64,000 bases of DNA, taken from positions 1,216,001-1,280,000 of the forward strand of contig OY729428.2 in the NCBI GenBank assembly GCA_963422375.2, given 5' to 3'. The position numbers were made by a program, and so were the translations under genes. The notes beneath the pieces were generated by a model. That model was not told the DNA's origin and did not search any database. It was given only the letters and a program-made list of their open reading frames with translations. Source of the stretch: Bryobacterales bacterium. Its GTDB lineage: Bacteria; Acidobacteriota; Terriglobia; Bryobacterales; UBA6623. Below, piece by piece: positions 1 through 64,000 of this stretch; position 1 is the stretch's first letter, and each line of letters opens with the position of its first letter.

Positions 1-3000
1 CCGCAGCTCGTCGTCGCGACCGACGAACCGGGCCGGAGCCTCGCCGTCCGCGAGTGCTCCCCGCACCCAGTAGAACCTGCCGACGTTCTCCTCGGTCTGA
101 CGGTACCGGGACATTCCGACGCCAAGGACGGTCTTGCGGATGACTTTCCCCGCTCGGCTGAATTCGTGAAAGCGGGAGACTCTCTGAACCAGGACATTCT
201 CGTGGACGGGGCCCTCGATCTCGACGACCCGGTCCACGATCTCGCGGAGCGCGGAGCTGTAGCCGGCGCTGTAGAACGCTTCCGGATCGGGTGTCACGTC
301 GAGGTCGCCAAGGCTCGCCCTGACGTACCGGTGCCCGTCCGCGACCGCCTCCCAGTCTGAGCCTTGCGGCGGGAATCGGACCGCCGCCGGGTCGGTTGCA
401 TCGGCTGCGTCGTCCGCTCCGGCGGATTCCGCTGGCGCGTCCCGCGAACCTTCGTCGCGGTCTTGCGGTTCCGGCGTTTCGAGAGCCGCCCGCCGGTCGT
501 CCTCCAGAGCCCCCTCGAGGGACTCGTGCAGTCTCTCGGCCGCGCGGACCTTGTTGGCCCACCAATCGACCGACCATGCGCGGAACAGCGTCCACCCGAG
601 TTCCCGGAGCACGGAATCGCGGATCTTGTCTCGCTCGCACGCCACGCGCGAACTCTGGTACATTTCGCCGTCGCACTCGATGCCGGCAAGGAACCGCTCG
701 GGGTGGTCCGGGTGGACCACCCCCAAGTCGATCCGATAGCTGGAGACGCCCACCCGGTGACGGACGGACCATCCTCTTTTTCCTAGCTCGTCGGCAATCG
801 CGCTCTCGAAAGCGGAACCGGACTCGCGGCCAAATTCGCGCCTCGACGCTCCCATGGCCGCCGGGCCTCGCTCGGCGTACTCCAGGAAATGCTTCAGGTC
901 CCTGACCGCATTCGCATGGCTCCTGGAGAGGTCGATATCCGCCGGGTCGAGGCTCGAGAACACGATCATCTCGGACCGGGCCCGCGTCATGGCAACGTTC
1001 AGCCGTCGCTCGCTTCCGGTCCGGTTGAGCGGGCCGAAGTTCATCGATACGGTGCCGGACCGGTCCGGTCCGTAGGTGACGCTGAACAGGATGACGTCCC
1101 GCTCGTCCCCCTGCACCGTTTCCAGGTTCTTGACGAAAATCGGCTCGACGAGGTTCTCTCCCGACAGCGCGTCGTCCAGCGTCTGGCTGCCCGCCCGAGC
1201 CCGGTCGAGCAGGTCTTCGATCAGGCCCTGCTGCTCGGAATTGAACGTCACGACCCCGATCGACAGGTCGCGCACGGCCGGATTCCTATGGGTCACCCGC
1301 CGCGCTATCTCCGCTACGACGGCTTCGGCCTCGACTCTGTTGCAGCGCGATCCTCCCCGCTCGTAGACGCCGTTCGAGCGGACCAGGCGCACTCCATGGC
1401 TGGCCAGGCCGGGATGGGGAAACGTCGTCAGGCCGCTGTCGTAGTACCGAGCGTTGGAGAACGCGATGAGTCCCTCCCGGCGGGAGCGGTAATGGAGATT
1501 CAGCTGCCTCGTCGGAATGCCCGCGGCCAGCATCTCGTCGAGAATGCTCTCGAGATCCTCGTCGGTGTCGTAGTCGACGCCCGAGTCGGAGCCCCGCGCG
1601 AAGAACTGGGTCGGGGGCATCTGCTTGGGGTCACCGACGACGATGGCCTGCTTCCCCCGGGCGAGCGAGCCGACGGCTTCCCAAGGCGTGATCTGGGACG
1701 CCTCGTCGAAAATCACCACGTCGAACAGCGCTTGGTCCGCCGACAGGTACTGCGCGATGGAGAGCGGGGACATCATGAAGCAGGGCGCGAGCGCGGTCAC
1801 GGCGGTGGGAGCCTCCTGGAGCAGCTGCCGGACGGGCTTGTGCCGCGTCTTCTTGGCCACTTCCTTCCGGATCACGCCCCACTCGGAGGCGTGTCCCTGC
1901 TGTTCCTTCTCTCGCAGCGCGCTTGCGAGGGCCTGCCTGACCCACCTTGCCGTGAGACTCCGGAACTCGGACTCTGATTCCCGGAAACTCGCGACCTGGG
2001 CCTCGTGCCAAGGCCCGGACAGCGTGCGCAGGACCGAGTCGTTGTCGATGACGGCCGCCGACCACCATGCGTGATACGCGGCCTCGAAGGCGGGCGCCAC
2101 CTCGCCGATGGCGATGCGACCGCTCTCGACAGCGGCCACCAAGGGGTAAAGCCCTGAATCCACCGTCCGGTACTTCGCCGCCAGCCAGCCGCACCAGATC
2201 TTGAGGTCCGCGCTTGCGGCCGCCAAGGCCGCGGCAGCCTGCCTTACGCGGTCCAGCACATCCGGCTTGGATCCGAGCTTGTCGAGCGGCGAAATCCCGG
2301 CGCACTCTTCGAATTCCTCGCTGGCGCGGCGGACCGCATCGAGCGCGTCCCTGCACTGCGATGCGGCCCGCTCCATCGCCTCGCCCGGCCTGAGCTGGCG
2401 ATCGCGGTTCGCGAGGACCTCCCGCACGGCCTCGCGAACCCTCCGCAGCCCGGCGTGCGGCCCCGCGAGTCTCCTCGTGACCTCGCGCAGGCAACGGCCG
2501 TGCTCGCCAGCAGCCCCTGTCACCTCGGGATCGGTATCGTGGCCCTGCCAGAACGGTAGGGGCCGTAGCGTGCTGTCCAGCCCGTCGATGGCCCTGCCTT
2601 CCGTCCGCAGTACGGCGAGCGTCTTGGCGTCGCAGGGAACGTCGGGCTTCCCCAGCGCACCGAGCCTCCGCATCTCGCGCTTGATGCGCCCGCGCTCGAA
2701 GGCCCTCCCGGGCCAGAGCCTCGCGTTGGCCTCCGTCCAGCGCTCGGCGATCTCCCGGCCATCCAATCTGCGCCACGCGAACGCTGCGTAGGTGCAGCTC
2801 AGCGAGCTATGCGCAGCCGCGTACGTCCTCAAGCGGATCGTGGCCTCGTCGAGCGCTTCGACGAGTCCCTGTCCACCGGACGTCAGCGCGTAAGATCCCG
2901 GCTTGCCGTGGGATGTGACAAGCAGTTCCGCTAGTTCGCCCAACGAACGAAGCCGCGACGAAGTGCGATCCGGCAGGACCAAGCGAATGGCCTCGCCGAA

Positions 3001-5721
3001 CGAGTCGCAAGCGAGATTCGCATCGAGGGCGGCCTGCTCGAGTCGCTCGGCGCGCTCGACCAGCGTGCGCTGCCAGCCGGGGCTCCATTCGTGATGCGTG
3101 ACCAACCCAAGAGGGCTTGCGGGGATCTGGCCGACACTCTCGCCGAAGACGTGCAGGCGGCCAACCAAGGTGCGCAGCGCTTCGAGGTCCGCCCCGTCGT
3201 GCTGGTCGGCGGAGGGCCAAGAGAGACTGAACTTGGATGCAAGCTCCTCGTCGCGAATCTTGATCCCCATCGCTAGGAACGGGGTCAGCCCGCTGCGGCC
3301 TGCGGTATGCAGATGCGCGACAACTTCGTTGAGGTGGTCGCGTCGTTTTCGAAGCGCGTCCGCGCGAGCGGTCCAATCGCTGGCCGCTTCCGCTTCCCTC
3401 GATTCAAGCACCCTGCTGAGTTGGTTCAAGACATCGGTTTTTCTCGCCTTGTTGGAATGCAGCTCGAGACAGAATTGCCCTATTCCGATCTCCTCCAGCC
3501 TGCGATACACGACTTCCAGCGCCGCCGTTTTCTCCGAGACGAATAGAACAGTCTTTCCCTTGCCGAGGAAATGCGTGATCATGTTGGCGATGGTCTGGCT
3601 CTTGCCCGTGCCGGGCGGGCCGATCACAACGAAGTCCTTCCCGCGGTCGGCCGTCGCGATGGCGGCAAGCTGCGACGAGTCCGCTAGGAGCGGAGCGAGG
3701 AGATCGGAGGGCGCATGCTCTCGGTCGACGTCCTGAGGCTCGACAAACTGGACAGCGGACGGGAAGGGCTCCCCGGGGCAGTCGATCAGGTGGCGCACGA
3801 CAGCGTTGCGACGGAGGGAGTCGGCGCGGTCGGCGAGATCCTTCCACATCAGGTATTTCGCGAACGAGAAGTTCCCGAGAACGACCTCGTCGACCACGGT
3901 GAATCCAGGAACATCCTTGAGCGCTATCCGCGCGTCTCTCAAGACGCGCTCGACATCGCCGCCGTCGGCTGCCGACATAAGCTTCCCGGAGACCGCGGCC
4001 AGGTCCACCCCGAAATCCCTTCGGAGCATCTCTACCAACGTCGGGTTGAAGCGCGGCTCGTCGTCGTGGGCCGCGATTCGGAATGCGCTGCGGACGGAGG
4101 TCCTCCGCATGGTCACGGGGACCAGGACCAGCGGGGCCCGGTATCGGCGGCGGTCTCTGGTGTTCCTGTTCCAGAGCAGGAAGCCGAGAGCGAGGAAGAG
4201 AGTGTTGGAACCGCCCTCGAGCAGCGAACTCCGGGCGGCGCGGTACACGGTCACGGCGCGGGCCTTCAGCTCGTCCGGCGGAAGATGGACGACCGCCCGG
4301 CCCTGCGCCAGCTCGCTGCGGGCGTACTCCCGGAAGATCGACTCCCCCGTCCTGTCGCGATGGATCTCCTCGTCCTGCCCGGTCGCCGGCAAGGGCTTGA
4401 GCCTGATCCGCCCTCCGCTGGTCAGAACGGCCGCTAGGCGGCCCGGTTCGTCGCAGACAAGCTGCAGGCTGGACTTGGCCGCCCGGTGGTTCAGCAGGCG
4501 GTTGGCGAGCGTCAGGTCGAGCAGCTTCCTGTGCCACTGCTCCAGCCGGCCGACAGGAGCCTGCGAAGTCCCGTCAACGCGCTCCGGGCCGTCGAAGTCC
4601 GGAAGAGCCGGGGCCTCCTCGAAGGCATCCGCAGCGGACGGCGGGACGGGGGGCGGTTGCGGCACCCGCGACTCCAGCGTCAGCCCCAAGGGCGTGATGC
4701 GATGAGCCCTCGCCCTGCTGATATCGACAGCGACGAGATGCGTCTCTTCCGAATCCGGGCCGTACTTGAGCAGCGCCTCCTCGCACGCCTTGGAGAACGG
4801 AGGCGCGGGCGCCGAAGTCACGAGCGTGGTCTCCACGAGCAGCAATTCGTCGAGGTCGACGCGCTTCCGCACCGCGTCCTGCTCGTCGACGACGATCGAC
4901 GCGAAGGAGGCGGGCTGGAGCCAGACTCCCGCCAGCGCGTGGCCCTTGCGCCACGCGATGATCGGATGGAGACCGGCCTGCTCGCATGTCGCTGCGAAGA
5001 GCACGGCGAGATCGAGGCAGGTGCCCACGCCTCCTTCCGCGATCCGGCTGGGGAAGCGTATCTTCTGGCCGTCTCGTTCGAAGCTGGCGGGAGGCAGGAC
5101 ATAGGCGAGCCCGAGCCCGGCAATTGCGGAGTAGATCGCGGACGCGATCTCCCAGACGTGTCGGCGGTTGCCGGTCTCGTATCCGTCGACCGGGCCCTTG
5201 CCCGCCTCGCGGAGGGTCTCGCCCGCGCTGCGAAGGATGCGATCGATTGCCGGGTCGTTGGGCATCACGAACGCGGCCAGCAGTTCCGGCATGAAGCCCC
5301 CGCCTCCCCATTCGTTGCACGCGAGCAACTCCACCTGCCGCGACCACTCGCCCAGCACCGCGCCGTCGCTCCCGGCGCGGAAAGTAACGGTGCCTCGAAG
5401 CGACTCGGCAAGGTCGCGCAGCAGCGCGCCGTCAACCGCGAGGTCGCGGCCACGGACCGTCACCCCCTGCAGAGGCTCGATCCGGTCCAGGAGCCATTCC
5501 TTCCGGCGCACGAACGGCGGATTGGCTTCGAGCGTCAGGGTCAGCCCGTCGATCGCATCGTGCGCCTGCAGATTCTCGACGGCTAGATCGCGGACCAGAG
5601 GATGAGCGCACTGATGTGCAGCGAAATTCAGTTTCGCCGCCAGCTCCGCGTGAATTCTTACCTTGCCTCCGCCTTCGAGCACGATTGCTTCCTCGGAATT
5701 CGCTCCAGAGCCGAATTCCAT
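1..5721 (-). CDS. DUF4011/SF1 helicase/Vsr-like endonuclease/DUF3320 multidomain protein (Hhe-type anti-phage protein), 3' end beyond window
   Basis: Manual minus-strand translation of sampled segments, all in one frame from ATG 5721 (MEFGSGANSEE...) to position 1; not every codon was checked. Motifs: GTCLDLAVLF...GHALAGVWL (transglutaminase-like), LEQWHRKLLDLTLANRLLN and EGGSNTLFLALGFL (DUF4011), Walker A GPPGTGKSQT, FDVVIFDEASQI, GDPKQMPP, HYRS, RLNVAMTRAR, RIDLGVVHP...AGIECDG (Vsr-like). Missing from the ORF track, presumably because no stop lies in the window. Confidence 0.9.
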   Translation of the reverse strand, partial: MEFGSGANSEEAIVLEGGGKVRIHAELAAKLNFAAHQCAHPLVRDLAVENLQAHDAIDGLTLTLEANPPFVRRKEWLLDRIEPLQGVTVRGRDLAVDGALLRDLAESLRGTVTFRAGSDGAVLGEWSRQVELLACNEWGGGGFMPELLAAFVMPNDPAIDRILRSAGETLREAGKGPVDGYETGNRRHVWEIASAIYSAIAGLGLAYVLPPASFERDGQKIRFPSRIAEGGVGTCLDLAVLFAATCEQAGLHPIIAWRKGHALAGVWLQPASFASIVVDEQDAVRKRVDLDELLLVETTLVTSAPAPPFSKACEEALLKYGPDSEETHLVAVDISRARAHRITPLGLTLESRVPQPPPVPPSAADAFEEAPALPDFDGPERVDGTSQAPVGRLEQWHRKLLDLTLANRLLNHRAAKSSLQLVCDEPGRLAAVLTSGGRIRLKPLPATGQDEEIHRDRTGESIFREYARSELAQGRAVVHLPPDELKARAVTVYRAARSSLLEGGSNTLFLALGFLLWNRNTRDRRRYRAPLVLVPVTMRRTSVRSAFRIAAHDDEPRFNPTLVEMLRRDFGVDLAAVSGKLMSAADGGDVERVLRDARIALKDVPGFTVVDEVVLGNFSFAKYLMWKDLADRADSLRRNAVVRHLIDCPGEPFPSAVQFVEPQDVDREHAPSDLLAPLLADSSQLAAIATADRGKDFVVIGPPGTGKSQTIANMITHFLGKGKTVLFVSEKTAALEVVYRRLEEIGIGQFCLELHSNKARKTDVLNQLSRVLESREAEAASDWTARADALRKRRDHLNEVVAHLHTAGRSGLTPFLAMGIKIRDEELASKFSLSWPSADQHDGADLEALRTLVGRLHVFGESVGQIPASPLGLVTHHEWSPGWQRTLVERAERLEQAALDANLACDSFGEAIRLVLPDRTSSRLRSLGELAELLVTSHGKPGSYALTSGGQGLVEALDEATIRLRTYAAAHSSLSCTYAAFAWRRLDGREIAERWTEANARLWPGRAFERGRIKREMRRLGALGKPDVPCDAKTLAVLRTEGRAIDGLDSTLRPLPFWQGHDTDPEVTGAAGEHGRCLREVTRRLAGPHAGLRRVREAVREVLANRDRQLRPGEAMERAASQCRDALDAVRRASEEFEECAGISPLDKLGSKPDVLDRVRQAAAALAAASADLKIWCGWLAAKYRTVDSGLYPLVAAVESGRIAIGEVAPAFEAAYHAWWSAAVIDNDSVLRTLSGPWHEAQVASFRESESEFRSLTARWVRQALASALREKEQQGHASEWGVIRKEVAKKTRHKPVRQLLQEAPTAVTALAPCFMMSPLSIAQYLSADQALFDVVIFDEASQITPWEAVGSLARGKQAIVVGDPKQMPPTQFFARGSDSGVDYDTDEDLESILDEMLAAGIPTRQLNLHYRSRREGLIAFSNARYYDSGLTTFPHPGLASHGVRLVRSNGVYERGGSRCNRVEAEAVVAEIARRVTHRNPAVRDLSIGVVTFNSEQQGLIEDLLDRARAGSQTLDDALSGENLVEPIFVKNLETVQGDERDVILFSVTYGPDRSGTVSMNFGPLNRTGSERRLNVAMTRARSEMIVFSSLDPADIDLSRSHANAVRDLKHFLEYAERGPAAMGASRREFGRESGSAFESAIADELGKRGWSVRHRVGVSSYRIDLGVVHPDHPERFLAGIECDGEMYQSSRVACERDKIRDSVLRELGWTLFRAWSVDWWANKVRAAERLHESLEGALEDDRRAALETPEPQDRDEGSRDAPAESAGADDAADATDPAAVRFPPQGSDWEAVADGHRYVRASLGDLDVTPDPEAFYSAGYSSALREIVDRVVEIEGPVHENVLVQRVSRFHEFSRAGKVIRKTVLGVGMSRYRQTEENVGRFYWVRGALADGEAPARFVGRDDELR

Positions 5722-6640
5722 GCTGGCATACCGCGATCCGCTGGTCAATGCGGCCGATTTCGGCGGGCGTCTTGCCGGATCGCCTCCGGACTCAGCGCAG
5801 TTCCCGCAGGAACGGTAGGATTACTGCGACAGGAGTTTCAAGAGCCTGCTTGTTGCTGCCTGCAGGCGTTCTTCTCAGACGAATCCACCGGACTGAGGCA
5901 CCGGAACAAGCCGGAAATTACCGCCTGATCACTACGCAAGAAGGAAGCGTGTCAATCACCTAGAGTTCGCAAACCGGCGTGTCTCCGGCACGATATCTGA
6001 GCCAAGTCATGGTTAGGTTCTTCGGATAGGTCGACCAAGCCTTCGGGAATCGAGCCGCTCTAGGGATGTCTCTTGCAAGGAATCCAAGAATAATTCCCTG
6101 GGAAATTCCTCGTAGTATGGCTGCTCTCACTTCGCTGATGTCAGTGATCCAAGATCTGTTGAATTGTCGGTCCGCAATGCTGGAATTCAATCAACCCATT
6201 GCAAGCTTGTCGTGTCACCTCGATTTAGCAGATTCCACCCGTATCTTGTGCGCACCAAGCGGGCTTCGGCCCTTCGCCGACCGAGCGTTCTCCGGGGCGT
6301 CGTTCCCAAGTCGCGGCTGACACTGATTCCATGAGCGCGAGGCCGGTGGTCGGAGGCTTGCCTACCCAGCAGGTGCCCGCGCCCGGGTCCGGTCGGAGGC
6401 TGGTCTCGCGCATCTTGCAGGCAGCGATCATCCCGCGGGCCAGCGGGGATCCGGGGCTCACCCGTTTTCCGGCACGTGTGATTGGCCGAGGCCCGCGTCG
6501 CTTGCGGACGCAGGCCGCGACCGCCACTCGGGCTGTTGCCCGTCCGAGCGACGGTCCAGTACGCACCGGCTGGTCAGCGAATGCCGACCCGCCGACAGCC
6601 GCGCCCGGCGGGAGCGGCTCGTGACATGCGTCACCCCCGT

Positions 6641-9600
6641 CTAGAATTCGTACCGCAAGCTCAACTGCGTCGCCCGGCCGGGCAGCGTGCTCGTGATCCG
6701 ACCGAACTGGCTGCTCCGCGTGTTCCGCTGGATGCCTCCGAAGTTCGTGTGGTTGGTGGCATTGAAGAAATCCACGCGGAATTCCATCCGGTGCTTCTCG
6801 TTGAGAAAAAGGCTCTTCTGGATTGTCGCGTCCATTCCCGAGAAGCCCGGTCCGTAGATCGCGTTCCGCCCGAGCGTGCCCTGCCGCAAGGACTGCCTGC
6901 TGACATCGTGCCTCGGCACTTGCTCGAACGCCGCGGTGTCTAGGTACTGGTACCTGCCATTCTCCAGGCTCGTTCCGAAGCTGCCCCTGACGGCCGCCGC
7001 GTGGCTCCCGGCTAGGATGTCGGGACGCTGGGCGGGCCCGCTGCTGCCTTGGAAGATGTCGATAGGGTTGCCTGTTCGCAGGGTCAGAATCCCGCCCACC
7101 TGCCAACCTCCCAGAATGGCTCTCCCAGTGCCTCCCAGCCGACCGGGAACCGGAATCTCGTATACGAAGTCGAGCGTGTACCGGTGGCGGATGTGGTATC
7201 GAGTCGCAGCTCGATTATTGGCTAGGTCGTCGAGGCTCCAAGGTTCGATCAAGCAGCAGCTAAGGTCGCCGCTCGAATAGGACATGTTGCTGGCCCATGT
7301 GTAGTTCAAGTTGAACATGAGATTGTCCGAGAACCTCTTCTTCAGCGATGTCTGCAAGCTGTGATAGGTCATCGAGTCGTTGCTCTGATAGAAGCGGAAG
7401 CGGGCCGTGAAGTCTTCGCGAGGCAGCAGACCGGTCACCCTGTCCGGACGGTTGACACGCGGGCTGGTCGTGACCTTGACACCGTGGTTCCCGACGTACG
7501 CGACGTCGAACACCGTGGTGCCGGTTAGCTGGCGCTGCACGCCTAGCGTGTACTGAATGCTGTACGCGTTCCGCCAGTTCGGGTCCACCACGGTTCCTCC
7601 GGAGATTCCGGAAGCTTGCGCGTGCGACTTCGCGCGGTCCGTGCTGAAGGGATAGCTCACGCCGAACTGCGCGATCTGCGCCTGGCTGAAGCCGACCTCC
7701 GCGGGCGAATCCGCTGCGTTGCGCACGATTTCGACCGGGCCGGAGAAAAAGTTGTGCGGCATGACGAATACGCCGGTGCCGCCGCGGACCACGGTCCTGC
7801 CGGAATCACCTAGCTTGTACGCGAAGCCTAGCCGCGGCGAAAACGACGTATACTGCGGATTCCAAGCCTGATCGGGCGGCAAGGTTTCCCCGAAAGGAGT
7901 GATCCGGTTGAAGAATCGGTTGTCGCGCTCACTCGGTACCGCATCGTAGTCCCAGCGGATCCCGACGTTCACCGTGAGGTCCGAAGTGACGCGAATGTCG
8001 TCCTGCAAGAAGAACCCGGTCTGCCAGCGCTTGATCTCGAACGGGTCCAGCCCGAAGTTGAATCTAGCACTGCGCGGCTCGTTAGCGAACAGCTCGCCGA
8101 CTGTCGAGAACTCGAAGTTCGGAGTGTCCTCGATCGCCCGTCGAACGAAGACCAGCTGGAGCAGGCCGCCGAACTTGAGCGCGTGCCTGCCGCGGTTCCA
8201 AGCGAAGTTCTGCTCCCAAGTCGAGGTCGAACCCTTCTTGGCGAAGCGCCTGCCCTGCGAAGGCGAAGGCAATCCCGCGCCGTTGATCTGCGGTATTCCA
8301 GCCAGCAGCATCTGATCCACTCGATCCAAGTCGGCTCGGTTGTATCCGAACCGAGTCTCGGACGTAAGGCTCGGACTCCAGACCCGGTTATAGGTCGAGG
8401 AGACGTTCTCGGTGAGACCGTCGTGCACGCGCGAGTTTCCGACCGCGACCCTGGGGCTCCTCTGGAACGGACGTCCCCGGGTGTATCGCACCGTTAGCAG
8501 GTCGTTGTCGCTGACGGAGTAGTCGCCTCGAACGGACGCCGTGTTGTCCTCGCGCTGGCGAGCGTCCGTCCCGACGAACCCCGAGTCCACGGCTTCCGGC
8601 GAGGCAGGCGGCTCCGTAGGAGCCGGCCACAAGTCCCAATAGGCCTTCGACTCGGGAATCGCGGCGATAGTGCGCTCGCGAACCCAAGTCGACGGTACCG
8701 AGCCGGACAGAGTCTGCTGGGCGTTGTAGCGATAGCCTTCGAACGTTCCGAAGAAGAAAAGCTTGTTGCGCGCTATCGGCCCGCCGATCGACCCGCCGTA
8801 CTGGTGGAAGACCAGGGATGTCTTGCGCGCCAGGATGTGGTTGTTGGCGTTGAGGCCGCCGGCCTGGTACTGCTCGAACGCGCTGCCGTGAAAGTCGTTG
8901 GTTCCGCCCTTCGTGATGATGTTCACGTTCCCGGCCAAGGTGTTGGCGATCTCCGCGGAGAAGATGTTCTTCGAGACCTCGACGCCTTGGACCGCCTCCA
9001 CGCTGACTCCCTTGATGAAGTTGTAGTTCTGGTAGGCGGCGAGCGACGCGAATTCCGAGTCGGGCACCGCGTTGACGCCGTCCACCGCGAAGGTGAAGCC
9101 GCGGGGCGGCAATCCGTTCAACGAGATGGTCAGCCCGTTGCTGGACGCTCCCGTGCCGAGGTCGATGATCGACGTAATGTCGCGGTTCCTCAAGGGTAGG
9201 AAGTCCACCTGCTCGCTGTTGAGGCTGATGTCCTGCTCGGCGCTGGTGGTGTTCAGCAGGGGAGCGTCCGCGGTCACTTCGACCATTTCCGACGTCGCTC
9301 CGATTTCCAGCACGAAGCCGAGATCGGCCTTCTGTCCCGAGGACAGGTTCACGCCCGACTGAACGTGGGTGTTGAAGCCCCCAGCCTCGACGGTGATCGT
9401 GTACGGCCCCACCGGGACGTACGGAACAGTGAACTCGCCGCGCTCGTTCGATTCCGCGGACTTCGCCACGCCGGTGGCTTCGTTCACCGCGCTGACTGCA
9501 GCTCCGGGAATAACCGCACCCGACGGATCGAGAACCCGACCGTAAATTGTCGCGGTCGTCACTTGCGCGAAGCCCGGCGCCGCCAGCAGGGTCGCTAGCG

Positions 9601-9670
9601 CTGCGACCATAAGCGACACGGCCATGCTTTGGGGCATGGCCGTCGATCCGCGTAAAACAGACTCTTGCAT
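6641..9670 (-). CDS. TonB-dependent receptor (Oar-like) with N-terminal carboxypeptidase-regulatory-like domain
   Basis: Signal peptide, GRVLDPSGAVIPGA, ITKGGTNDFHGS, FSPRLGFAY, C-terminal QLSLRYEF; GAGGAGG SD before ATG 9670. Confidence 0.9.
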   Translation of the reverse strand: MQESVLRGSTAMPQSMAVSLMVAALATLLAAPGFAQVTTATIYGRVLDPSGAVIPGAAVSAVNEATGVAKSAESNERGEFTVPYVPVGPYTITVEAGGFNTHVQSGVNLSSGQKADLGFVLEIGATSEMVEVTADAPLLNTTSAEQDISLNSEQVDFLPLRNRDITSIIDLGTGASSNGLTISLNGLPPRGFTFAVDGVNAVPDSEFASLAAYQNYNFIKGVSVEAVQGVEVSKNIFSAEIANTLAGNVNIITKGGTNDFHGSAFEQYQAGGLNANNHILARKTSLVFHQYGGSIGGPIARNKLFFFGTFEGYRYNAQQTLSGSVPSTWVRERTIAAIPESKAYWDLWPAPTEPPASPEAVDSGFVGTDARQREDNTASVRGDYSVSDNDLLTVRYTRGRPFQRSPRVAVGNSRVHDGLTENVSSTYNRVWSPSLTSETRFGYNRADLDRVDQMLLAGIPQINGAGLPSPSQGRRFAKKGSTSTWEQNFAWNRGRHALKFGGLLQLVFVRRAIEDTPNFEFSTVGELFANEPRSARFNFGLDPFEIKRWQTGFFLQDDIRVTSDLTVNVGIRWDYDAVPSERDNRFFNRITPFGETLPPDQAWNPQYTSFSPRLGFAYKLGDSGRTVVRGGTGVFVMPHNFFSGPVEIVRNAADSPAEVGFSQAQIAQFGVSYPFSTDRAKSHAQASGISGGTVVDPNWRNAYSIQYTLGVQRQLTGTTVFDVAYVGNHGVKVTTSPRVNRPDRVTGLLPREDFTARFRFYQSNDSMTYHSLQTSLKKRFSDNLMFNLNYTWASNMSYSSGDLSCCLIEPWSLDDLANNRAATRYHIRHRYTLDFVYEIPVPGRLGGTGRAILGGWQVGGILTLRTGNPIDIFQGSSGPAQRPDILAGSHAAAVRGSFGTSLENGRYQYLDTAAFEQVPRHDVSRQSLRQGTLGRNAIYGPGFSGMDATIQKSLFLNEKHRMEFRVDFFNATNHTNFGGIQRNTRSSQFGRITSTLPGRATQLSLRYEF

Positions 9671-10121
9671 CTCATCCTCCTCGATGCGCGATCCAACGCC
9701 ACTTCCGACGGTGGCAATCACGACGCATACCCGGAGCGGCAGGCACCTAGCGCGATCCTTCCCAACAGCGGACGAAGCAGACTCGCAGTACACTGCACTA
9801 GAGTCCGTGCAGGATGTCAAGCGCTTTCTTGGGACTTCGGGCCCTACCCAGCCACGGCGGCCTCCGACGATCACCTTGCTAGCGCGTGATCCGGGGCCTT
9901 TCGGCGTCGATCAAGCCCTGCAGGACATCCCCGAGGCGCTCCTTCTTTCGCCTCGCAGTTGAATTCAGCGCAGCGAGCTGTTGCGCGCTCGAGGGCGGGC
10001 CGTCCAGCACGACACATCCCTTCTTGCCGGGCAAGTCTCTAGGAACGCCGCCGACGCGCTCGACCCCAGGCAGGGCAGGCCTCGGTCGGTCGGCCTGTCC
10101 CAGACGTAGGACAATGGGGGC

Positions 10122-11003
10122 ATGCCAGCCGAGAGCGGGTCGGGCGACGTCTTCGTATCCCGCAAGGCCACTCTTCTGATTACCGCGGTAGCTGTCGCCA
10201 GCGTGGTGATTCCATTCTGGTTCTGGATGGACACATGGTTCGGGAAGCCTCTGAGCGAAGCGCAGATCCAGGAATATTTGGCGGACAGCGAGCGACCGCG
10301 GCGCGCCCAGCACGCGATGGCTCAGATCTCCCAGCGGATCGCGGCGGGCGACAAATCGGTGAGAGTCTGGTACCCGCGGCTGGTGGAACTAGCCCGGCAC
10401 GAGCTTCCCGAACTGCGCCTGACAGTCGCGTGGCTGATGGGCGACGACCCGTCCAGCGACGAGTTTCACCAGGCTCTGACACTGCTTGTCGCCGACCCCG
10501 ACCCGATGGTCCGTCGCAACGCGGCCCTCGCCCTCGCTCGATTCGGCGACCCGGCCGGGCGCGACGAGATGCGCGCCATGCTGCAGCCGTACCGCCTTGC
10601 GACCCACCACCCGGGCACGGTCACGAACCGCCTGGAGCCGGGAGACAGCTTCGACGCGGGCGCACTCGTGGCGAGGGTCCAGCCCGAAGGCGACAGCGAG
10701 CCCCTCGACCTCAGGGCCCCCCTGCCGGGAATCGTGGATCGGCAGCTTCGGGCGGACGGAGACCGGGTCGAGCCCGGCGACGAGGTCACCGTGATCCGAC
10801 CCGAGTCGACCCACGTGCTGCAGGCCCTTGCCGGACTCTTCCTAGTCGGCACGACCGAGGACGTCGAGCTCGTCCAGCCCTATCGCAGGCCGCGGGAAGG
10901 GCTCAGCGCCGAGGTCCCCCGGCAGGCAGCGGCCACGCTCGAGCGAATCCGCGAGCGCGCTTCCGATCAGGCGGCGGGCCTCGCCCCGGACGGAGGCATC
11001 TGA
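10122..11003 (+). CDS. Membrane-anchored HEAT-repeat protein with a biotinyl/lipoyl-like barrel
   Basis: N-terminal TM (LLITAVAVASVVIPFWFW), HEAT motif DPDPMVRRNAALALARFGD, and LRAPLPGIV...GDRVEPGD barrel-sandwich pattern. Confidence 0.7.
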   Translation: MPAESGSGDVFVSRKATLLITAVAVASVVIPFWFWMDTWFGKPLSEAQIQEYLADSERPRRAQHAMAQISQRIAAGDKSVRVWYPRLVELARHELPELRLTVAWLMGDDPSSDEFHQALTLLVADPDPMVRRNAALALARFGDPAGRDEMRAMLQPYRLATHHPGTVTNRLEPGDSFDAGALVARVQPEGDSEPLDLRAPLPGIVDRQLRADGDRVEPGDEVTVIRPESTHVLQALAGLFLVGTTEDVELVQPYRRPREGLSAEVPRQAAATLERIRERASDQAAGLAPDGGI

Positions 11004-11878
11004 TCGAACGTGACGATCTCGAAGCTGCTGGGATCCTGCGTGATGCGGTCCACAAGCGCGACATGCATGGCGTGCCCGGCCCGCTCCGCCACCACGCGGC
11101 CGATCAGAGAGTGACCCAGCAGGGCTAGGTCGCCGATCAGGTCCAGCAGCTTGTGCCGGCACGGCTCGTCCGCGAAGCGCAGGCCGCCCGCGTTGAGCAC
11201 GGCGTCGCTTCCGAAACAGACGGCGTTGTCGAGGCTCGCGCCGCGAATCAGCCCCATGTCGCGCATGGCCGCGAGCTGGTGCTCGAAGCCGAACGTGCGC
11301 GCCGGGGCGATCTCCTCGAGATAGGCCTGCGGCGTGACGGACAGCTCGACTCGCTGCGCTCCCACCAGCGGGTGCGGGTAGAGCGTCTCGCACGCCACCT
11401 CGAATGCGTCCGAGGGCTCGACCGACACGCGCTTGCCGTTGTCGGCCACCTCGATCCGGTTCCGCATTCGCATGTACCGCCGCCGCCGCCGCAGGCGGCG
11501 AATCCCGGCGCGGCCCAACAGGTCGGCGAAAGGGCGCGCGCTGCCGTCCAAGATGGGAACTTCCAAGTTGTCGATCTCCACGCGCACGTTGTCGATCCCC
11601 AGCGCGCGCAGGACGCTCAGCAGGTGCTCCGTGGTGGACAGCAGCACGCCGCGATGCATCAGGCTCGTCGCGTACGACACCTTGGTGACGTGCCGCCAGC
11701 TGGCCGGGATCTCGAACCCGTCGAGGTCGGTGCGCGCGAACACGACGCCCCGGCCGGCCGCCGAAGGAGTCATCCGCATCGTGACCGGCACGCCGCTGTG
11801 AAGGCCCACACCGCTGACGGACACGGGGCGCCGGATCGTGTGCTCGTAGAGGAACGCTCTCGGGTCGGGTAGCGGCAT
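10967..11878 (-). CDS. lpxC: UDP-3-O-acyl-N-acetylglucosamine deacetylase
   Basis: GVGLHSG, TTEHLLS, EVPILDGSA, IAPARTFGF, HKLLDLIGDL; start uncertain (11878/11899/11902). Confidence 0.95.
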   Translation of the reverse strand: MPLPDPRAFLYEHTIRRPVSVSGVGLHSGVPVTMRMTPSAAGRGVVFARTDLDGFEIPASWRHVTKVSYATSLMHRGVLLSTTEHLLSVLRALGIDNVRVEIDNLEVPILDGSARPFADLLGRAGIRRLRRRRRYMRMRNRIEVADNGKRVSVEPSDAFEVACETLYPHPLVGAQRVELSVTPQAYLEEIAPARTFGFEHQLAAMRDMGLIRGASLDNAVCFGSDAVLNAGGLRFADEPCRHKLLDLIGDLALLGHSLIGRVVAERAGHAMHVALVDRITQDPSSFEIVTFDQMPPSGARPAA

Positions 11879-11992
11879 GCGCCGGATCGCTCCCACCATC
11901 ATTGTCGTAGCAGGATGGCGGGAGCTTTGCAACTATTTGCAATATAAGGGATTCGACTGCGGCAGGCGTGTCGAACGCGCAACGCCGCGGAG

Positions 11993-13165
11993 CTAGAGGA
12001 CTCCGTACAGGCGGCCCCTATTCAGCAGCAGCAGAGGATCGAAGTCGGCCTTGATCCGCTGCATGACCGCGAGCTCGTTCCCGGACACCTCCCACTGCGC
12101 GAGGCCGCGCTTCGCGTCGGCGGAGCCGCCCTCCAAGGTGGCGTGGCAGCCGATTCCGCGCAGCCCCTCGAGCGCGCGCCGGGCGCTCTCGCGATCCGGG
12201 GCCAGGCAGTAGCCCGCGGCGTTGCCCGCCCTGAGCACCGCCGCGCACCCGGCTCCCCGGGCCTCCTGCAGCAGCCCGCCGAGTCCCGAATGCACGGTCG
12301 AAACCCGGACGACGGCCCCGTCGGGCCGGGTCTCGAGCCACCTCGCGCCGTACTCGCGAACCTTGGCCCAAGTCCCTTCCGGAAGGGGCTCGACCTCGAC
12401 GCCGGCCGCCACGGCCAGGGATTGGTAGGCGTCCTCGAACCGCCTGATGGCCGCCGGGCTCCCGGACGCCTCGACCAGCAGGGAATGCCGCGGGCCCAGT
12501 CCCATGTCCGCAGCCGCCCTCGAGTCCGCCCAATCGACGGCGGCAGGCTGGAGCGCGCTGCGCAGGATGTCCCGGCGCACGCCGAGGAGGGTGTCCGGCG
12601 ACTCCGACCGGAACAGGAACGACGCGGAGGCCTCCGGGATCGGGAATACCTTGAAGTTGGCCGAAGCCATCACCGCCAGCGTGCCGAATGACCCGATCAT
12701 CAGCTTGGCCATGTCGAGACCGGTGACGTTCTTGACGACCATCCCGCCGGAACTGACCAGCTTGCCGTCCAGTGTCGCGAAGCGCATGCCGATCACCACG
12801 TCGCGCGCGGTGCCGTAGCGCCTGCGGAGCGGGCCGCTCGAGTTCGAGGCCAGAACGCCTCCGACGGTGGCGTCGGCTCCGAAGGGCGGGTCCAAGGGCA
12901 GGAACTGGTTGTGGCGCGCGAGGATCCGGCCCAGCTCGGCAAACCGCATGCCCGCCTCGACGCTCACGGTCAGATCCGCGGGCTCGTACGCCAGCAGCCG
13001 CGACAGGTTGCGCGTCTCGAGCCGGCATCTCGCCTGGGCAACGGGGCCGCCGAAGAGGCGCTTGGAGAAGGATCCGCCGGTCTCGACACTGGCCTGCTCG
13101 CGGCTGCAGGCCCGTAGCGCTTCGCGCAGTTCCTCGGCGGTCGACGGCGCTAGCAACTCAGGCAT
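11993..13165 (-). CDS. FAD-binding oxidoreductase, glycolate oxidase GlcE-like
   Basis: YEPADLTVSVEAG, ATVGG, GGMVVKNVTGLDMAKLMIGSFGTL, KADFDP...LNRGR; start taken at MPELLAP. Confidence 0.85.
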   Translation of the reverse strand: MPELLAPSTAEELREALRACSREQASVETGGSFSKRLFGGPVAQARCRLETRNLSRLLAYEPADLTVSVEAGMRFAELGRILARHNQFLPLDPPFGADATVGGVLASNSSGPLRRRYGTARDVVIGMRFATLDGKLVSSGGMVVKNVTGLDMAKLMIGSFGTLAVMASANFKVFPIPEASASFLFRSESPDTLLGVRRDILRSALQPAAVDWADSRAAADMGLGPRHSLLVEASGSPAAIRRFEDAYQSLAVAAGVEVEPLPEGTWAKVREYGARWLETRPDGAVVRVSTVHSGLGGLLQEARGAGCAAVLRAGNAAGYCLAPDRESARRALEGLRGIGCHATLEGGSADAKRGLAQWEVSGNELAVMQRIKADFDPLLLLNRGRLYGVL

Positions 13166-13248
13166 GGGCTTCGCGATGCGGGTTCCGCGCGGCCGGGAGA
13201 CGGCCCGGGCGCCGCGCGGCACGCAGGAGGGCTCGGGAGAATCCCCGC

Positions 13249-14316
13249 TCACTGCACCCGCTCGAAGACCGCGAAGTCGCCGGGGTTCCAGGCCTGGGCG
13301 ATCACGTACAGCTTGCCGTTGGCCCGGTGCAGGACTGCGTTGTGAACGTGCTGGAAGTTCTCGAGACCGAGTTCCGCCTTCGGCAGGATCGTCGAGACCA
13401 GCCTGTCGTCCTCGAGGATGTAGATCGGCGCGCCCTTGGCCCTGTCGGGACCGTGCAGGGCTCCGACAACTCCCAAGTTGTCGAGATAGTCCACGTCGCA
13501 CGGGAACGAGCCGAGCGGGAGCTTCAGGGTCGAGATGTACTGGCCGTGCCGCGTGAATCGGTCGATCTCGGCGTTCGGCCTGTCCGCCACGTCGATGCGG
13601 CCGGTGCCGGCGGGGACGGTGATGCCGTGGCCCGTGCCGAACTGCCCCGCGCCGGGGCCCTTCCCTCCGAACGACAGGTCGTACCACGACATCTCGAATG
13701 GGTTCGCGCTGTCGACCCTAGCCGTCAGGACGTAGTCGAGAGACGAATAGCCCGTGGCGACGTACAGGAGCCCGCGGTGGTAGTCGACATCCGTCGGCAC
13801 GAAGTTGCCTCGGCCGAAGAAATACTCCGTTGCGGTGGGGGACCCCAGATCCCTTGTTCCGTCGGGCGCGCCGAGCGCGTGCTCGAGCTTGCCGGCGAGG
13901 TCCGTCGTGTATACCGACGCCGAGCCGTTACCCGGAAATGACAGGTGGGCGCCGCCGCTCGAGTCGTACCAGACCGTGGCGTTGTGCATGTTATGCGGCT
14001 TCATCGACTCGTCCGTGGAGAGCATGCGGGTCTTCGCCAAGTCGGAGGTGACCTGGATGATGCCCGCGCCCGGGAGAGCGAAATAGACTTCTCCCTTGCC
14101 GTCGCGTCGGTCCACGGCGAAGCCGCCGTGCGCATTCTCCAGCACGGCCTGGGCCTCGCTCGGCAGGTGGCTGCCCTTGTAGACGACCCGGAACTTATAG
14201 TCGCCCTGGCCGCTGACGAGGTGGTTGTCCGCCGCGGTCGGAGCGGGTGCGAACCCGGCGGTCCACGCTACGGCAAGCAGGACCGCGAATAGGGCTGTGA
14301 TGATGGTTCGTTGCAT
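13249..14316 (-). CDS. Secreted NHL-repeat/6-bladed beta-propeller protein
   Basis: Signal peptide; NHL-like GQFGTGHGITV...IDVADRPNAEI; repeated H-G/H-N blade motifs. Confidence 0.7.
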   Translation of the reverse strand: MQRTIITALFAVLLAVAWTAGFAPAPTAADNHLVSGQGDYKFRVVYKGSHLPSEAQAVLENAHGGFAVDRRDGKGEVYFALPGAGIIQVTSDLAKTRMLSTDESMKPHNMHNATVWYDSSGGAHLSFPGNGSASVYTTDLAGKLEHALGAPDGTRDLGSPTATEYFFGRGNFVPTDVDYHRGLLYVATGYSSLDYVLTARVDSANPFEMSWYDLSFGGKGPGAGQFGTGHGITVPAGTGRIDVADRPNAEIDRFTRHGQYISTLKLPLGSFPCDVDYLDNLGVVGALHGPDRAKGAPIYILEDDRLVSTILPKAELGLENFQHVHNAVLHRANGKLYVIAQAWNPGDFAVFERVQ

Positions 14317-14481
14317 GTTGCCGGGCCTCGCCAAATACTGTACACAACCTCCGCACCTCGGGAAAGAAGCCGGCTCGCGCGTCCCGGCGAGCGCCCCTGC
14401 AACGGCGTCCCGGGTCTAGCGCCGCTTGGAACACTCCGGGGTAGGATTCGAGAGGGGGCGAGTCGAGACTGTGGGGATCTA

Positions 14482-14655
14482 GTGCAAGGAAGCGGTCGAA
14501 TAGGGGGCCGCTAGGCGAGCAAGGCGACCTTCGCGAGGCAGACGGCTGCACCCTTGCACCGAGCACCAAGTCCAAGTCCTCGCTCCGCACAGCCAAGCAG
14601 CATCCGGTATTCCGTCGCGCCTCCGGACCGCGCGAGGCGAGGCAGCAGGTGCTAG
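14482..14655 (+). ncRNA. Candidate structured cis-regulatory RNA in the 5' leader of the sulfite reductase gene
   Basis: GTGCAAGG (14482-89) pairs with CCTTGCAC (14552-59) and encloses AGCGGTC/GGCCGCT and CCT/AGG hairpins. A second domain has AGCACC (14562-67)/GGTGCT (14648-53) with CCTCGC/GCGAGG and TCCGG/CCGGA. No known family recognised. Confidence 0.35.
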
Positions 14656-14735
14656 GATCAACCTAGGCCGGTTTCGACCTGCCCGGACTGCGGGCGAAGC
14701 CGCCTAGAGCCCGAGCGGCCCCGAGGAATCGAGCG

Positions 14736-16871
14736 ATGCCAGCGTCACTACCCGCGCCAGTCGACTCCAGCGCCGAATGGGCCTGCCTGCCCGAGGACCT
14801 CCGCCAGGAAATCGACGTCTACGAGACCGAGCTGCGGAGGGTCCAAGCAGGACTCGTGGACGAGAAGCTGTTCACCGAGTTCCGCTTGCGCCACGGCGTC
14901 TACGGACAGCGCCAAGACCGGGTGCAGATGCAGCGCATCAAGATCCCCATGGGCCGGCTGAGCGCGGACCAGCTGACCGTTCTGGCCGACATCGCGGAGG
15001 AGTACGCCGTCGGAGTGCTGCACGTGACGACGAGGCAGGACTTCCAGTGCCACTTCGTCGACATCAACGACACTCCCAACCTGATGCGACGGCTGGCGGC
15101 GGTCGGGATCACGACTCGCGAGGCTTGCGGGAACGTGGTGCGCAACGTCACCTGCTGCCCCCATGCGGGCGTCTGCAGCGACGAGACGTTCGACGTCACG
15201 CCCCACGCCCACGCGATGGCGTACTTCATGCTGCGCCACTCGGACGCGCAGAACTTCGGGCGCAAGTTCAAGATTTCCTATTCGGGCTGCGAGGGCCACC
15301 CCTGCGGGCTGGGTCGCATGCACGACATCGGCGCCGTCGCCCGGATCCGGGACGGCGCGGAGGGGTTCCAGGTGCTTGTCGGCGGCGGCTTGGGGGCGCT
15401 CCCGCACCAAGCGAAGGTGTACAGCGAGTTCCTTCCCGCCGAAGAGATGCTCCCGCTCGCGCAGGCCATCTCGCGAGTGTTCGCTCGGTTCGGCGAGAAG
15501 AAGAACCGCGCGAAGGCCCGCCTGAAGTTCCTGATCGCCAAGCAGGGCATCGACGAGTTCCGGCGCCTCGTCGAACAGGAGCGCTCGCGGCTGCCGCGGG
15601 ATCCGCGCTGGGAAGGCGAGCTGCTCGATGCGGTGACCAGCCTGCGGGAGGGGCCCCTCAGGCCTCCGTCGGCGCTGGACTCGGCCGGCACCGCCGGCCC
15701 TGGCTTTTCCGAGTGGCTGGACATCAACGTGCGGCCACAGGCGCAGGACGGCTACTCGATGGTGGAGGTTTACCTGCCTCTAGGCGACATCACCTCCGTC
15801 CAGGCGAGGCAGCTCGCCGAGGTCTCCCGGCGCTACGTCCAGGACACCCTGCGCACGAGCGTCAACCAGAACCTGCTCCTGCAGTGGGTGTCGAACGCCG
15901 ACCTGCCGTCCCTCCACGCGGACCTGCGGTCGATCGGCCTGGCCGAGACGGGAGCCGGGCGGCTCAAGGACGTGGTGGCGTGCCCCGGCACGGACTCCTG
16001 CAAGCTCGGAATCACCTCGTCCAGAGGGCTGGCCGCGCACCTTTCCAAGGAGTTCGCCAATGGCATGAGCGGCATCGCCCGGCGCTCGGACCTCAAGATC
16101 AAGATCAGCGGGTGCTTCAACTCGTGCGGCCAGCACCATATCGCGGACATCGGCTTCTTCGGCTCGGTGCAGCGCAAGAAGAACGACACCGCGCCCGTCT
16201 TCCAGGTCACGCTAGGCGGTTCCATGCGCAACAACGCCGAGTCCTACGGCTTGGCGATCGGCAAGATCCCTTCGCAGAACGTTGACAAGGCCATCGCGCG
16301 CGTCAGCGAGTTCTACAGCCGGGAGAAGCGCGGGGACGAGACCCTGAGCGACGTCGTGGCCCGCTTGGGCAAGACCCGTGTCAAGACCGAGCTCCAGGAA
16401 TTCATGGCGCTGCCGACCTACGACGAGGAGCCCGGCTACTACCGCGACATGCGGCAGCCCTGGCAGTACAAGCGCTCGATCGGCATCGGAGAATGCGCGG
16501 GAGAGGTGGTGGACCAGGCCGAGTTCCTGCTGGAAGACGCCGACCGCATCCACTTCGAGTCCACGCTCCACCTCGAACGGAGTCGCTACGGCGAGGCGTC
16601 GGCGAAGGCGTTCGAGGCCTGCAAGAAGGCGGCCGACGCGCTGCTGTTCACCAAGGGCCTGTGGCTGTCCGACCGGTACGACACCGTCGCGGAATTCCAG
16701 AAGCACTTCCACGCCGCGGGCGCGTTCTACCGGCCGTTCGCCGACAACTTCCTGCGCAGCGCCGCGGAAGGCCCCAGCAGCGACCCGGAGAGAGCCCGCC
16801 TGCGGGTCGAGGAGGCAACGCTGTTCATCGAGGCCGCCCAAGGAGTCTACTCGCAGGCGGCCGGGTTCTAG
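14736..16871 (+). CDS. Siroheme [4Fe-4S] sulfite/nitrite reductase with C-terminal HEPN-like extension
   Basis: FRLRHGVYGQRQ, LHVTTRQDFQ, REACGNVVRNV, CPGTDSCKLG, ISGCFNSCGQH. Confidence 0.9.
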   Translation: MPASLPAPVDSSAEWACLPEDLRQEIDVYETELRRVQAGLVDEKLFTEFRLRHGVYGQRQDRVQMQRIKIPMGRLSADQLTVLADIAEEYAVGVLHVTTRQDFQCHFVDINDTPNLMRRLAAVGITTREACGNVVRNVTCCPHAGVCSDETFDVTPHAHAMAYFMLRHSDAQNFGRKFKISYSGCEGHPCGLGRMHDIGAVARIRDGAEGFQVLVGGGLGALPHQAKVYSEFLPAEEMLPLAQAISRVFARFGEKKNRAKARLKFLIAKQGIDEFRRLVEQERSRLPRDPRWEGELLDAVTSLREGPLRPPSALDSAGTAGPGFSEWLDINVRPQAQDGYSMVEVYLPLGDITSVQARQLAEVSRRYVQDTLRTSVNQNLLLQWVSNADLPSLHADLRSIGLAETGAGRLKDVVACPGTDSCKLGITSSRGLAAHLSKEFANGMSGIARRSDLKIKISGCFNSCGQHHIADIGFFGSVQRKKNDTAPVFQVTLGGSMRNNAESYGLAIGKIPSQNVDKAIARVSEFYSREKRGDETLSDVVARLGKTRVKTELQEFMALPTYDEEPGYYRDMRQPWQYKRSIGIGECAGEVVDQAEFLLEDADRIHFESTLHLERSRYGEASAKAFEACKKAADALLFTKGLWLSDRYDTVAEFQKHFHAAGAFYRPFADNFLRSAAEGPSSDPERARLRVEEATLFIEAAQGVYSQAAGF

Positions 16872-16886
16872 GTCCGGATTCCCCGA

Positions 16887-17420
16887 ATGGACCAGAGCCT
16901 GCAGCGCATCGACGTCAAGCTGCTGCTTGAGGCCGGGCAGGATCCCGACCTCGACCCGTTCCTAGTCATTTTCGACCGCTGGCGGCAGAAAGGCGACCAT
17001 CCTTCCGATTGGGTCGACCTTGCTGACTACGCCCACATGCCGGGCGGGCCGGGCATTCTCATCGCGGGCAAGCGCGACACGTTCTCGATCAATCTGAACC
17101 CTCCGGGGCCGGGGCTGCTGACCAGCATTCGCCGCGGCTTGAGCGGAACGCTGGAGGACCGCTTTCGCGAGGCCTTCCGACGGGCAGGCCAGCTCAACGC
17201 CGCGGTCCTGGCCGAACCGGAATTCCCCGGCCGGTTCCGCGTGCTGGAGGGGGCCTGGGAGGTCTTCCTGAACGATCGCCTGCAGTTCCCCAATAGCGAC
17301 GAGAGCGACCGGGCCGTTCGGCCCGCGCTGGCCGCCGCCGCGCCGGCCGCATCCGTTTCGCGGCACCGTGACCCTAGCGGCCGCCTAGGCTACTCGCTGC
17401 GACCAGCTCCGTCTCGCTGA
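16887..17420 (+). CDS. Hypothetical protein, probably co-transcribed with the reductase
   Basis: 177-aa ORF 15 bp downstream; protein-like sequence (DLADYAHMPGGPGILI, LNDRL). Confidence 0.7.
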   Translation: MDQSLQRIDVKLLLEAGQDPDLDPFLVIFDRWRQKGDHPSDWVDLADYAHMPGGPGILIAGKRDTFSINLNPPGPGLLTSIRRGLSGTLEDRFREAFRRAGQLNAAVLAEPEFPGRFRVLEGAWEVFLNDRLQFPNSDESDRAVRPALAAAAPAASVSRHRDPSGRLGYSLRPAPSR

Positions 17421-17517
17421 GCCCGGCCGCGGTGGTACGCTCAAGGTTCGGGCCCGCCCGCGGGCGCGCGGGTCCGAATCCCTCACCAAGAGAACCGGAC
17501 GCCGAACCTGCACGTTC

Positions 17518-18420
17518 ATGCTGACGTTTCAAGAAATCGTCATGCGGCTAAAGGCGTACTGGGCGCGCCAGGGCTGCATCGTCCAAGAGCCCTTCGACTG
17601 CGAGGTGGGCGCGGGGACGATGTGCCCGGAGACTTTCCTGCGGGTCCTCGGCAAGGCCCCCTACCGGGTCGCGTACGTGCAGCCGAGCCGCCGTCCGGCT
17701 GACGGCCGCTACGGGGAGAACCCCAACCGGCTGTACAAGCACATGCAGCTGCAGGTGATCCTCAAGCCCGCGCCGGAGGATGTGGTCGAGCTCTACCTGA
17801 AGAGCCTCGAGGACATCGGCATCGACCTTTCGCGGCACGATTGCAAGCTGGAAGAGGACAACTGGGAGTCTCCCACGCTGGGCGCGTGGGGCGTCGGATG
17901 GCAGGTCATGCTCGACGGTCTCGAGATCACTCAGTTCACCTATTTCCAGCAGTGCGGCGGGCTGGATCTGGACGTGGTGCCCGCCGAGCTGACGTACGGT
18001 CTCGAGCGCCTGGCAGCCTTCATCCAGAACGTCGAGAGCATCTACGACATCCGCTGGAACGACCGCTGGACGTACGGCGACGTCAGGCTGGCCGACGAGG
18101 AACAGTACTCGACCTACAACTTCGAGGAGGCCGACGTGGACTTCGTGTGGAAGGAATTCCACCTGCACGAGGCAGAGTGCCGCCGCCTGCTCGACGCGTA
18201 CTCGGAGCACACCGACGCGACCGAGCGGCGCCGGTTCCCATTGCTCGCGGCCTTCGACCAGACCTTGAAGTGCTCCCACCTCTTCAACACCCTGCAGGCG
18301 CGCGGCGCGATCAGCGTGACGCAACGAGCCCAGGTCGTCCAGCGGGTGCGCAACCTCGCTGTCGGCGTGGCCAATGCGTGGACCGACCAGCAGCAGGGCG
18401 TCGCAAGGGAGGCCTCGTGA
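17518..18420 (+). CDS. glyQ: Glycine--tRNA ligase alpha subunit
   Basis: EVGAGTM, YVQPSRRPADGRYGENPNRL, EDNWESPTLGAWG, TYGLERL. Confidence 0.97.
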   Translation: MLTFQEIVMRLKAYWARQGCIVQEPFDCEVGAGTMCPETFLRVLGKAPYRVAYVQPSRRPADGRYGENPNRLYKHMQLQVILKPAPEDVVELYLKSLEDIGIDLSRHDCKLEEDNWESPTLGAWGVGWQVMLDGLEITQFTYFQQCGGLDLDVVPAELTYGLERLAAFIQNVESIYDIRWNDRWTYGDVRLADEEQYSTYNFEEADVDFVWKEFHLHEAECRRLLDAYSEHTDATERRRFPLLAAFDQTLKCSHLFNTLQARGAISVTQRAQVVQRVRNLAVGVANAWTDQQQGVAREAS

Positions 18421-20492
18421 GCGAGCTCCTGCTTGAAATCGGAACCGAGGAAATCCCGGCGCGGATGGTGGGCCGCGCCCGCACGGACCTGAAGCAGCGC
18501 TTCCAAGAGGCGCTGGGCACCCTCGGCCTCGGGACCCAAGCGAGCGTGTCGGTCGAGGCGACGCCGCGGCGGCTAGCCCTATTCGCCGGGAACCTGCTCG
18601 CCAGGCAGGCGGACAGAATCGAGACTCTGAGGGGGCCGTCGAAGAAGGTGGCCTTCGACCCGGACGGCAATCCCACTCGAGCCGCGCTGGGGTTCGCCCG
18701 CAAGGCCCGGATCCCCGTGAGCGCTCTGACAGCTGGGCCCGACGGCAAGCTCACGGTGCGCCGACGCATCCCCGGACGCGACGCGGGCAGCCTGCTGGCG
18801 GAGAGTCTGCCCAAGCTGGTCCTCGGCCTGCGGTTTCCCCGCGCGATGTACTGGGCTGGCAAGGGCAGCCCGCGTTTCATCCGCCCCATCCGGTGGCTCG
18901 TGGCTCTGCTAGACGGAGCGGTCGTGCCACTCGAGATCGCCGGTATCGCGGCTGGCAACCGGACCTGGGGCCACCGCCGCCTAGGAGCGGGCCCGGTCGC
19001 GGTAGCGGACGCACGCCACTATGTCCGGGTTCTCCGCGACAACTCGGTGGTTCTTTCTTCCGACGAGCGCGGCGAGCGAATTGTTAGCCAAGCCGAGGCG
19101 CTCCTGCCGGACGGGCGCCGGATCCGGCGCAATCCCCGCCTGCTCGAGACCTTGGTCTACGAGACCGAATTCCCGACCGCCGTGCTAGGCAGCTTCGACG
19201 CTGCCTACCTCTCCCTGCCGGACGAGGTGCTCGAGACGGTCATGCTCGTGCATCAGAAGTACTTCGCGATCGAGAACGGCAGCGGGGAGCTAGTGAATTC
19301 GTTCGTCGCCGTGGCCAACACCGGCGCGGACCACCTAGGCGTGATCCGGGCGGGCCACCAGCGAGTTCTGCGCGCGCGGTTCAACGACGCCGATTTCTTC
19401 TGGAATTTCGACCAGCGCAGCTCGCTGTCCGAGCGCGTCGACGATCTGAAAGACGTCACGTTCCAAGCCTCCCTGGGCAGCTACTGGGACAAGACCCAGC
19501 GCAATCTGGCGGCCGGCTCGGCCATATCCGGCGCTCTGGGCCTAGACGAGCGGACTGCCTCCGACTTGAATCGCGCGCTCCTTCTAGCCAAGTGCGACCT
19601 AACGACGGAGATTGTCGGCGAGTTCCCTGAATTGCAGGGCAAGATCGGCGGCCTTTACGCGACCGCCCAAGGCGAGCCCAAGGCTGTTGCAGAAGCAATC
19701 TATGACCACTACCTGCCGGCGGGCGCGTCGGGCCCGATCCCCCGTTCGGAGACCGGTCGAGCCGCATCGCTCGCTGACAGGCTGACGACTCTAGGCGGCA
19801 TGTTCGGCTTGGGCTTGATACCGACGGGCTCGAAGGACCCCCTGGCATTGCGCCGGACTGCTTACGGCGCGATTCGCATCGTGGTGGAAGGCGGCATGGA
19901 ACTGTCTCTGGACAGCTTGGTGCAGATGGCGGACGCCGGCAAGAACTCCTCGGCTCTTCGCGAGTTCTTGGTCGAGCGGTTGCGGCACTGGCTGAAGGAC
20001 TCGGGCGGAATCGCCCTGGACGTCGTGCAAGCCGTTCTCGCGGCATCCGACAACGTTCCGGTGGACGTCTCCGCACGCGCGGGCGCACTCGCCGAGGTGC
20101 GGCAGACGCCGGACTTTGAAGCTCTCGCGGTGACATTCAAGCGGGTCCGGAACATCGTCGGGCATGCGGGAGTCCGAGCGCCGACAGGCGTCCGGATCGA
20201 CGAGGCACTGCTGGAACCCGGGCCGGAGACCGAACTGCACGAATCCCTGATCACGGTCGCCGGCAGGATTGCCGGGCGCAATGCCGAGCGGGACTACGCG
20301 GCATCCCTGCGCGAGATCGCCTCGCTCCGACCGGCCTTGGACCGCTACTTCGACTCCGTGCTCGTAATGGCAAAGGATCAAGCAGTGCGACGGAATCGCC
20401 TGGCATTCCTCGCCGGTATGCTGGAGAAGCTCTCGACGATCGCCGACTTCGCCATGATCGCTCCGGATCCGACGGGCGACAAGCCGGCCTGA
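18417..20492 (+). CDS. glyS: Glycine--tRNA ligase beta subunit
   Basis: GTG start overlapping the glyQ stop (GTGA); LLLEIGTEEIP, ATPRRL, FIRPIRWL, GEFPELQG, GSKDPLALRR, RRNRL. Confidence 0.95.
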   Translation: MSELLLEIGTEEIPARMVGRARTDLKQRFQEALGTLGLGTQASVSVEATPRRLALFAGNLLARQADRIETLRGPSKKVAFDPDGNPTRAALGFARKARIPVSALTAGPDGKLTVRRRIPGRDAGSLLAESLPKLVLGLRFPRAMYWAGKGSPRFIRPIRWLVALLDGAVVPLEIAGIAAGNRTWGHRRLGAGPVAVADARHYVRVLRDNSVVLSSDERGERIVSQAEALLPDGRRIRRNPRLLETLVYETEFPTAVLGSFDAAYLSLPDEVLETVMLVHQKYFAIENGSGELVNSFVAVANTGADHLGVIRAGHQRVLRARFNDADFFWNFDQRSSLSERVDDLKDVTFQASLGSYWDKTQRNLAAGSAISGALGLDERTASDLNRALLLAKCDLTTEIVGEFPELQGKIGGLYATAQGEPKAVAEAIYDHYLPAGASGPIPRSETGRAASLADRLTTLGGMFGLGLIPTGSKDPLALRRTAYGAIRIVVEGGMELSLDSLVQMADAGKNSSALREFLVERLRHWLKDSGGIALDVVQAVLAASDNVPVDVSARAGALAEVRQTPDFEALAVTFKRVRNIVGHAGVRAPTGVRIDEALLEPGPETELHESLITVAGRIAGRNAERDYAASLREIASLRPALDRYFDSVLVMAKDQAVRRNRLAFLAGMLEKLSTIADFAMIAPDPTGDKPA

Positions 20493-20503
20493 CCGCAGGG
20501 CGA

Positions 20504-21433
20504 TTACAGGCCAGACCGCTCCGGGATATACTGCCGCAGGAACCGAGCGCTCTGGCGGAGCGCAAGCTTCCGACCCTCCAGCGAGTTCTCGTAGGCTCGG
20601 TCCTCCACTTCGACACAGACCGGCCCGTCGTAGCCCGTGGATGTGAGGACGGAGAAGAACCGACCCCAGTCCACGTCCCCCAAACCGGGCAACTTCGGAT
20701 CGTGGTACTGCAACGGATAGGCCAGAATCCCCACGTCGTCGAGGGCATTCCGGTCGACCCGCACGTCCTTGGCATGGACGTGAAAGATGCGGTCGCGGAA
20801 GTCCACGAGCGGCGCAATGGCGTCCATCTGCATCCAAGTCGGATGCGACGGGTCGTAATTCAGGCCGAACGACGCGCTGGGGATCTCCTCGAACATCCGT
20901 CTCCATATCCTCGGCGAGCAGGCGAGGTTCTTGCCGCCCGGCCACTCGTCGCGAGTGAAGATCATCGGGCAGTTCTCGATCCCGATGCGGACGCCGCGGT
21001 CTTCGGCGATTTGCACAATTGGACGCCAGACATCGAGGAAGCGAGGCCAGTTCTCCTCGACCGAGAGGGTCCAGTCCCTGCCGACGAAGGTATTAACTGT
21101 TGACACGCCGAGCTGCCGCGCGGCCTCAATCACCGAGCGGATGTGCGCTTGGGCCACCCGGGCTTCGTCCGCGTTCGCGGACAGCGCGTTGGGGTAGTAC
21201 CCCAGCCCGCTGATCTTCACTTCGTGAGCCGCGAGCAGCCCATGCACCTCGTCGGCAGCAGCGGCGTCGAGCGCCTCGACGTCCAAGTGAGTCACGCCCG
21301 CGTAGCGACGGTCCGCCTTGCCCGGCGGCCAGCACATCACCTCGATGCAGTCGTAGCCTTCGCGCGACGCAACGGCGCAGACTTCGTCAAAGGGCAGATC
21401 CGGGAGGATGGCGCTGACGAATCCCAGTTCCAT
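20504..21433 (-). CDS. Sugar phosphate isomerase/epimerase (xylose isomerase-like TIM barrel)
   Basis: [37 protein letters not shown] metal-binding motifs. Confidence 0.9.
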
Positions 21434-22250
21434 GCTAGTTCCAGCGTACTCCAATGCGCTTTCGCGCCGGGTACCATCCGAGGCCTTCCCGGTCGAGACC
21501 CTGTCGCAGGACGCTGCCGCGGTCCAAGCCTTCGAAGACGGCCTCCAACTCAGAGCCCGCCACGCCTTGGCCCATCACCCCGATTGGAGGCCAGACGCTC
21601 AACCTCAGTGCCCAGCGCGACGTGGCGATTCGCGGCTCATCGCTTCAGGCAGGATCTCCGGGATCCAGACGCCAAACACATGGAATCGGTGGTCGTGCGT
21701 CGCAGCTACGAGGGACCAGCGCTCGCGATTGCGGGCGGGCCCTGGGCATGCCGTGCCAATCCGACAGCTATCGCCCGTGTTCACATCGAGCGCCGCTGCC
21801 GACCGGGGTCGCAGGGCGCGGCAGCGTCGCAGGCGCCTACTTCGCCCGGGCCGAAGTGGGGCGGCACACTGAGGTCCGCAGCACGCCCGGTCTACGCTGG
21901 GTGAGGGCCCTCGACGATTCCAGGTGCGAGGGCCTCTCTGACACTTGCAGACCCTCCATTCGTCGCTTCGCCGCCCGGATCCAGCGGGGGCGGCCCACCG
22001 AGATCGCGAATCGGCCGCAACGACCGACTCCGGAGCCTCCGCGGCTACGGGACAGACGGAGATACGAAATGTGGCACCCGTCGGGCGTCGGATGAGGCCC
22101 TCGTCTCAGCCACACGAGCAGCGCCCGTTGAGCCCTCAGTCGTTCGACACCCGCTGGAATTGCTTGCTATACTGGTGGCGAAAGGGCATGAGAAGAAGTC
22201 ACGCAACCCAACCAGAAGAATGAGGGCCTCCGGCACGTTGAAGTCGAATC

Positions 22251-22266
22251 TCTTCCGCGTGGAACA
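22251..22266. promoter_or_regulatory. Degenerate parS-like site
   Basis: TCTTCCGCGTGGAACA differs at 2 positions from TGTTCCACGTGGAACA. Confidence 0.25.
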
Positions 22267-22329
22267 AGTTCAGCCTTGCCTCTCACTCGGGCTGAATTCT
22301 GCGCTTTAGCGAGTCCGATCATTCCAGAG

Positions 22330-22652
22330 CTGCCGAGATCTCGATCAGCAGAGTTGCCAGAGTCACAAGCGGTTTGTTCGCAGACTCGGTGGATCTAGAA
22401 ATGTCTTCTTCAGAGTTCATTGACGAAAATATGGCTTCTCCCCTTGGAGAAATGATAACACGAATTCAAGACAATCTTAATTACGAGTTCAGTGCTACAG
22501 ATGAGAATTCCGTCAAGATGGAAGAAGATTTTCTGGGTACCGCTGTGACCGTAGAACTTAATACGGCAGATGAACGCAGATATGTGTTACAGCATGAACT
22601 GAACCAGCACAATGACCGACGTTATAACGCCGAGGAGAGACAGGATAGCTAA
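22330..22652 (+). pseudogene. C-terminal remnant of a HATPase (histidine-kinase-like ATP-binding) protein
   Basis: AT-rich; ...SEFIDEN...FLGTAVTVELNTAD..Y.L resembles the C-terminus of HATPases that precede STAS-like genes; no N-terminus seen. Confidence 0.5.
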
Positions 22653-22986
22653 GGAGATAATCACCATTCATGTATTTGAGTTCCTAGGGGGTCCACTGTA
22701 CGTACCCGTGATCTACGGGGATCGTCTCCATGATAAGATCGCCTATATTCTCAAGGGAGACAAGCGATTTGCGCTGTCATTTGAACATATTGAAGTCATC
22801 ATTTCTGCATCCTTGAGCGTGCCAATTGGACCGCTCTATGGAGAGTTTAAGAAAGAAGTTGTTGATGATCACCTATTGTGCTTGGGCTTGTCGAGCGAAG
22901 ATATTGGACTCGTTAATCGTGTCCGGAAGAACGCGGTCTTATATTTTGAAAATGTAGACAAATGTGAACGAGAATGGGTGGCATAA
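22645..22986 (+). pseudogene. STAS-like (DUF4325-type) protein, decayed
   Basis: IHVFEFLGGPL..GDRLHDKI..LSFEHIEVIISASL..IGPLYGEF..NRVRKNAVLYF. GAGGAG SD is followed by ATA rather than ATG. TAA at 22984 looks premature (in-frame SGEEDDE* follows). Confidence 0.65.
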
Positions 22987-23002
22987 TCCGGAGAAGAAGA
23001 CG

Positions 23003-23320
23003 ATGAATAACAGCATTCACTATCTACACGTTTAACGCTTGATTTCCCATGAAAAGATCTCAGTTTATACGAATATTTGGTTCTTTCTATTTCCGCCATT
23101 GATTCGACGGAAACATAAATGGACGAAGGAATATGCCAGACAGCTCAAGGAGGTGCTTTCCAACCATGTTGAATTGATCACCAACATAGTTATCCTCAGC
23201 GAGTACTCGAATCGATATCCCCGACTGCGTTGGCAGGTGCGTGTCCACAAGAAATTTCCGGTCTTCAAAGATATTCGTCGAACTGAGCATCTTGCAAACG
23301 TTGGCATGTCGGCAAGGTAG
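23003..23320 (+). pseudogene. PIN-domain nuclease remnant
   Basis: ATG 23003, in-frame TAA at codon 11, then VYTNIWFFLFPP (catalytic DTN changed to YTN), ILSEYSNRY and FKDIRRT; truncated at the junction with the R-M remnant. Confidence 0.55.
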
Positions 23321-23329
23321 GTTCACAAA

Positions 23330-24753
23330 CAGAATCCGTTCCTCGGCGGGCGAAGGCCGGTCCCGCTTCGTCGCCACCACAGTCACGTCTCGGTAGTGCA
23401 GGCTCATCGGCTGCCGCACGCGCCCACCCTCCGCCCTGCGCATACGCCAACGGCAGCACCACGCCCCCGCCCGGCTTGACCTTCGCTTGCGCGACATCGA
23501 TGAAGTTGGACGCCAGACTGGCGTTGCCGTGGCCCGCCGGCTCTCTGATCGCTTCCCTGACGGCCCTCTGAATGCCCGCCATCGCCCGCTGCTCGGCCTC
23601 GGACTCCTCGAATCCCGCGAACGATGGCACGGGCGCCTCCGCGGATTCGTGGTTCGTCGGCCGCGTGAAAGGCGGGCTCATGATGACCACCTCCACCGAC
23701 TCGTGCGGCAGGTCCAGGTCCGGCATCTCCACCGCCGTGCCGCGGCGACCTCCGCCCCCGTGCCGAACAGCGCAGACGACGAGGGCAGGCTGTAGAACGT
23801 CGCAAGGAACTGGCGGTCGCCAATGATTCGCTGGAACATGCGCCCGGAGAGGTCGTTCATGCTCGTCGCGCCCACCGCTACGAGCTCGCCGGCCACCTCG
23901 GTGAGCCGCCCGAGGATCCGGTCCGACATCGGCACGTCCACATGCGCGAGCAGGTCCGAAGCGATGCGAAAGATCGGCCAGTAATTGATGCCCCGCGGGA
24001 TTCGGTCCCAAACTTCTCCGATCCCGCCCTTGAACGTCCGGCCAGGCACGGCTCGGCACTCCTCGGGGGACGGCGGGCCGTACACCGTGGCGATCAAGGA
24101 ATGGAACACCAGCGCGTTGGCAACGATCGCTATCGCCATCCTCGAAGTCTGGATCCCGTCTTCCTGCCGCTATATGCGCGCCATGCACCGCAGCGGCATC
24201 TGCGCCGCAGGCCGTATGTCGTCGCGCAGGACTGCGGCACATTCGCGCACGGTATCCTCCAGCACGGCCATGCCTCGCGCGACGATCCGCTCCGACAGGG
24301 GCAGCTGCTCGACTACGGCGGCCAGTTCGTAGACCGTGGCGGGCATCCAGCCTTCGGAGGGCCAGCGGACCGGGGCGGTCTGGCTGCCGGACACAGCGCA
24401 GATGCGATACTCGGCACTCTCAATCCGACTCCCCAAGTCAGATTGGGACTCCGGCAGTCACCCCGGAACGCGGACTGCCAGCGCCTGATCGACCACCGAG
24501 CCGCTCGCGCCGACACTCATGCCAGCCGACGGGCCGCATCCCGCTCGACGGTTCGGGCCGGCTTGAACTCGGTCTCGAGGACCACCGCCAGGCCGCGCGG
24601 GTGTCGCACGACGATATCCGGCTGAACTGCGGCCCGCTCGAATACGCCGCGCTGCTCCGCGCCAACGTGGTCCCGCCAGAGAGGGTGCTTGCGACGCAGC
24701 ACTCGCGGGAGTTCTACGTTGAAGGCTCGCTCGCCCGTCTTCGGCATCCGCAT
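23330..24753 (-). pseudogene. Frameshifted, internally deleted Type IIG-like restriction-modification enzyme
   Basis: Pieces in several frames: N-terminal PD-(D/E)xK-like QPDIVV...VLETEF, INYWPIF, DLSGRMFQRIIGDRQFLATFY, and VVIMSPPFTRPTNHE (degenerate NPPF motif IV). Confidence 0.7.
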
Positions 24754-25219
24754 CCCGCCCGAAGCTCGACCACGCGGGCTAGCGGCCGCAACCCTTCCGG
24801 AACGCTACTCGGGCCCCTTCCATGTTCACGCAATGTTGTCGCTCCAACTTGCCCGATTCGCGGCGTGCGAGTATCAAGTCGGTTCGATGCCCGCCGGATG
24901 GCAGGCTCGCGCACGCGCCGGGCGGCTCGCCCCGCCCCGCAAACCGTCCCAGCAGGACGGACAACACCCGGGCCGCTCGAGGAGCCCCGGCGGGCGACCC
25001 AGCCCGGACATCCGCCCCAAGGCAATTCCATCCCAGCGCGCGAAGGCGAGATAAGATGGGACTAGTCGCCTTCAATCCTCGCGGCCCAACGGCAGCTTGG
25101 GCCCGAGCCCCTAGAACCATCCCCTCAAGCCGGCCAAGGCCCCGCGTCCGAACGTAGCGGATCGGGACCGTCCCGCGAGAGACCGCGAAGGCCACTCAGC
25201 ACAGAGAGCAACCACCACT

Positions 25220-27877
25220 ATGGCAAAGCACGTGTATTCCTTCGGCGGATCGAAGACCGAAGGCAACAAGTCGATGCGCGACACGCTCGGCGGCAAGGGC
25301 GCCAACCTCGCGGAAATGGCGCTGGCCGGCGTCCCCGTTCCGCCCGGCTTCACGGTATCCACGCAGGTCTGCAACATGTACCTCGCGGGAGGGAACCGTG
25401 TCCCCGACAGTGTCGAGGAGGAGATGGCGGATGCACTGCAGCACCTCGAGTCGGAGATGGGCAAGACCCTTGGCAACCCAGCAGACCCGCTGCTGCTGTC
25501 CGTCCGCTCCGGGTCGAAGTTCTCCATGCCCGGCATGATGGACACCATCCTGAATCTAGGACTGAACGACCGCGCTACCGAAGGGCTGGCCGCTCTCAGC
25601 GGCAAGGGGACCTTCGCGCTCGACTGCTATCGGCGATTCATCATGATGTTCGCCGATGTCGTCATGGGCGTCTCGAAAGGCCAGTTCGAGGAAATCCTGG
25701 AAGGCATCAAGGAAGCCTCCGGTGCCGAGAACGACATGGACCTGAACGAGGAGCAGCTGCGCGAGGTGGTCTCGGCGTTCAAGGCCCACTACAAGAAGTC
25801 CCTCGGAGACGACTTCCCGCAGGATGCTCGCGAGCAGCTCAAGCTGGCCCGGGACGCGGTCTTCCGCTCTTGGGACAACCCCCGGGCCAACCACTACCGG
25901 CGGATGAATGACATCCCCCACGACCTCGGGACGGCCGTGAACGTCCAAGCCATGGTGTTCGGCAACCTAGGCGAGACCTCCGCGACGGGCGTGGGGTTCA
26001 CCCGCGACCCGGCTACCGGCAAGAACGAGTTCTACGGCGAGTTCCTAACGAACGCCCAAGGCGAGGACGTCGTCGCCGGCATCCGCACGCCCCGGCCAAT
26101 CCAAGAGCTGCAGCAGGTCCTGCCGCAGGCTTACGGCGAGCTGCGCTCGATCACGGCCCAACTCGAGAGGCACTACCGCGACGTGCAGGACTTCGAGTTC
26201 ACAATCCAAGAAGGCAAGCTGTTCATGCTGCAGACGCGCAACGGCAAGCGGACGGGTGCCGCCGCGGTCAAGTTCGCGGTCGACATGGTGGACGAGGGAC
26301 TGATCAGCGACCGCGAAGCGGTGATGCGCGTCGAGCCGCAGCATCTCGACCAGCTGCTCCACCCGGTCATCGAGCCGTCGTCAAAGGCGCAGCTCGCAAC
26401 GCTGACTGTCGGACTGCCCGCATCGCCCGGAGCGGCCGTGGGGCGCATCGTGTTCACGGCGGACGCGGCCGTCGAGGAAGCCGAGCGGGGCAAACCGGTC
26501 GTGCTGGTGCGCGCGGAGACAACGCCGGAGGACATTCACGGCATGGAAGCCGCCAAGGGCATCCTGACGTCGCGAGGGGGCATGACGTCCCACGCGGCAG
26601 TCGTGGCGCGCGGCATGGGCTCGCCGTGCGTAGCCGGTGCGGGCGAGGTGAACGTGGACGCCAAGGGCGGGCGGATCTCCTGCAACGGGCAGGTGCTGGG
26701 AAGGGGCGACTGGATCTCGATCGACGGCTCCACCGGGGAGGTCTTGGCCGGCAAGGCGGCCACCATCGAGCCCGATCCAGCCTCGGGCGACTTCGCTCGG
26801 TACATGGAGTATGTTGACAAGCACCGCATGGCGAGAGTGCGCGCCAACGCCGAGACGCCGCGCGACGCGCGCATGGCCCGGATCTTCGGGGCCGAGGGCA
26901 TCGGCCTGTGCCGGACGGAACACATGTTCTTCGAGCCCGAGCGCATCGGGCACGTCCGCCAGATGATCCTCGCCGAAGACGCAGAGACCCGCGCGGAGGC
27001 GCTGGCCAGCCTGCTGCCGATGCAAAGGAAGGACTTCGAGGAGCTGTTCGAGGTCATGGACGGCTACCCCGTGATCGTGCGCACGCTGGATCCTCCGCTG
27101 CACGAATTCCTGCCGAAGCGCGAGGAGCTTATGGTGGAGCTCGCCCAACTGCGCGGATCGAAGGAAGACCACTCGCGGCAGAAAGAAATCGGGAGCCTGC
27201 TAGAGCGCGTCGAGGAGCTGCACGAGTTCAACCCGATGCTGGGTCACCGCGGCTGCCGCCTCGGCATCACCTTCCCGGAAATCACGGAGATGCAGGCTCA
27301 GGCGATCTTCGAGGCTGCTGTCAGCTGCGCCGCGCGGGGCATTAACGCGATTCCCGAGGTGATGATCCCGCTAGTCGGGAACCACAAGGAACTGGAGAAC
27401 CAGAAGAAGATCGTCACTGACACGGCCGAGCGGGTCTTCCGCGAGGCGGGCAGGGAGGTCCACTACAAGGTCGGAACGATGATCGAGGTGCCGCGCGGCG
27501 CGCTGACCGCCGACGAGATCGCCCGTCACGCGGAATTCTTCAGTTTCGGCACCAACGACCTGACGCAGACCACGTTCGGCTTCAGCCGGGACGATTCCGG
27601 CACGTTCGTCAAGGCCTACATGGACCACGGCATCATCGACAACGATCCGTTCCAGGTGCTGGACGAGACGGGCGTGGGGCAGCTGATCAAGATCGCGCTC
27701 GAGAAGGGCCGCGCCACCCGCCCCGGCTTGGAGGTCGGAATCTGCGGGGAGCACGGAGGCGAGCCGAAGTCCGTGACGTTCTGCGTGCTTGCGGGGCTGG
27801 ACTACGTGAGCTGCTCGCCGTACCGCGTGCCGATCGCCCGCCTCGCCGCAGCCCAGGCCGCGATCGCATCCGCCTGA
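25220..27877 (+). CDS. ppdK: Pyruvate, phosphate dikinase
   Basis: LGGKGANLAEM, SVRSG..SMPGMMDT, GGMTSHAAVVAR, GLCRTEHMF, FSFGTNDLTQ, GICGEHGG. Confidence 0.98.
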   Translation: MAKHVYSFGGSKTEGNKSMRDTLGGKGANLAEMALAGVPVPPGFTVSTQVCNMYLAGGNRVPDSVEEEMADALQHLESEMGKTLGNPADPLLLSVRSGSKFSMPGMMDTILNLGLNDRATEGLAALSGKGTFALDCYRRFIMMFADVVMGVSKGQFEEILEGIKEASGAENDMDLNEEQLREVVSAFKAHYKKSLGDDFPQDAREQLKLARDAVFRSWDNPRANHYRRMNDIPHDLGTAVNVQAMVFGNLGETSATGVGFTRDPATGKNEFYGEFLTNAQGEDVVAGIRTPRPIQELQQVLPQAYGELRSITAQLERHYRDVQDFEFTIQEGKLFMLQTRNGKRTGAAAVKFAVDMVDEGLISDREAVMRVEPQHLDQLLHPVIEPSSKAQLATLTVGLPASPGAAVGRIVFTADAAVEEAERGKPVVLVRAETTPEDIHGMEAAKGILTSRGGMTSHAAVVARGMGSPCVAGAGEVNVDAKGGRISCNGQVLGRGDWISIDGSTGEVLAGKAATIEPDPASGDFARYMEYVDKHRMARVRANAETPRDARMARIFGAEGIGLCRTEHMFFEPERIGHVRQMILAEDAETRAEALASLLPMQRKDFEELFEVMDGYPVIVRTLDPPLHEFLPKREELMVELAQLRGSKEDHSRQKEIGSLLERVEELHEFNPMLGHRGCRLGITFPEITEMQAQAIFEAAVSCAARGINAIPEVMIPLVGNHKELENQKKIVTDTAERVFREAGREVHYKVGTMIEVPRGALTADEIARHAEFFSFGTNDLTQTTFGFSRDDSGTFVKAYMDHGIIDNDPFQVLDETGVGQLIKIALEKGRATRPGLEVGICGEHGGEPKSVTFCVLAGLDYVSCSPYRVPIARLAAAQAAIASA

Positions 27878-28229
27878 AGCAGCACCTCCCCGGAGGGGAC
27901 TCCGAGCGGAAGCTCCGCGCCGGCGGCCGGCGACAAACGCGTCAAGCGGATCGGGGTGAGATCCTGCCGGCGTGTTTCCAGATCCCGCACCGTTCTCGGT
28001 CTCGGGACGGGCCGACCCGAGCGACGCAAGAGACACGCGCGGGAGGGATCCGCCGCACGGCCGCCTCACAAGATCGGGACGGCGGCAGGGCAGGGACCGG
28101 GATCACCGTTCGCGGACGGTGGGGATTGGCCGACCCGGCCGGGCTCCGGTGGTGTGACGGCCTGCCAATCCGAGGACCGACTCCTCCCTTCGGGCATTCG
28201 CCCGGTGCGCCGACCGTCCGGGAGGCTCC

Positions 28230-29963
28230 TCAGCTGGTCATCGACGCTAGGAACTCCGCGTTGTTCCGGGTCTTCGACAGCCGGTCCAGCAGCAGCTCGG
28301 CGGCTTCCACGGTCTGCAGTCCGCTTAGCACCCGGCGCAGCACCCACACCTTGTTCAGCGTCTCCTGCGGGAGCAGCAGCTCCTCCTTGCGAGTGCCGCT
28401 GCGGTTGGTGTCGATGGCCGGAAAGATGCGCTTGTCGACCAGCTTGCGGTCAAGGTGCGCCTCCATGTTCCCGGTGCCCTTGAACTCCTCGAAGATCACC
28501 TCGTCCATGCGGCTGCCGGTATCCACCAAGGCAGTCGCGACGATCGTCAGCGAGCCCCCTTCCTCGATGTTGCGCGCCGCGCCGAAGAATCGCTTCGGGC
28601 GCTGCAGGGCATTGGAATCGACCCCCCCCGAGAGCACCTTGCCCGAGGGCGGAGCGATCGTGTTGTAGGCCCGCGCCAAGCGGGTGATGGAGTCCAGCAG
28701 GATCACCACGTCGCGCTTGTGCTCGACGAGGCGCTTGGCCTTCGCGATGACCATCTCGGCAATATGGACGTGCCGCGAGGCCGGCTCGTCAAACGTCGAG
28801 CTGATCACCTCGCCGCGCACCGAGCGCTGCATGTCGGTAACCTCTTCGGGTCGCTCGTCGATGAGCAGGACGATCAGGAACACGTCGGGCTGGTTGGTCG
28901 TGATCGAGTTCGCGATCGCTTGCAAGAGCATCGTCTTGCCGGTCCGCGGCGGCGACACGATCAGGCCGCGCTGGCCCTTGCCGATCGGGACCAGCAAGTC
29001 CAGGACGCGGCCGCTCAAGTTGTTCTTGTTGGTCTCGAGCTTGAAGCGGCCCTCGGGATAGAGCGGCGTCAGGTTGTCGAACAGAATCTTGGTCTTGGCG
29101 ACCTCCGGCGGCTCGAGATTGACCGCCTGGACCTTCAGGAGGGCGTAGTAGCGCTCGCTCTCCTTCGGCGGCCGCACTTGGCCGGTCACCGTGTCCCCCG
29201 CTCTCAGGCGTTGCCGCCGGATCAGAGCCGGCGAGACGTAGATATCGTCCGGTCCGGGCAGGTAGTTGTACTCCGCGGACCGCAGGAACCCGAAGCCCTC
29301 CGGCATGAGCTCCACCACGCCCTGGGTCAGTATCAGGCCCACGCCTTCCGACTGCGCCTGCAGGATGCCGAATACCAACTCCTGCTTGCGCAAGCCAGCC
29401 GAGGTGTCGAGCCCCAGATCGGTCGCCTTGCGATGCAGCGCGGTGATGCTGAGCTCCTTCAGGGAGACTAGGTCCAAGGGCTGGCCGCCATCGCTTGCCA
29501 TCGCCTCGGCGAGGGCCTGGTACTCGGCCTCTTCGTCCACGTTCTCGGGAGGCTCGAAGTCCCGCGCGCGGCGCTTGGGGCGCTCGCGCCGCGCGCGCGG
29601 CTTGCGCTGCTGCCTCCGCCCCGGACCGGTCGATTCCCCGTCCCCTTCCGCTGCCCGGCGCTCCTCGCCCTGAACCTCGCCATCCCGGAACCGGCTGCGC
29701 CTCCGCGTCCGCGAGGGACCTGCCTCGCCTCCTTCGCGCTTCGCGACGCTCTCGCCTGCCCCGCCGGAGTCGTCTCCGGCTTCCGCGGGAGGCGGCTCGG
29801 ACTGCGCCTCGCCCGCGGCTTGCTTGGTCTCCTCGCCCCGCCTGCGAAATCTCCTCGGGCGGGCCGTTTCCCGCTCTTCCCGGCGCGGCTCTTCCCGGAC
29901 GACCTCGCCGGCACCGTCGGGAGCGCGGGCCTCGTCGTGGGTCTCGGTAGTATCCGAAGGCAT
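28230..29963 (-). CDS. rho: Transcription termination factor Rho with long low-complexity N-terminal extension
   Basis: [49 protein letters not shown]; about 160 aa of Arg/Glu/Gly-rich N-terminus. Confidence 0.97.
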
Positions 29964-30012
29964 TGATCACCTCGTTCGAGCCGCGCGACGCGCGCTCTTC
30001 CGGCGACTGGAA

Positions 30013-30615
30013 CTATGCGGCGAGAGCCAAATCGATGGCCCGCCAAAGCTGCTGCACGCCCTCCCCCGTCACTGCCGAGAACGGGATCAGGGGGGCGAAA
30101 CTCTCTTGGATGGAGCGTACCGAGCGCAACCGCGCCGCTAGCCTTAGCTTATCCGATTTCGTGGCCGCGACGCAGTGCGCCTGCCCGGCGTACTCCAGCC
30201 ACGCCTTCATCTCCCGGTCCAAGTCGGTCGGACCGTGACGGATATCGACAAGCAGCACCACCAGCTTCAGCGGCTCGCGCGATTCGAGGTAGGACTCGGC
30301 CAGGCGCTTCCAGCGCTGCCGCTCCCGGTCCGAGACCGCGGCGTAGCCGTAGCCCGGCAGGTCCGCGAAATACAGCCGCCGGTCGATCCGAAAGAAGTTG
30401 ACCGCCCGGGTGCGCCCGGGCGTCTGCCCGGTCCTGGCCAAGGCCTTGCGGCCGACCGCCTGCCCGGCTCCGACCCGCTTGCCGGACCGCAGCAGGAGGG
30501 CGTTCAGCAGGCTGGACTTGCCAACGTTGCTGCGCCCGGCGAACGCCACCTCGGGGAGCCGGTCGCGCGGGAAGTGGCCGGGGCCACGAGCGCTCGCGAC
30601 GAACTCGACCGGCAT
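30013..30615 (-). CDS. engB: Ribosome biogenesis GTP-binding protein YihA/YsxC
   Basis: GRSNVGKSS, TPGRT, DLPGYG, TKSDK. Confidence 0.93.
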   Translation of the reverse strand: MPVEFVASARGPGHFPRDRLPEVAFAGRSNVGKSSLLNALLLRSGKRVGAGQAVGRKALARTGQTPGRTRAVNFFRIDRRLYFADLPGYGYAAVSDRERQRWKRLAESYLESREPLKLVVLLVDIRHGPTDLDREMKAWLEYAGQAHCVAATKSDKLRLAARLRSVRSIQESFAPLIPFSAVTGEGVQQLWRAIDLALAA

Positions 30616-30637
30616 CGCGCTCGGCCGACAGGCGGCG

Positions 30638-33052
<2,415 letters not shown>

Positions 33053-33110
33053 GCTCCTAGTTTACGACGCGCCCGCGACGAGGCGGCGGACGGCGGCCAG
33101 CCGGCTCCGG

Positions 33111-34406
<1,296 letters not shown>

Positions 34407-34579
34407 CGGTGGCTCCTAGCGGCTGGACTCTGTCGCACGGGCGGCAGCCGGCGGACCGGCTCCGCATTCATCGTACCAGAAACCGGACCCGCGACGGATG
34501 CCTTGCAAGGGGCGCAAGTTGCCGGGATTTCGCCCCTTGCGCCTCGGCCCGCCTTGCGCGAGGGGCCGCGGCCGCCCCC

Positions 34580-35350
34580 TCAGTCGGAAGCGATGGCGAG
34601 GATCCTAGCGAGAGCCGTGGCGACCTCGCCGGGGTCCGCGAGGCGGTATCGCGCCGCGGAGAGCCGGCCCGGGGGCCCCACGAAGACCGTCACGGCCTGC
34701 CCCGCGAGCGCCCGGAAGGCGTCCTCGTCCGTGGTGTCGTCTCCGAAGTACAGCGGCAGCCCTCCGAACTCGCCGAGCAGTCCCGCGACGGCGGTGCCCT
34801 TGCCGATGCCGTCCGCCGGGGTGATGTCGAAGACCCTCTTGCCGGGAGCGGCCTGCAGGCCGGGAATCGCCGCGACGGCCCGGCGCACGGCCCGCTCGAC
34901 CCGCGGGAGCGCGCCGGGCGACGCGTTCCGGTAATGGGCCGCGGCGGACATGCCCTTGTCCTCGACCTGAAATCCCGGCACGTCGGCGAGTTCGGCGGCG
35001 AGGCGCTCGCAGGCGGCGCGAACCGACTCGCGCCCGCGCCCGGAGCACTCGACCGCGTCCCGGCCCGGCCGCAGGCGCTCCCGGCCGTGGCTGCCGACGT
35101 AATGCACGCCGGCGAGGCCGAGCAGCTCGCTGACGTCCCGCGCGCCGCGCCCGCTGACGACCGCCAGGGCCACGCCGGGCAGGCGCTGCAGCCCGCGCAG
35201 GGCGGCCAGCGTCTCTGCGGGCGCGCGAGCATCCGGAGGGCGCGGGACGATCGGCGCGAGGGTCCCGTCGAAGTCCAGCATCAGCAGGAGACGGTCGCTC
35301 CGGCGGATCCGCCCGGCCACCTCCGGCCAGGCCTGGAACAGGTGGATCAT
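34580..35350 (-). CDS. otsB: Trehalose-6-phosphate phosphatase
   Basis: LDFDGTLAPI, VVSGR, GSHG, GDDTTDEDAF; ATG overlaps the otsA stop. Confidence 0.92.
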   Translation of the reverse strand: MIHLFQAWPEVAGRIRRSDRLLLMLDFDGTLAPIVPRPPDARAPAETLAALRGLQRLPGVALAVVSGRGARDVSELLGLAGVHYVGSHGRERLRPGRDAVECSGRGRESVRAACERLAAELADVPGFQVEDKGMSAAAHYRNASPGALPRVERAVRRAVAAIPGLQAAPGKRVFDITPADGIGKGTAVAGLLGEFGGLPLYFGDDTTDEDAFRALAGQAVTVFVGPPGRLSAARYRLADPGEVATALARILAIASD

Positions 35351-36864
35351 CCGCCGCTGCCCGGCCCGGGCACGGTCTCGAGGATGCTGCCGATCCAGCC
35401 GAAGATGTTGTGCTGCCGCACGTGGCGGCGCAGCCTGCGCATCCGCTCGACTTCCCCGGCCGGATCGGGCCGGGCCATGTCCCGCAGCCGCCCGGCGAAC
35501 TCGTCGATGGCGAAGGGATTGAAGCACTCGGCCCCGGGAAGCTCCCAGGCGGCTCCGGCGAAACGGCTCAGCAGCAGCCGCCCGCGCTCGTCGTTGCGGG
35601 CGGCGAGAAACTCCTTCGCCACCAGGTTCATGCCGTCTTCCAGCGAGCTCACCACGCAGACGTCGGCGAGCCGGTAGAGCGCCAGCACGTCGCTCTCGCT
35701 CAGGCGCTCCCTCAGGGCCACGACCGGGCTGTACCCGTCGCCGCCGAACCTGCGGTTGACGCGCGCGACGGCGCGGTCCAAGTCGCGCTGCAAGTCGAGA
35801 TAGGCCGGAATGTCGGTCCGGCTCGGGGCTCCCGCGTGCAGGTACGCGAACCGGCCGCGCATCTCGGGATGCCTCTCCAGCAAGCAGTCGATTGCCTGCA
35901 GGCGCTCGACCAAGCCCTTGGTGTAATCGAGCCGGTCCACGCCTACGGCCACGAACTTGCCGGCCAGCCCGTGCCGCTCGCGCAGCCGCGCGACCGCCGC
36001 GTCGCATTCCGCGCTGGAGGCTCTTGCGGCGATCCCGTCGAAGTCGATCGATATCGGGAACGCGCCGACGCGCATCCGGCGGCCGTCGTCCCCGGCCACG
36101 GCACCGTCGCCGTCGCGGCGCCAGCCCGGCAGCGCGCACGCGGCGTCGGCGAAGCGGCGGGCGTACTGCGGGGTGTGGAAGCCGAGCACGTCGCTGCCCA
36201 GGGCGCCCGCGAGGAGCTCCGCGCTCCAGGGGCAGATCTCGAGAATGTCCGGCAGGGGCCACGGGATATGCCAGAAGTGCAGGCACGTCGCGCGCGGGCA
36301 GCGCCTGCGGAGCATGGCAGGCAGCAGGGCGAAGTGGTAGTCCTGCACGAAGACGACCACCTCGCGGTCGCCAGCGACCCGCGCGACTGCCTCGGCGAAC
36401 CGCGCGTTCACGGCCCGGTAGGCCTGCCAGTGCGCTTCGCGGAACAGCGGCTTCGCGAACGCGCTGTGACACAGCGGCCACAGGGCCTGGTTGGCGAACC
36501 CGTTGTAGTACCCCTCGACTTCCCCGGCGTCCAGCCACACCCGCTGCAAATGGTAGGCCGGGCGACCGGGGGGCACGGCGACGCGCCCGCGCTCGTCCGA
36601 CGCCTCGCGGTCGGCGCTCCCGGACCCGTGGGCGACCCAGACCCCGCCGACCGCCTGCATCACGGAGCCGAGAGCCAGCGTCAGGCCGCCGACCGCGGGC
36701 CGCGCCGCGAGCGACCCGTCAGGCAGGCGCACGTGCTCGAACGGCTCGCGGTTCGAGACGCTGACCAGAAGGCGGCTGCCGACCCGCGCCCGGGCCAGTT
36801 CCCGCAGCTCGGACCGGGTGCGGACCGAGGGCTCCGTTTCCGTCGCCCTGCCTGCCGCGCCCAC
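35347..36864 (-). CDS. otsA: Trehalose-6-phosphate synthase (GT20)
   Basis: VSNREP, YYNGFANQALWPLCH, VQDYH, FWHIPWP, VDRLDYTKG, DGMNLVAKEF; start approximate. Confidence 0.92.
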   Translation of the reverse strand: MGAAGRATETEPSVRTRSELRELARARVGSRLLVSVSNREPFEHVRLPDGSLAARPAVGGLTLALGSVMQAVGGVWVAHGSGSADREASDERGRVAVPPGRPAYHLQRVWLDAGEVEGYYNGFANQALWPLCHSAFAKPLFREAHWQAYRAVNARFAEAVARVAGDREVVVFVQDYHFALLPAMLRRRCPRATCLHFWHIPWPLPDILEICPWSAELLAGALGSDVLGFHTPQYARRFADAACALPGWRRDGDGAVAGDDGRRMRVGAFPISIDFDGIAARASSAECDAAVARLRERHGLAGKFVAVGVDRLDYTKGLVERLQAIDCLLERHPEMRGRFAYLHAGAPSRTDIPAYLDLQRDLDRAVARVNRRFGGDGYSPVVALRERLSESDVLALYRLADVCVVSSLEDGMNLVAKEFLAARNDERGRLLLSRFAGAAWELPGAECFNPFAIDEFAGRLRDMARPDPAGEVERMRRLRRHVRQHNIFGWIGSILETVPGPGSGG

Positions 36865-36872
36865 GATCCGGC

Positions 36873-37715
36873 CTAGCGCAGCAGGGATTCCAGTTCCACG
36901 CGAGCGTCCGTCTTCTCGTCGCGATACTTGACGATGACCGGCGCGTAGAGCGAAAGGTTCATGATCGTGCCCGGGCCAGTCGTGACCTGCCGGGCTCCGG
37001 GCACGACCACCGCGCCTTCGGGAATGATCAGCGGCTGGTCCGCGGCAGCGCGGTACGACGTGTTGTGGACGATGTCGTAGACCGGCGTGGAGCGCGTCAG
37101 AATCGTGCCCGCTCCGAGGACGGCGGACCGCCTGACGATCGTGCCCTCGTACACCCCCGAATTGCCCCCCACGAGCACGTTGTCCTCGATTATCACGGGC
37201 AGGGCCCCGACAGGCTCGAGCACGCCTCCGATCTGGGCCGCTGCGCTGAGGTGGCAGTTGCGACCGATCTGCGCGCAGCTGCCCACGAGGGCATGCGAGT
37301 CGACCATGGTGCCGTCGCCCACGTAGGCGCCCACGTTGATGTACATGGGCGGCATGCAGGTCACGCTGCGCCCCACGTGGCAGCCGTCCCTCAGACTGGA
37401 GCCACCCGGCACCACGCGCACGCTGTCCCCCACGGTCACGCGGCGCGGCGGGTAGGTCGACTTGTCCACGAAACCGAAACGGCTGCCGGCATCTGACATG
37501 TCGACGCTCCGTCCCATGCGGAATCCGACCAGGATCCCGCGCTTGACCCACGCGTTAACGCGCCAGCCGTGCGGCAGCGCCAACGGATCCGGTTCCGCGG
37601 CGCGCACCGCGCCACTGTTCAGCCCGGCCTTGAATTCGCGGAACGTCTCGAGATCTTGGTGCGAGTACTCCTCGGGGTTGCTCTCGAAGAGGGCGTCGAT
37701 GCGCTCTGCCAGCAT
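36873..37715 (-). CDS. dapD: 2,3,4,5-tetrahydropyridine-2,6-dicarboxylate N-succinyltransferase
   Basis: [34 protein letters not shown]. Confidence 0.93.
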
Positions 37716-37782
37716 CCCCCCAATCGTACAAGCCTAGAGTGCCGGCGATAACCGGTGATACATTGGGAGCGATCCGGTCGCC

Positions 37783-38490
37783 GTGGAGTTCCGTCCCAAC
37801 CGCCACGCGGGCAGCCTGATTATCGTGGAGGGCATCGACGGGTCGGGAAAGTCCACGCAGCTGTCGCTGCTGTGCCAGTGGCTGCGCTCCAAGCGGCTCG
37901 TGGTGTCGTTCAGCGAGTGGAACTCGTCCCCGATCGTGCGCGAGAGCACGCGCCAGGGCAAGAAGAAGCAGATGTTCACGCCCACGACCTTCAGCCTGAT
38001 CCATGCGACCGACTTCGCGGACCGGCTCGAGCGCACCATCGTTCCGATGCTCCGGGCAGGAGCGGTGGTCTGCGCCGACCGCTACGCCTTCACCGCGTTC
38101 GCGCGAGACGCCGCGCGCGGGGTGGACCCCGGATGGGTCCGCAACCTGTACCGCATGGCCATCAAGCCGGATCTCGCATTCTACTTCCGCGTGCCGCTGG
38201 GGGTCGCGCTCGACCGCATCCTCGGGGGCCGCGCGGCCCTGAAGTACTACGAGGCCGGCATGGACCTCGGCCTCAGCTCCGACATCAAGGAGAGCTTCGC
38301 GCGGTTCCAGGCGCGCATCCTGAAGGAGTACGAGACGATGGCCGAAGAGATGGGCTTCCACGTGATCGACGCTACCGGCACCATCCAGGAGCAGCAGCGG
38401 CAGGTGCGGGAGATCGTGACTGCGCACATCGGAGAGAAGCTCGCGCGCAACCCCCTGAGGCGCATGGGGGGAAGCCCCCAAGCGGCATGA
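37783..38490 (+). CDS. Thymidylate kinase-like protein (copy 1, canonical P-loop)
   Basis: IVEGIDGSGKST, ADRY, KPDL. Confidence 0.85.
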   Translation: MEFRPNRHAGSLIIVEGIDGSGKSTQLSLLCQWLRSKRLVVSFSEWNSSPIVRESTRQGKKKQMFTPTTFSLIHATDFADRLERTIVPMLRAGAVVCADRYAFTAFARDAARGVDPGWVRNLYRMAIKPDLAFYFRVPLGVALDRILGGRAALKYYEAGMDLGLSSDIKESFARFQARILKEYETMAEEMGFHVIDATGTIQEQQRQVREIVTAHIGEKLARNPLRRMGGSPQAA

Positions 38491-39182
38491 ACCGCGAGCC
38501 GCTGCTGCCCTACTCGGAGCCCCTGCCCGGGGTCGACCTTGCGGGGCTGCAGGGAAGGCTGCTCGTGATCGAGGGGCCCGACTCGGTCGGGCGCAGCACG
38601 CAGGTGGACCGCCTGCGCCTGTGGCTCGAGGAGCGCGGGCACGCCGTGGTCGATACCGGCATGGCGCGCTCCGCTCTGACCAAGGACGGCATCCAGCGGG
38701 CCAAGAGCGGGCACACGCTGGGGCCGCTGACGATGGCCCTGTACTACATGGCCGACTTCGCGGACCGGCTCGAGAACTTGGTCGTCCCGGCCCTGCGAGC
38801 CGGCTTCGTGGTGCTAACCGACCGCTACTTCTTCTCGGTCGTGGCGCGGGCCGCGGCGCGGCGGCAGGATTCCGAATGGCTCGAGCGCGTCGCCGGATTC
38901 GCGCTGGTGCCGCACGCCACCTTCTACCTGCGGGCGCCCGTGAAGGAGATCCTGGCGCGGGTAGTGCGCGGCCAGCAGGGATTCGACTACTGGGAAAGCG
39001 GGATGGACGTGCCGTACGGCGAGGACCGCTACGAGAGCTTCGTCGGCTACCAGTCCAAGCTCATCGAGGTCCTGGATTCGATGGTCGCGCGCTACGGCTT
39101 CACCGTGATCGACGCGAGCGCGCCGCCGGACGTGATCTTCGCCCGCCTGCGGACGGAGATCGAGGGCCTGCTGGGCGACTGA
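38487..39182 (+). CDS. Thymidylate kinase-like protein (copy 2, divergent P-loop)
   Basis: ATGA overlap with copy 1; IEGPDSVGRST, DFADRLE, TDRY, FDYWESGMD. Confidence 0.85.
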   Translation: MNREPLLPYSEPLPGVDLAGLQGRLLVIEGPDSVGRSTQVDRLRLWLEERGHAVVDTGMARSALTKDGIQRAKSGHTLGPLTMALYYMADFADRLENLVVPALRAGFVVLTDRYFFSVVARAAARRQDSEWLERVAGFALVPHATFYLRAPVKEILARVVRGQQGFDYWESGMDVPYGEDRYESFVGYQSKLIEVLDSMVARYGFTVIDASAPPDVIFARLRTEIEGLLGD

Positions 39183-39196
39183 CGGGCGGGCGCGCG

Positions 39197-39877
39197 GTGG
39201 CTGGCAGGTTCGGCCTGATCGTCTTCGATCTCGACGGCACGCTGATCGACTCGTCGGCGGATCTCGCGCTGGCGGTGAACGCCACCCGCGGCGAGGCGGG
39301 CCTGCCCCCGCTGAGCATGGAGCGGGTGGCCGCGTACGTCGGCGACGGAGCCCCCATGCTGGTCCGGCGGGCGCTGGGACGAGGCGCGTCGGATGCCGCC
39401 GTGCGAGAGGGGCTGGAGTTCTTCCTGCGATTCTACCGGGAGAACATGCTGGTCCACACGAGACTGTATCCCGGCGCCCGCGCGGCGCTGGACGGGTGGC
39501 GGTCGTCCGGTACGACCATGGCGGTGCTCACGAACAAGCCGGTCCGCTTCAGCACCGAGCTGATCGCCGGCCTCGGCCTCGCAGGGTACTTCGAGCGCAT
39601 CTACGGCGGCAACAGCTTCGAGACGAAGAAGCCGCATCCGCACGGGCTGCGGACCATCATGCGCGAGACGGGATTCGGGCCGGCGGGCACGCTGATGGTG
39701 GGGGACAGCTCGGTCGACGTCCTGACGGCGCGCAACGCCGGCGTCGCCTGCGCGGGCGTGACCTACGGGCTGCGGCCGCTGGACTTCGCGAGCCACCCGC
39801 CGGACGTGCTGGTGGACGACCTGCGCGATCTCCCGGCCCGCCTGAACGGCAGCCTGCCCGGACCGCCGCGGGGCTGA
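39197..39877 (+). CDS. HAD-family phosphatase, phosphoglycolate phosphatase-like
   Basis: FDLDGTLIDS, LTNKP, KKPHP, MVGDSSVD. Confidence 0.88.
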   Translation: MAGRFGLIVFDLDGTLIDSSADLALAVNATRGEAGLPPLSMERVAAYVGDGAPMLVRRALGRGASDAAVREGLEFFLRFYRENMLVHTRLYPGARAALDGWRSSGTTMAVLTNKPVRFSTELIAGLGLAGYFERIYGGNSFETKKPHPHGLRTIMRETGFGPAGTLMVGDSSVDVLTARNAGVACAGVTYGLRPLDFASHPPDVLVDDLRDLPARLNGSLPGPPRG

Positions 39878-39891
39878 CGGGCCTTGGGGCC

Positions 39892-41067
39892 CTACGCGAA
39901 CGCCTGGATCCCGGTCACGTGCGACCCGAGGACCAAGGTGTGGATGTTGTGCGTGCCCTCGTAGGTCTTGACAGTCTCGAGATTGCACATGTGCCGGAAC
40001 ACCGGGTATTCGTCGGTGATCCCGTTCGCTCCGAGCAGGTCCCGGGCCCGCCGGGCCACCTCCAGCGCCATCGCGGCGTTGTTGCGCTTGATCATCGACA
40101 CGTGGGCGTGGTGCGAGCGGCCCGCATCCTTGAGGCGCGTAGCGTGCAGCGTGAGGAACTGGGCCTTGGTGATCTCGGTGATCATCCAGGCCAGCTCGTT
40201 CTGGACCAGCTGATGCGAGGCGATCGGGCGGTCGCCGAACTGCGTCCTCAGGATCGTGTACTGCCGCGCGCAGTCGTAGCAGGCCATGGCCGCCCCGATC
40301 GCGCCCCAAGCGACTCCCAGCCGCGCGTTCGTCAGGCAGCTCAGGGCGGCCTTGAGGCCTCGCGCCCCCGGCAGGGCGCTCTCGCGCGGCAGGCGCACGC
40401 CGCTCAGGCCGATGCTCGAGGTCACCGAGGCCCGCAGCGAGAGCTTGTTGCGCAGGTCGACGGCGGAGAATCCCGGACGGTCCGTCTCGACGAGGAATCC
40501 CTGCACGCGGTCGCCGTCGCCGACCTTCGCCCACACGACCGCGACGTCGGCCACGCTGCCGTTGGTGATCCAGGTCTTCTCGCCGCTGAGCACCCAGCCG
40601 TCGCCGTCGGGCTCGGCCCGGGTCAGCATCCCGGCCGGGTTCGAGCCGAAGTTCGGCTCGGTCAGGGCGAAGCAGCCCATGCTCTCCCCGCGCTGCATGC
40701 CGGGCAGCCAGCGGGCCTTCTGCTCCTCGCTGCCGAAGGAGTGGATGGCGTACATGGAGAGGCTGCCCTGAACCGACACGAAGCTGCGGAGCGCCGAGTC
40801 GCCACGCTCCAGCTCCTGCATTACCAGCCCGTACTCGACGTTGCTGAGGCCGGCGCAGCCGTAGCCGCGCAGGTTCGCGCCGAACAGACCGAGCTCCACG
40901 ATGGGCGCGGTCAACTCGACCGGGAACGTCCCCTCGCGGAAGTGCTTCGCGACGACGGGCACGAAGCGCTCCTCCACGAACTGCCGCGCGGTCTGCCGCA
41001 CGAGCAGCTCCTCCTCGCTCAGCAGCGAGTCGAACTCCATGAAATCGACGCCTCGGTACTCGAACAT
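39892..41067 (-). CDS. Acyl-CoA dehydrogenase (glutaryl-CoA dehydrogenase-like)
   Basis: QELERGDS, CFALTEPNFGS, GEKTWITNG, TYEGTHNIH. Confidence 0.9.
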   Translation of the reverse strand: MFEYRGVDFMEFDSLLSEEELLVRQTARQFVEERFVPVVAKHFREGTFPVELTAPIVELGLFGANLRGYGCAGLSNVEYGLVMQELERGDSALRSFVSVQGSLSMYAIHSFGSEEQKARWLPGMQRGESMGCFALTEPNFGSNPAGMLTRAEPDGDGWVLSGEKTWITNGSVADVAVVWAKVGDGDRVQGFLVETDRPGFSAVDLRNKLSLRASVTSSIGLSGVRLPRESALPGARGLKAALSCLTNARLGVAWGAIGAAMACYDCARQYTILRTQFGDRPIASHQLVQNELAWMITEITKAQFLTLHATRLKDAGRSHHAHVSMIKRNNAAMALEVARRARDLLGANGITDEYPVFRHMCNLETVKTYEGTHNIHTLVLGSHVTGIQAFA

Positions 41068-41129
41068 CGCCGCCCTCGAACGGACCATCGTAGCGCGCAG
41101 GACCCGGCGACCGTGGTAGGATGCGCGCA

Positions 41130-41873
41130 GTGAGCGTGGAAGCCGCGCGGCGATGGATCGACGAGGCCGCGCGCGTCGTCGGGTTCACCGGCGCGGGCAT
41201 CTCCACCGAATCGGGGATTCCCGACTTTCGCGGCCCCGGCGGCGTGTGGGCGCGCAACCGGATCGTGGACTTCCGGGAGTTCGTCACCAACGAGGCGGGA
41301 CGCATCGAGTACTGGAGGCAGAAGACGGAGAACTGGCCCGCCATGCGCGCGGCGCGGCCGAACGCCGGGCACCGAGCGTTCGTGACTCTGCACGGCCGCG
41401 GCAAGCTCGCCGCGCTGGTCACCCAGAACATCGAGCGCCTGCACCAGCGTTCCGGCCTGCCCGCCAGCCTCGTTCTGGAGCTGCACGGCACGACCACCGA
41501 GGCCGCCTGCTTGTCCTGCGGCGACCGGATCAGCTCGGACCAAGCCTGCCGGCGCGTCCTCGGAGGCGAGAAGGCGCCGCGCTGCACCGCGTGCGGCGGG
41601 CTGCTCAAGCCCGCCACGATCTCGTTCGGCCAGGAGATGCCGGCCCAAGTGGTGGAGGCGGCCTGCGCGGCGGCTCGGGACTGCGACCTGCTGCTGGCGG
41701 TGGGCTCGTCCTTGGTAGTCGAGCCCGCCGCGTCGATCCCGCGGATGGCGAAGCAGGCGGGAGCGCGCCTAGTCATCGTCAACCGCGACAGCACGGCGCT
41801 GGACGGCATCGCGGATCTTGTAATCCGGGGCGAGATCGGCTCGATCCTGCCCGCTATCGCAGGCTCGACCTGA
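41130..41873 (+). CDS. Sir2-family NAD-dependent protein deacylase
   Basis: GAGISTESGIPDFRG, TQNIE.LH, ELHG, two CxxC pairs, GSSL; GTG 41130 chosen because a -10 box lies just upstream. Confidence 0.92.
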   Translation: MSVEAARRWIDEAARVVGFTGAGISTESGIPDFRGPGGVWARNRIVDFREFVTNEAGRIEYWRQKTENWPAMRAARPNAGHRAFVTLHGRGKLAALVTQNIERLHQRSGLPASLVLELHGTTTEAACLSCGDRISSDQACRRVLGGEKAPRCTACGGLLKPATISFGQEMPAQVVEAACAAARDCDLLLAVGSSLVVEPAASIPRMAKQAGARLVIVNRDSTALDGIADLVIRGEIGSILPAIAGST

Positions 41874-41900
41874 AGGCCGACCCGGCCCGCTGCCCATACC

Positions 41901-42707
41901 ATGCCCGAGCTGCCCGAGGTCGAGGTCATCCGGCGCACGCTGGCCCCCGCCCTCGAGGGACGGACGATCGCGTCCGTGACATTCCTGTGGCCGCGGACCT
42001 GCGCGGGCGACCCCCTCGCGACGGAGGCCGCGCTGGCGGGCCAGCGGATCGTGCGGCTCGAGCGCCGCGGAAAGTACCTGCTGTTCCAGCTCACCAAGGA
42101 CGGCAAGGGCTCGCTCTTGGCGATCCACCTGCGGATGACCGGCAACCTGCTGCTGAACGCCGAGCCCGGCCGGCACGCGCGCGCGCAGATGCTCCTCGAG
42201 GAGGGGACGAGCGTCGTGTTCCGCGACATCCGGAAGTTCGGCCGCTGGCAGTGGTCCGAGCGCCTGCCCGCCCGCCTGGCCCAGCTGGGCCCCGAGCCGC
42301 TGGAGATCGATCGCGCGGAGTTCGCCGCGCGCCTGCGGGCCCGGAAGACGCGGCTCAAGGCCTTGCTACTGAACCAGGAGTTCCTGCGGGGGCTCGGGAA
42401 CATCTACGCGGACGAAGCCCTGTTCCGCGCCGGCCTGCACCCGGAGAGGCAGGGGGCCTCGGTCAGCGCGCGCAAGGCGCACGACCTGCACCGGGCCATC
42501 CAAGACGTGCTGCGCGAGTCGATCGAGGCCGGCGGCACGAGCATCAACAACTATGTCGACAGCCGCGGCGCGCAAGGGTACTTCCAGCTGATGACGCAGG
42601 TCTACAGGAAGGCCGGCCGGCCGTGCAGCCGCTGCGGGACGACCTTGGAAAGGATTCTAGTCGCGCAGCGCAGCACGCACTTCTGCCCGCGCTGCCAGCG
42701 CCGCTAG
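41901..42707 (+). CDS. mutM: Formamidopyrimidine-DNA glycosylase
   Basis: MPELPEVE, RRGKYL, HLRMTG, GLGNIYADE, C-terminal CxxC...CPRCQ zinc finger. Confidence 0.96.
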   Translation: MPELPEVEVIRRTLAPALEGRTIASVTFLWPRTCAGDPLATEAALAGQRIVRLERRGKYLLFQLTKDGKGSLLAIHLRMTGNLLLNAEPGRHARAQMLLEEGTSVVFRDIRKFGRWQWSERLPARLAQLGPEPLEIDRAEFAARLRARKTRLKALLLNQEFLRGLGNIYADEALFRAGLHPERQGASVSARKAHDLHRAIQDVLRESIEAGGTSINNYVDSRGAQGYFQLMTQVYRKAGRPCSRCGTTLERILVAQRSTHFCPRCQRR

Positions 42708-42720
42708 GGAGGGGCCCGCC

Positions 42721-43908
42721 ATGCAGCTGACGCGGATCACCCTCCGCCTGATCCGCATGTCCTTGGTGCGACCGTTCGAGACCAGCTTCGGCCGGACAGA
42801 CGAGCGCCGCATCCTGCTCGTGGAGGTGGAGGACGCCGACGGCGCGACCGGCTGGGGCGAGGTCACCTGCGGCGAGCGCCCCTTCTACAACGAGGAATGG
42901 GTCGACGCGGCCTGGCTGGTGCTGCGGGACTTCGCAGCGCCCCGCACGCTCGGCAGGCGGGTCGCGTCAGCGGCGGACATCGGCGCGCTGACCGACGCCG
43001 TGCGGGGGCACCGCATGGCCCGCGGCGGCCTCGAGGCGGCCTGCTGGGAGCTCGAGGCGCGCAAGGCGGGCCGGCCTCTCTGGCGACACGTCGGCGGCCA
43101 GCGGAGGGAGATCCCCTGCGGCGTCTCGATCGGCATCCAAGATACGGTCGAGGATCTCCTCGGCCTGGTCGAGACGGAGGTCGCGGCCGGGTACCGGCGC
43201 ATCAAGGTCAAGATCAGGCCCGGCTACGACGTCCAGCCCGTGGGGGCCGTGCGGATGCACTTCCCGGATGTCCCGCTGATGGCGGACGCGAACTCGGCCT
43301 ACTCCTTGCGGGACCTGCCGACCCTGAAGGCGCTCGACGAGGCCCACTTGATGATGCTTGAGCAGCCTCTCGGCCACGACGAGCTGATCGACCACTCAGT
43401 CGTCCAAGACGCCTTGCGGACGCCGGTCTGCCTGGACGAATGCATCCGGACGGCCCATCACGCCGAGCAGGCCATCCGGATCGGGGCCTGCCGCATCGTG
43501 AACGTCAAGCTCGGCCGCGTCGGGGGCTTCGCGGAGGCGTTGCGCGTGCACGACGCTTGCCGCCGGGCAGGGGTGCCAGTGTGGTGCGGGGGCATGCTCG
43601 AGTCCGGGATCGGCCGGGCGCACAACATCGCTCTCTCGACGCTCCCGCAGTTCACCCTGCCCGGGGACGTGTCGGCGTCGAAGCGCTACTGGCACCGGGA
43701 CGTGGTGCATCCGCCGGTGGAAGTGACCGCGCAGGGCACGATCGTCGCGCCCGAGGGGCCCGGCCTCGGCTTCACCGTGGACGTGGAGCGCATCGAGGCG
43801 CTCTCGGAGCGTCGCGAGGATCTGACCCCGGCTCGGCTAGCCCTTGCCCCCGGCGGCGGAGTGACGGACGACGACCGCGGTCACATTGTCCGGCGCGCCG
43901 CGCTCTAG
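42721..43908 (+). CDS. menC: o-succinylbenzoate synthase / N-succinylamino acid racemase (enolase superfamily)
   Basis: PFETSFG, KVKI, DANSAY, EQPL, CLDE, CGGMLE, PGDVSAS; no men operon nearby, so the role is uncertain. Confidence 0.8.
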   Translation: MQLTRITLRLIRMSLVRPFETSFGRTDERRILLVEVEDADGATGWGEVTCGERPFYNEEWVDAAWLVLRDFAAPRTLGRRVASAADIGALTDAVRGHRMARGGLEAACWELEARKAGRPLWRHVGGQRREIPCGVSIGIQDTVEDLLGLVETEVAAGYRRIKVKIRPGYDVQPVGAVRMHFPDVPLMADANSAYSLRDLPTLKALDEAHLMMLEQPLGHDELIDHSVVQDALRTPVCLDECIRTAHHAEQAIRIGACRIVNVKLGRVGGFAEALRVHDACRRAGVPVWCGGMLESGIGRAHNIALSTLPQFTLPGDVSASKRYWHRDVVHPPVEVTAQGTIVAPEGPGLGFTVDVERIEALSERREDLTPARLALAPGGGVTDDDRGHIVRRAAL

Positions 43909-44607
43909 GACCGCGCCGATCAGGGCCTCGGCCTTCTCCTTGGTCGTCGCTCCCGCCCGCAGCGACTCGGCGATCAAACCGGCCGGCATCACGCCGTGGA
44001 GCCCGTCGCTGCAAAGGAGGAGGATGTCCCCGGGCGAGAAATCCGCCACGACCGTGGCGGCCCGAACCTCGCTGTCCGCGCCCACGGCCTTCGTCAGCAG
44101 GTGACGGTAGGGATGGGACGCGAATTTCTCGTCGCTCACGCCCGTTGCCCTCGCGACCTGACGGACCCAAGTGTCGTCCTCGGTCAGGCATTCGAGGCTG
44201 CCGCGGGCGAGCTTGTAGGCCCGGCTGTCCCCGACGCTCGCGACATGGACCCTCCCCGACCGGACGACCGCCGCCGTGACAGTGGTGCCCATGCCTCTCA
44301 GGGCCGGGTTGTTCTCGGCCTCCCGCCGGACGCGACGGTTCGCCAGCTCCACAGCCTGCACGAGTGTCTCGACGGTCAGGGAGGCAGCCGCCTCGCGGGC
44401 CTCCTCTACCAGCGTTCGCACCGTGACTGCGGACGCCCTCTCCCCGCCAAGCGCGCCGCCCATGCCGTCGGCAACCACGAAGAAGCCTAGCTCGGGCACG
44501 GCATCGAATGCGTCTTCGTTATTCGACCGGACGCTCCCGACATGGGACAGCCCCCACGAATCCAGCAGCGGCGCGGGGTTTAGGCTACCGGGCGCGTCAC
44601 AAGTCAT
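43837..44607 (-). CDS. PP2C-family Ser/Thr protein phosphatase
   Basis: RSNNED, VADGMGG, GMGTT, VGDSR, CSDGL, DNVT. Confidence 0.9.
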   Translation of the reverse strand: MTCDAPGSLNPAPLLDSWGLSHVGSVRSNNEDAFDAVPELGFFVVADGMGGALGGERASAVTVRTLVEEAREAAASLTVETLVQAVELANRRVRREAENNPALRGMGTTVTAAVVRSGRVHVASVGDSRAYKLARGSLECLTEDDTWVRQVARATGVSDEKFASHPYRHLLTKAVGADSEVRAATVVADFSPGDILLLCSDGLHGVMPAGLIAESLRAGATTKEKAEALIGAVLERGAPDNVTAVVVRHSAAGGKG

Positions 44608-44615
44608 CGAAGACC

Positions 44616-45305
44616 CTAGCGATTCCTAGCAGCACGCCGTCCAGTGCCAGCGTTGGGCGCAGTCGCGAGCCGGCTCGGCGCCCGCAAGATGTTGACCGCG
44701 GCCTTGGCGGCGGCAGAGCTTCCATCGGCGATCGCCGGCAGCGAAGGCAACCCAGCGCCTGCAAGCCCGCGACGCACAGCGAGGAGCCACTCCGGCTTGC
44801 TGCCTGCCGGCGCCTCGAGAACCGGCGTTTCGTGCGTCCCGACTAGACGTGTCGTCATGTGGCGGACCCCGTGCCGCTGGCGCGCGTCGCGCTTGCGACG
44901 GGCCTTGGCGAGCGCCGGCACGCACATCCGACGCTGCCAGGTCCTCGGCGGCCCCAGGCACTCGGCCGTGCGAGCACGCGAGCGGGGCTTGTTGCAGCGC
45001 GGACAACCCAGATGCCCTCCACTCCTGAACCTGCGGAAGAACGCCTTGTCCGCATGCAGGAGCCTAGATTCGACACCCTTGCTCCGAACGCCCCCCAGCT
45101 TGTCCGGTGCGGACTTGCGCAGCGCCGGCATCCTGCGGCAATGGTTGCAACAGCGGACGGCCTCCTTGCGCTCGTTCCAAGCCGTCTTGCGCTCGTCCGA
45201 CGCCATGTTGTCGAGCCGGCTCAACCACCCCAGCACCCTGTCGATGCCAGCGCAACCCGAATTCCGGTAGCATCCGCGCTCTTGATAGGTGACTACGGCT
45301 GTCAC
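44616..45305 (-). mobile_element. Degenerate IS200/IS605-family TnpB relic
   Basis: N-terminal ...LDNMASDERKTAW...DKAFFRRFRSGGHLGCPR resembles TnpB YN.AL.ER..AW / AF..FFRR...G.PRFK; C-terminal AAVNIL resembles the RuvC-III NAA.NIL motif. The middle (RuvC-I/II, zinc finger) is missing. Confidence 0.6.
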
Positions 45306-45384
45306 AGTTGCATTCCGAATCAGCGAAGTCCAGCTGTCAAGCGGGGGTTGGAATTCTGCGCACTGATTCGTGACCGCCTACACA

Positions 45385-46356
45385 TCAGAGGGGCGGCGAC
45401 GGCCCCGGCGGGACCGCGGGACCGCGCGAGACGTCGACGACCACCGCAGGCGTGCTGCCGACCCGCACGGCCGTACCCGGAGCCGCGGCCTCGCGGCGGA
45501 CCATGGCGAAGCCGCGCGCGCGGCCGCCGGAGAGCGAGCCCGGCACCGGCGACGTCAGCGTGCCGACCGGCTTACCTCCGCAATACACGGCTAGGTCAGC
45601 GGGAGCGTCCTCGGAGGCCAGCTCCAAGCCTACGAGGAGCCGCCGGACGCGGCCCTGCGAGCGCACGCGCTCCACGATCTCCTGGCCGGTGTAGCAGCCC
45701 TTGGCGAACGACACGGCATGAAGCTGCTGGGTCTCGTGCGGGATGTGCGCCGGGCCGAAGTCCGCCCCGAATCGCGGGACGCCGGCCGTCACGCGGAGGG
45801 CCTCGCATTCCTCCTCGCTAGCCTGCCCGGCCCCGCTCGCCCCGGCCTCCGCAACCAAGCGCGGCAGGGCGGAGCGAGGCGCCTCGATCCAGTACCCGTC
45901 GACCCGCCCCAGCGGCGCGCGGAAAAGGCGCGTTCCGCCCTTTCGAGCGAAGGCCAGCGGGTCGTCCGGAGCGAACCCGTAGAGCCGGGTCACCGCGGCG
46001 CGCGACGCCGGGCCGACGATCGCCAGGAGACAGGTGGAGGGGGTGACATCCTCCAACACCACATCGTCCATGATGATGTAGCTCTCGATGTGCTCCCGGA
46101 GCGGCGCGCGGGCCTCGGGCTCGCAGTCGATCAGTATGCTGTCGGTGTCGACGAACACGCGGCTGTCGGACTGAATCCGGCCTTGGGCGTCTAGGAAGAA
46201 GGAGTAGACGCCGCGGCCGACGGGGAGCGCATCTACCGCGTTGCTGCAAATCGCGTGGATCAGCCGCACCCGATCCTCGCCAGTCGCTACAAGCCTGCCG
46301 CGCGAGGACAGATCCCGCCAAGCGGCACCATGCGGCAATGCGTCGCGACCGATCAC
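45385..46356 (-). CDS. YgfZ/GcvT-like folate-binding protein
   Basis: KGCYTGQE signature; GEDRVRLIH, FLDAQGRI. Confidence 0.9.
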   Translation of the reverse strand: MIGRDALPHGAAWRDLSSRGRLVATGEDRVRLIHAICSNAVDALPVGRGVYSFFLDAQGRIQSDSRVFVDTDSILIDCEPEARAPLREHIESYIIMDDVVLEDVTPSTCLLAIVGPASRAAVTRLYGFAPDDPLAFARKGGTRLFRAPLGRVDGYWIEAPRSALPRLVAEAGASGAGQASEEECEALRVTAGVPRFGADFGPAHIPHETQQLHAVSFAKGCYTGQEIVERVRSQGRVRRLLVGLELASEDAPADLAVYCGGKPVGTLTSPVPGSLSGGRARGFAMVRREAAAPGTAVRVGSTPAVVVDVSRGPAVPPGPSPPL

Positions 46357-46381
46357 CGCACGAATTGCTAGGATACCAGCG

Positions 46382-47014
46382 ATGATTCACGAGATCCTGC
46401 CGGTCGGGTCGCTGCGCTGCAACTGCTCTATCTTCGGCGACGAGGCGACGCGGGAAGCGCTGGTCATCGACCCCGGAGACGAGATCGAGCGCATCGAGGC
46501 AGTCCTTTCGCAGCACGGCCTGACCGTCAAGGCGATCGTGATCACGCATGCCCATGTCGACCACATCGGCGGGGCCGGGAAGCTGCGAGCGCGCACCGGG
46601 GCGCCGGTCTACATGAACGAGGCCGACCTGGTGCAGGTGGACCATCTCGAGCGGCAGGCCGCCTGGCTCGGAATGCCACGGCCCGAGGGCATCGAGATCG
46701 ACTCGGGACTGCGGGACGGGGACTCGCTCGATCTCGCGGGCAACGCGTTCGACGTGCTGCACACGCCCGGGCACACCCAAGGCAGCGTCAGCCTGCTGAT
46801 CCGGTCGGAGAACAAGCTGGTGGCAGGGGACACGCTCTTCAGGGATTCGATCGGCAGGACCGACCTCCCCGGCGGCGACCATCGCCAGATCCTGAGCTCG
46901 ATCAAGACCAAGCTCCTAACTCTCGACGACGACGTCGAGGTGACTTGCGGGCACGGGCACGGCACCACGATCGGCCGGGAGCGCGCTGTGAACGTGTTCC
47001 TGCGCGGCTTGTAG
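46382..47014 (+). CDS. MBL-fold metallo-hydrolase (glyoxalase II-like)
   Basis: THAHVDHIGG, HTPGHT, GDTLF, GRTDLPGGD, GHG. Confidence 0.92.
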   Translation: MIHEILPVGSLRCNCSIFGDEATREALVIDPGDEIERIEAVLSQHGLTVKAIVITHAHVDHIGGAGKLRARTGAPVYMNEADLVQVDHLERQAAWLGMPRPEGIEIDSGLRDGDSLDLAGNAFDVLHTPGHTQGSVSLLIRSENKLVAGDTLFRDSIGRTDLPGGDHRQILSSIKTKLLTLDDDVEVTCGHGHGTTIGRERAVNVFLRGL

Positions 47015-47404
47015 GCCGGTCGACTCGCGAACCGATCAGAGCGAGGCCATGCGGATTCGGGGCTGAATCCGGGCAACTGATTGCTACGACCGGCGCGGCG
47101 CGCGAAACCAGCGCGACCCGGCCGATACAAGCCCGCAGGCGGACCTCCGGCCCTCGACCCCTCGCAGGCGCTGGACGGGAATCAGGCAGGTCACCGACGG
47201 GGGAGGCATGTCGCATCGGAGAGCGGCTGATCACTTGGTCCCGAGATCAGTCGGAGCGGGCCGCTGGCTCGCAGGCTTTCACGAACGCGCGGGCAGCGGC
47301 GTCGGGTGCTGCGATTCCGCTACTGCGAGGACATCGGGCGCAACCCGCGGGGCTACGTTGGAGGCCCGCACTGCGATCCTCACGGATGCCGCCGCGACGG
47401 CTGC

Positions 47405-47650
47405 CTAGAGTCCGAGCAGCGCTCCAAGCGTCCACTGCATGAACCGAAACTGGGATTGCGTCTTCGTAACCTGCTTGCGGGTCTCGGCAAGCTGCCGGTC
47501 GGTCGAGGTCTTCGAGTCGGCCATAATCTTGTCGGGCCTAGCCTTGGACTCGGCGATCTGCATGTCCGTCTCGGCCTTGGACTCGGCGATGAATCTTGTC
47601 CGCCGCGGCCATAGACCTCGGCCAGCGCCTTGTAGAATGCGGCCTCGGAC
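47405..47650 (-). pseudogene. Frameshifted remnant of an 11-residue-repeat coiled-coil membrane protein
   Basis: 17-bp direct repeat GCCTTGGACTCGGCGAT at 47541 and 47574 (33-nt period); reads IAESKAETDMQIAESKARPDKIMADSK...QWTLGALLGL*. Confidence 0.35.
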
Positions 47651-48018
47651 CCCGCGATCACTCGGCGATAGGCGGCCCTAGCCCCCGCCCGCAAGGGACT
47701 TCCCGAACTGTGCGTCCGTCTGCGCGTAGATCGTCTCGAGGTTTGCGCGCTCCGCCGGGCCCCCCCGCAATGACATGCTGGCCGGACATTCCTCTGACCC
47801 CTTCAATGGAATCGTCCGCCTCGTCGAGCAGGACCTCCGCTGACGACGGCACCTCGATCAGAGGCTGGGCCACGGGGCCGACCGCGATTGCGCTTGGATC
47901 GCTTTCGGTCACTACGATGCCTCCTGCCTGTGCTTGATGCCTGCGACCGCTCCGAGCCGGACCCGCAACCCCAGCAGCCTTCGCGGGCGAATCGAGGCGG
48001 ACGATAAAATCGTCCCTG

Positions 48019-48576
48019 ATGCGGAAGAGAATCCTGCTCGTCACCGGCGACTCGGGCGAGAGCTACGAGACGCTCTACGCCATGCACCGTTTCCGCGAGG
48101 CGGGCTGCGAGGCCGTTGTCTCGGCGCCGGCGGCCCGGCGGCTGCACCTGGTCATGCACGATTTCGAGCCGGGCTGGGACACCTACATCGAACGCCAGGG
48201 CTACGGCGTCGAGGCGGACATTTCATTCGACAGCGTTGATGTCCGGGACTACGACGCTGTGCTGCTGCTCGGGGGCCGGGCACCGGAATTCCTGCGTCAC
48301 ATCCCCAGAGTGATCGAGATCGCAAGGGAGTTCGCAAGCTCGGGAAAGCCCGTGTTCTCGATCTGCCACGGCATCCAGATCCTCGTCGCCGCGGGTCTCG
48401 TCGCGGCGCGCAGGGTGACCTGCTACATGCATGTTCGCTCCGAGGCCGAGCGGGCAGGCGCCGTCTACTGCGAGGACGAAGCGGTGCGTGACGGAAATAT
48501 AGTCACCGCGCAGACGTGGGAGTCGCACCCGGAGTTCTACCGCAAGGTCTTCGAATGCCTCGAGGAAGCAGCGTAG
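48019..48576 (+). CDS. DJ-1/PfpI family protein
   Basis: GDSGESYE, GGRAPEFLR, SICHG, DGNIVTA. Confidence 0.9.
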   Translation: MRKRILLVTGDSGESYETLYAMHRFREAGCEAVVSAPAARRLHLVMHDFEPGWDTYIERQGYGVEADISFDSVDVRDYDAVLLLGGRAPEFLRHIPRVIEIAREFASSGKPVFSICHGIQILVAAGLVAARRVTCYMHVRSEAERAGAVYCEDEAVRDGNIVTAQTWESHPEFYRKVFECLEEAA

Positions 48577-48594
48577 GCCTGGCGGCGCCGCGCA

Positions 48595-50793
48595 TCAATC
48601 CGAGCCGGGCTCGACGATCTCGAAGCCGCGGTAGATCACCGCGCGCTCGTCGGCGGAGCCCGGCAGCATGGCAGCGACCGTGTAGCTCCCCGCCGGCAGC
48701 TCGGCCGTGGCTAGGGCCGCGAGGTATCTGATCCGTTTCGACTCGGGCTCCGGCAGGGTCTGGTGGCCCGTGACCGGCAGCGGGGCGACGCGCTCCCTCC
48801 CGCGGTACAGGGCTATTCTGGGCGCCGGCGGACTCGCATGCGCCGGGGCTCCCGCGTCGTAGACGTCGTAGAGCGCGTAGATCGGATCCCCGCGCCTGAA
48901 CTTCTTGACCGCGGAGGCGAAGAACCGGCTGCCGTCCGCCAAGAGCACGTCCTCGTGCGGATCGCGCCCGCGCTCGCGGCCCTTCGAGCGCTCCGCGCCC
49001 CGGCCTACGTCGTCGACCCGGCTGGTCAGCAGAAGGGAGCTCGTGCCCGGCCGGTTGCGGAATCCAGGAACGCGGACCTGAGCCCCGTAGCTCCCCATCA
49101 GGCCGGTCAGGTCGTCGCGCACCACGACCTTCCACTCGTACTCGCCCGGGGAGAGCACCATCTGGGAGCCGTAGTGCAGCCACGAATTCGGGTCGTCGCT
49201 GAGACGCCGCAACGCATCGTCCGCGACCGTGATCTCGAAGCGCCTGTCGTCCGTGACCGGCGGCGCGTGGCGATCCCCGGAGCCTTCGCTGGGAACAGCC
49301 TGCGCGACGATCGTGAGGCCGAACTTCTCGCCCCTTCTTGAGGCGCTGTGCGGAATGTCCCGGACATGCAGCCCGACGCTGTAGACCAGCGTGGGCAGGC
49401 CGCGCGAATTCCGGAAGAACTCGTGGTCCACCATGATCGGGAGGTCGGCGTACGGCGTGTCGAAGACGAGCGCCTGGTGCAGGCGCAGGTTCCGCTCCGC
49501 GCGCGAAGTGTCCTCGAACGGGCGCTCCTCGTAGTACCCCCGCTGATGGCTGATTCTCAGCCCCTTGCGCTCGACCCGGACGCGAATGCGGCGCAGGCGC
49601 CCGCGCTGCTCGGTCTCGCGCGGATAGTACCCGAGGAGGTAGTAATCCGACGTCCGGCGCAGCATCACGTCGAAGACCTCTCCGAAGTCGTTGGAGTTGA
49701 GCACGGCGCGCCCGCCGGTCCGCCGCGCCAGCTCGAACAGGCCGTCCTGGCCCTCCTGGCGGTCTTGATTGGCCGTCCTGAATCCGTCGATCGGGTCGAC
49801 ACCGAAATCCCCGGACAACGCGCTCGGGCTGCCCCCGCTCTCGGCGTCTCCGCCAGGCGAGGAGGCTGCCAGCCCCGCGACGTCCGAGACGAAGAATCGC
49901 ACCCGCGCCTTGGTGGCTTCGTCCTCGAGAACCTTCATGATGTCGAGGTTGTCCTCGTCCGTTCGCAGGCCGGTCGAGAACAGAACCACGACCTTGCGGC
50001 CGGGGTAGATGCTCAGGGCCCGGATCAGGTCGATGTACTCGTACATCCGGAGGCGCCGGTAGAACGCCGCGCGGTCGGCCAGCGATTCGACCTCGGTGTT
50101 GAATTCCTGATTGGTCTCGTCGATCAGGCTCTGGAAGGTGTCGCTGTATTCGATGTCTCGCGACAGGTCCGCGGCGAGCACGTCGACCAAGGAGCCGGGC
50201 TGCCCCGCCCCGCGGGTGAGCATCGCGTCCAGATGCCGGTACAGGTCCGAGCGGCGCGAAGTGAAGGGCGTGCCCTCGAGGGAGACGAACACGCCCGGCG
50301 CCAGTCTCTCGTCGATGAACGCCTTCACCGCGTCGTAGACGCGCTTGCTGTCCTGGCGGCGACCGCGGGTCGCGATGTAGACGAACGTGCTGCGCCGCAG
50401 CGAGTCGGCGGCTGCGGACGCCGCATCAAATCCCGCTGCGTTCCCCGGCCGGGCCGGCTCCGGGGGCGCGGGCTGCGATATGGGCGCGGGCTGGGGGACG
50501 AACTCTAAGGTCGCGATTCTCTGCTGCTGGCCGTTCTCGAGGAGGCGGAAGTCATCTCTCGAGAGGTCCGTCACCGCCTGGCCGTCACGGTCGGTGACGC
50601 GAACCTCCACCTCCATCAACGCAGTTTCCGCTTCGAAGACAGGCGGGGCCTGCGCCGACATGGGCAGACAGGCGGGGAGCAGCGCGAGAGCGGCCCCAGC
50701 TAGCAGGGGAACCGAGCGGAGATTCGTCGAGAGCACCCTCGGATCTCCAGCCATGCGCGTATCGATCGCGGGCGGCTCGGCCGCTTCCGCCAC
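48595..50793 (-). CDS. VWA-domain protein (Acidobacteria-type VWFA-related)
   Basis: Signal peptide, VEVRVTDRDG..VTDL..DDFRLLENG, GRKVVVLFSTG, LARRTGG, YYLLGYYP; start uncertain. Confidence 0.85.
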   Translation of the reverse strand: MAEAAEPPAIDTRMAGDPRVLSTNLRSVPLLAGAALALLPACLPMSAQAPPVFEAETALMEVEVRVTDRDGQAVTDLSRDDFRLLENGQQQRIATLEFVPQPAPISQPAPPEPARPGNAAGFDAASAAADSLRRSTFVYIATRGRRQDSKRVYDAVKAFIDERLAPGVFVSLEGTPFTSRRSDLYRHLDAMLTRGAGQPGSLVDVLAADLSRDIEYSDTFQSLIDETNQEFNTEVESLADRAAFYRRLRMYEYIDLIRALSIYPGRKVVVLFSTGLRTDEDNLDIMKVLEDEATKARVRFFVSDVAGLAASSPGGDAESGGSPSALSGDFGVDPIDGFRTANQDRQEGQDGLFELARRTGGRAVLNSNDFGEVFDVMLRRTSDYYLLGYYPRETEQRGRLRRIRVRVERKGLRISHQRGYYEERPFEDTSRAERNLRLHQALVFDTPYADLPIMVDHEFFRNSRGLPTLVYSVGLHVRDIPHSASRRGEKFGLTIVAQAVPSEGSGDRHAPPVTDDRRFEITVADDALRRLSDDPNSWLHYGSQMVLSPGEYEWKVVVRDDLTGLMGSYGAQVRVPGFRNRPGTSSLLLTSRVDDVGRGAERSKGRERGRDPHEDVLLADGSRFFASAVKKFRRGDPIYALYDVYDAGAPAHASPPAPRIALYRGRERVAPLPVTGHQTLPEPESKRIRYLAALATAELPAGSYTVAAMLPGSADERAVIYRGFEIVEPGSD

Positions 50794-50906
50794 CCGCGGG
50801 GCACGTCTCGCGCCTGCCCGGTCGACCGCCCCCGCGATCCCCTTTCTAGCTTAATGCACTCCCCTCCCGAAAAAGGGCCGGCGAGGCGCGGCAGTTCCAG
50901 TCCGCA

Positions 50907-51130
50907 TCAGAACCGGCGCGGCCACCGGGACAGGCGCGACCGGAAGGATGCGCCGAATCGGCGGAAGATGATGCTATGCACGACCGCCCCTTCCCAGAGC
51001 AGTGCTTGGGCGACGAGCGCGGTTTCCTTCACGTGCCGTTCCCTGCCCAAGCCCAGGCCGGGGGGCTCGTGGGCCCTCGAGCGCTCGAAGGCCCGAATTA
51101 ACCGCAAGACCGAGTCGGGTGACGGCGCGC
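50907..51130 (-). pseudogene. Possible C-terminal remnant of an ARPP-1/DUF6569-like protein
   Basis: GLGLGRERHV...LVAQALLWEGAVVHSIIF resembles that family's C-terminus; short fragment recognised from memory. Confidence 0.3.
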
Positions 51131-51214
51131 CCTCTTCCCGAGGGCGGGACGCTCCTGCGGGCGGCGAACGACACCGGTTGCGCGCTCCACCTAGCCCGCA
51201 TTCGTGAATAATGC

Positions 51215-52827
51215 GGGCTAGGGAGCCTCGACTTCCTGCACAAAGCACCCAGCCGCAGTGCTGCGCAGTTCCTGCCCCTGTTCATCGAGGAGGGCATCGA
51301 CCCAGGCCGAGTCACGGGCAAGGGCGAGCGCGCCTACGACGCCTACATGCCGAGCGAGTGCGACCTAGTGATCGCCAACCCGCCCTACACCCGCGCGGGC
51401 GGCCCGGGCACCGCCGAGAACACGGACTGGAACCCGATCTTCGGCTCGGCCTGTCGAAGGCGGACGCCAAGACCATGAAGGGCGCCTTGCGCCGTACATT
51501 GGACGGAACGCCCGCTAGCCTTTACGCGAGCCTGGGCTAGGCGTTCGCCGTCTTGGCCTGCGAACGCGTCAAAGCAGGGGGGCGCGTGGCCTTGGTTCTG
51601 CCTGCAACCGCCCTGACGGGCAGCCGCTGGGCCCGGTGCGCACGCTGCTGCTGGAGCGCTTCGACGTCGAGTGGGTCGTGGCCAGCCACGACAGCCGCAA
51701 CCGCCACGCCCGGAACGGACTGCCCGGACGGCGCTTCGTCACGTTCTCGGAATCGACGCGCATCGCCGAGACGCTGGTTGTGGCAACCAAGAGGGCCGGA
51801 GGGGCCCCGAAAGGGGCCGGATGGACGCGCTTCGTCAATCTCCGGCGGAATCCGGACAAGCCCATGGACGCCATGGTGATCACCCGGGCGCTTCTGGCGG
51901 AGGCCAGAGAGGGCGGAGACAAGGCCTCCGGGGTGGCGTTCGGAGACGTTCTATGGGGCGAATTGCTCCCGGTCAGGCAATGCGACCTGGAAGGGAGCCC
52001 TTGGATTTACGGAGCCTTTTGCCAGGGAAATCTCGTCAGGGTCGCGACGCGCCTCGCCAGCGAAGGTGTAGCGAAGGTGTATGGCGCATCGCGGAATGCG
52101 AAATCCGCATCCCGATCGCCCCGCCGGCCTCCTCGTGCGAACTAGGGCCGTACGAGATGCAGATCAAGAACCCCACCCAAGGGCTGTTCGATATCGTGGA
52201 CACCGACGATCCCTCTTGTACCGGCCACCCCGCTCTTCTGTGGCATCACGGCCACAAACGCATCGTGTCGCTCGCGGCTAAGGCCAACGCGAGACTTCGC
52301 GAGCGGCCCGGAATCGATCCGACCGCTCAGTCCGCAATGCTGGCGAAAGCGGGAAGATTGCAGCTTGCCCGCGAACTCGGCCATGCGCCTCAGCGCTTGG
52401 CAGCCGTGCTCACCGACGAAGCAATGCTCGGCGTGCGGTCGTGGATCACGCTCCGGCCCAAGCGGCCGGCTCCCGGCAAGGAGGAAGCCTTGTGCCTCTG
52501 GCTGAACAGCACGCCGGGCCTACTGCTGCGCATCCTCCGCTCGAATCGCCCCTATCTCGGGCGAAGCACCTTGCCGCAGGAAGTCGCTCGAGGGTTGCCC
52601 GTCATCGATGTCGACGCCTTGGCCTCGGCTCGGCTCGGGCGCACACCCTGTTCGACGATCTCATGCGCAAGCCGCTCCAAGGCTTCGCGGGGCTGGCGGA
52701 AGATCCCGTCCGCCGAGAGCTGGACCGAAGGCTGTTCGAGGAGGGCCTCGACTGCCGCGTGGGCAGCGAGATCGACCGGCTCGCCCAAGCATTGAATCGC
52801 GAACCGACGATCACGACCAGACACTGA
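51215..52827 (+). pseudogene. C-terminal part of a Type IIG-like R-M enzyme (N6-adenine MTase plus specificity region), frameshifted
   Basis: RLGSLDFL...CDLVIANPPYTRAGGPG, GGRVALVLP, FSESTRIAETLVVA, LCLWLNSTPGLL across several frames; TAG at 51538. Confidence 0.7.
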
Positions 52828-53046
52828 CCGCCGGCATCCGAGAGACGCGCTAGGCAGCGGCCCATCGCGCCGACCCGATTCGGACTCTCCGTTGCGGGAC
52901 CTCCCCGCGCTGACCTTACCGCCCTGCAAGAGTCCGGCGAGGCAATTCCCGGGATTTCCGGCCGAGCCCAAGCGGGCCCGCGCGGCGACCGATTGCCTGC
53001 GGTTTCCGCGCGCCAGCCCGCTATCCGCTCCGGGGTCGGACCGACA

Positions 53047-53880
53047 TCAGGTCGAATTGTCGCTTCGGCGCAGGCGGATTTCGATGCGCCGACGCCCGGG
53101 CAAGTCCCCCGAGGTCGAGCCGTCTGAGATCGTACCGTTTCGCAGAACAATCTGCGCGCCCGAGAGAGGGATCAGACGGAATTCCCTCAACGCCTGCGAT
53201 TCGGAAAGGATCTGCGCGACCGCAGCCGCGCGCGCAAACCCGAGCCCGGCGTTGTCGGCCGCGACGAGCGCTGCATCTGGGTCCCCGTTAAGGAACGGAA
53301 GCAGCTCCTCGTCCAAGGTGCTCGCGGAAAATACGGGGCGCTCATCGGTGTGGCCGACGATCTCAACGGTGTACGTTCCGAAGCGAGCGCCGATCTTGAC
53401 AATCTCGGGAACGACCTGCGCATGGAGCAAATTCTCGAAATCCAACCTGACCTCGCTCGAATTCGTCTCGAAGGAGTACCCGTCGGCTTCGTCGAGACGA
53501 ATGATCGGCGGCCACTGGTGACCGTCGGGAGGATCTTCGCCACCCAGCGCGTCCTCGATCTGGTCTTCCAAGCCCTCGATCACCCGGTCCTGGTCCGATA
53601 CCTTGGCAAGCGCCGAGTCGAGCTGCCGTTGCAGGCTCGCCATGTCTTGCGGCGTGGGGTTCGGCTTGACGGGCGATTGCGATTCCGGCGGGGTCTCGTC
53701 TTCCGGGGGCGGTGCCGCCTGGGACGGCATGACGCTGCTGACATAGGCCAAGAGGAGGAGCAAGATCAGGAAGGTCACGACCAGCATGATCTCGAGGGCG
53801 CTGGCACCGAACGCCTGGGCGTTGCGCTGGACCCTCTTCACCGTGACTGCGTAGGAGCTGGGATGCCTGTCGAAGCCCAT
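53047..53880 (-). CDS. MotB/ZorB-like protein: single TM, linker, OmpA-like peptidoglycan-binding domain
   Basis: TM ALEIMLVVTFLILLLLAYV with an intramembrane Glu; FETNSSEV, EIVGHTD, NAGLGFARAAAV, RRRIEIRL; GGAGG SD. Confidence 0.85.
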   Translation of the reverse strand: MGFDRHPSSYAVTVKRVQRNAQAFGASALEIMLVVTFLILLLLLAYVSSVMPSQAAPPPEDETPPESQSPVKPNPTPQDMASLQRQLDSALAKVSDQDRVIEGLEDQIEDALGGEDPPDGHQWPPIIRLDEADGYSFETNSSEVRLDFENLLHAQVVPEIVKIGARFGTYTVEIVGHTDERPVFSASTLDEELLPFLNGDPDAALVAADNAGLGFARAAAVAQILSESQALREFRLIPLSGAQIVLRNGTISDGSTSGDLPGRRRIEIRLRRSDNST

Positions 53881-53962
53881 GGCGGCCTATTCCTCCCGAT
53901 TCAGTCGCCGCGCTCGGAGGCCCGGCACGGCCGATTCCTGTCCGCCGAGACCGGCTGAGCCA

Positions 53963-54955
53963 TCAGAACAGAAATGTGAACAGGGCAACCGCCAGCCAGA
54001 GCGCGACCATCGCGGAGGCCGCCAGCGCCAACGACGCCAAGACCCAAGAGACGCCCCTGAAGAGCCTTCCGCCGGCGCGTTCGGCATCCTGTCTCAGGGA
54101 CGGAGTCGAGAATCTCGAGAGAGCCTGCGAGACGCTCTGCGACGCCAGCCCCTGGGCTCGCGTCGCGTCCGCTTGGGCCGTGGCGGTCTGCTCGATCTTC
54201 GTCGCGACCCGCTCGAGGCTCTCGATCGCCTGCCTGAACCGATCTTCGTCGTCCGCCACCAGTCCCGGCAGCGTCTCGACGAAGGCCTGCAGGGACTGCG
54301 CCGCGACCTTGAGCTCGGTCGCGGCACTCTGGATGCCCGCGCTCCCGAACGTCCTCTCGAGCGACTCGCTGTAGCTCACGAAGCCGTGTTCGAGTTCGCC
54401 TGCCTTTTGCCTGACGACGTCTAGCAGCCCTGCGAGGTGGTCCGTAGTCAGGTTCGCCTGCTCCCGTAGCTTCGCGGCGGCTTGGTGGAGCTGGTCGCGC
54501 ACGTCCTCGTAGGTCGAGTCGATGTCGACGACCGCGCCCTGCGACATGACGACGCGCAAGCAAAGTCCGACGATCGTCGTCCAGAGAGCCGTGCCGAAGG
54601 CCGGCAGGAACGAAATCACGACGTTCGAGACGGACGGCGCGTCCTCCCCCTGCAATTCGAGGCCGATCACGGTGAGACCGGCTGCCAGCGAGGTCGTGGT
54701 GAACAGGAAACCCATGTAGTAGAGGCTCTCGCCGGTCTCCTCCATCGACAGCCTCAGCGTGTCTAGGCAATATCCGCGATACCCGAACATCACGGCAGTC
54801 AGCAGGACGGGAACCAAGAACAGCCGGACGAGGATGTTGTCGATTTCGATCAGGCCGACGATCATCGAAAGCGCGAACGCCACGCCGACGATCACGAGGA
54901 AAACCAGCGTGTGCTCCTTCGCTGGGTCGCGCCCGGCATCCCTACCACTCGCCAA
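53963..54955 (-). CDS. MotA/TolQ/ExbB-like membrane protein with coiled-coil tail and extra C-terminal TM
   Basis: Four N-terminal hydrophobic helices including YYMGFLFT and FGTALWTTIVG (ExbB/TolQ-like AL.TT..G), helical coiled coil, C-terminal TM; TTG start overlaps the upstream gene. Confidence 0.75.
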   Translation of the reverse strand: MASGRDAGRDPAKEHTLVFLVIVGVAFALSMIVGLIEIDNILVRLFLVPVLLTAVMFGYRGYCLDTLRLSMEETGESLYYMGFLFTTTSLAAGLTVIGLELQGEDAPSVSNVVISFLPAFGTALWTTIVGLCLRVVMSQGAVVDIDSTYEDVRDQLHQAAAKLREQANLTTDHLAGLLDVVRQKAGELEHGFVSYSESLERTFGSAGIQSAATELKVAAQSLQAFVETLPGLVADDEDRFRQAIESLERVATKIEQTATAQADATRAQGLASQSVSQALSRFSTPSLRQDAERAGGRLFRGVSWVLASLALAASAMVALWLAVALFTFLF

Positions 54956-55835
54956 CAGGAACCACCTCTTCCACGGTCGCGTTCTGCGAGTCGAAGAACT
55001 CCTCCCACCACTGGGTGTGCTCCGGTCCCTGTATGTCGGGGATCAGGGCGTACTCCATGCGATTCAGGAGCAGCCGCACCGCGGAGCCGCGGAAGTCGAA
55101 TCGCATCCCCCCGGAGTCGGCGAAGTCCTCGAACTCCCCGAGGCGCATCGACGGGCCCAGGTCGCCGAACGAGACCGGGACTCGCCCGGGAGTCGCGAAG
55201 TTTTGCGGCACGACGAAGTCGGACAGAACCGTCAGCGACTTCGAGGCGTGCTCGAATTCGGGGTTGCCGAGAACCAGCCGCGCCACCCCGCCGAGCGAGT
55301 CCACCAAGCTGTAGCGGTAGTCGGGACTCCAGCCCGACAGGTCCTCGACGATCTGGCGGAACGGATTGAGGAACAGTTCCCGGTACCGCTGCTCCGCGAG
55401 GCGCGGGTTGCCCGTCAGGGAGCTCACGCCCGAGCCGTCGCCGGGATTGCAGAACCTCGCCACGGGCTCGAATCGCGCGCCCGTGTCGTAGTTGACTTCG
55501 TAGATCTCGATCAAGGCACTCTTCGGCAGCGTGCCCAAGGTCCTTTCGATCTCCCTGCGGACCTGCCGAATCGTGTTGGGCGATTCCGGGACGAATTGCT
55601 TCGTCACGTAGTCGACGCGCCGGTTGCGCTCGAACAGCAGCACCTCGAGGTGAGGGATGTAGCGGGTGTTCTGCGGGCAGAGGGTCGCTTCGTCGAACGG
55701 AACGACCTGCGGACTTGTCAAGTAAATGTAGCCGAAAAAGGCCGCGCAGAGCAGCACGCAGCCCGCCATCACCCAAGTCGAGGTCCGCTCCCCCCCGGAC
55801 CGGCGAGACCGCCTTCTCCGCCTTGATCGCGCCAC
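54942..55835 (-). CDS. Membrane-anchored extracytoplasmic protein, possibly a degenerate VWA fold
   Basis: GTG 55835 with GGGAGGG SD; Arg-rich N-terminus, TM, DEATLCP, FCNPGDG, LTVLSDF. Confidence 0.7.
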   Translation of the reverse strand: MARSRRRRRSRRSGGERTSTWVMAGCVLLCAAFFGYIYLTSPQVVPFDEATLCPQNTRYIPHLEVLLFERNRRVDYVTKQFVPESPNTIRQVRREIERTLGTLPKSALIEIYEVNYDTGARFEPVARFCNPGDGSGVSSLTGNPRLAEQRYRELFLNPFRQIVEDLSGWSPDYRYSLVDSLGGVARLVLGNPEFEHASKSLTVLSDFVVPQNFATPGRVPVSFGDLGPSMRLGEFEDFADSGGMRFDFRGSAVRLLLNRMEYALIPDIQGPEHTQWWEEFFDSQNATVEEVVPVGEW

Positions 55836-55852
55836 GCCGCTTCCCTCCCGGG

Positions 55853-57157
55853 TCAGAGACCCCGCTGCGACCCCTTGTAGGCAGCCAGGACCTCTCCGCA
55901 CTGCTGGGCGAGCTTGTCCCGGCTCACCCGGGCGAATTCGGCAACGACCTCCGGATCCAAGTGTTCCTCAACCGGCGGCGCGTCCGCCGCCGGCGCCTCG
56001 GGGACGACTACCGGTTCCTCTTCCGGGCAATGCACCGCCTGGACGTATTCGATCTTGGAATGAGCCTTCCGGCGCTCGCTGCGATGCTTGGCGTCCAGTT
56101 CGCGCAAGCGGCTCAGCATCGTCTCGGCGTTCGACAAGGCCGTCCTGTACTGGCTCACGTACGCGTCGATTCCGCGAATGCCGTCGTTCTGCAGCTCGGT
56201 CACCGCCTCCACGGCATCCTCGTACTGTCCCTGGTACTCCTCCTGGGACTTGGCGAGGGCCCTGGCTCGCCGGCTGTACCCCGGGTAGGGGTCCTCGCTG
56301 GTGTAGCCCTTCCACGCCCCGAGGCCGGCCGACATCATTCCCATTCCGAAGAGCATCCACGACATGAAGTCGGACACTCCGAAGTAGTCGGCGGAGAAGG
56401 CGTCCCAAGCGCGCCGCCCCGCATCCATCACCTGGTTGTAGCCTTCGCTGGACAGGAGCGCCTCGCGGTAGTGCGCCACCAGCAGATTGAACAGGACAAG
56501 GATCACGGCACCGAAGAAGATGCTGGCGAACCCGAGGCTCTTGGAGGACCAAGAGCGGGCGTTGACCAGGCGCGCCGCGTTGCCCACGCAGAAGGCGCCG
56601 CCGACGTTGATCAGCGCGATCCCCGCGGCAACGCTCCAGCCCTGCAGCAGCCCTCCTTGGGCACCGATCGCGAGCAGGCTCCCGTTGAGCGCGGTCTCGG
56701 CGATCGCCGCGAGCACCGCGATCAGCGCGTGGCGCAGCTTGCTCTCCGGGTAGTGAGGCTCGTGGCCGATGTCGTTTTCCTTGCGGTAGCGCTCGTAGTC
56801 CCCTAGCCGCGCGGTGCATTCCCTGCGCAAAGCGGCGAGCTCGGCGCCGTCCTGCTCCTTGAGGCTCGCGAGCTCGTTCAGCGATTCCGCGAGGCCCCCT
56901 TCGATTTCGGGCCGCACGTCGCGCACCTTCATCCGGTCAAGGTACGCCGAACGCTGGCGCGAGCAGTAGTCTTCCAAGTCGTGGAGATGGAGCTCGGCCG
57001 ATTCCTTGAGCGCCGCGCGCACGATCTTCGTCTCGGCAGACGGATCCGGGGACCCCAGCCTGCCTAGTTTCGCGCCGAGCAGCTCAACGTCCAGCTCCGG
57101 CCAGCCCCCGGCCTCAAGGGAAGTATCGGGGCCGGGCTCCTTGATTCTCCTCAGCAA
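55853..57157 (-). CDS. Four-TM membrane protein with N- and C-terminal coiled coils, unknown function
   Basis: Hydrophobic helices with polar residues (AETALNG, ALINVG, FNLLVAHYR) and DPYPGY; first gene of a tight operon. Confidence 0.75.
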   Translation of the reverse strand: MLRRIKEPGPDTSLEAGGWPELDVELLGAKLGRLGSPDPSAETKIVRAALKESAELHLHDLEDYCSRQRSAYLDRMKVRDVRPEIEGGLAESLNELASLKEQDGAELAALRRECTARLGDYERYRKENDIGHEPHYPESKLRHALIAVLAAIAETALNGSLLAIGAQGGLLQGWSVAAGIALINVGGAFCVGNAARLVNARSWSSKSLGFASIFFGAVILVLFNLLVAHYREALLSSEGYNQVMDAGRRAWDAFSADYFGVSDFMSWMLFGMGMMSAGLGAWKGYTSEDPYPGYSRRARALAKSQEEYQGQYEDAVEAVTELQNDGIRGIDAYVSQYRTALSNAETMLSRLRELDAKHRSERRKAHSKIEYVQAVHCPEEEPVVVPEAPAADAPPVEEHLDPEVVAEFARVSRDKLAQQCGEVLAAYKGSQRGL

Positions 57158-57184
57158 CCGGGCCGCTCCGCTAGGGATAGACGA

Positions 57185-57251
57185 AGTATAGCGAAGACTC
57201 GGTTTCCTAGCGTCGCGAGCGGGCCGGGGCAGAGGCCGGGCCTTCGCTATA
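57185..57251 (-). promoter_or_regulatory. Putative operon promoter (-10 TATACT) overlapped by an inverted repeat
   Basis: TATACT on the minus strand at 57185-57190; arms TATAGCGAAG (57187-96) and CTTCGCTATA (57242-51). Confidence 0.45.
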
Positions 57252-57278
57252 GCGGGTTAGGTGGCCGTCGACGAGCGG

Positions 57279-58856
57279 CTAGGCCGCCGCGCCCTCCACG
57301 AGCCGCCGGGTAAAGTCCCGCATCCTGCGGTCCATGTCCGCCACTCTGTCGGGCTCGCGCTCCGCGAGATTGCTCTGCTCGGTCGGATCCGCGCGCAGGT
57401 CGTAGAGCTCCGGGCCCTCCTTCGTGATAGCACTGAACTCCCGCTCGCGTGCCCCGGAGTTCTCAACGAACCAGTGGTAGCTCCACTCGTCGTGCCGGAT
57501 GGAGACGCTCTGGTTGTAGTGGCAGCACACGGCTGCGTCGCGGATGCGCTCCTCCTGCCCGCGAATCAGCGGCATCAGGCTCCGGGACGTCATATGGGAC
57601 GGCCGGTCGATGCCGAGCCAGTCGAGAATCGTGGCCGTCACGTCCGTTTGCTGAGTGTAGGAGTCGACCCTCGCAACGCCGTCGCCGGACGGGTCCCGGA
57701 TCATCAGGAGCGTGCGCGCCAGCTCCTCGTATCCCCACGCGCGGGCCTTGCGGACGATGCCGTGGTCGCCGAAGGGCTCGCCGTGATCGGTCATTACGAC
57801 AAGCAGCGTGTCATCGTACATGCCCATCCGCCTGACCTCGTCCAGGAAGTGACCGACCCAAGCGTCCACGAAGCGGACGACCGCGCCGTAGAGCGAGAGC
57901 ACCTGGCGCAATTCCGTCTGGTCCAGGTAGCCCATCGTGTCGCCGGGTACCGGGCAGATGTTGCGCACGGCCCAGCTCGCGAAGTCGGGATCGACGAGCT
58001 TGAGATAGCTCTCCGGCGGGTCCCAAGGCTCGTGCGGGCAGAAGCTGTCGATCCAGAGGAACAGGTTCTCCTTGCGGGGCTGTGCTGCAAGCCAATCGAG
58101 ACCCGCCTGCAGGACCCGGGGGGTGAAGTGGTCCTCGTCGGCCTTCCACGCGTGGCGGTTGGCTAGGTAGGTCCGCGTTTCCCTTGCCTCGTCCGGCCGG
58201 ACTCCTCGCGGCTTGAAGAACGGGGCGACGTCGACGGCGGAGACGATCGCGGGATCGCGCACGTAGGGGTCCTGCTCCTGGCCGCGAATCCACTTGACGT
58301 CGTCGAAGCCCCGGGAGAAGCCGTACGAAGGCTTGTGGAGGTGGTAGGTGTCGCTGACCAGGGACGTGCGGAAGCCCTCGCTCCAGAGGATCTCGGGCAG
58401 CAGGGGATGGTCCTCCGGGTACAGCACCTGCCAGCGCCGGAACGGATAGGTGAACCTGCCCGTCAGCAGGCTGGTGCGGACCGGCACCGTCGGCAGGCCC
58501 TCCGGGTAGGAGTGCGAGAAGAAGGTGGACTCGGCGGCGAACCTGTCGAGATTCGGGGTGGGCACCCTGGAGCTGCCGAAGGCCCCGAGATGGTCCCAGC
58601 GAAAGCTGTCCAGCATCAGGACGATGACGTTCCTGCCGTTCCACTGCTTGCGGGTGGCAGGCCCCCAGGTCGGAGGCGAGAAGACTCGCTCCCGGCCCTT
58701 CAGGGTGTATGCCGCGTGATCGAAATCGGAGACCGGCGCGGGAGCTGTCGTGTCGCCGTCATCGCCGCAGCCCCACAGAGCGGGCGATGCCGCCAGCAGG
58801 GAAGCGGCGGAACTCTTGGCGAACTGGCGGCGGCTCGCCTGCGGCACGTCGGTCAT
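57279..58856 (-). CDS. Tat-exported sulfatase/alkaline phosphatase superfamily hydrolase with Thr at the formylglycine position
   Basis: SRRQFAK Tat motif with lipobox-like LWGC; LDSFRWD, PTVPVRTSLLTGR, PHEPW, TDHG, ELYDLRADPTE. Confidence 0.85.
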   Translation of the reverse strand: MTDVPQASRRQFAKSSAASLLAASPALWGCGDDGDTTAPAPVSDFDHAAYTLKGRERVFSPPTWGPATRKQWNGRNVIVLMLDSFRWDHLGAFGSSRVPTPNLDRFAAESTFFSHSYPEGLPTVPVRTSLLTGRFTYPFRRWQVLYPEDHPLLPEILWSEGFRTSLVSDTYHLHKPSYGFSRGFDDVKWIRGQEQDPYVRDPAIVSAVDVAPFFKPRGVRPDEARETRTYLANRHAWKADEDHFTPRVLQAGLDWLAAQPRKENLFLWIDSFCPHEPWDPPESYLKLVDPDFASWAVRNICPVPGDTMGYLDQTELRQVLSLYGAVVRFVDAWVGHFLDEVRRMGMYDDTLLVVMTDHGEPFGDHGIVRKARAWGYEELARTLLMIRDPSGDGVARVDSYTQQTDVTATILDWLGIDRPSHMTSRSLMPLIRGQEERIRDAAVCCHYNQSVSIRHDEWSYHWFVENSGAREREFSAITKEGPELYDLRADPTEQSNLAEREPDRVADMDRRMRDFTRRLVEGAAA

Positions 58857-58992
58857 CGGACTCGACTATACATCGGCACATCGGCCGACCGTGCGGGGCA
58901 CCCGGAGGGAAGCGCGAGCGTGTCCTGCCTGTACTCCGGGGCAACCGCCCTTCCGTGCCGTGGCCCCGGCTGGTGCCGACCGGGCGGCAGGC

Positions 58993-59016
58993 CCAATGTT
59001 TCACGTGAAACATTGG
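58993..59016. promoter_or_regulatory. parS: parS centromere-like site
   Basis: TGTTTCACGTGAAACA at 58997-59012, inside the 24-bp perfect palindrome CCAATGTTTCACGTGAAACATTGG; intergenic. Confidence 0.9.
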
Positions 59017-59150
59017 AGTGTCGAGACTCTCCCGCCTGGCGCTACACCGCCCGGCGTCTTCCCCGGCGGCCGGCCTGCTGCGCCCCGATTGGCGAGACAG
59101 CCCGAGCGACGGCAGCCGCAGCTGGCGGGCACGGCGAGTAGAATGGTGCC

Positions 59151-61790
59151 GTGCTGCGCACGGCCCTGATCCTCGCCCTCGGCCTCGCGCCGCTGGGAGC
59201 GGTGCCGAAGGAGGCCGAGTTCTTCGAATCCCGCGTGCGACCCGTGCTGGCGGGTCGCTGTTTCGGCTGTCACGCCGAGAACGCCACGGCAGGCCTGCGG
59301 GTCGACTCGCGAGCCGGCCTGATGAGGGGCGGAAGGTCGGGGGCAGCCATCAAGCCCGGCCAGCCCGACGAGAGCATCCTGCTCCACGCGATCCAAGGCA
59401 TCAAGGGCCGGATGGCGATGCCCCCGGCGGGCAAGCGGCTCGAGGACCACCAGATCGAGTCGCTGAAGCAGTGGATCTCTATCGGAGCACCTTGGCCGAT
59501 GTCGCCGCGAGAGTTCTTCGAGGCCCGGGTGCGACCGGTGCTCGAATCGAAGTGTCTCGGATGCCACGCTTCCGAACCGCAGGGCGGCCTGCGCATGGAT
59601 TCGCGGAAAGCCCTGCTGAAGGGCGGAAAATCCGGACCGGCCCTCGTAGCGGGGAATCCCGACGAGAGCCTGATCCTGCAGGCGGTGCGGCGGGAACAAG
59701 CCTTGAAGATGCCTCCGACGGAGCCCCTGCCGCAGAACGAAATCGACGACCTCGCCCGGTGGGTGGCGGACGGAGCCGCATGGGCGGAGAGGCCCGCGCC
59801 GGGAGCCAAGGAGTACCTTATCGGCGAGGAGCATCGGGCACACTGGGCGTTCCAGCCCTTGCAGGCCGGCCCGGTGCCCGCGCCCGAGGGGACGGCCCCA
59901 TCGGGCAACGCGATCGACCGGTTCATTCTGGCCAGTCTTCAACACAGGGGACTGGCGCCGTCGCCGCGAGCGGACAAGCGCACCCTGATCCGACGGGCCG
60001 CCTACGACCTGACGGGCCTGCCCCCGACGCCCGAGGAAAGGGACGCGTTCCTAGCGAGCGAGTCGCCCGATGCGTTCGATGAGCTGCTCGAGCGGCTGCT
60101 CGACTCGCCGCGCTACGGCGAGCGGTGGGGCCGGCACTGGCTCGACCTCGTGCGCTACGCCGACACGGCCGGCGACTCGGGCGACTTCCCCGTGCCGGAA
60201 GCCTACAAGTATCGCAACTACGTGATCGACTCGTTCCAGCACGACAAGCCGTACGACCAATTCATCCGCGAGCAGATTGCCGGGGACCTGCTCGAGTCGG
60301 ACAGCGAAGCGGAGCGCTGGAACCGGACCGTCGCCACGGGCTACCTCGCGATCTCGCGACGCATCGGGGTCAGCCCGCACCGGCTGCGCCACATCACGCT
60401 CGAGGACACCATCGACAACCTCGGCAAGACATTCCTCGGCCTCAGCATCCAGTGCGCCCGCTGCCACGACCACAAGTTCGATCCGATTCCGACAGCCGAT
60501 TACTACGGCCTGTACGGGATCCTCGACAGCTCGGTGTTCCCGCATCCGGGGGCCGAGCACTTGCCCTACCGCAGCAACTTCGTCTACCGGGCTGGCGACG
60601 AGAGGGCCAGGGAGATCAAGGCCTCGTACTCGGAGCGGCTTACCTATTGGAACGACAAGGAGCGCGAGAAGTTTCGCGAGTACCAGTCCTTCCAGAACAA
60701 GCTGATCACCACGCCGGGCCGCTCGCGGGAGGTGGTGTGGGCGGAATTGGAGGCGCTGCGGGCGGAGCGCGCCGTGTTCGCCCGCACCGAGCCGCCGCTC
60801 GAGACGGCATATGCCGTCCGGGACGGCCAGGCAAGAGACTCTCCGATCCACCGCGCGGGGGATCCGAAGGATCCGGGCCCGATCGTCAAGCGAGGGTTCC
60901 TGCAGATTCTCGGCGGCGCGAAGGTGCCTGACGATTCCGAGGGTAGCGGCCGCCGTCTGCTGGCGGATTGGATCGCGGACCCAGGCAACCCGCTCACGGC
61001 GCGGGTGATGGCGAACCGGATCTGGCACTACCACTTCGGCAGCGGACTGGTGCGTACGACGAGCGATTTCGGCGTGAGAGGCTCGCCCCCGACGCATTCG
61101 GAGCTACTGGACTACCTCGCTCGGTACTTCATCGACAGCGGCTGGTCGGTCAAGGCGTTGCACCGCTTGATCATGCAATCGAGCACCTACCGGCAGGCCA
61201 GCCTCGACATCGACGCCAACTACGAGAAGGATCCCCAGAACACACTGGTCTGGCGATACAACCGGCGACGGCTGGACGCGGAGCAGATTCGCGACTCGAT
61301 CCTGTGGTTCAGCGGTGATCTGGACTTCGGCCGGGGCGCACGGCACCCTTTCCCGCACAGGCAGACCTACTTCTACCGTCAGCACGAGCCGTTCTCGGAA
61401 TTCTTCCCGACGAAGCGGCGGTCCGTCTACATCATGCAGCCACGCATCCAGAAGCACCCCTACCTGGATCTGTTCGACGGGCCCGACGGAAACCTGCCGA
61501 TGAGCGAGCGCAAGTCGACGACGACGACGCTTCAGGCCCTTTTCCTAATGAACTCGGCGTTCATCCACCAGCAGGCTCGGGCCATGGCCGAGCGCTGGAG
61601 CGTAGGGGGAGCGAGAGTTGACGAATTCTTCGAGCGGTCGGTGCGAACCGTGTTCGGAAGGAATCCTCGGCCCGGCGAGACCGATAGGGCGCGAGCATAC
61701 TTCGAGGATGCGTCGGGGACGGAGACAGAGAAGCGCGCCGGGTTGCTGCGAGCGATGCTGGCGAGCAACGAGTTCCTCTTCGTAGAGTGA
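59151..61790 (+). CDS. PSD1/planctomycete cytochrome c domain protein (two cytochrome c domains + DUF1549 + DUF1553)
   Basis: Signal peptide, CFGCH and CLGCH in tandem FFE.RVRPVL repeats, YGERWGRHWLD, CARCHDHKFDP, NPLTARVMANRIW, SNEFLFVE. Confidence 0.92.
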   Translation: MLRTALILALGLAPLGAVPKEAEFFESRVRPVLAGRCFGCHAENATAGLRVDSRAGLMRGGRSGAAIKPGQPDESILLHAIQGIKGRMAMPPAGKRLEDHQIESLKQWISIGAPWPMSPREFFEARVRPVLESKCLGCHASEPQGGLRMDSRKALLKGGKSGPALVAGNPDESLILQAVRREQALKMPPTEPLPQNEIDDLARWVADGAAWAERPAPGAKEYLIGEEHRAHWAFQPLQAGPVPAPEGTAPSGNAIDRFILASLQHRGLAPSPRADKRTLIRRAAYDLTGLPPTPEERDAFLASESPDAFDELLERLLDSPRYGERWGRHWLDLVRYADTAGDSGDFPVPEAYKYRNYVIDSFQHDKPYDQFIREQIAGDLLESDSEAERWNRTVATGYLAISRRIGVSPHRLRHITLEDTIDNLGKTFLGLSIQCARCHDHKFDPIPTADYYGLYGILDSSVFPHPGAEHLPYRSNFVYRAGDERAREIKASYSERLTYWNDKEREKFREYQSFQNKLITTPGRSREVVWAELEALRAERAVFARTEPPLETAYAVRDGQARDSPIHRAGDPKDPGPIVKRGFLQILGGAKVPDDSEGSGRRLLADWIADPGNPLTARVMANRIWHYHFGSGLVRTTSDFGVRGSPPTHSELLDYLARYFIDSGWSVKALHRLIMQSSTYRQASLDIDANYEKDPQNTLVWRYNRRRLDAEQIRDSILWFSGDLDFGRGARHPFPHRQTYFYRQHEPFSEFFPTKRRSVYIMQPRIQKHPYLDLFDGPDGNLPMSERKSTTTTLQALFLMNSAFIHQQARAMAERWSVGGARVDEFFERSVRTVFGRNPRPGETDRARAYFEDASGTETEKRAGLLRAMLASNEFLFVE

Positions 61791-61970
61791 CTCCGACGAC
61801 ATCGGAGGAGTTGGCCAACGGCGGCGCTCCTGCCAACCTAAAAGTCCGATTGCACACCGCGACCGGCCCATCTGATCACCCGTGCGATCTCATGACCCTG
61901 AGCGAGTCTCGAGACCGTCGGCGTCACCTGCGTAGAAACGGTTAGAATCTCATCAAGAAGGGCGGAATCG

Positions 61971-63044
61971 ATGAAGGCGAAGAGATCACTCCTCGTAGCA
62001 GTGGCGTTAGCCACGCTCATGACGGCCATGTCGGCGACGGCGCAATCGCCCTTGCGATGGAAGATCCACGACATGACGCGACCGGCGCCGAAGAGCGTCA
62101 CGTCCCACATGTCTCTCCCCGTCCCCCCTCCGTCGGATGCTGTCGTCCTATTTGACGGTAGCGACCTGTCCATGTGGAGAGCGGCCGATGGCACGGATGC
62201 CAAGTGGACGATCAAGGACGGCAGCCTAGCCTCAGTCCCCGGAAGCGGCCCCGTCGTCACTCGCGCCGGCTACGGCGACATTCAGCTCCACATCGAATGG
62301 GCAGCGCCCACGCCAGCTCGCGGGAAGGGGCAGGGGCGCGGCAACAGCGGTGTGTTCCTCATGGGGAAGTACGAGGTGCAAGTGCTCGACTCCTACGAGA
62401 ACGTCACCTACACCGACGGGCAGGCTGCGGCGGTGTACGGCCAGTATCCCCCCTTAGTCAACGCGAGTAGGCCAGCGGGCGAGTGGCAAGCCTACGACAT
62501 CGTCTTCCGACGGCCTCGCTTTCGCCCGGACGGCTCAGTGATGCAACCCGCACGGATCACCGTCTTCCACAATGGCGTCCTCGTCCAAGACAACTCCCAG
62601 GTCTGGGGGCCGACATCCTGGCTCCAGCACCTGCCCTACCAGTCTCATCCCGACCGCCTCCCGATTTCACTGCAGGACCACGGAAACCCCGTGCTGTACC
62701 GGAACATTTGGCTCCGCGAGCTCGCCGAAGAGCCTCGCCCCGGACCGCACAGCCACCAGACAAAGCCAATCATCACGCTGACCCAGCCAGTCTTGGAGCG
62801 ATACGTAGGCAAGTACGGGAGCGAGGCCACCCAACCCGTACTGGTCACCCGAGAGGGAAGCTCCCTCTACGTCGCTTTCGGCCTCTTGCCACCACTCGAA
62901 CTCCTGCCCCACTCCCACGAGGAGTTCTCCCTTCGATGGACGGCAGCAACGCTCGCCTTCCATTTGGACAAGAACGGCACGCCCACGAGCATCACCTTTC
63001 ACATCGGGGGCGAGGCACGCTCATCTAGTCGCCAATCGAACTAA
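61971..63044 (+). CDS. DUF1080 (3-keto-disaccharide hydrolase-like) protein with C-terminal DUF3471-like domain
   Basis: Signal peptide, [46 protein letters not shown] tail. Confidence 0.88.
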
Positions 63045-63425
63045 TGGCCCCTCTTCTCTGGCGCATGACCTCGCTCGAGTTGGCAAACAAGAAATACCGA
63101 TCCAGCTGATCGTATGCACGAAGAAACCTTGACGGTCGACTATCTGTGGCTACTAGGACCACGACGTCCCGAAGCGAGTCGATTCCAGCCAAGCGCCGTA
63201 TAGCCGCAAGCGGCTCAAACTGAACCGGGATTCCAAGCTGGCGGCACTCCTCGAAATCGGGGCTGCCGTCAAGGGATTCCGGCAGCCTTGCTCACGACGT
63301 AACGGTTCAAGGGGACCCACATCTCCCCGGTCAAGCACAGGGTGCCGGCGACAGCGCGAATGCATACCGATTGCCATGCTCCGACACGCCCCTCGGATGG
63401 AGTCTCCGTTTCGCTGCCCCTAGGG

Positions 63426-64000
63426 ATGCTGCGCTGCGTCACAGCGGGAGAATCTCAGGGCGAGACGCTAGTCGCGACCCCGTCGGGCATTCCAGCGGGC
63501 GTGCCCGTCGACCCTCATCGAATCAACGGGAGCCTGTGGCACCGCCAGCAAGACTACGGTCGCGACTGGCGCATGACGATCGAGAGCGACAAGGTTGACG
63601 TCGTTTCGGGTATTCGCCGCGGCAACGCGATGGGCGTGCCAACCACGGAGCCGCTACGGAGTCCCGACTGGAAGGACCGCGCCCGGACGCTGCTGGTCAC
63701 GGAGATACGGGAAGTCAGAGAGGCAGGCGAGGCAGGCGCGTATACCTGGCCTGGACTGGTCGGTCTCGCGGGGAACATCACGCACCGCTACCCAAATTGC
63801 CCTAGGTCCTCGAGCACACCACGAAGCGTGATTCCGCGGCGCGCCTAGCGTCGGTCGGCTTGGCGAAGGTCTTGGTCAGGGTTCTTGGAGTCGCGATCCT
63901 GAGCAACGTCGTCGCCGAGGGCAGGATCGAACTTGATCGGCCGGTCACCAAGGAGCGGCTCAAGCCGCCGGCCACCCGGTACAAGCTAGTTCCGAACTAC
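63426..64000 (+). pseudogene. aroC: Heavily degenerate chorismate synthase, continues past the window edge
   Basis: MLRCVTAGESQG...GIPAG...RQQDYGR..RMTIESD...SGIRRG, with ESHG changed to ESQG and RPGHADL changed to WPGLVGL. Frameshift near 63800, then VLEHTTKRDSAARLA...LAK (compare LERASARETAARVA). Confidence 0.8.

Follow-up and report, generated by a model that had tools for sequence, protein, structure and literature searches.

Four genes, here called A to D, form an inner-membrane cassette that is conserved and has a patchy distribution. We tentatively read it, at somewhat less than an even chance, as a hitherto undescribed system that defends the envelope against incoming DNA. The copy studied lies in a window of 64,000 nucleotides, the whole stretch of DNA analysed, and encodes a helical protein with four transmembrane segments (A), an anchored vWA-fold protein (B), and two proteins resembling the subunits of a 5:2 ion-driven motor (C and D). 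The family to which these proteins belong is large and unannotated, with thousands of clusters in several phyla, and adds to the 5:2 motors a new kind of partner module and a naturally occurring exchange of Asp for Glu.

Layout and surroundings of the operon

All four genes lie on the minus strand: A at 55853-57157 (434 aa, TTG start), B at 54942-55835 (297 aa, GTG start), C at 53963-54955 (330 aa, TTG start) and D at 53047-53880 (277 aa, ATG start). A and B are separated by a gap of 17 bp, B and C overlap by 14 bp, and a gap of 82 bp lies between C and D. Each frame has a distribution of GC over codon positions of the coding type (GC3 0.80-0.88, GC2 0.45-0.46). The operon is flanked on one side by a sulfatase-fold gene and on the other by a methyltransferase-type pseudogene at 51218-52827 on the plus strand. 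Based on tblastn with L164, an intact homologue of 985 aa, the pseudogene is the 5'-truncated 3' half of a fusion gene of the restriction-modification methyltransferase type; it matches residues 452-985 of L164 in five pieces and therefore contains four frameshifts. L164 carries DPACGSG and NPPY, which we take to be methyltransferase motifs; the pieces themselves have no match in Pfam. The operon and the pseudogene are both covered by contigs from three public runs (X3, X4 and X5), with no differing letters and no indels listed, and because these contigs agree letter for letter, both the intact frames of the former and the frameshifts of the latter can be considered real. An earlier note on this DNA had described four intact, co-oriented and closely spaced frames beside decayed DNA with a broken restriction-modification gene, and no flagellar, tonB, tol or zorCDE neighbours. 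These independent assemblies and the identity of the flanks confirm that description, and no flagellar, tonB, tol or zorC-G gene adjoins the operon in the window. No sigma-70 promoter-like site was found at the operon, terminator-like sites occur there at chance level, and no RNA datasets with its sequence are listed.

Predicted architecture of the four proteins

The four transmembrane helices of A, predicted from hydropathy at about 144-166, 173-199, 204-236 and 264-286, are enclosed by long helical bundles on either side that are predicted to be cytoplasmic, and the AF2 model is all helix (pLDDT 94). The A family comprises 3,704 clusters when grouped at 50% identity; the polar residues E154, N158, N184 and R231, in or near the membrane, are invariant in 145 of 145 homologues. 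A has no match in Pfam or NCBIfam, yields only a weak match to LmuB in PADLOC (E 0.029), falls into unnamed clusters in the ESM Atlas and has no homologue among the phage genomes. When a known fold or a pore-forming effector was sought with Foldseek and VIA, generic helical bundles alone were returned: no Foldseek match reached E<=0.001, and the top VIA match (Z = 12.7) is a designed three-helix bundle, in a score range common among helical proteins. The idea that A is a second MotA was rejected, since profile-profile comparison with C gave a probability of 4.9%.

B consists of a single N-terminal transmembrane anchor followed by an extracytoplasmic domain (about 60-297), with conserved cysteines at C53 and C129. 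The fold of this domain, as modelled by AF2 (pLDDT 82), is that of vWA proteins: Foldseek gave 43 matches at E<=0.001 (best E 4.6e-5), those listed being vWA-domain proteins, and the VIA list is filled by vWA domains (Z 10.9, rmsd 4.3, 171 residues aligned). At the MIDAS position the family has D-x-T/S-D, with D69 in 47 of 49 sequences. The site is degenerate in the window's B, which has E69-R-N-R72 there, keeps only S205-D206 and thus lacks an intact MIDAS (DxSxS...T...D). Its transmembrane helix contains neither His nor Asp, relatives having been read by eye, and comparison of the B profile with PDB sequences gave nothing useful.

C has four N-terminal transmembrane segments, with about 15 residues between the second and the third, presumably leaving it, in contrast to MotA, without a rotor-engaging domain. 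The pore threonines T86 (54698-54700) and T127 (54575-54577) are invariant in 44 of 44 sequences, as are G82, G121, G130 and R134. PF01618 matches the N-terminal domains of 21 of 39 family members at E<=0.05 (best 1.9e-5), against 2 of 39 for the next family; the window's own C has no such match, the homology being seen at family level only, and a search of PDB sequences with the N-terminal profile gave 0 matches. On these sequence grounds C is a remote subunit of the MotA/TolQ/ExbB family. The tail after R134 spans 177-435 residues in the family (median 304) and 196 in the window, where it is helical and closes with an additional hydrophobic helix (about 298-330) that occurs in 7 of 7 members of the subclade versus 1 of 37 other C proteins. 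Coiled coils in general, that of ZorA included, match the tail profile, and the PADLOC match of the window's C to ZorA (E 7.9e-5) is located in this tail and non-specific. Full-length matches of C to ZorA, chemoreceptors and apolipoproteins were rejected as coiled-coil noise.

D is composed of a single transmembrane helix, a linker and an OmpA-like domain (about 121-273) with the motifs G176-H-T-D179 and N210/L213/R217, which is predicted to bind peptidoglycan. Matches in NCBIfam to TssL-long, MotB, YiaD and Pal are weak (E 1e-4 to 0.08) and fall well short of the cut-off, the profile of the clade matches the PA0833 OmpA-like and MotS domains at E 0.003, and relatives are named 'OmpA family protein' in RefSeq/GenBank; comparison of the transmembrane profile with PDB sequences gave nothing useful. 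The conserved Asp of the partner helix in 5:2 motors is absent from the family, its place being taken by Glu (Glu30 in the window, 53791-53793) in 39 of 39 aligned D proteins and also in the metagenome set; a divergent D, that of L125, has Asp. The assignments in the earlier note of B as an anchored, VWA-like extracytoplasmic protein, of C as MotA/ExbB-type and of D as MotB/OmpA-like with a transmembrane Glu thus hold: they agree with the vWA matches, the family-level PF01618 matches with invariant threonines, and the glutamate together with the OmpA-like profile matches, respectively.

The glutamate allows for a reading in which C and D do not rotate usefully and form a gated ion leak that would depolarise the infected cell, an abortive defence with A-B as the gate. 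According to the accessible part of the source, an Asp-to-Glu change lowers the proton flux and motility of MotB, which would fit such a leak, yet D24E MotB is still motile (PMC6663468). The many loci with no enzyme partner would fit as well; the stator-relevant pore threonines and the peptidoglycan-anchor motifs are kept, however, and the nuclease fusions described below would go unexplained, which makes a leak very unlikely.

In many D proteins the OmpA-like domain is replaced by a second periplasmic domain with weak likeness to TolR/ExbD (TM 0.51 in the ESM Atlas). This exchange would suit an envelope force transducer serving adhesion, surface sensing or wall maintenance, in which, as with SiiAB or the motor-linked vWA proteins, the motor would pull on B's vWA domain or hold it back. 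Such domains are adhesive and interaction modules, force transduction has been suggested for vWA proteins next to 5:2 motors in the part of PMC12204202 available, and most loci have no nuclease. The repeated fusion to, or adjacency of, nucleases would be left unexplained, however, the stalk of B is short and its membrane helix is devoid of His and Asp, and neither an adhesin nor a secretion system recurs; we regard a force transducer as unlikely.

Distribution, nuclease partners and defence neighbourhood

The order A-B-C-D is kept across several phyla, which bears out the four-gene unit of the earlier note. A-B is the invariant core and occurs also without the motor genes: a C-family gene was found in 0 of 10 genomes with motor-less A-B, in a search run with a positive control. 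In Latescibacterota and Hyphobacterium-like lineages the motor-less pair occupies a fixed chromosomal site. In Latescibacterota the gene that follows it has an N-terminus that by eye resembles the P1/PLC type; it is without a Pfam match and was left out of the nuclease counts given below. The complete unit is patchy, being found in 8 of 30 genomes of the same genus at different sites, and occurs in IS and plasmid contexts, including rhizobial plasmids such as pRL11. Its cultured hosts are Rhizobium johnstonii 3841, Pacificibacter, Marivivens and Paracoccus. Among the loci clustered, no conserved cytoplasmic fifth gene or recurring soluble partner was found.

A gene for A is present in 24 plasmid records, of which 11 are predicted to be conjugative, and in three loci (L131, L134 and L136) a VirD4/TraG coupling protein directly follows A-B (PF02534, E 4e-30 to 2e-39), with a serine recombinase ending the first two. 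A-B could accordingly be an accessory of mobile elements for DNA transfer or entry exclusion, to which motor and nuclease were added for the export of own DNA or the blocking of rivals. VirD4 stands beside A-B in only 3 of 29 loci of the class sample, however, the A proteins linked to it are divergent, and no transfer genes recur at full operons, so that this origin appears quite improbable.

The partner that does recur, optionally, is an exported nuclease. In five loci (L058, L064, L071, L076 and L114) the periplasmic C-terminus of D is extended by a fused staphylococcal-type nuclease (SNase) domain, with the motifs DGDT, RLxGIDAPE and DxYxR intact in four of the five, and these fusions are present in both OmpA clades of D, whose split has a support of 100/100; at least two fusion events must therefore have taken place. 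When adjacent and fused cases are taken together, nucleases accompany 7 of the 37 full loci in the first set, 4 of the 15 full loci in evenly drawn class samples and 6 of the 9 annotated plasmid loci viewed among the 24 plasmid matches. The families involved are unrelated (SNase, NucA-type PF01223, PLD PF13091 and GmrSD_C/HNH), and most of the intact partners have a signal-like hydrophobic stretch at the N-terminus. An out-of-sample metagenome set, in which many contigs are short, yielded SNase, HNH-type and NucA-type partners in 6 of 64 loci and 5 of 28 clusters, and 20 control regions of 8 kb contained one weak SNase-like match without Pfam confirmation and none of the other families. Against a background of about one SNase per 2.1 Mb, SNase genes lie within a few kb of 2 of 14 alphaproteobacterial operons (chance p ~3e-4 to 2e-3), an enrichment that is inflated, as SNase gathers in accessory DNA and related loci are not independent. 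The D clade holding the window has a linked nuclease in 7 of its 11 members; the window operon has none, no SNase match was found in its genome (96% complete), and the majority of loci, including large uniform clades of the metagenome set, are without a detected nuclease. These results do not support the earlier note's idea of a purely membrane-borne system whose motor drives an effector in the membrane: nothing marks A as an effector, A-B persists without the motor, and the recurring partner is exported.

Exported nucleases serve nutrition and competence too, and the partners belong to non-specific families. The operon might take up or process extracellular DNA for nutrition or transformation, with B capturing the polymer, the nuclease cutting importable pieces and an ExbBD-like motor energising import. 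The metabolic genes around many loci and the fixed chromosomal site of motor-less A-B would agree with this reading. Against it, the full operon has no recurrent neighbour among genes for TonB, outer-membrane receptors, comE/comF or nucleoside transport, and the patchiness, the IS and plasmid contexts and the defence neighbours fit an accessory defence better; DNA uptake is, in our estimate, a minor prospect.

With a threshold of E<=1e-50, picked after the data were seen, 7 of 20 loci have a PADLOC match no more than 4 kb away, against 0 of 18 control regions (p 0.006). At 1e-15 the counts are 12 of 20 and 6 of 18 (p 0.09), and for full operons alone 3 of 12 and 0 of 18 (p 0.054). One operon is located between cas6 and cas10, and housekeeping genes flank many loci. 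This enrichment, too, is inflated, since defence genes gather in accessory DNA and related loci are not independent. Of the defence role suggested earlier, a plausible link to nearby defence genes stands; its strength is only moderate and depends on the threshold.

For an envelope defence we counted the D-SNase fusions, the recurring nucleases, the PADLOC neighbours, the patchiness and the occurrence on plasmids; against it, the nuclease-free window and majority of loci, the choice of threshold, the housekeeping flanks and the lost MIDAS-like acidic residues of the window's B. In such a defence a predicted proton-driven C5:D2 motor and a surface-binding A-B module would together position an exported nuclease wherever phage or plasmid DNA is being driven across the envelope. 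By analogy with known 5:2 motors, C would ring two D helices, with T86 and T127 facing Glu30, the OmpA-like domain would grip peptidoglycan, and ion flow would turn C and its tail. A may bind B, and the periplasmic vWA domain of the resulting complex may recognise an entry machine or a disturbed envelope, with A relaying this recognition to the motor and the nuclease cutting DNA in the periplasm, outside the membrane. Copies with no linked nuclease, including that of the window, could recruit an unlinked exported one or act by ion leak. Rather doubtful is the broader proposal of a new class of immunity outside the cytoplasm, in which a glutamate-based 5:2 motor, a vWA sensor on a four-helix membrane scaffold and a periplasmic nuclease destroy DNA during injection, and A-B is reused beside VirD4 as a platform for DNA entry. 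Given the cultured hosts and the natural D-nuclease fusions, the system is directly testable.

Relation to known motor systems

No description of an A-B-C-D operon was found in the literature searched, which comprised main texts without supplements and few subscription papers, so that the operon may still figure in a list of predicted defence candidates. Like MotAB, ExbBD and TolQR, the operon encodes a PF01618-type transmembrane hairpin and a partner whose membrane helix bears an acidic residue and whose periplasmic domain resembles that of OmpA or ExbD; unlike them, it has no linked TonB/TolA or flagellar genes. SiiAB of Salmonella SPI4 is likewise an accessory MotAB-like pair serving a neighbouring envelope module, as far as the available accounts describe it, whereas its type I secretion system and giant adhesin are absent among the recurring neighbours here. 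The accessible part of PMC12204202 reports membrane-tethered vWA genes adjoining TolQ/MotA-like genes, with function unassigned there. Some of these proteins have an SHLS His motif with TPR and paired tolR genes, and in others an own Asp helix replaces the TolR subunit; B has none of these features, the present operon has a separate MotB-like D, and A has no counterpart in the systems described there.

The closest comparison is with Zorya, whose canonical orders, in the portions of the sources available, are zorABCD, zorABE and zorFABG, with soluble partners (PMC11946911; preprint 10.1101/2023.12.18.572097). In both, a MotA-like subunit whose C-terminus extends into a long helical tail precedes a single-pass partner with an OmpA-like domain. 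From their position, T86 and T127 of C are probably equivalent to T147 and S184 of ZorA, N210/L213/R217 of D are spaced like N152/L155/R159 of ZorB, and in both a nuclease is the likely effector. As the earlier note had held, however, no described type is matched: the gene order differs, two membrane genes (A and the vWA gene B) are added, and PADLOC gave no ZorB-G match for A, B or D. D has Glu in contrast to Asp26 of Zorya, and C has four N-terminal transmembrane segments and a shorter, at its end often membrane-seeking tail. Judged by gene content and sequence, the operon is not Zorya I-III. Here the nuclease partner is either exported or joined to D on its periplasmic side; if this link is functional, the defence would cut DNA in the periplasm, whereas ZorC and ZorD of Zorya I act in the cytoplasm.

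Architecture of the operon

The four genes lie on the minus strand of the window, A at 55853-57157, B at 54942-55835, C at 53963-54955 and D at 53047-53880 by open reading frame calls, with a 17-bp gap between A and B, a 14-bp overlap of B and C, and an 82-bp gap between C and D. Codon-position GC is of the coding type in all four, and contigs from three public sequencing runs (X3, X4 and X5) span the region with no listed differences, a fourth (X6) covering it in small pieces only; the layout described in the earlier note is thus borne out, as is the decay of neighboring DNA. The downstream neighbor is a real pseudogene, which retains, broken into five pieces, the part from residue 452 to 985 of a protein of 985 aa with methyltransferase motifs. 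At the cut-off point of this pseudogene lies an element of ~30-34 bp with several genomic copies (51190-51223), and a second methyltransferase-like stretch (23421-24118, minus strand) adjoins a low-GC dip at 22-24 kb. Upstream of the operon is a sulfatase-fold lipoprotein gene (57279-58856, minus strand) whose product has Thr (T-V-P-V-R) where Cys or Ser is usual.

Protein A has four predicted transmembrane (TM) helices, with long helical bundles on either side; in fold searches, its confident AF2 model (pLDDT 94) matches generic bundles only, and profile-profile comparison with C ruled it out as a MotA paralogue. The AF2 model and fold searches identify B, previously called VWA-like, as a TM-anchored vWA domain whose MIDAS position reads D-x-T-D in the family and is lost in the window's subclade. 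A function of the operon in adhesion or envelope force transduction is an unlikely reading.

The MotA-like and MotB/OmpA-like identities first proposed for C and D were both upheld. PF01618 matches C at the family level (21/39 members), and residues T86 and T127 are invariant (44/44). The C tail, 196 residues long in the window, ends in a hydrophobic helix in 7/7 subclade members and in a basic-aromatic stretch in 18 of the 37 members outside the subclade and, because of these endings, its tip may be membrane-attached. The TM helix of D carries Glu30 (39/39), and the window's D has an OmpA-like domain in which N210, L213 and R217 are spaced like the ZorB residues that were mutated in PMC11946911. 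Since MotB with an Asp-to-Glu replacement retains some, albeit reduced, motility according to PMC6663468, a motor with Glu can, by analogy, work. That the operon acts as a depolarising leak is improbable. In many D proteins (e.g. L059:13357-14385 and L018:13946-14875, from other genomes or metagenomes, as are all L-numbered loci), OmpA is replaced by another, nameless periplasmic domain with a PxCW...CRF motif and weak TolR/ExbD likeness. A single divergent D (L125:8683-9363, minus strand) was seen with a TM Asp instead of Glu and offers a naturally occurring comparison for the residue that couples ions.

Distribution and gene order

The A profile collects 3,704 clusters at 50% identity. Among 61 related genomes, A is present in nine (8/30 within the genus) and the C domain in the same nine; the A-B-C order is kept at 9/9 loci examined, with D at seven and, for the remaining two, in overlapping wider loci. 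Across 80 genome loci, A is accompanied by B throughout (80/80), by C at 37 and by D at 36, the remainder falling mainly in two syntenic lineages, Latescibacterota and Hyphobacterium-like, or stopping at a contig edge. No C-family domain was found elsewhere in ten genomes with A-B but not the motor (C-D); two others hold a separate full operon. In a FastTree phylogeny, the motor-less Latescibacterota copies are nested within motor-bearing ones, which suggests that they have lost the motor. The distance correlation is 0.80 for A-B versus 0.65 for A-C.

In even class samples, A is present in 24/401 Alphaproteobacteria and 10/400 Gammaproteobacteria, counts that include seed genomes and leave one genome unscored. 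The 29 loci of this set (20/24 alphaproteobacterial, 9/10 gammaproteobacterial) comprise 15 four-gene loci, 12 with A-B lacking C-D, one A-A and one broken. In three of the 12 (L131:7056-14425, L134:6388-13122 and L136:1076-4948), a VirD4/TraG-type coupling protein directly follows the motor-less A-B, with small genes and a serine recombinase further on and R-M or ATPase defence cargo upstream in L131 and L134; these loci look like an unnamed integrative element family. We consider a role as a transfer or exclusion accessory quite unlikely. Tandem A paralogue pairs, with no motor adjacent, occur at L096:9914-12930 and L130:6129-8609.

Nuclease partners and defence genes

The genomic link of the operon to exported nucleases is strong. 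On annotated plasmids (24 matches), a thermonuclease gene adjoins the operon in six of nine regions viewed, and a profile built from these proteins was used on the locus set. Staphylococcal-type nuclease (SNase) domains are fused to D in L058, L064, L071, L076 and L114, spanning both OmpA clades of D, and adjacent to the operon in L063 and L118. Other nucleases in this position are a PF01223 protein (L056), GmrSD_C/HNH (L026, L125) and, in L113, a PLD protein (PF13091) on one side with, on the other, a protein lacking a Pfam match that we take to carry an HNH motif. Adjacent or fused nucleases thus occur in 7/37 full loci of the first set, 6/9 plasmid regions and 4/15 full class-sample loci, and in 6/64 loci (5/28 clusters) of an out-of-sample metagenome set, where three of the six lack the 5' end and hence a visible export signal; in L185 a transposase-like gene separates D from the SNase. 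Twenty control regions gave one weak nuclease match, and the SNase background is 136 matches in 76/101 genomes (~1 per 2.1 Mb), three of them from one genome (G104) and without effect on the result. The majority of loci have no detected nuclease, the families sought being those with seeds or Pfam matches. This counts against the link, as does the window, whose operon has no linked nuclease and whose genome gives no SNase match, although it encodes HNH-type (42% identity) and P1-type homologues elsewhere. Directly upstream of motor-less A-B, L140:6449-6874 encodes a lipoprotein without a Pfam match whose PD...E.D motif may be nuclease-like.

Envelope defence against incoming DNA is our preferred reading, somewhat short of an even chance: C5:D2 would form a predicted proton motor anchored to peptidoglycan, the A-B module would sense the entry machine, and the optional exported nuclease would cut DNA in the periplasm. 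DNA uptake or nutrition, a rival use of the operon, is doubtful.

Defence-island enrichment, a check proposed in the earlier note, was seen in part. PADLOC was applied to the 109 proteins encoded no more than 4 kb from 20 loci sampled and, as controls, to 116 proteins encoded in 18 other regions of these genomes, all cut to 400 residues (two further control regions gave no gene calls). At E<=1e-50, a threshold picked post hoc, 7/20 loci versus 0/18 controls had matches (p 0.006), but the difference shrinks at 1e-15 (12/20 versus 6/18, p 0.09), as it does when full operons alone are counted (3/12 versus 0/18, p 0.054). Among the 37 loci of the first set, viewed without a control, a few lie beside R-M, Qat, Thoeris-like or Cas2 genes and many beside housekeeping genes; we therefore regard the defence signal as moderate. 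One four-gene operon (L117:5970-14198) lies within a type III CRISPR locus, with cas6 and cas10 on either side.

Relation to known motor systems

The operon is a real, widespread and apparently undescribed variant of the 5:2-motor systems; no description of it was found in the passages, listings and abstracts searched. The vWA proteins linked to motors that PMC12204202 covers are different. The Zorya likeness suggested by the earlier note survives for C-D, whose motor and tail would work as in Zorya, but does not extend to membership in Zorya, from which the operon departs in gene order, in partners and in the TM Asp.
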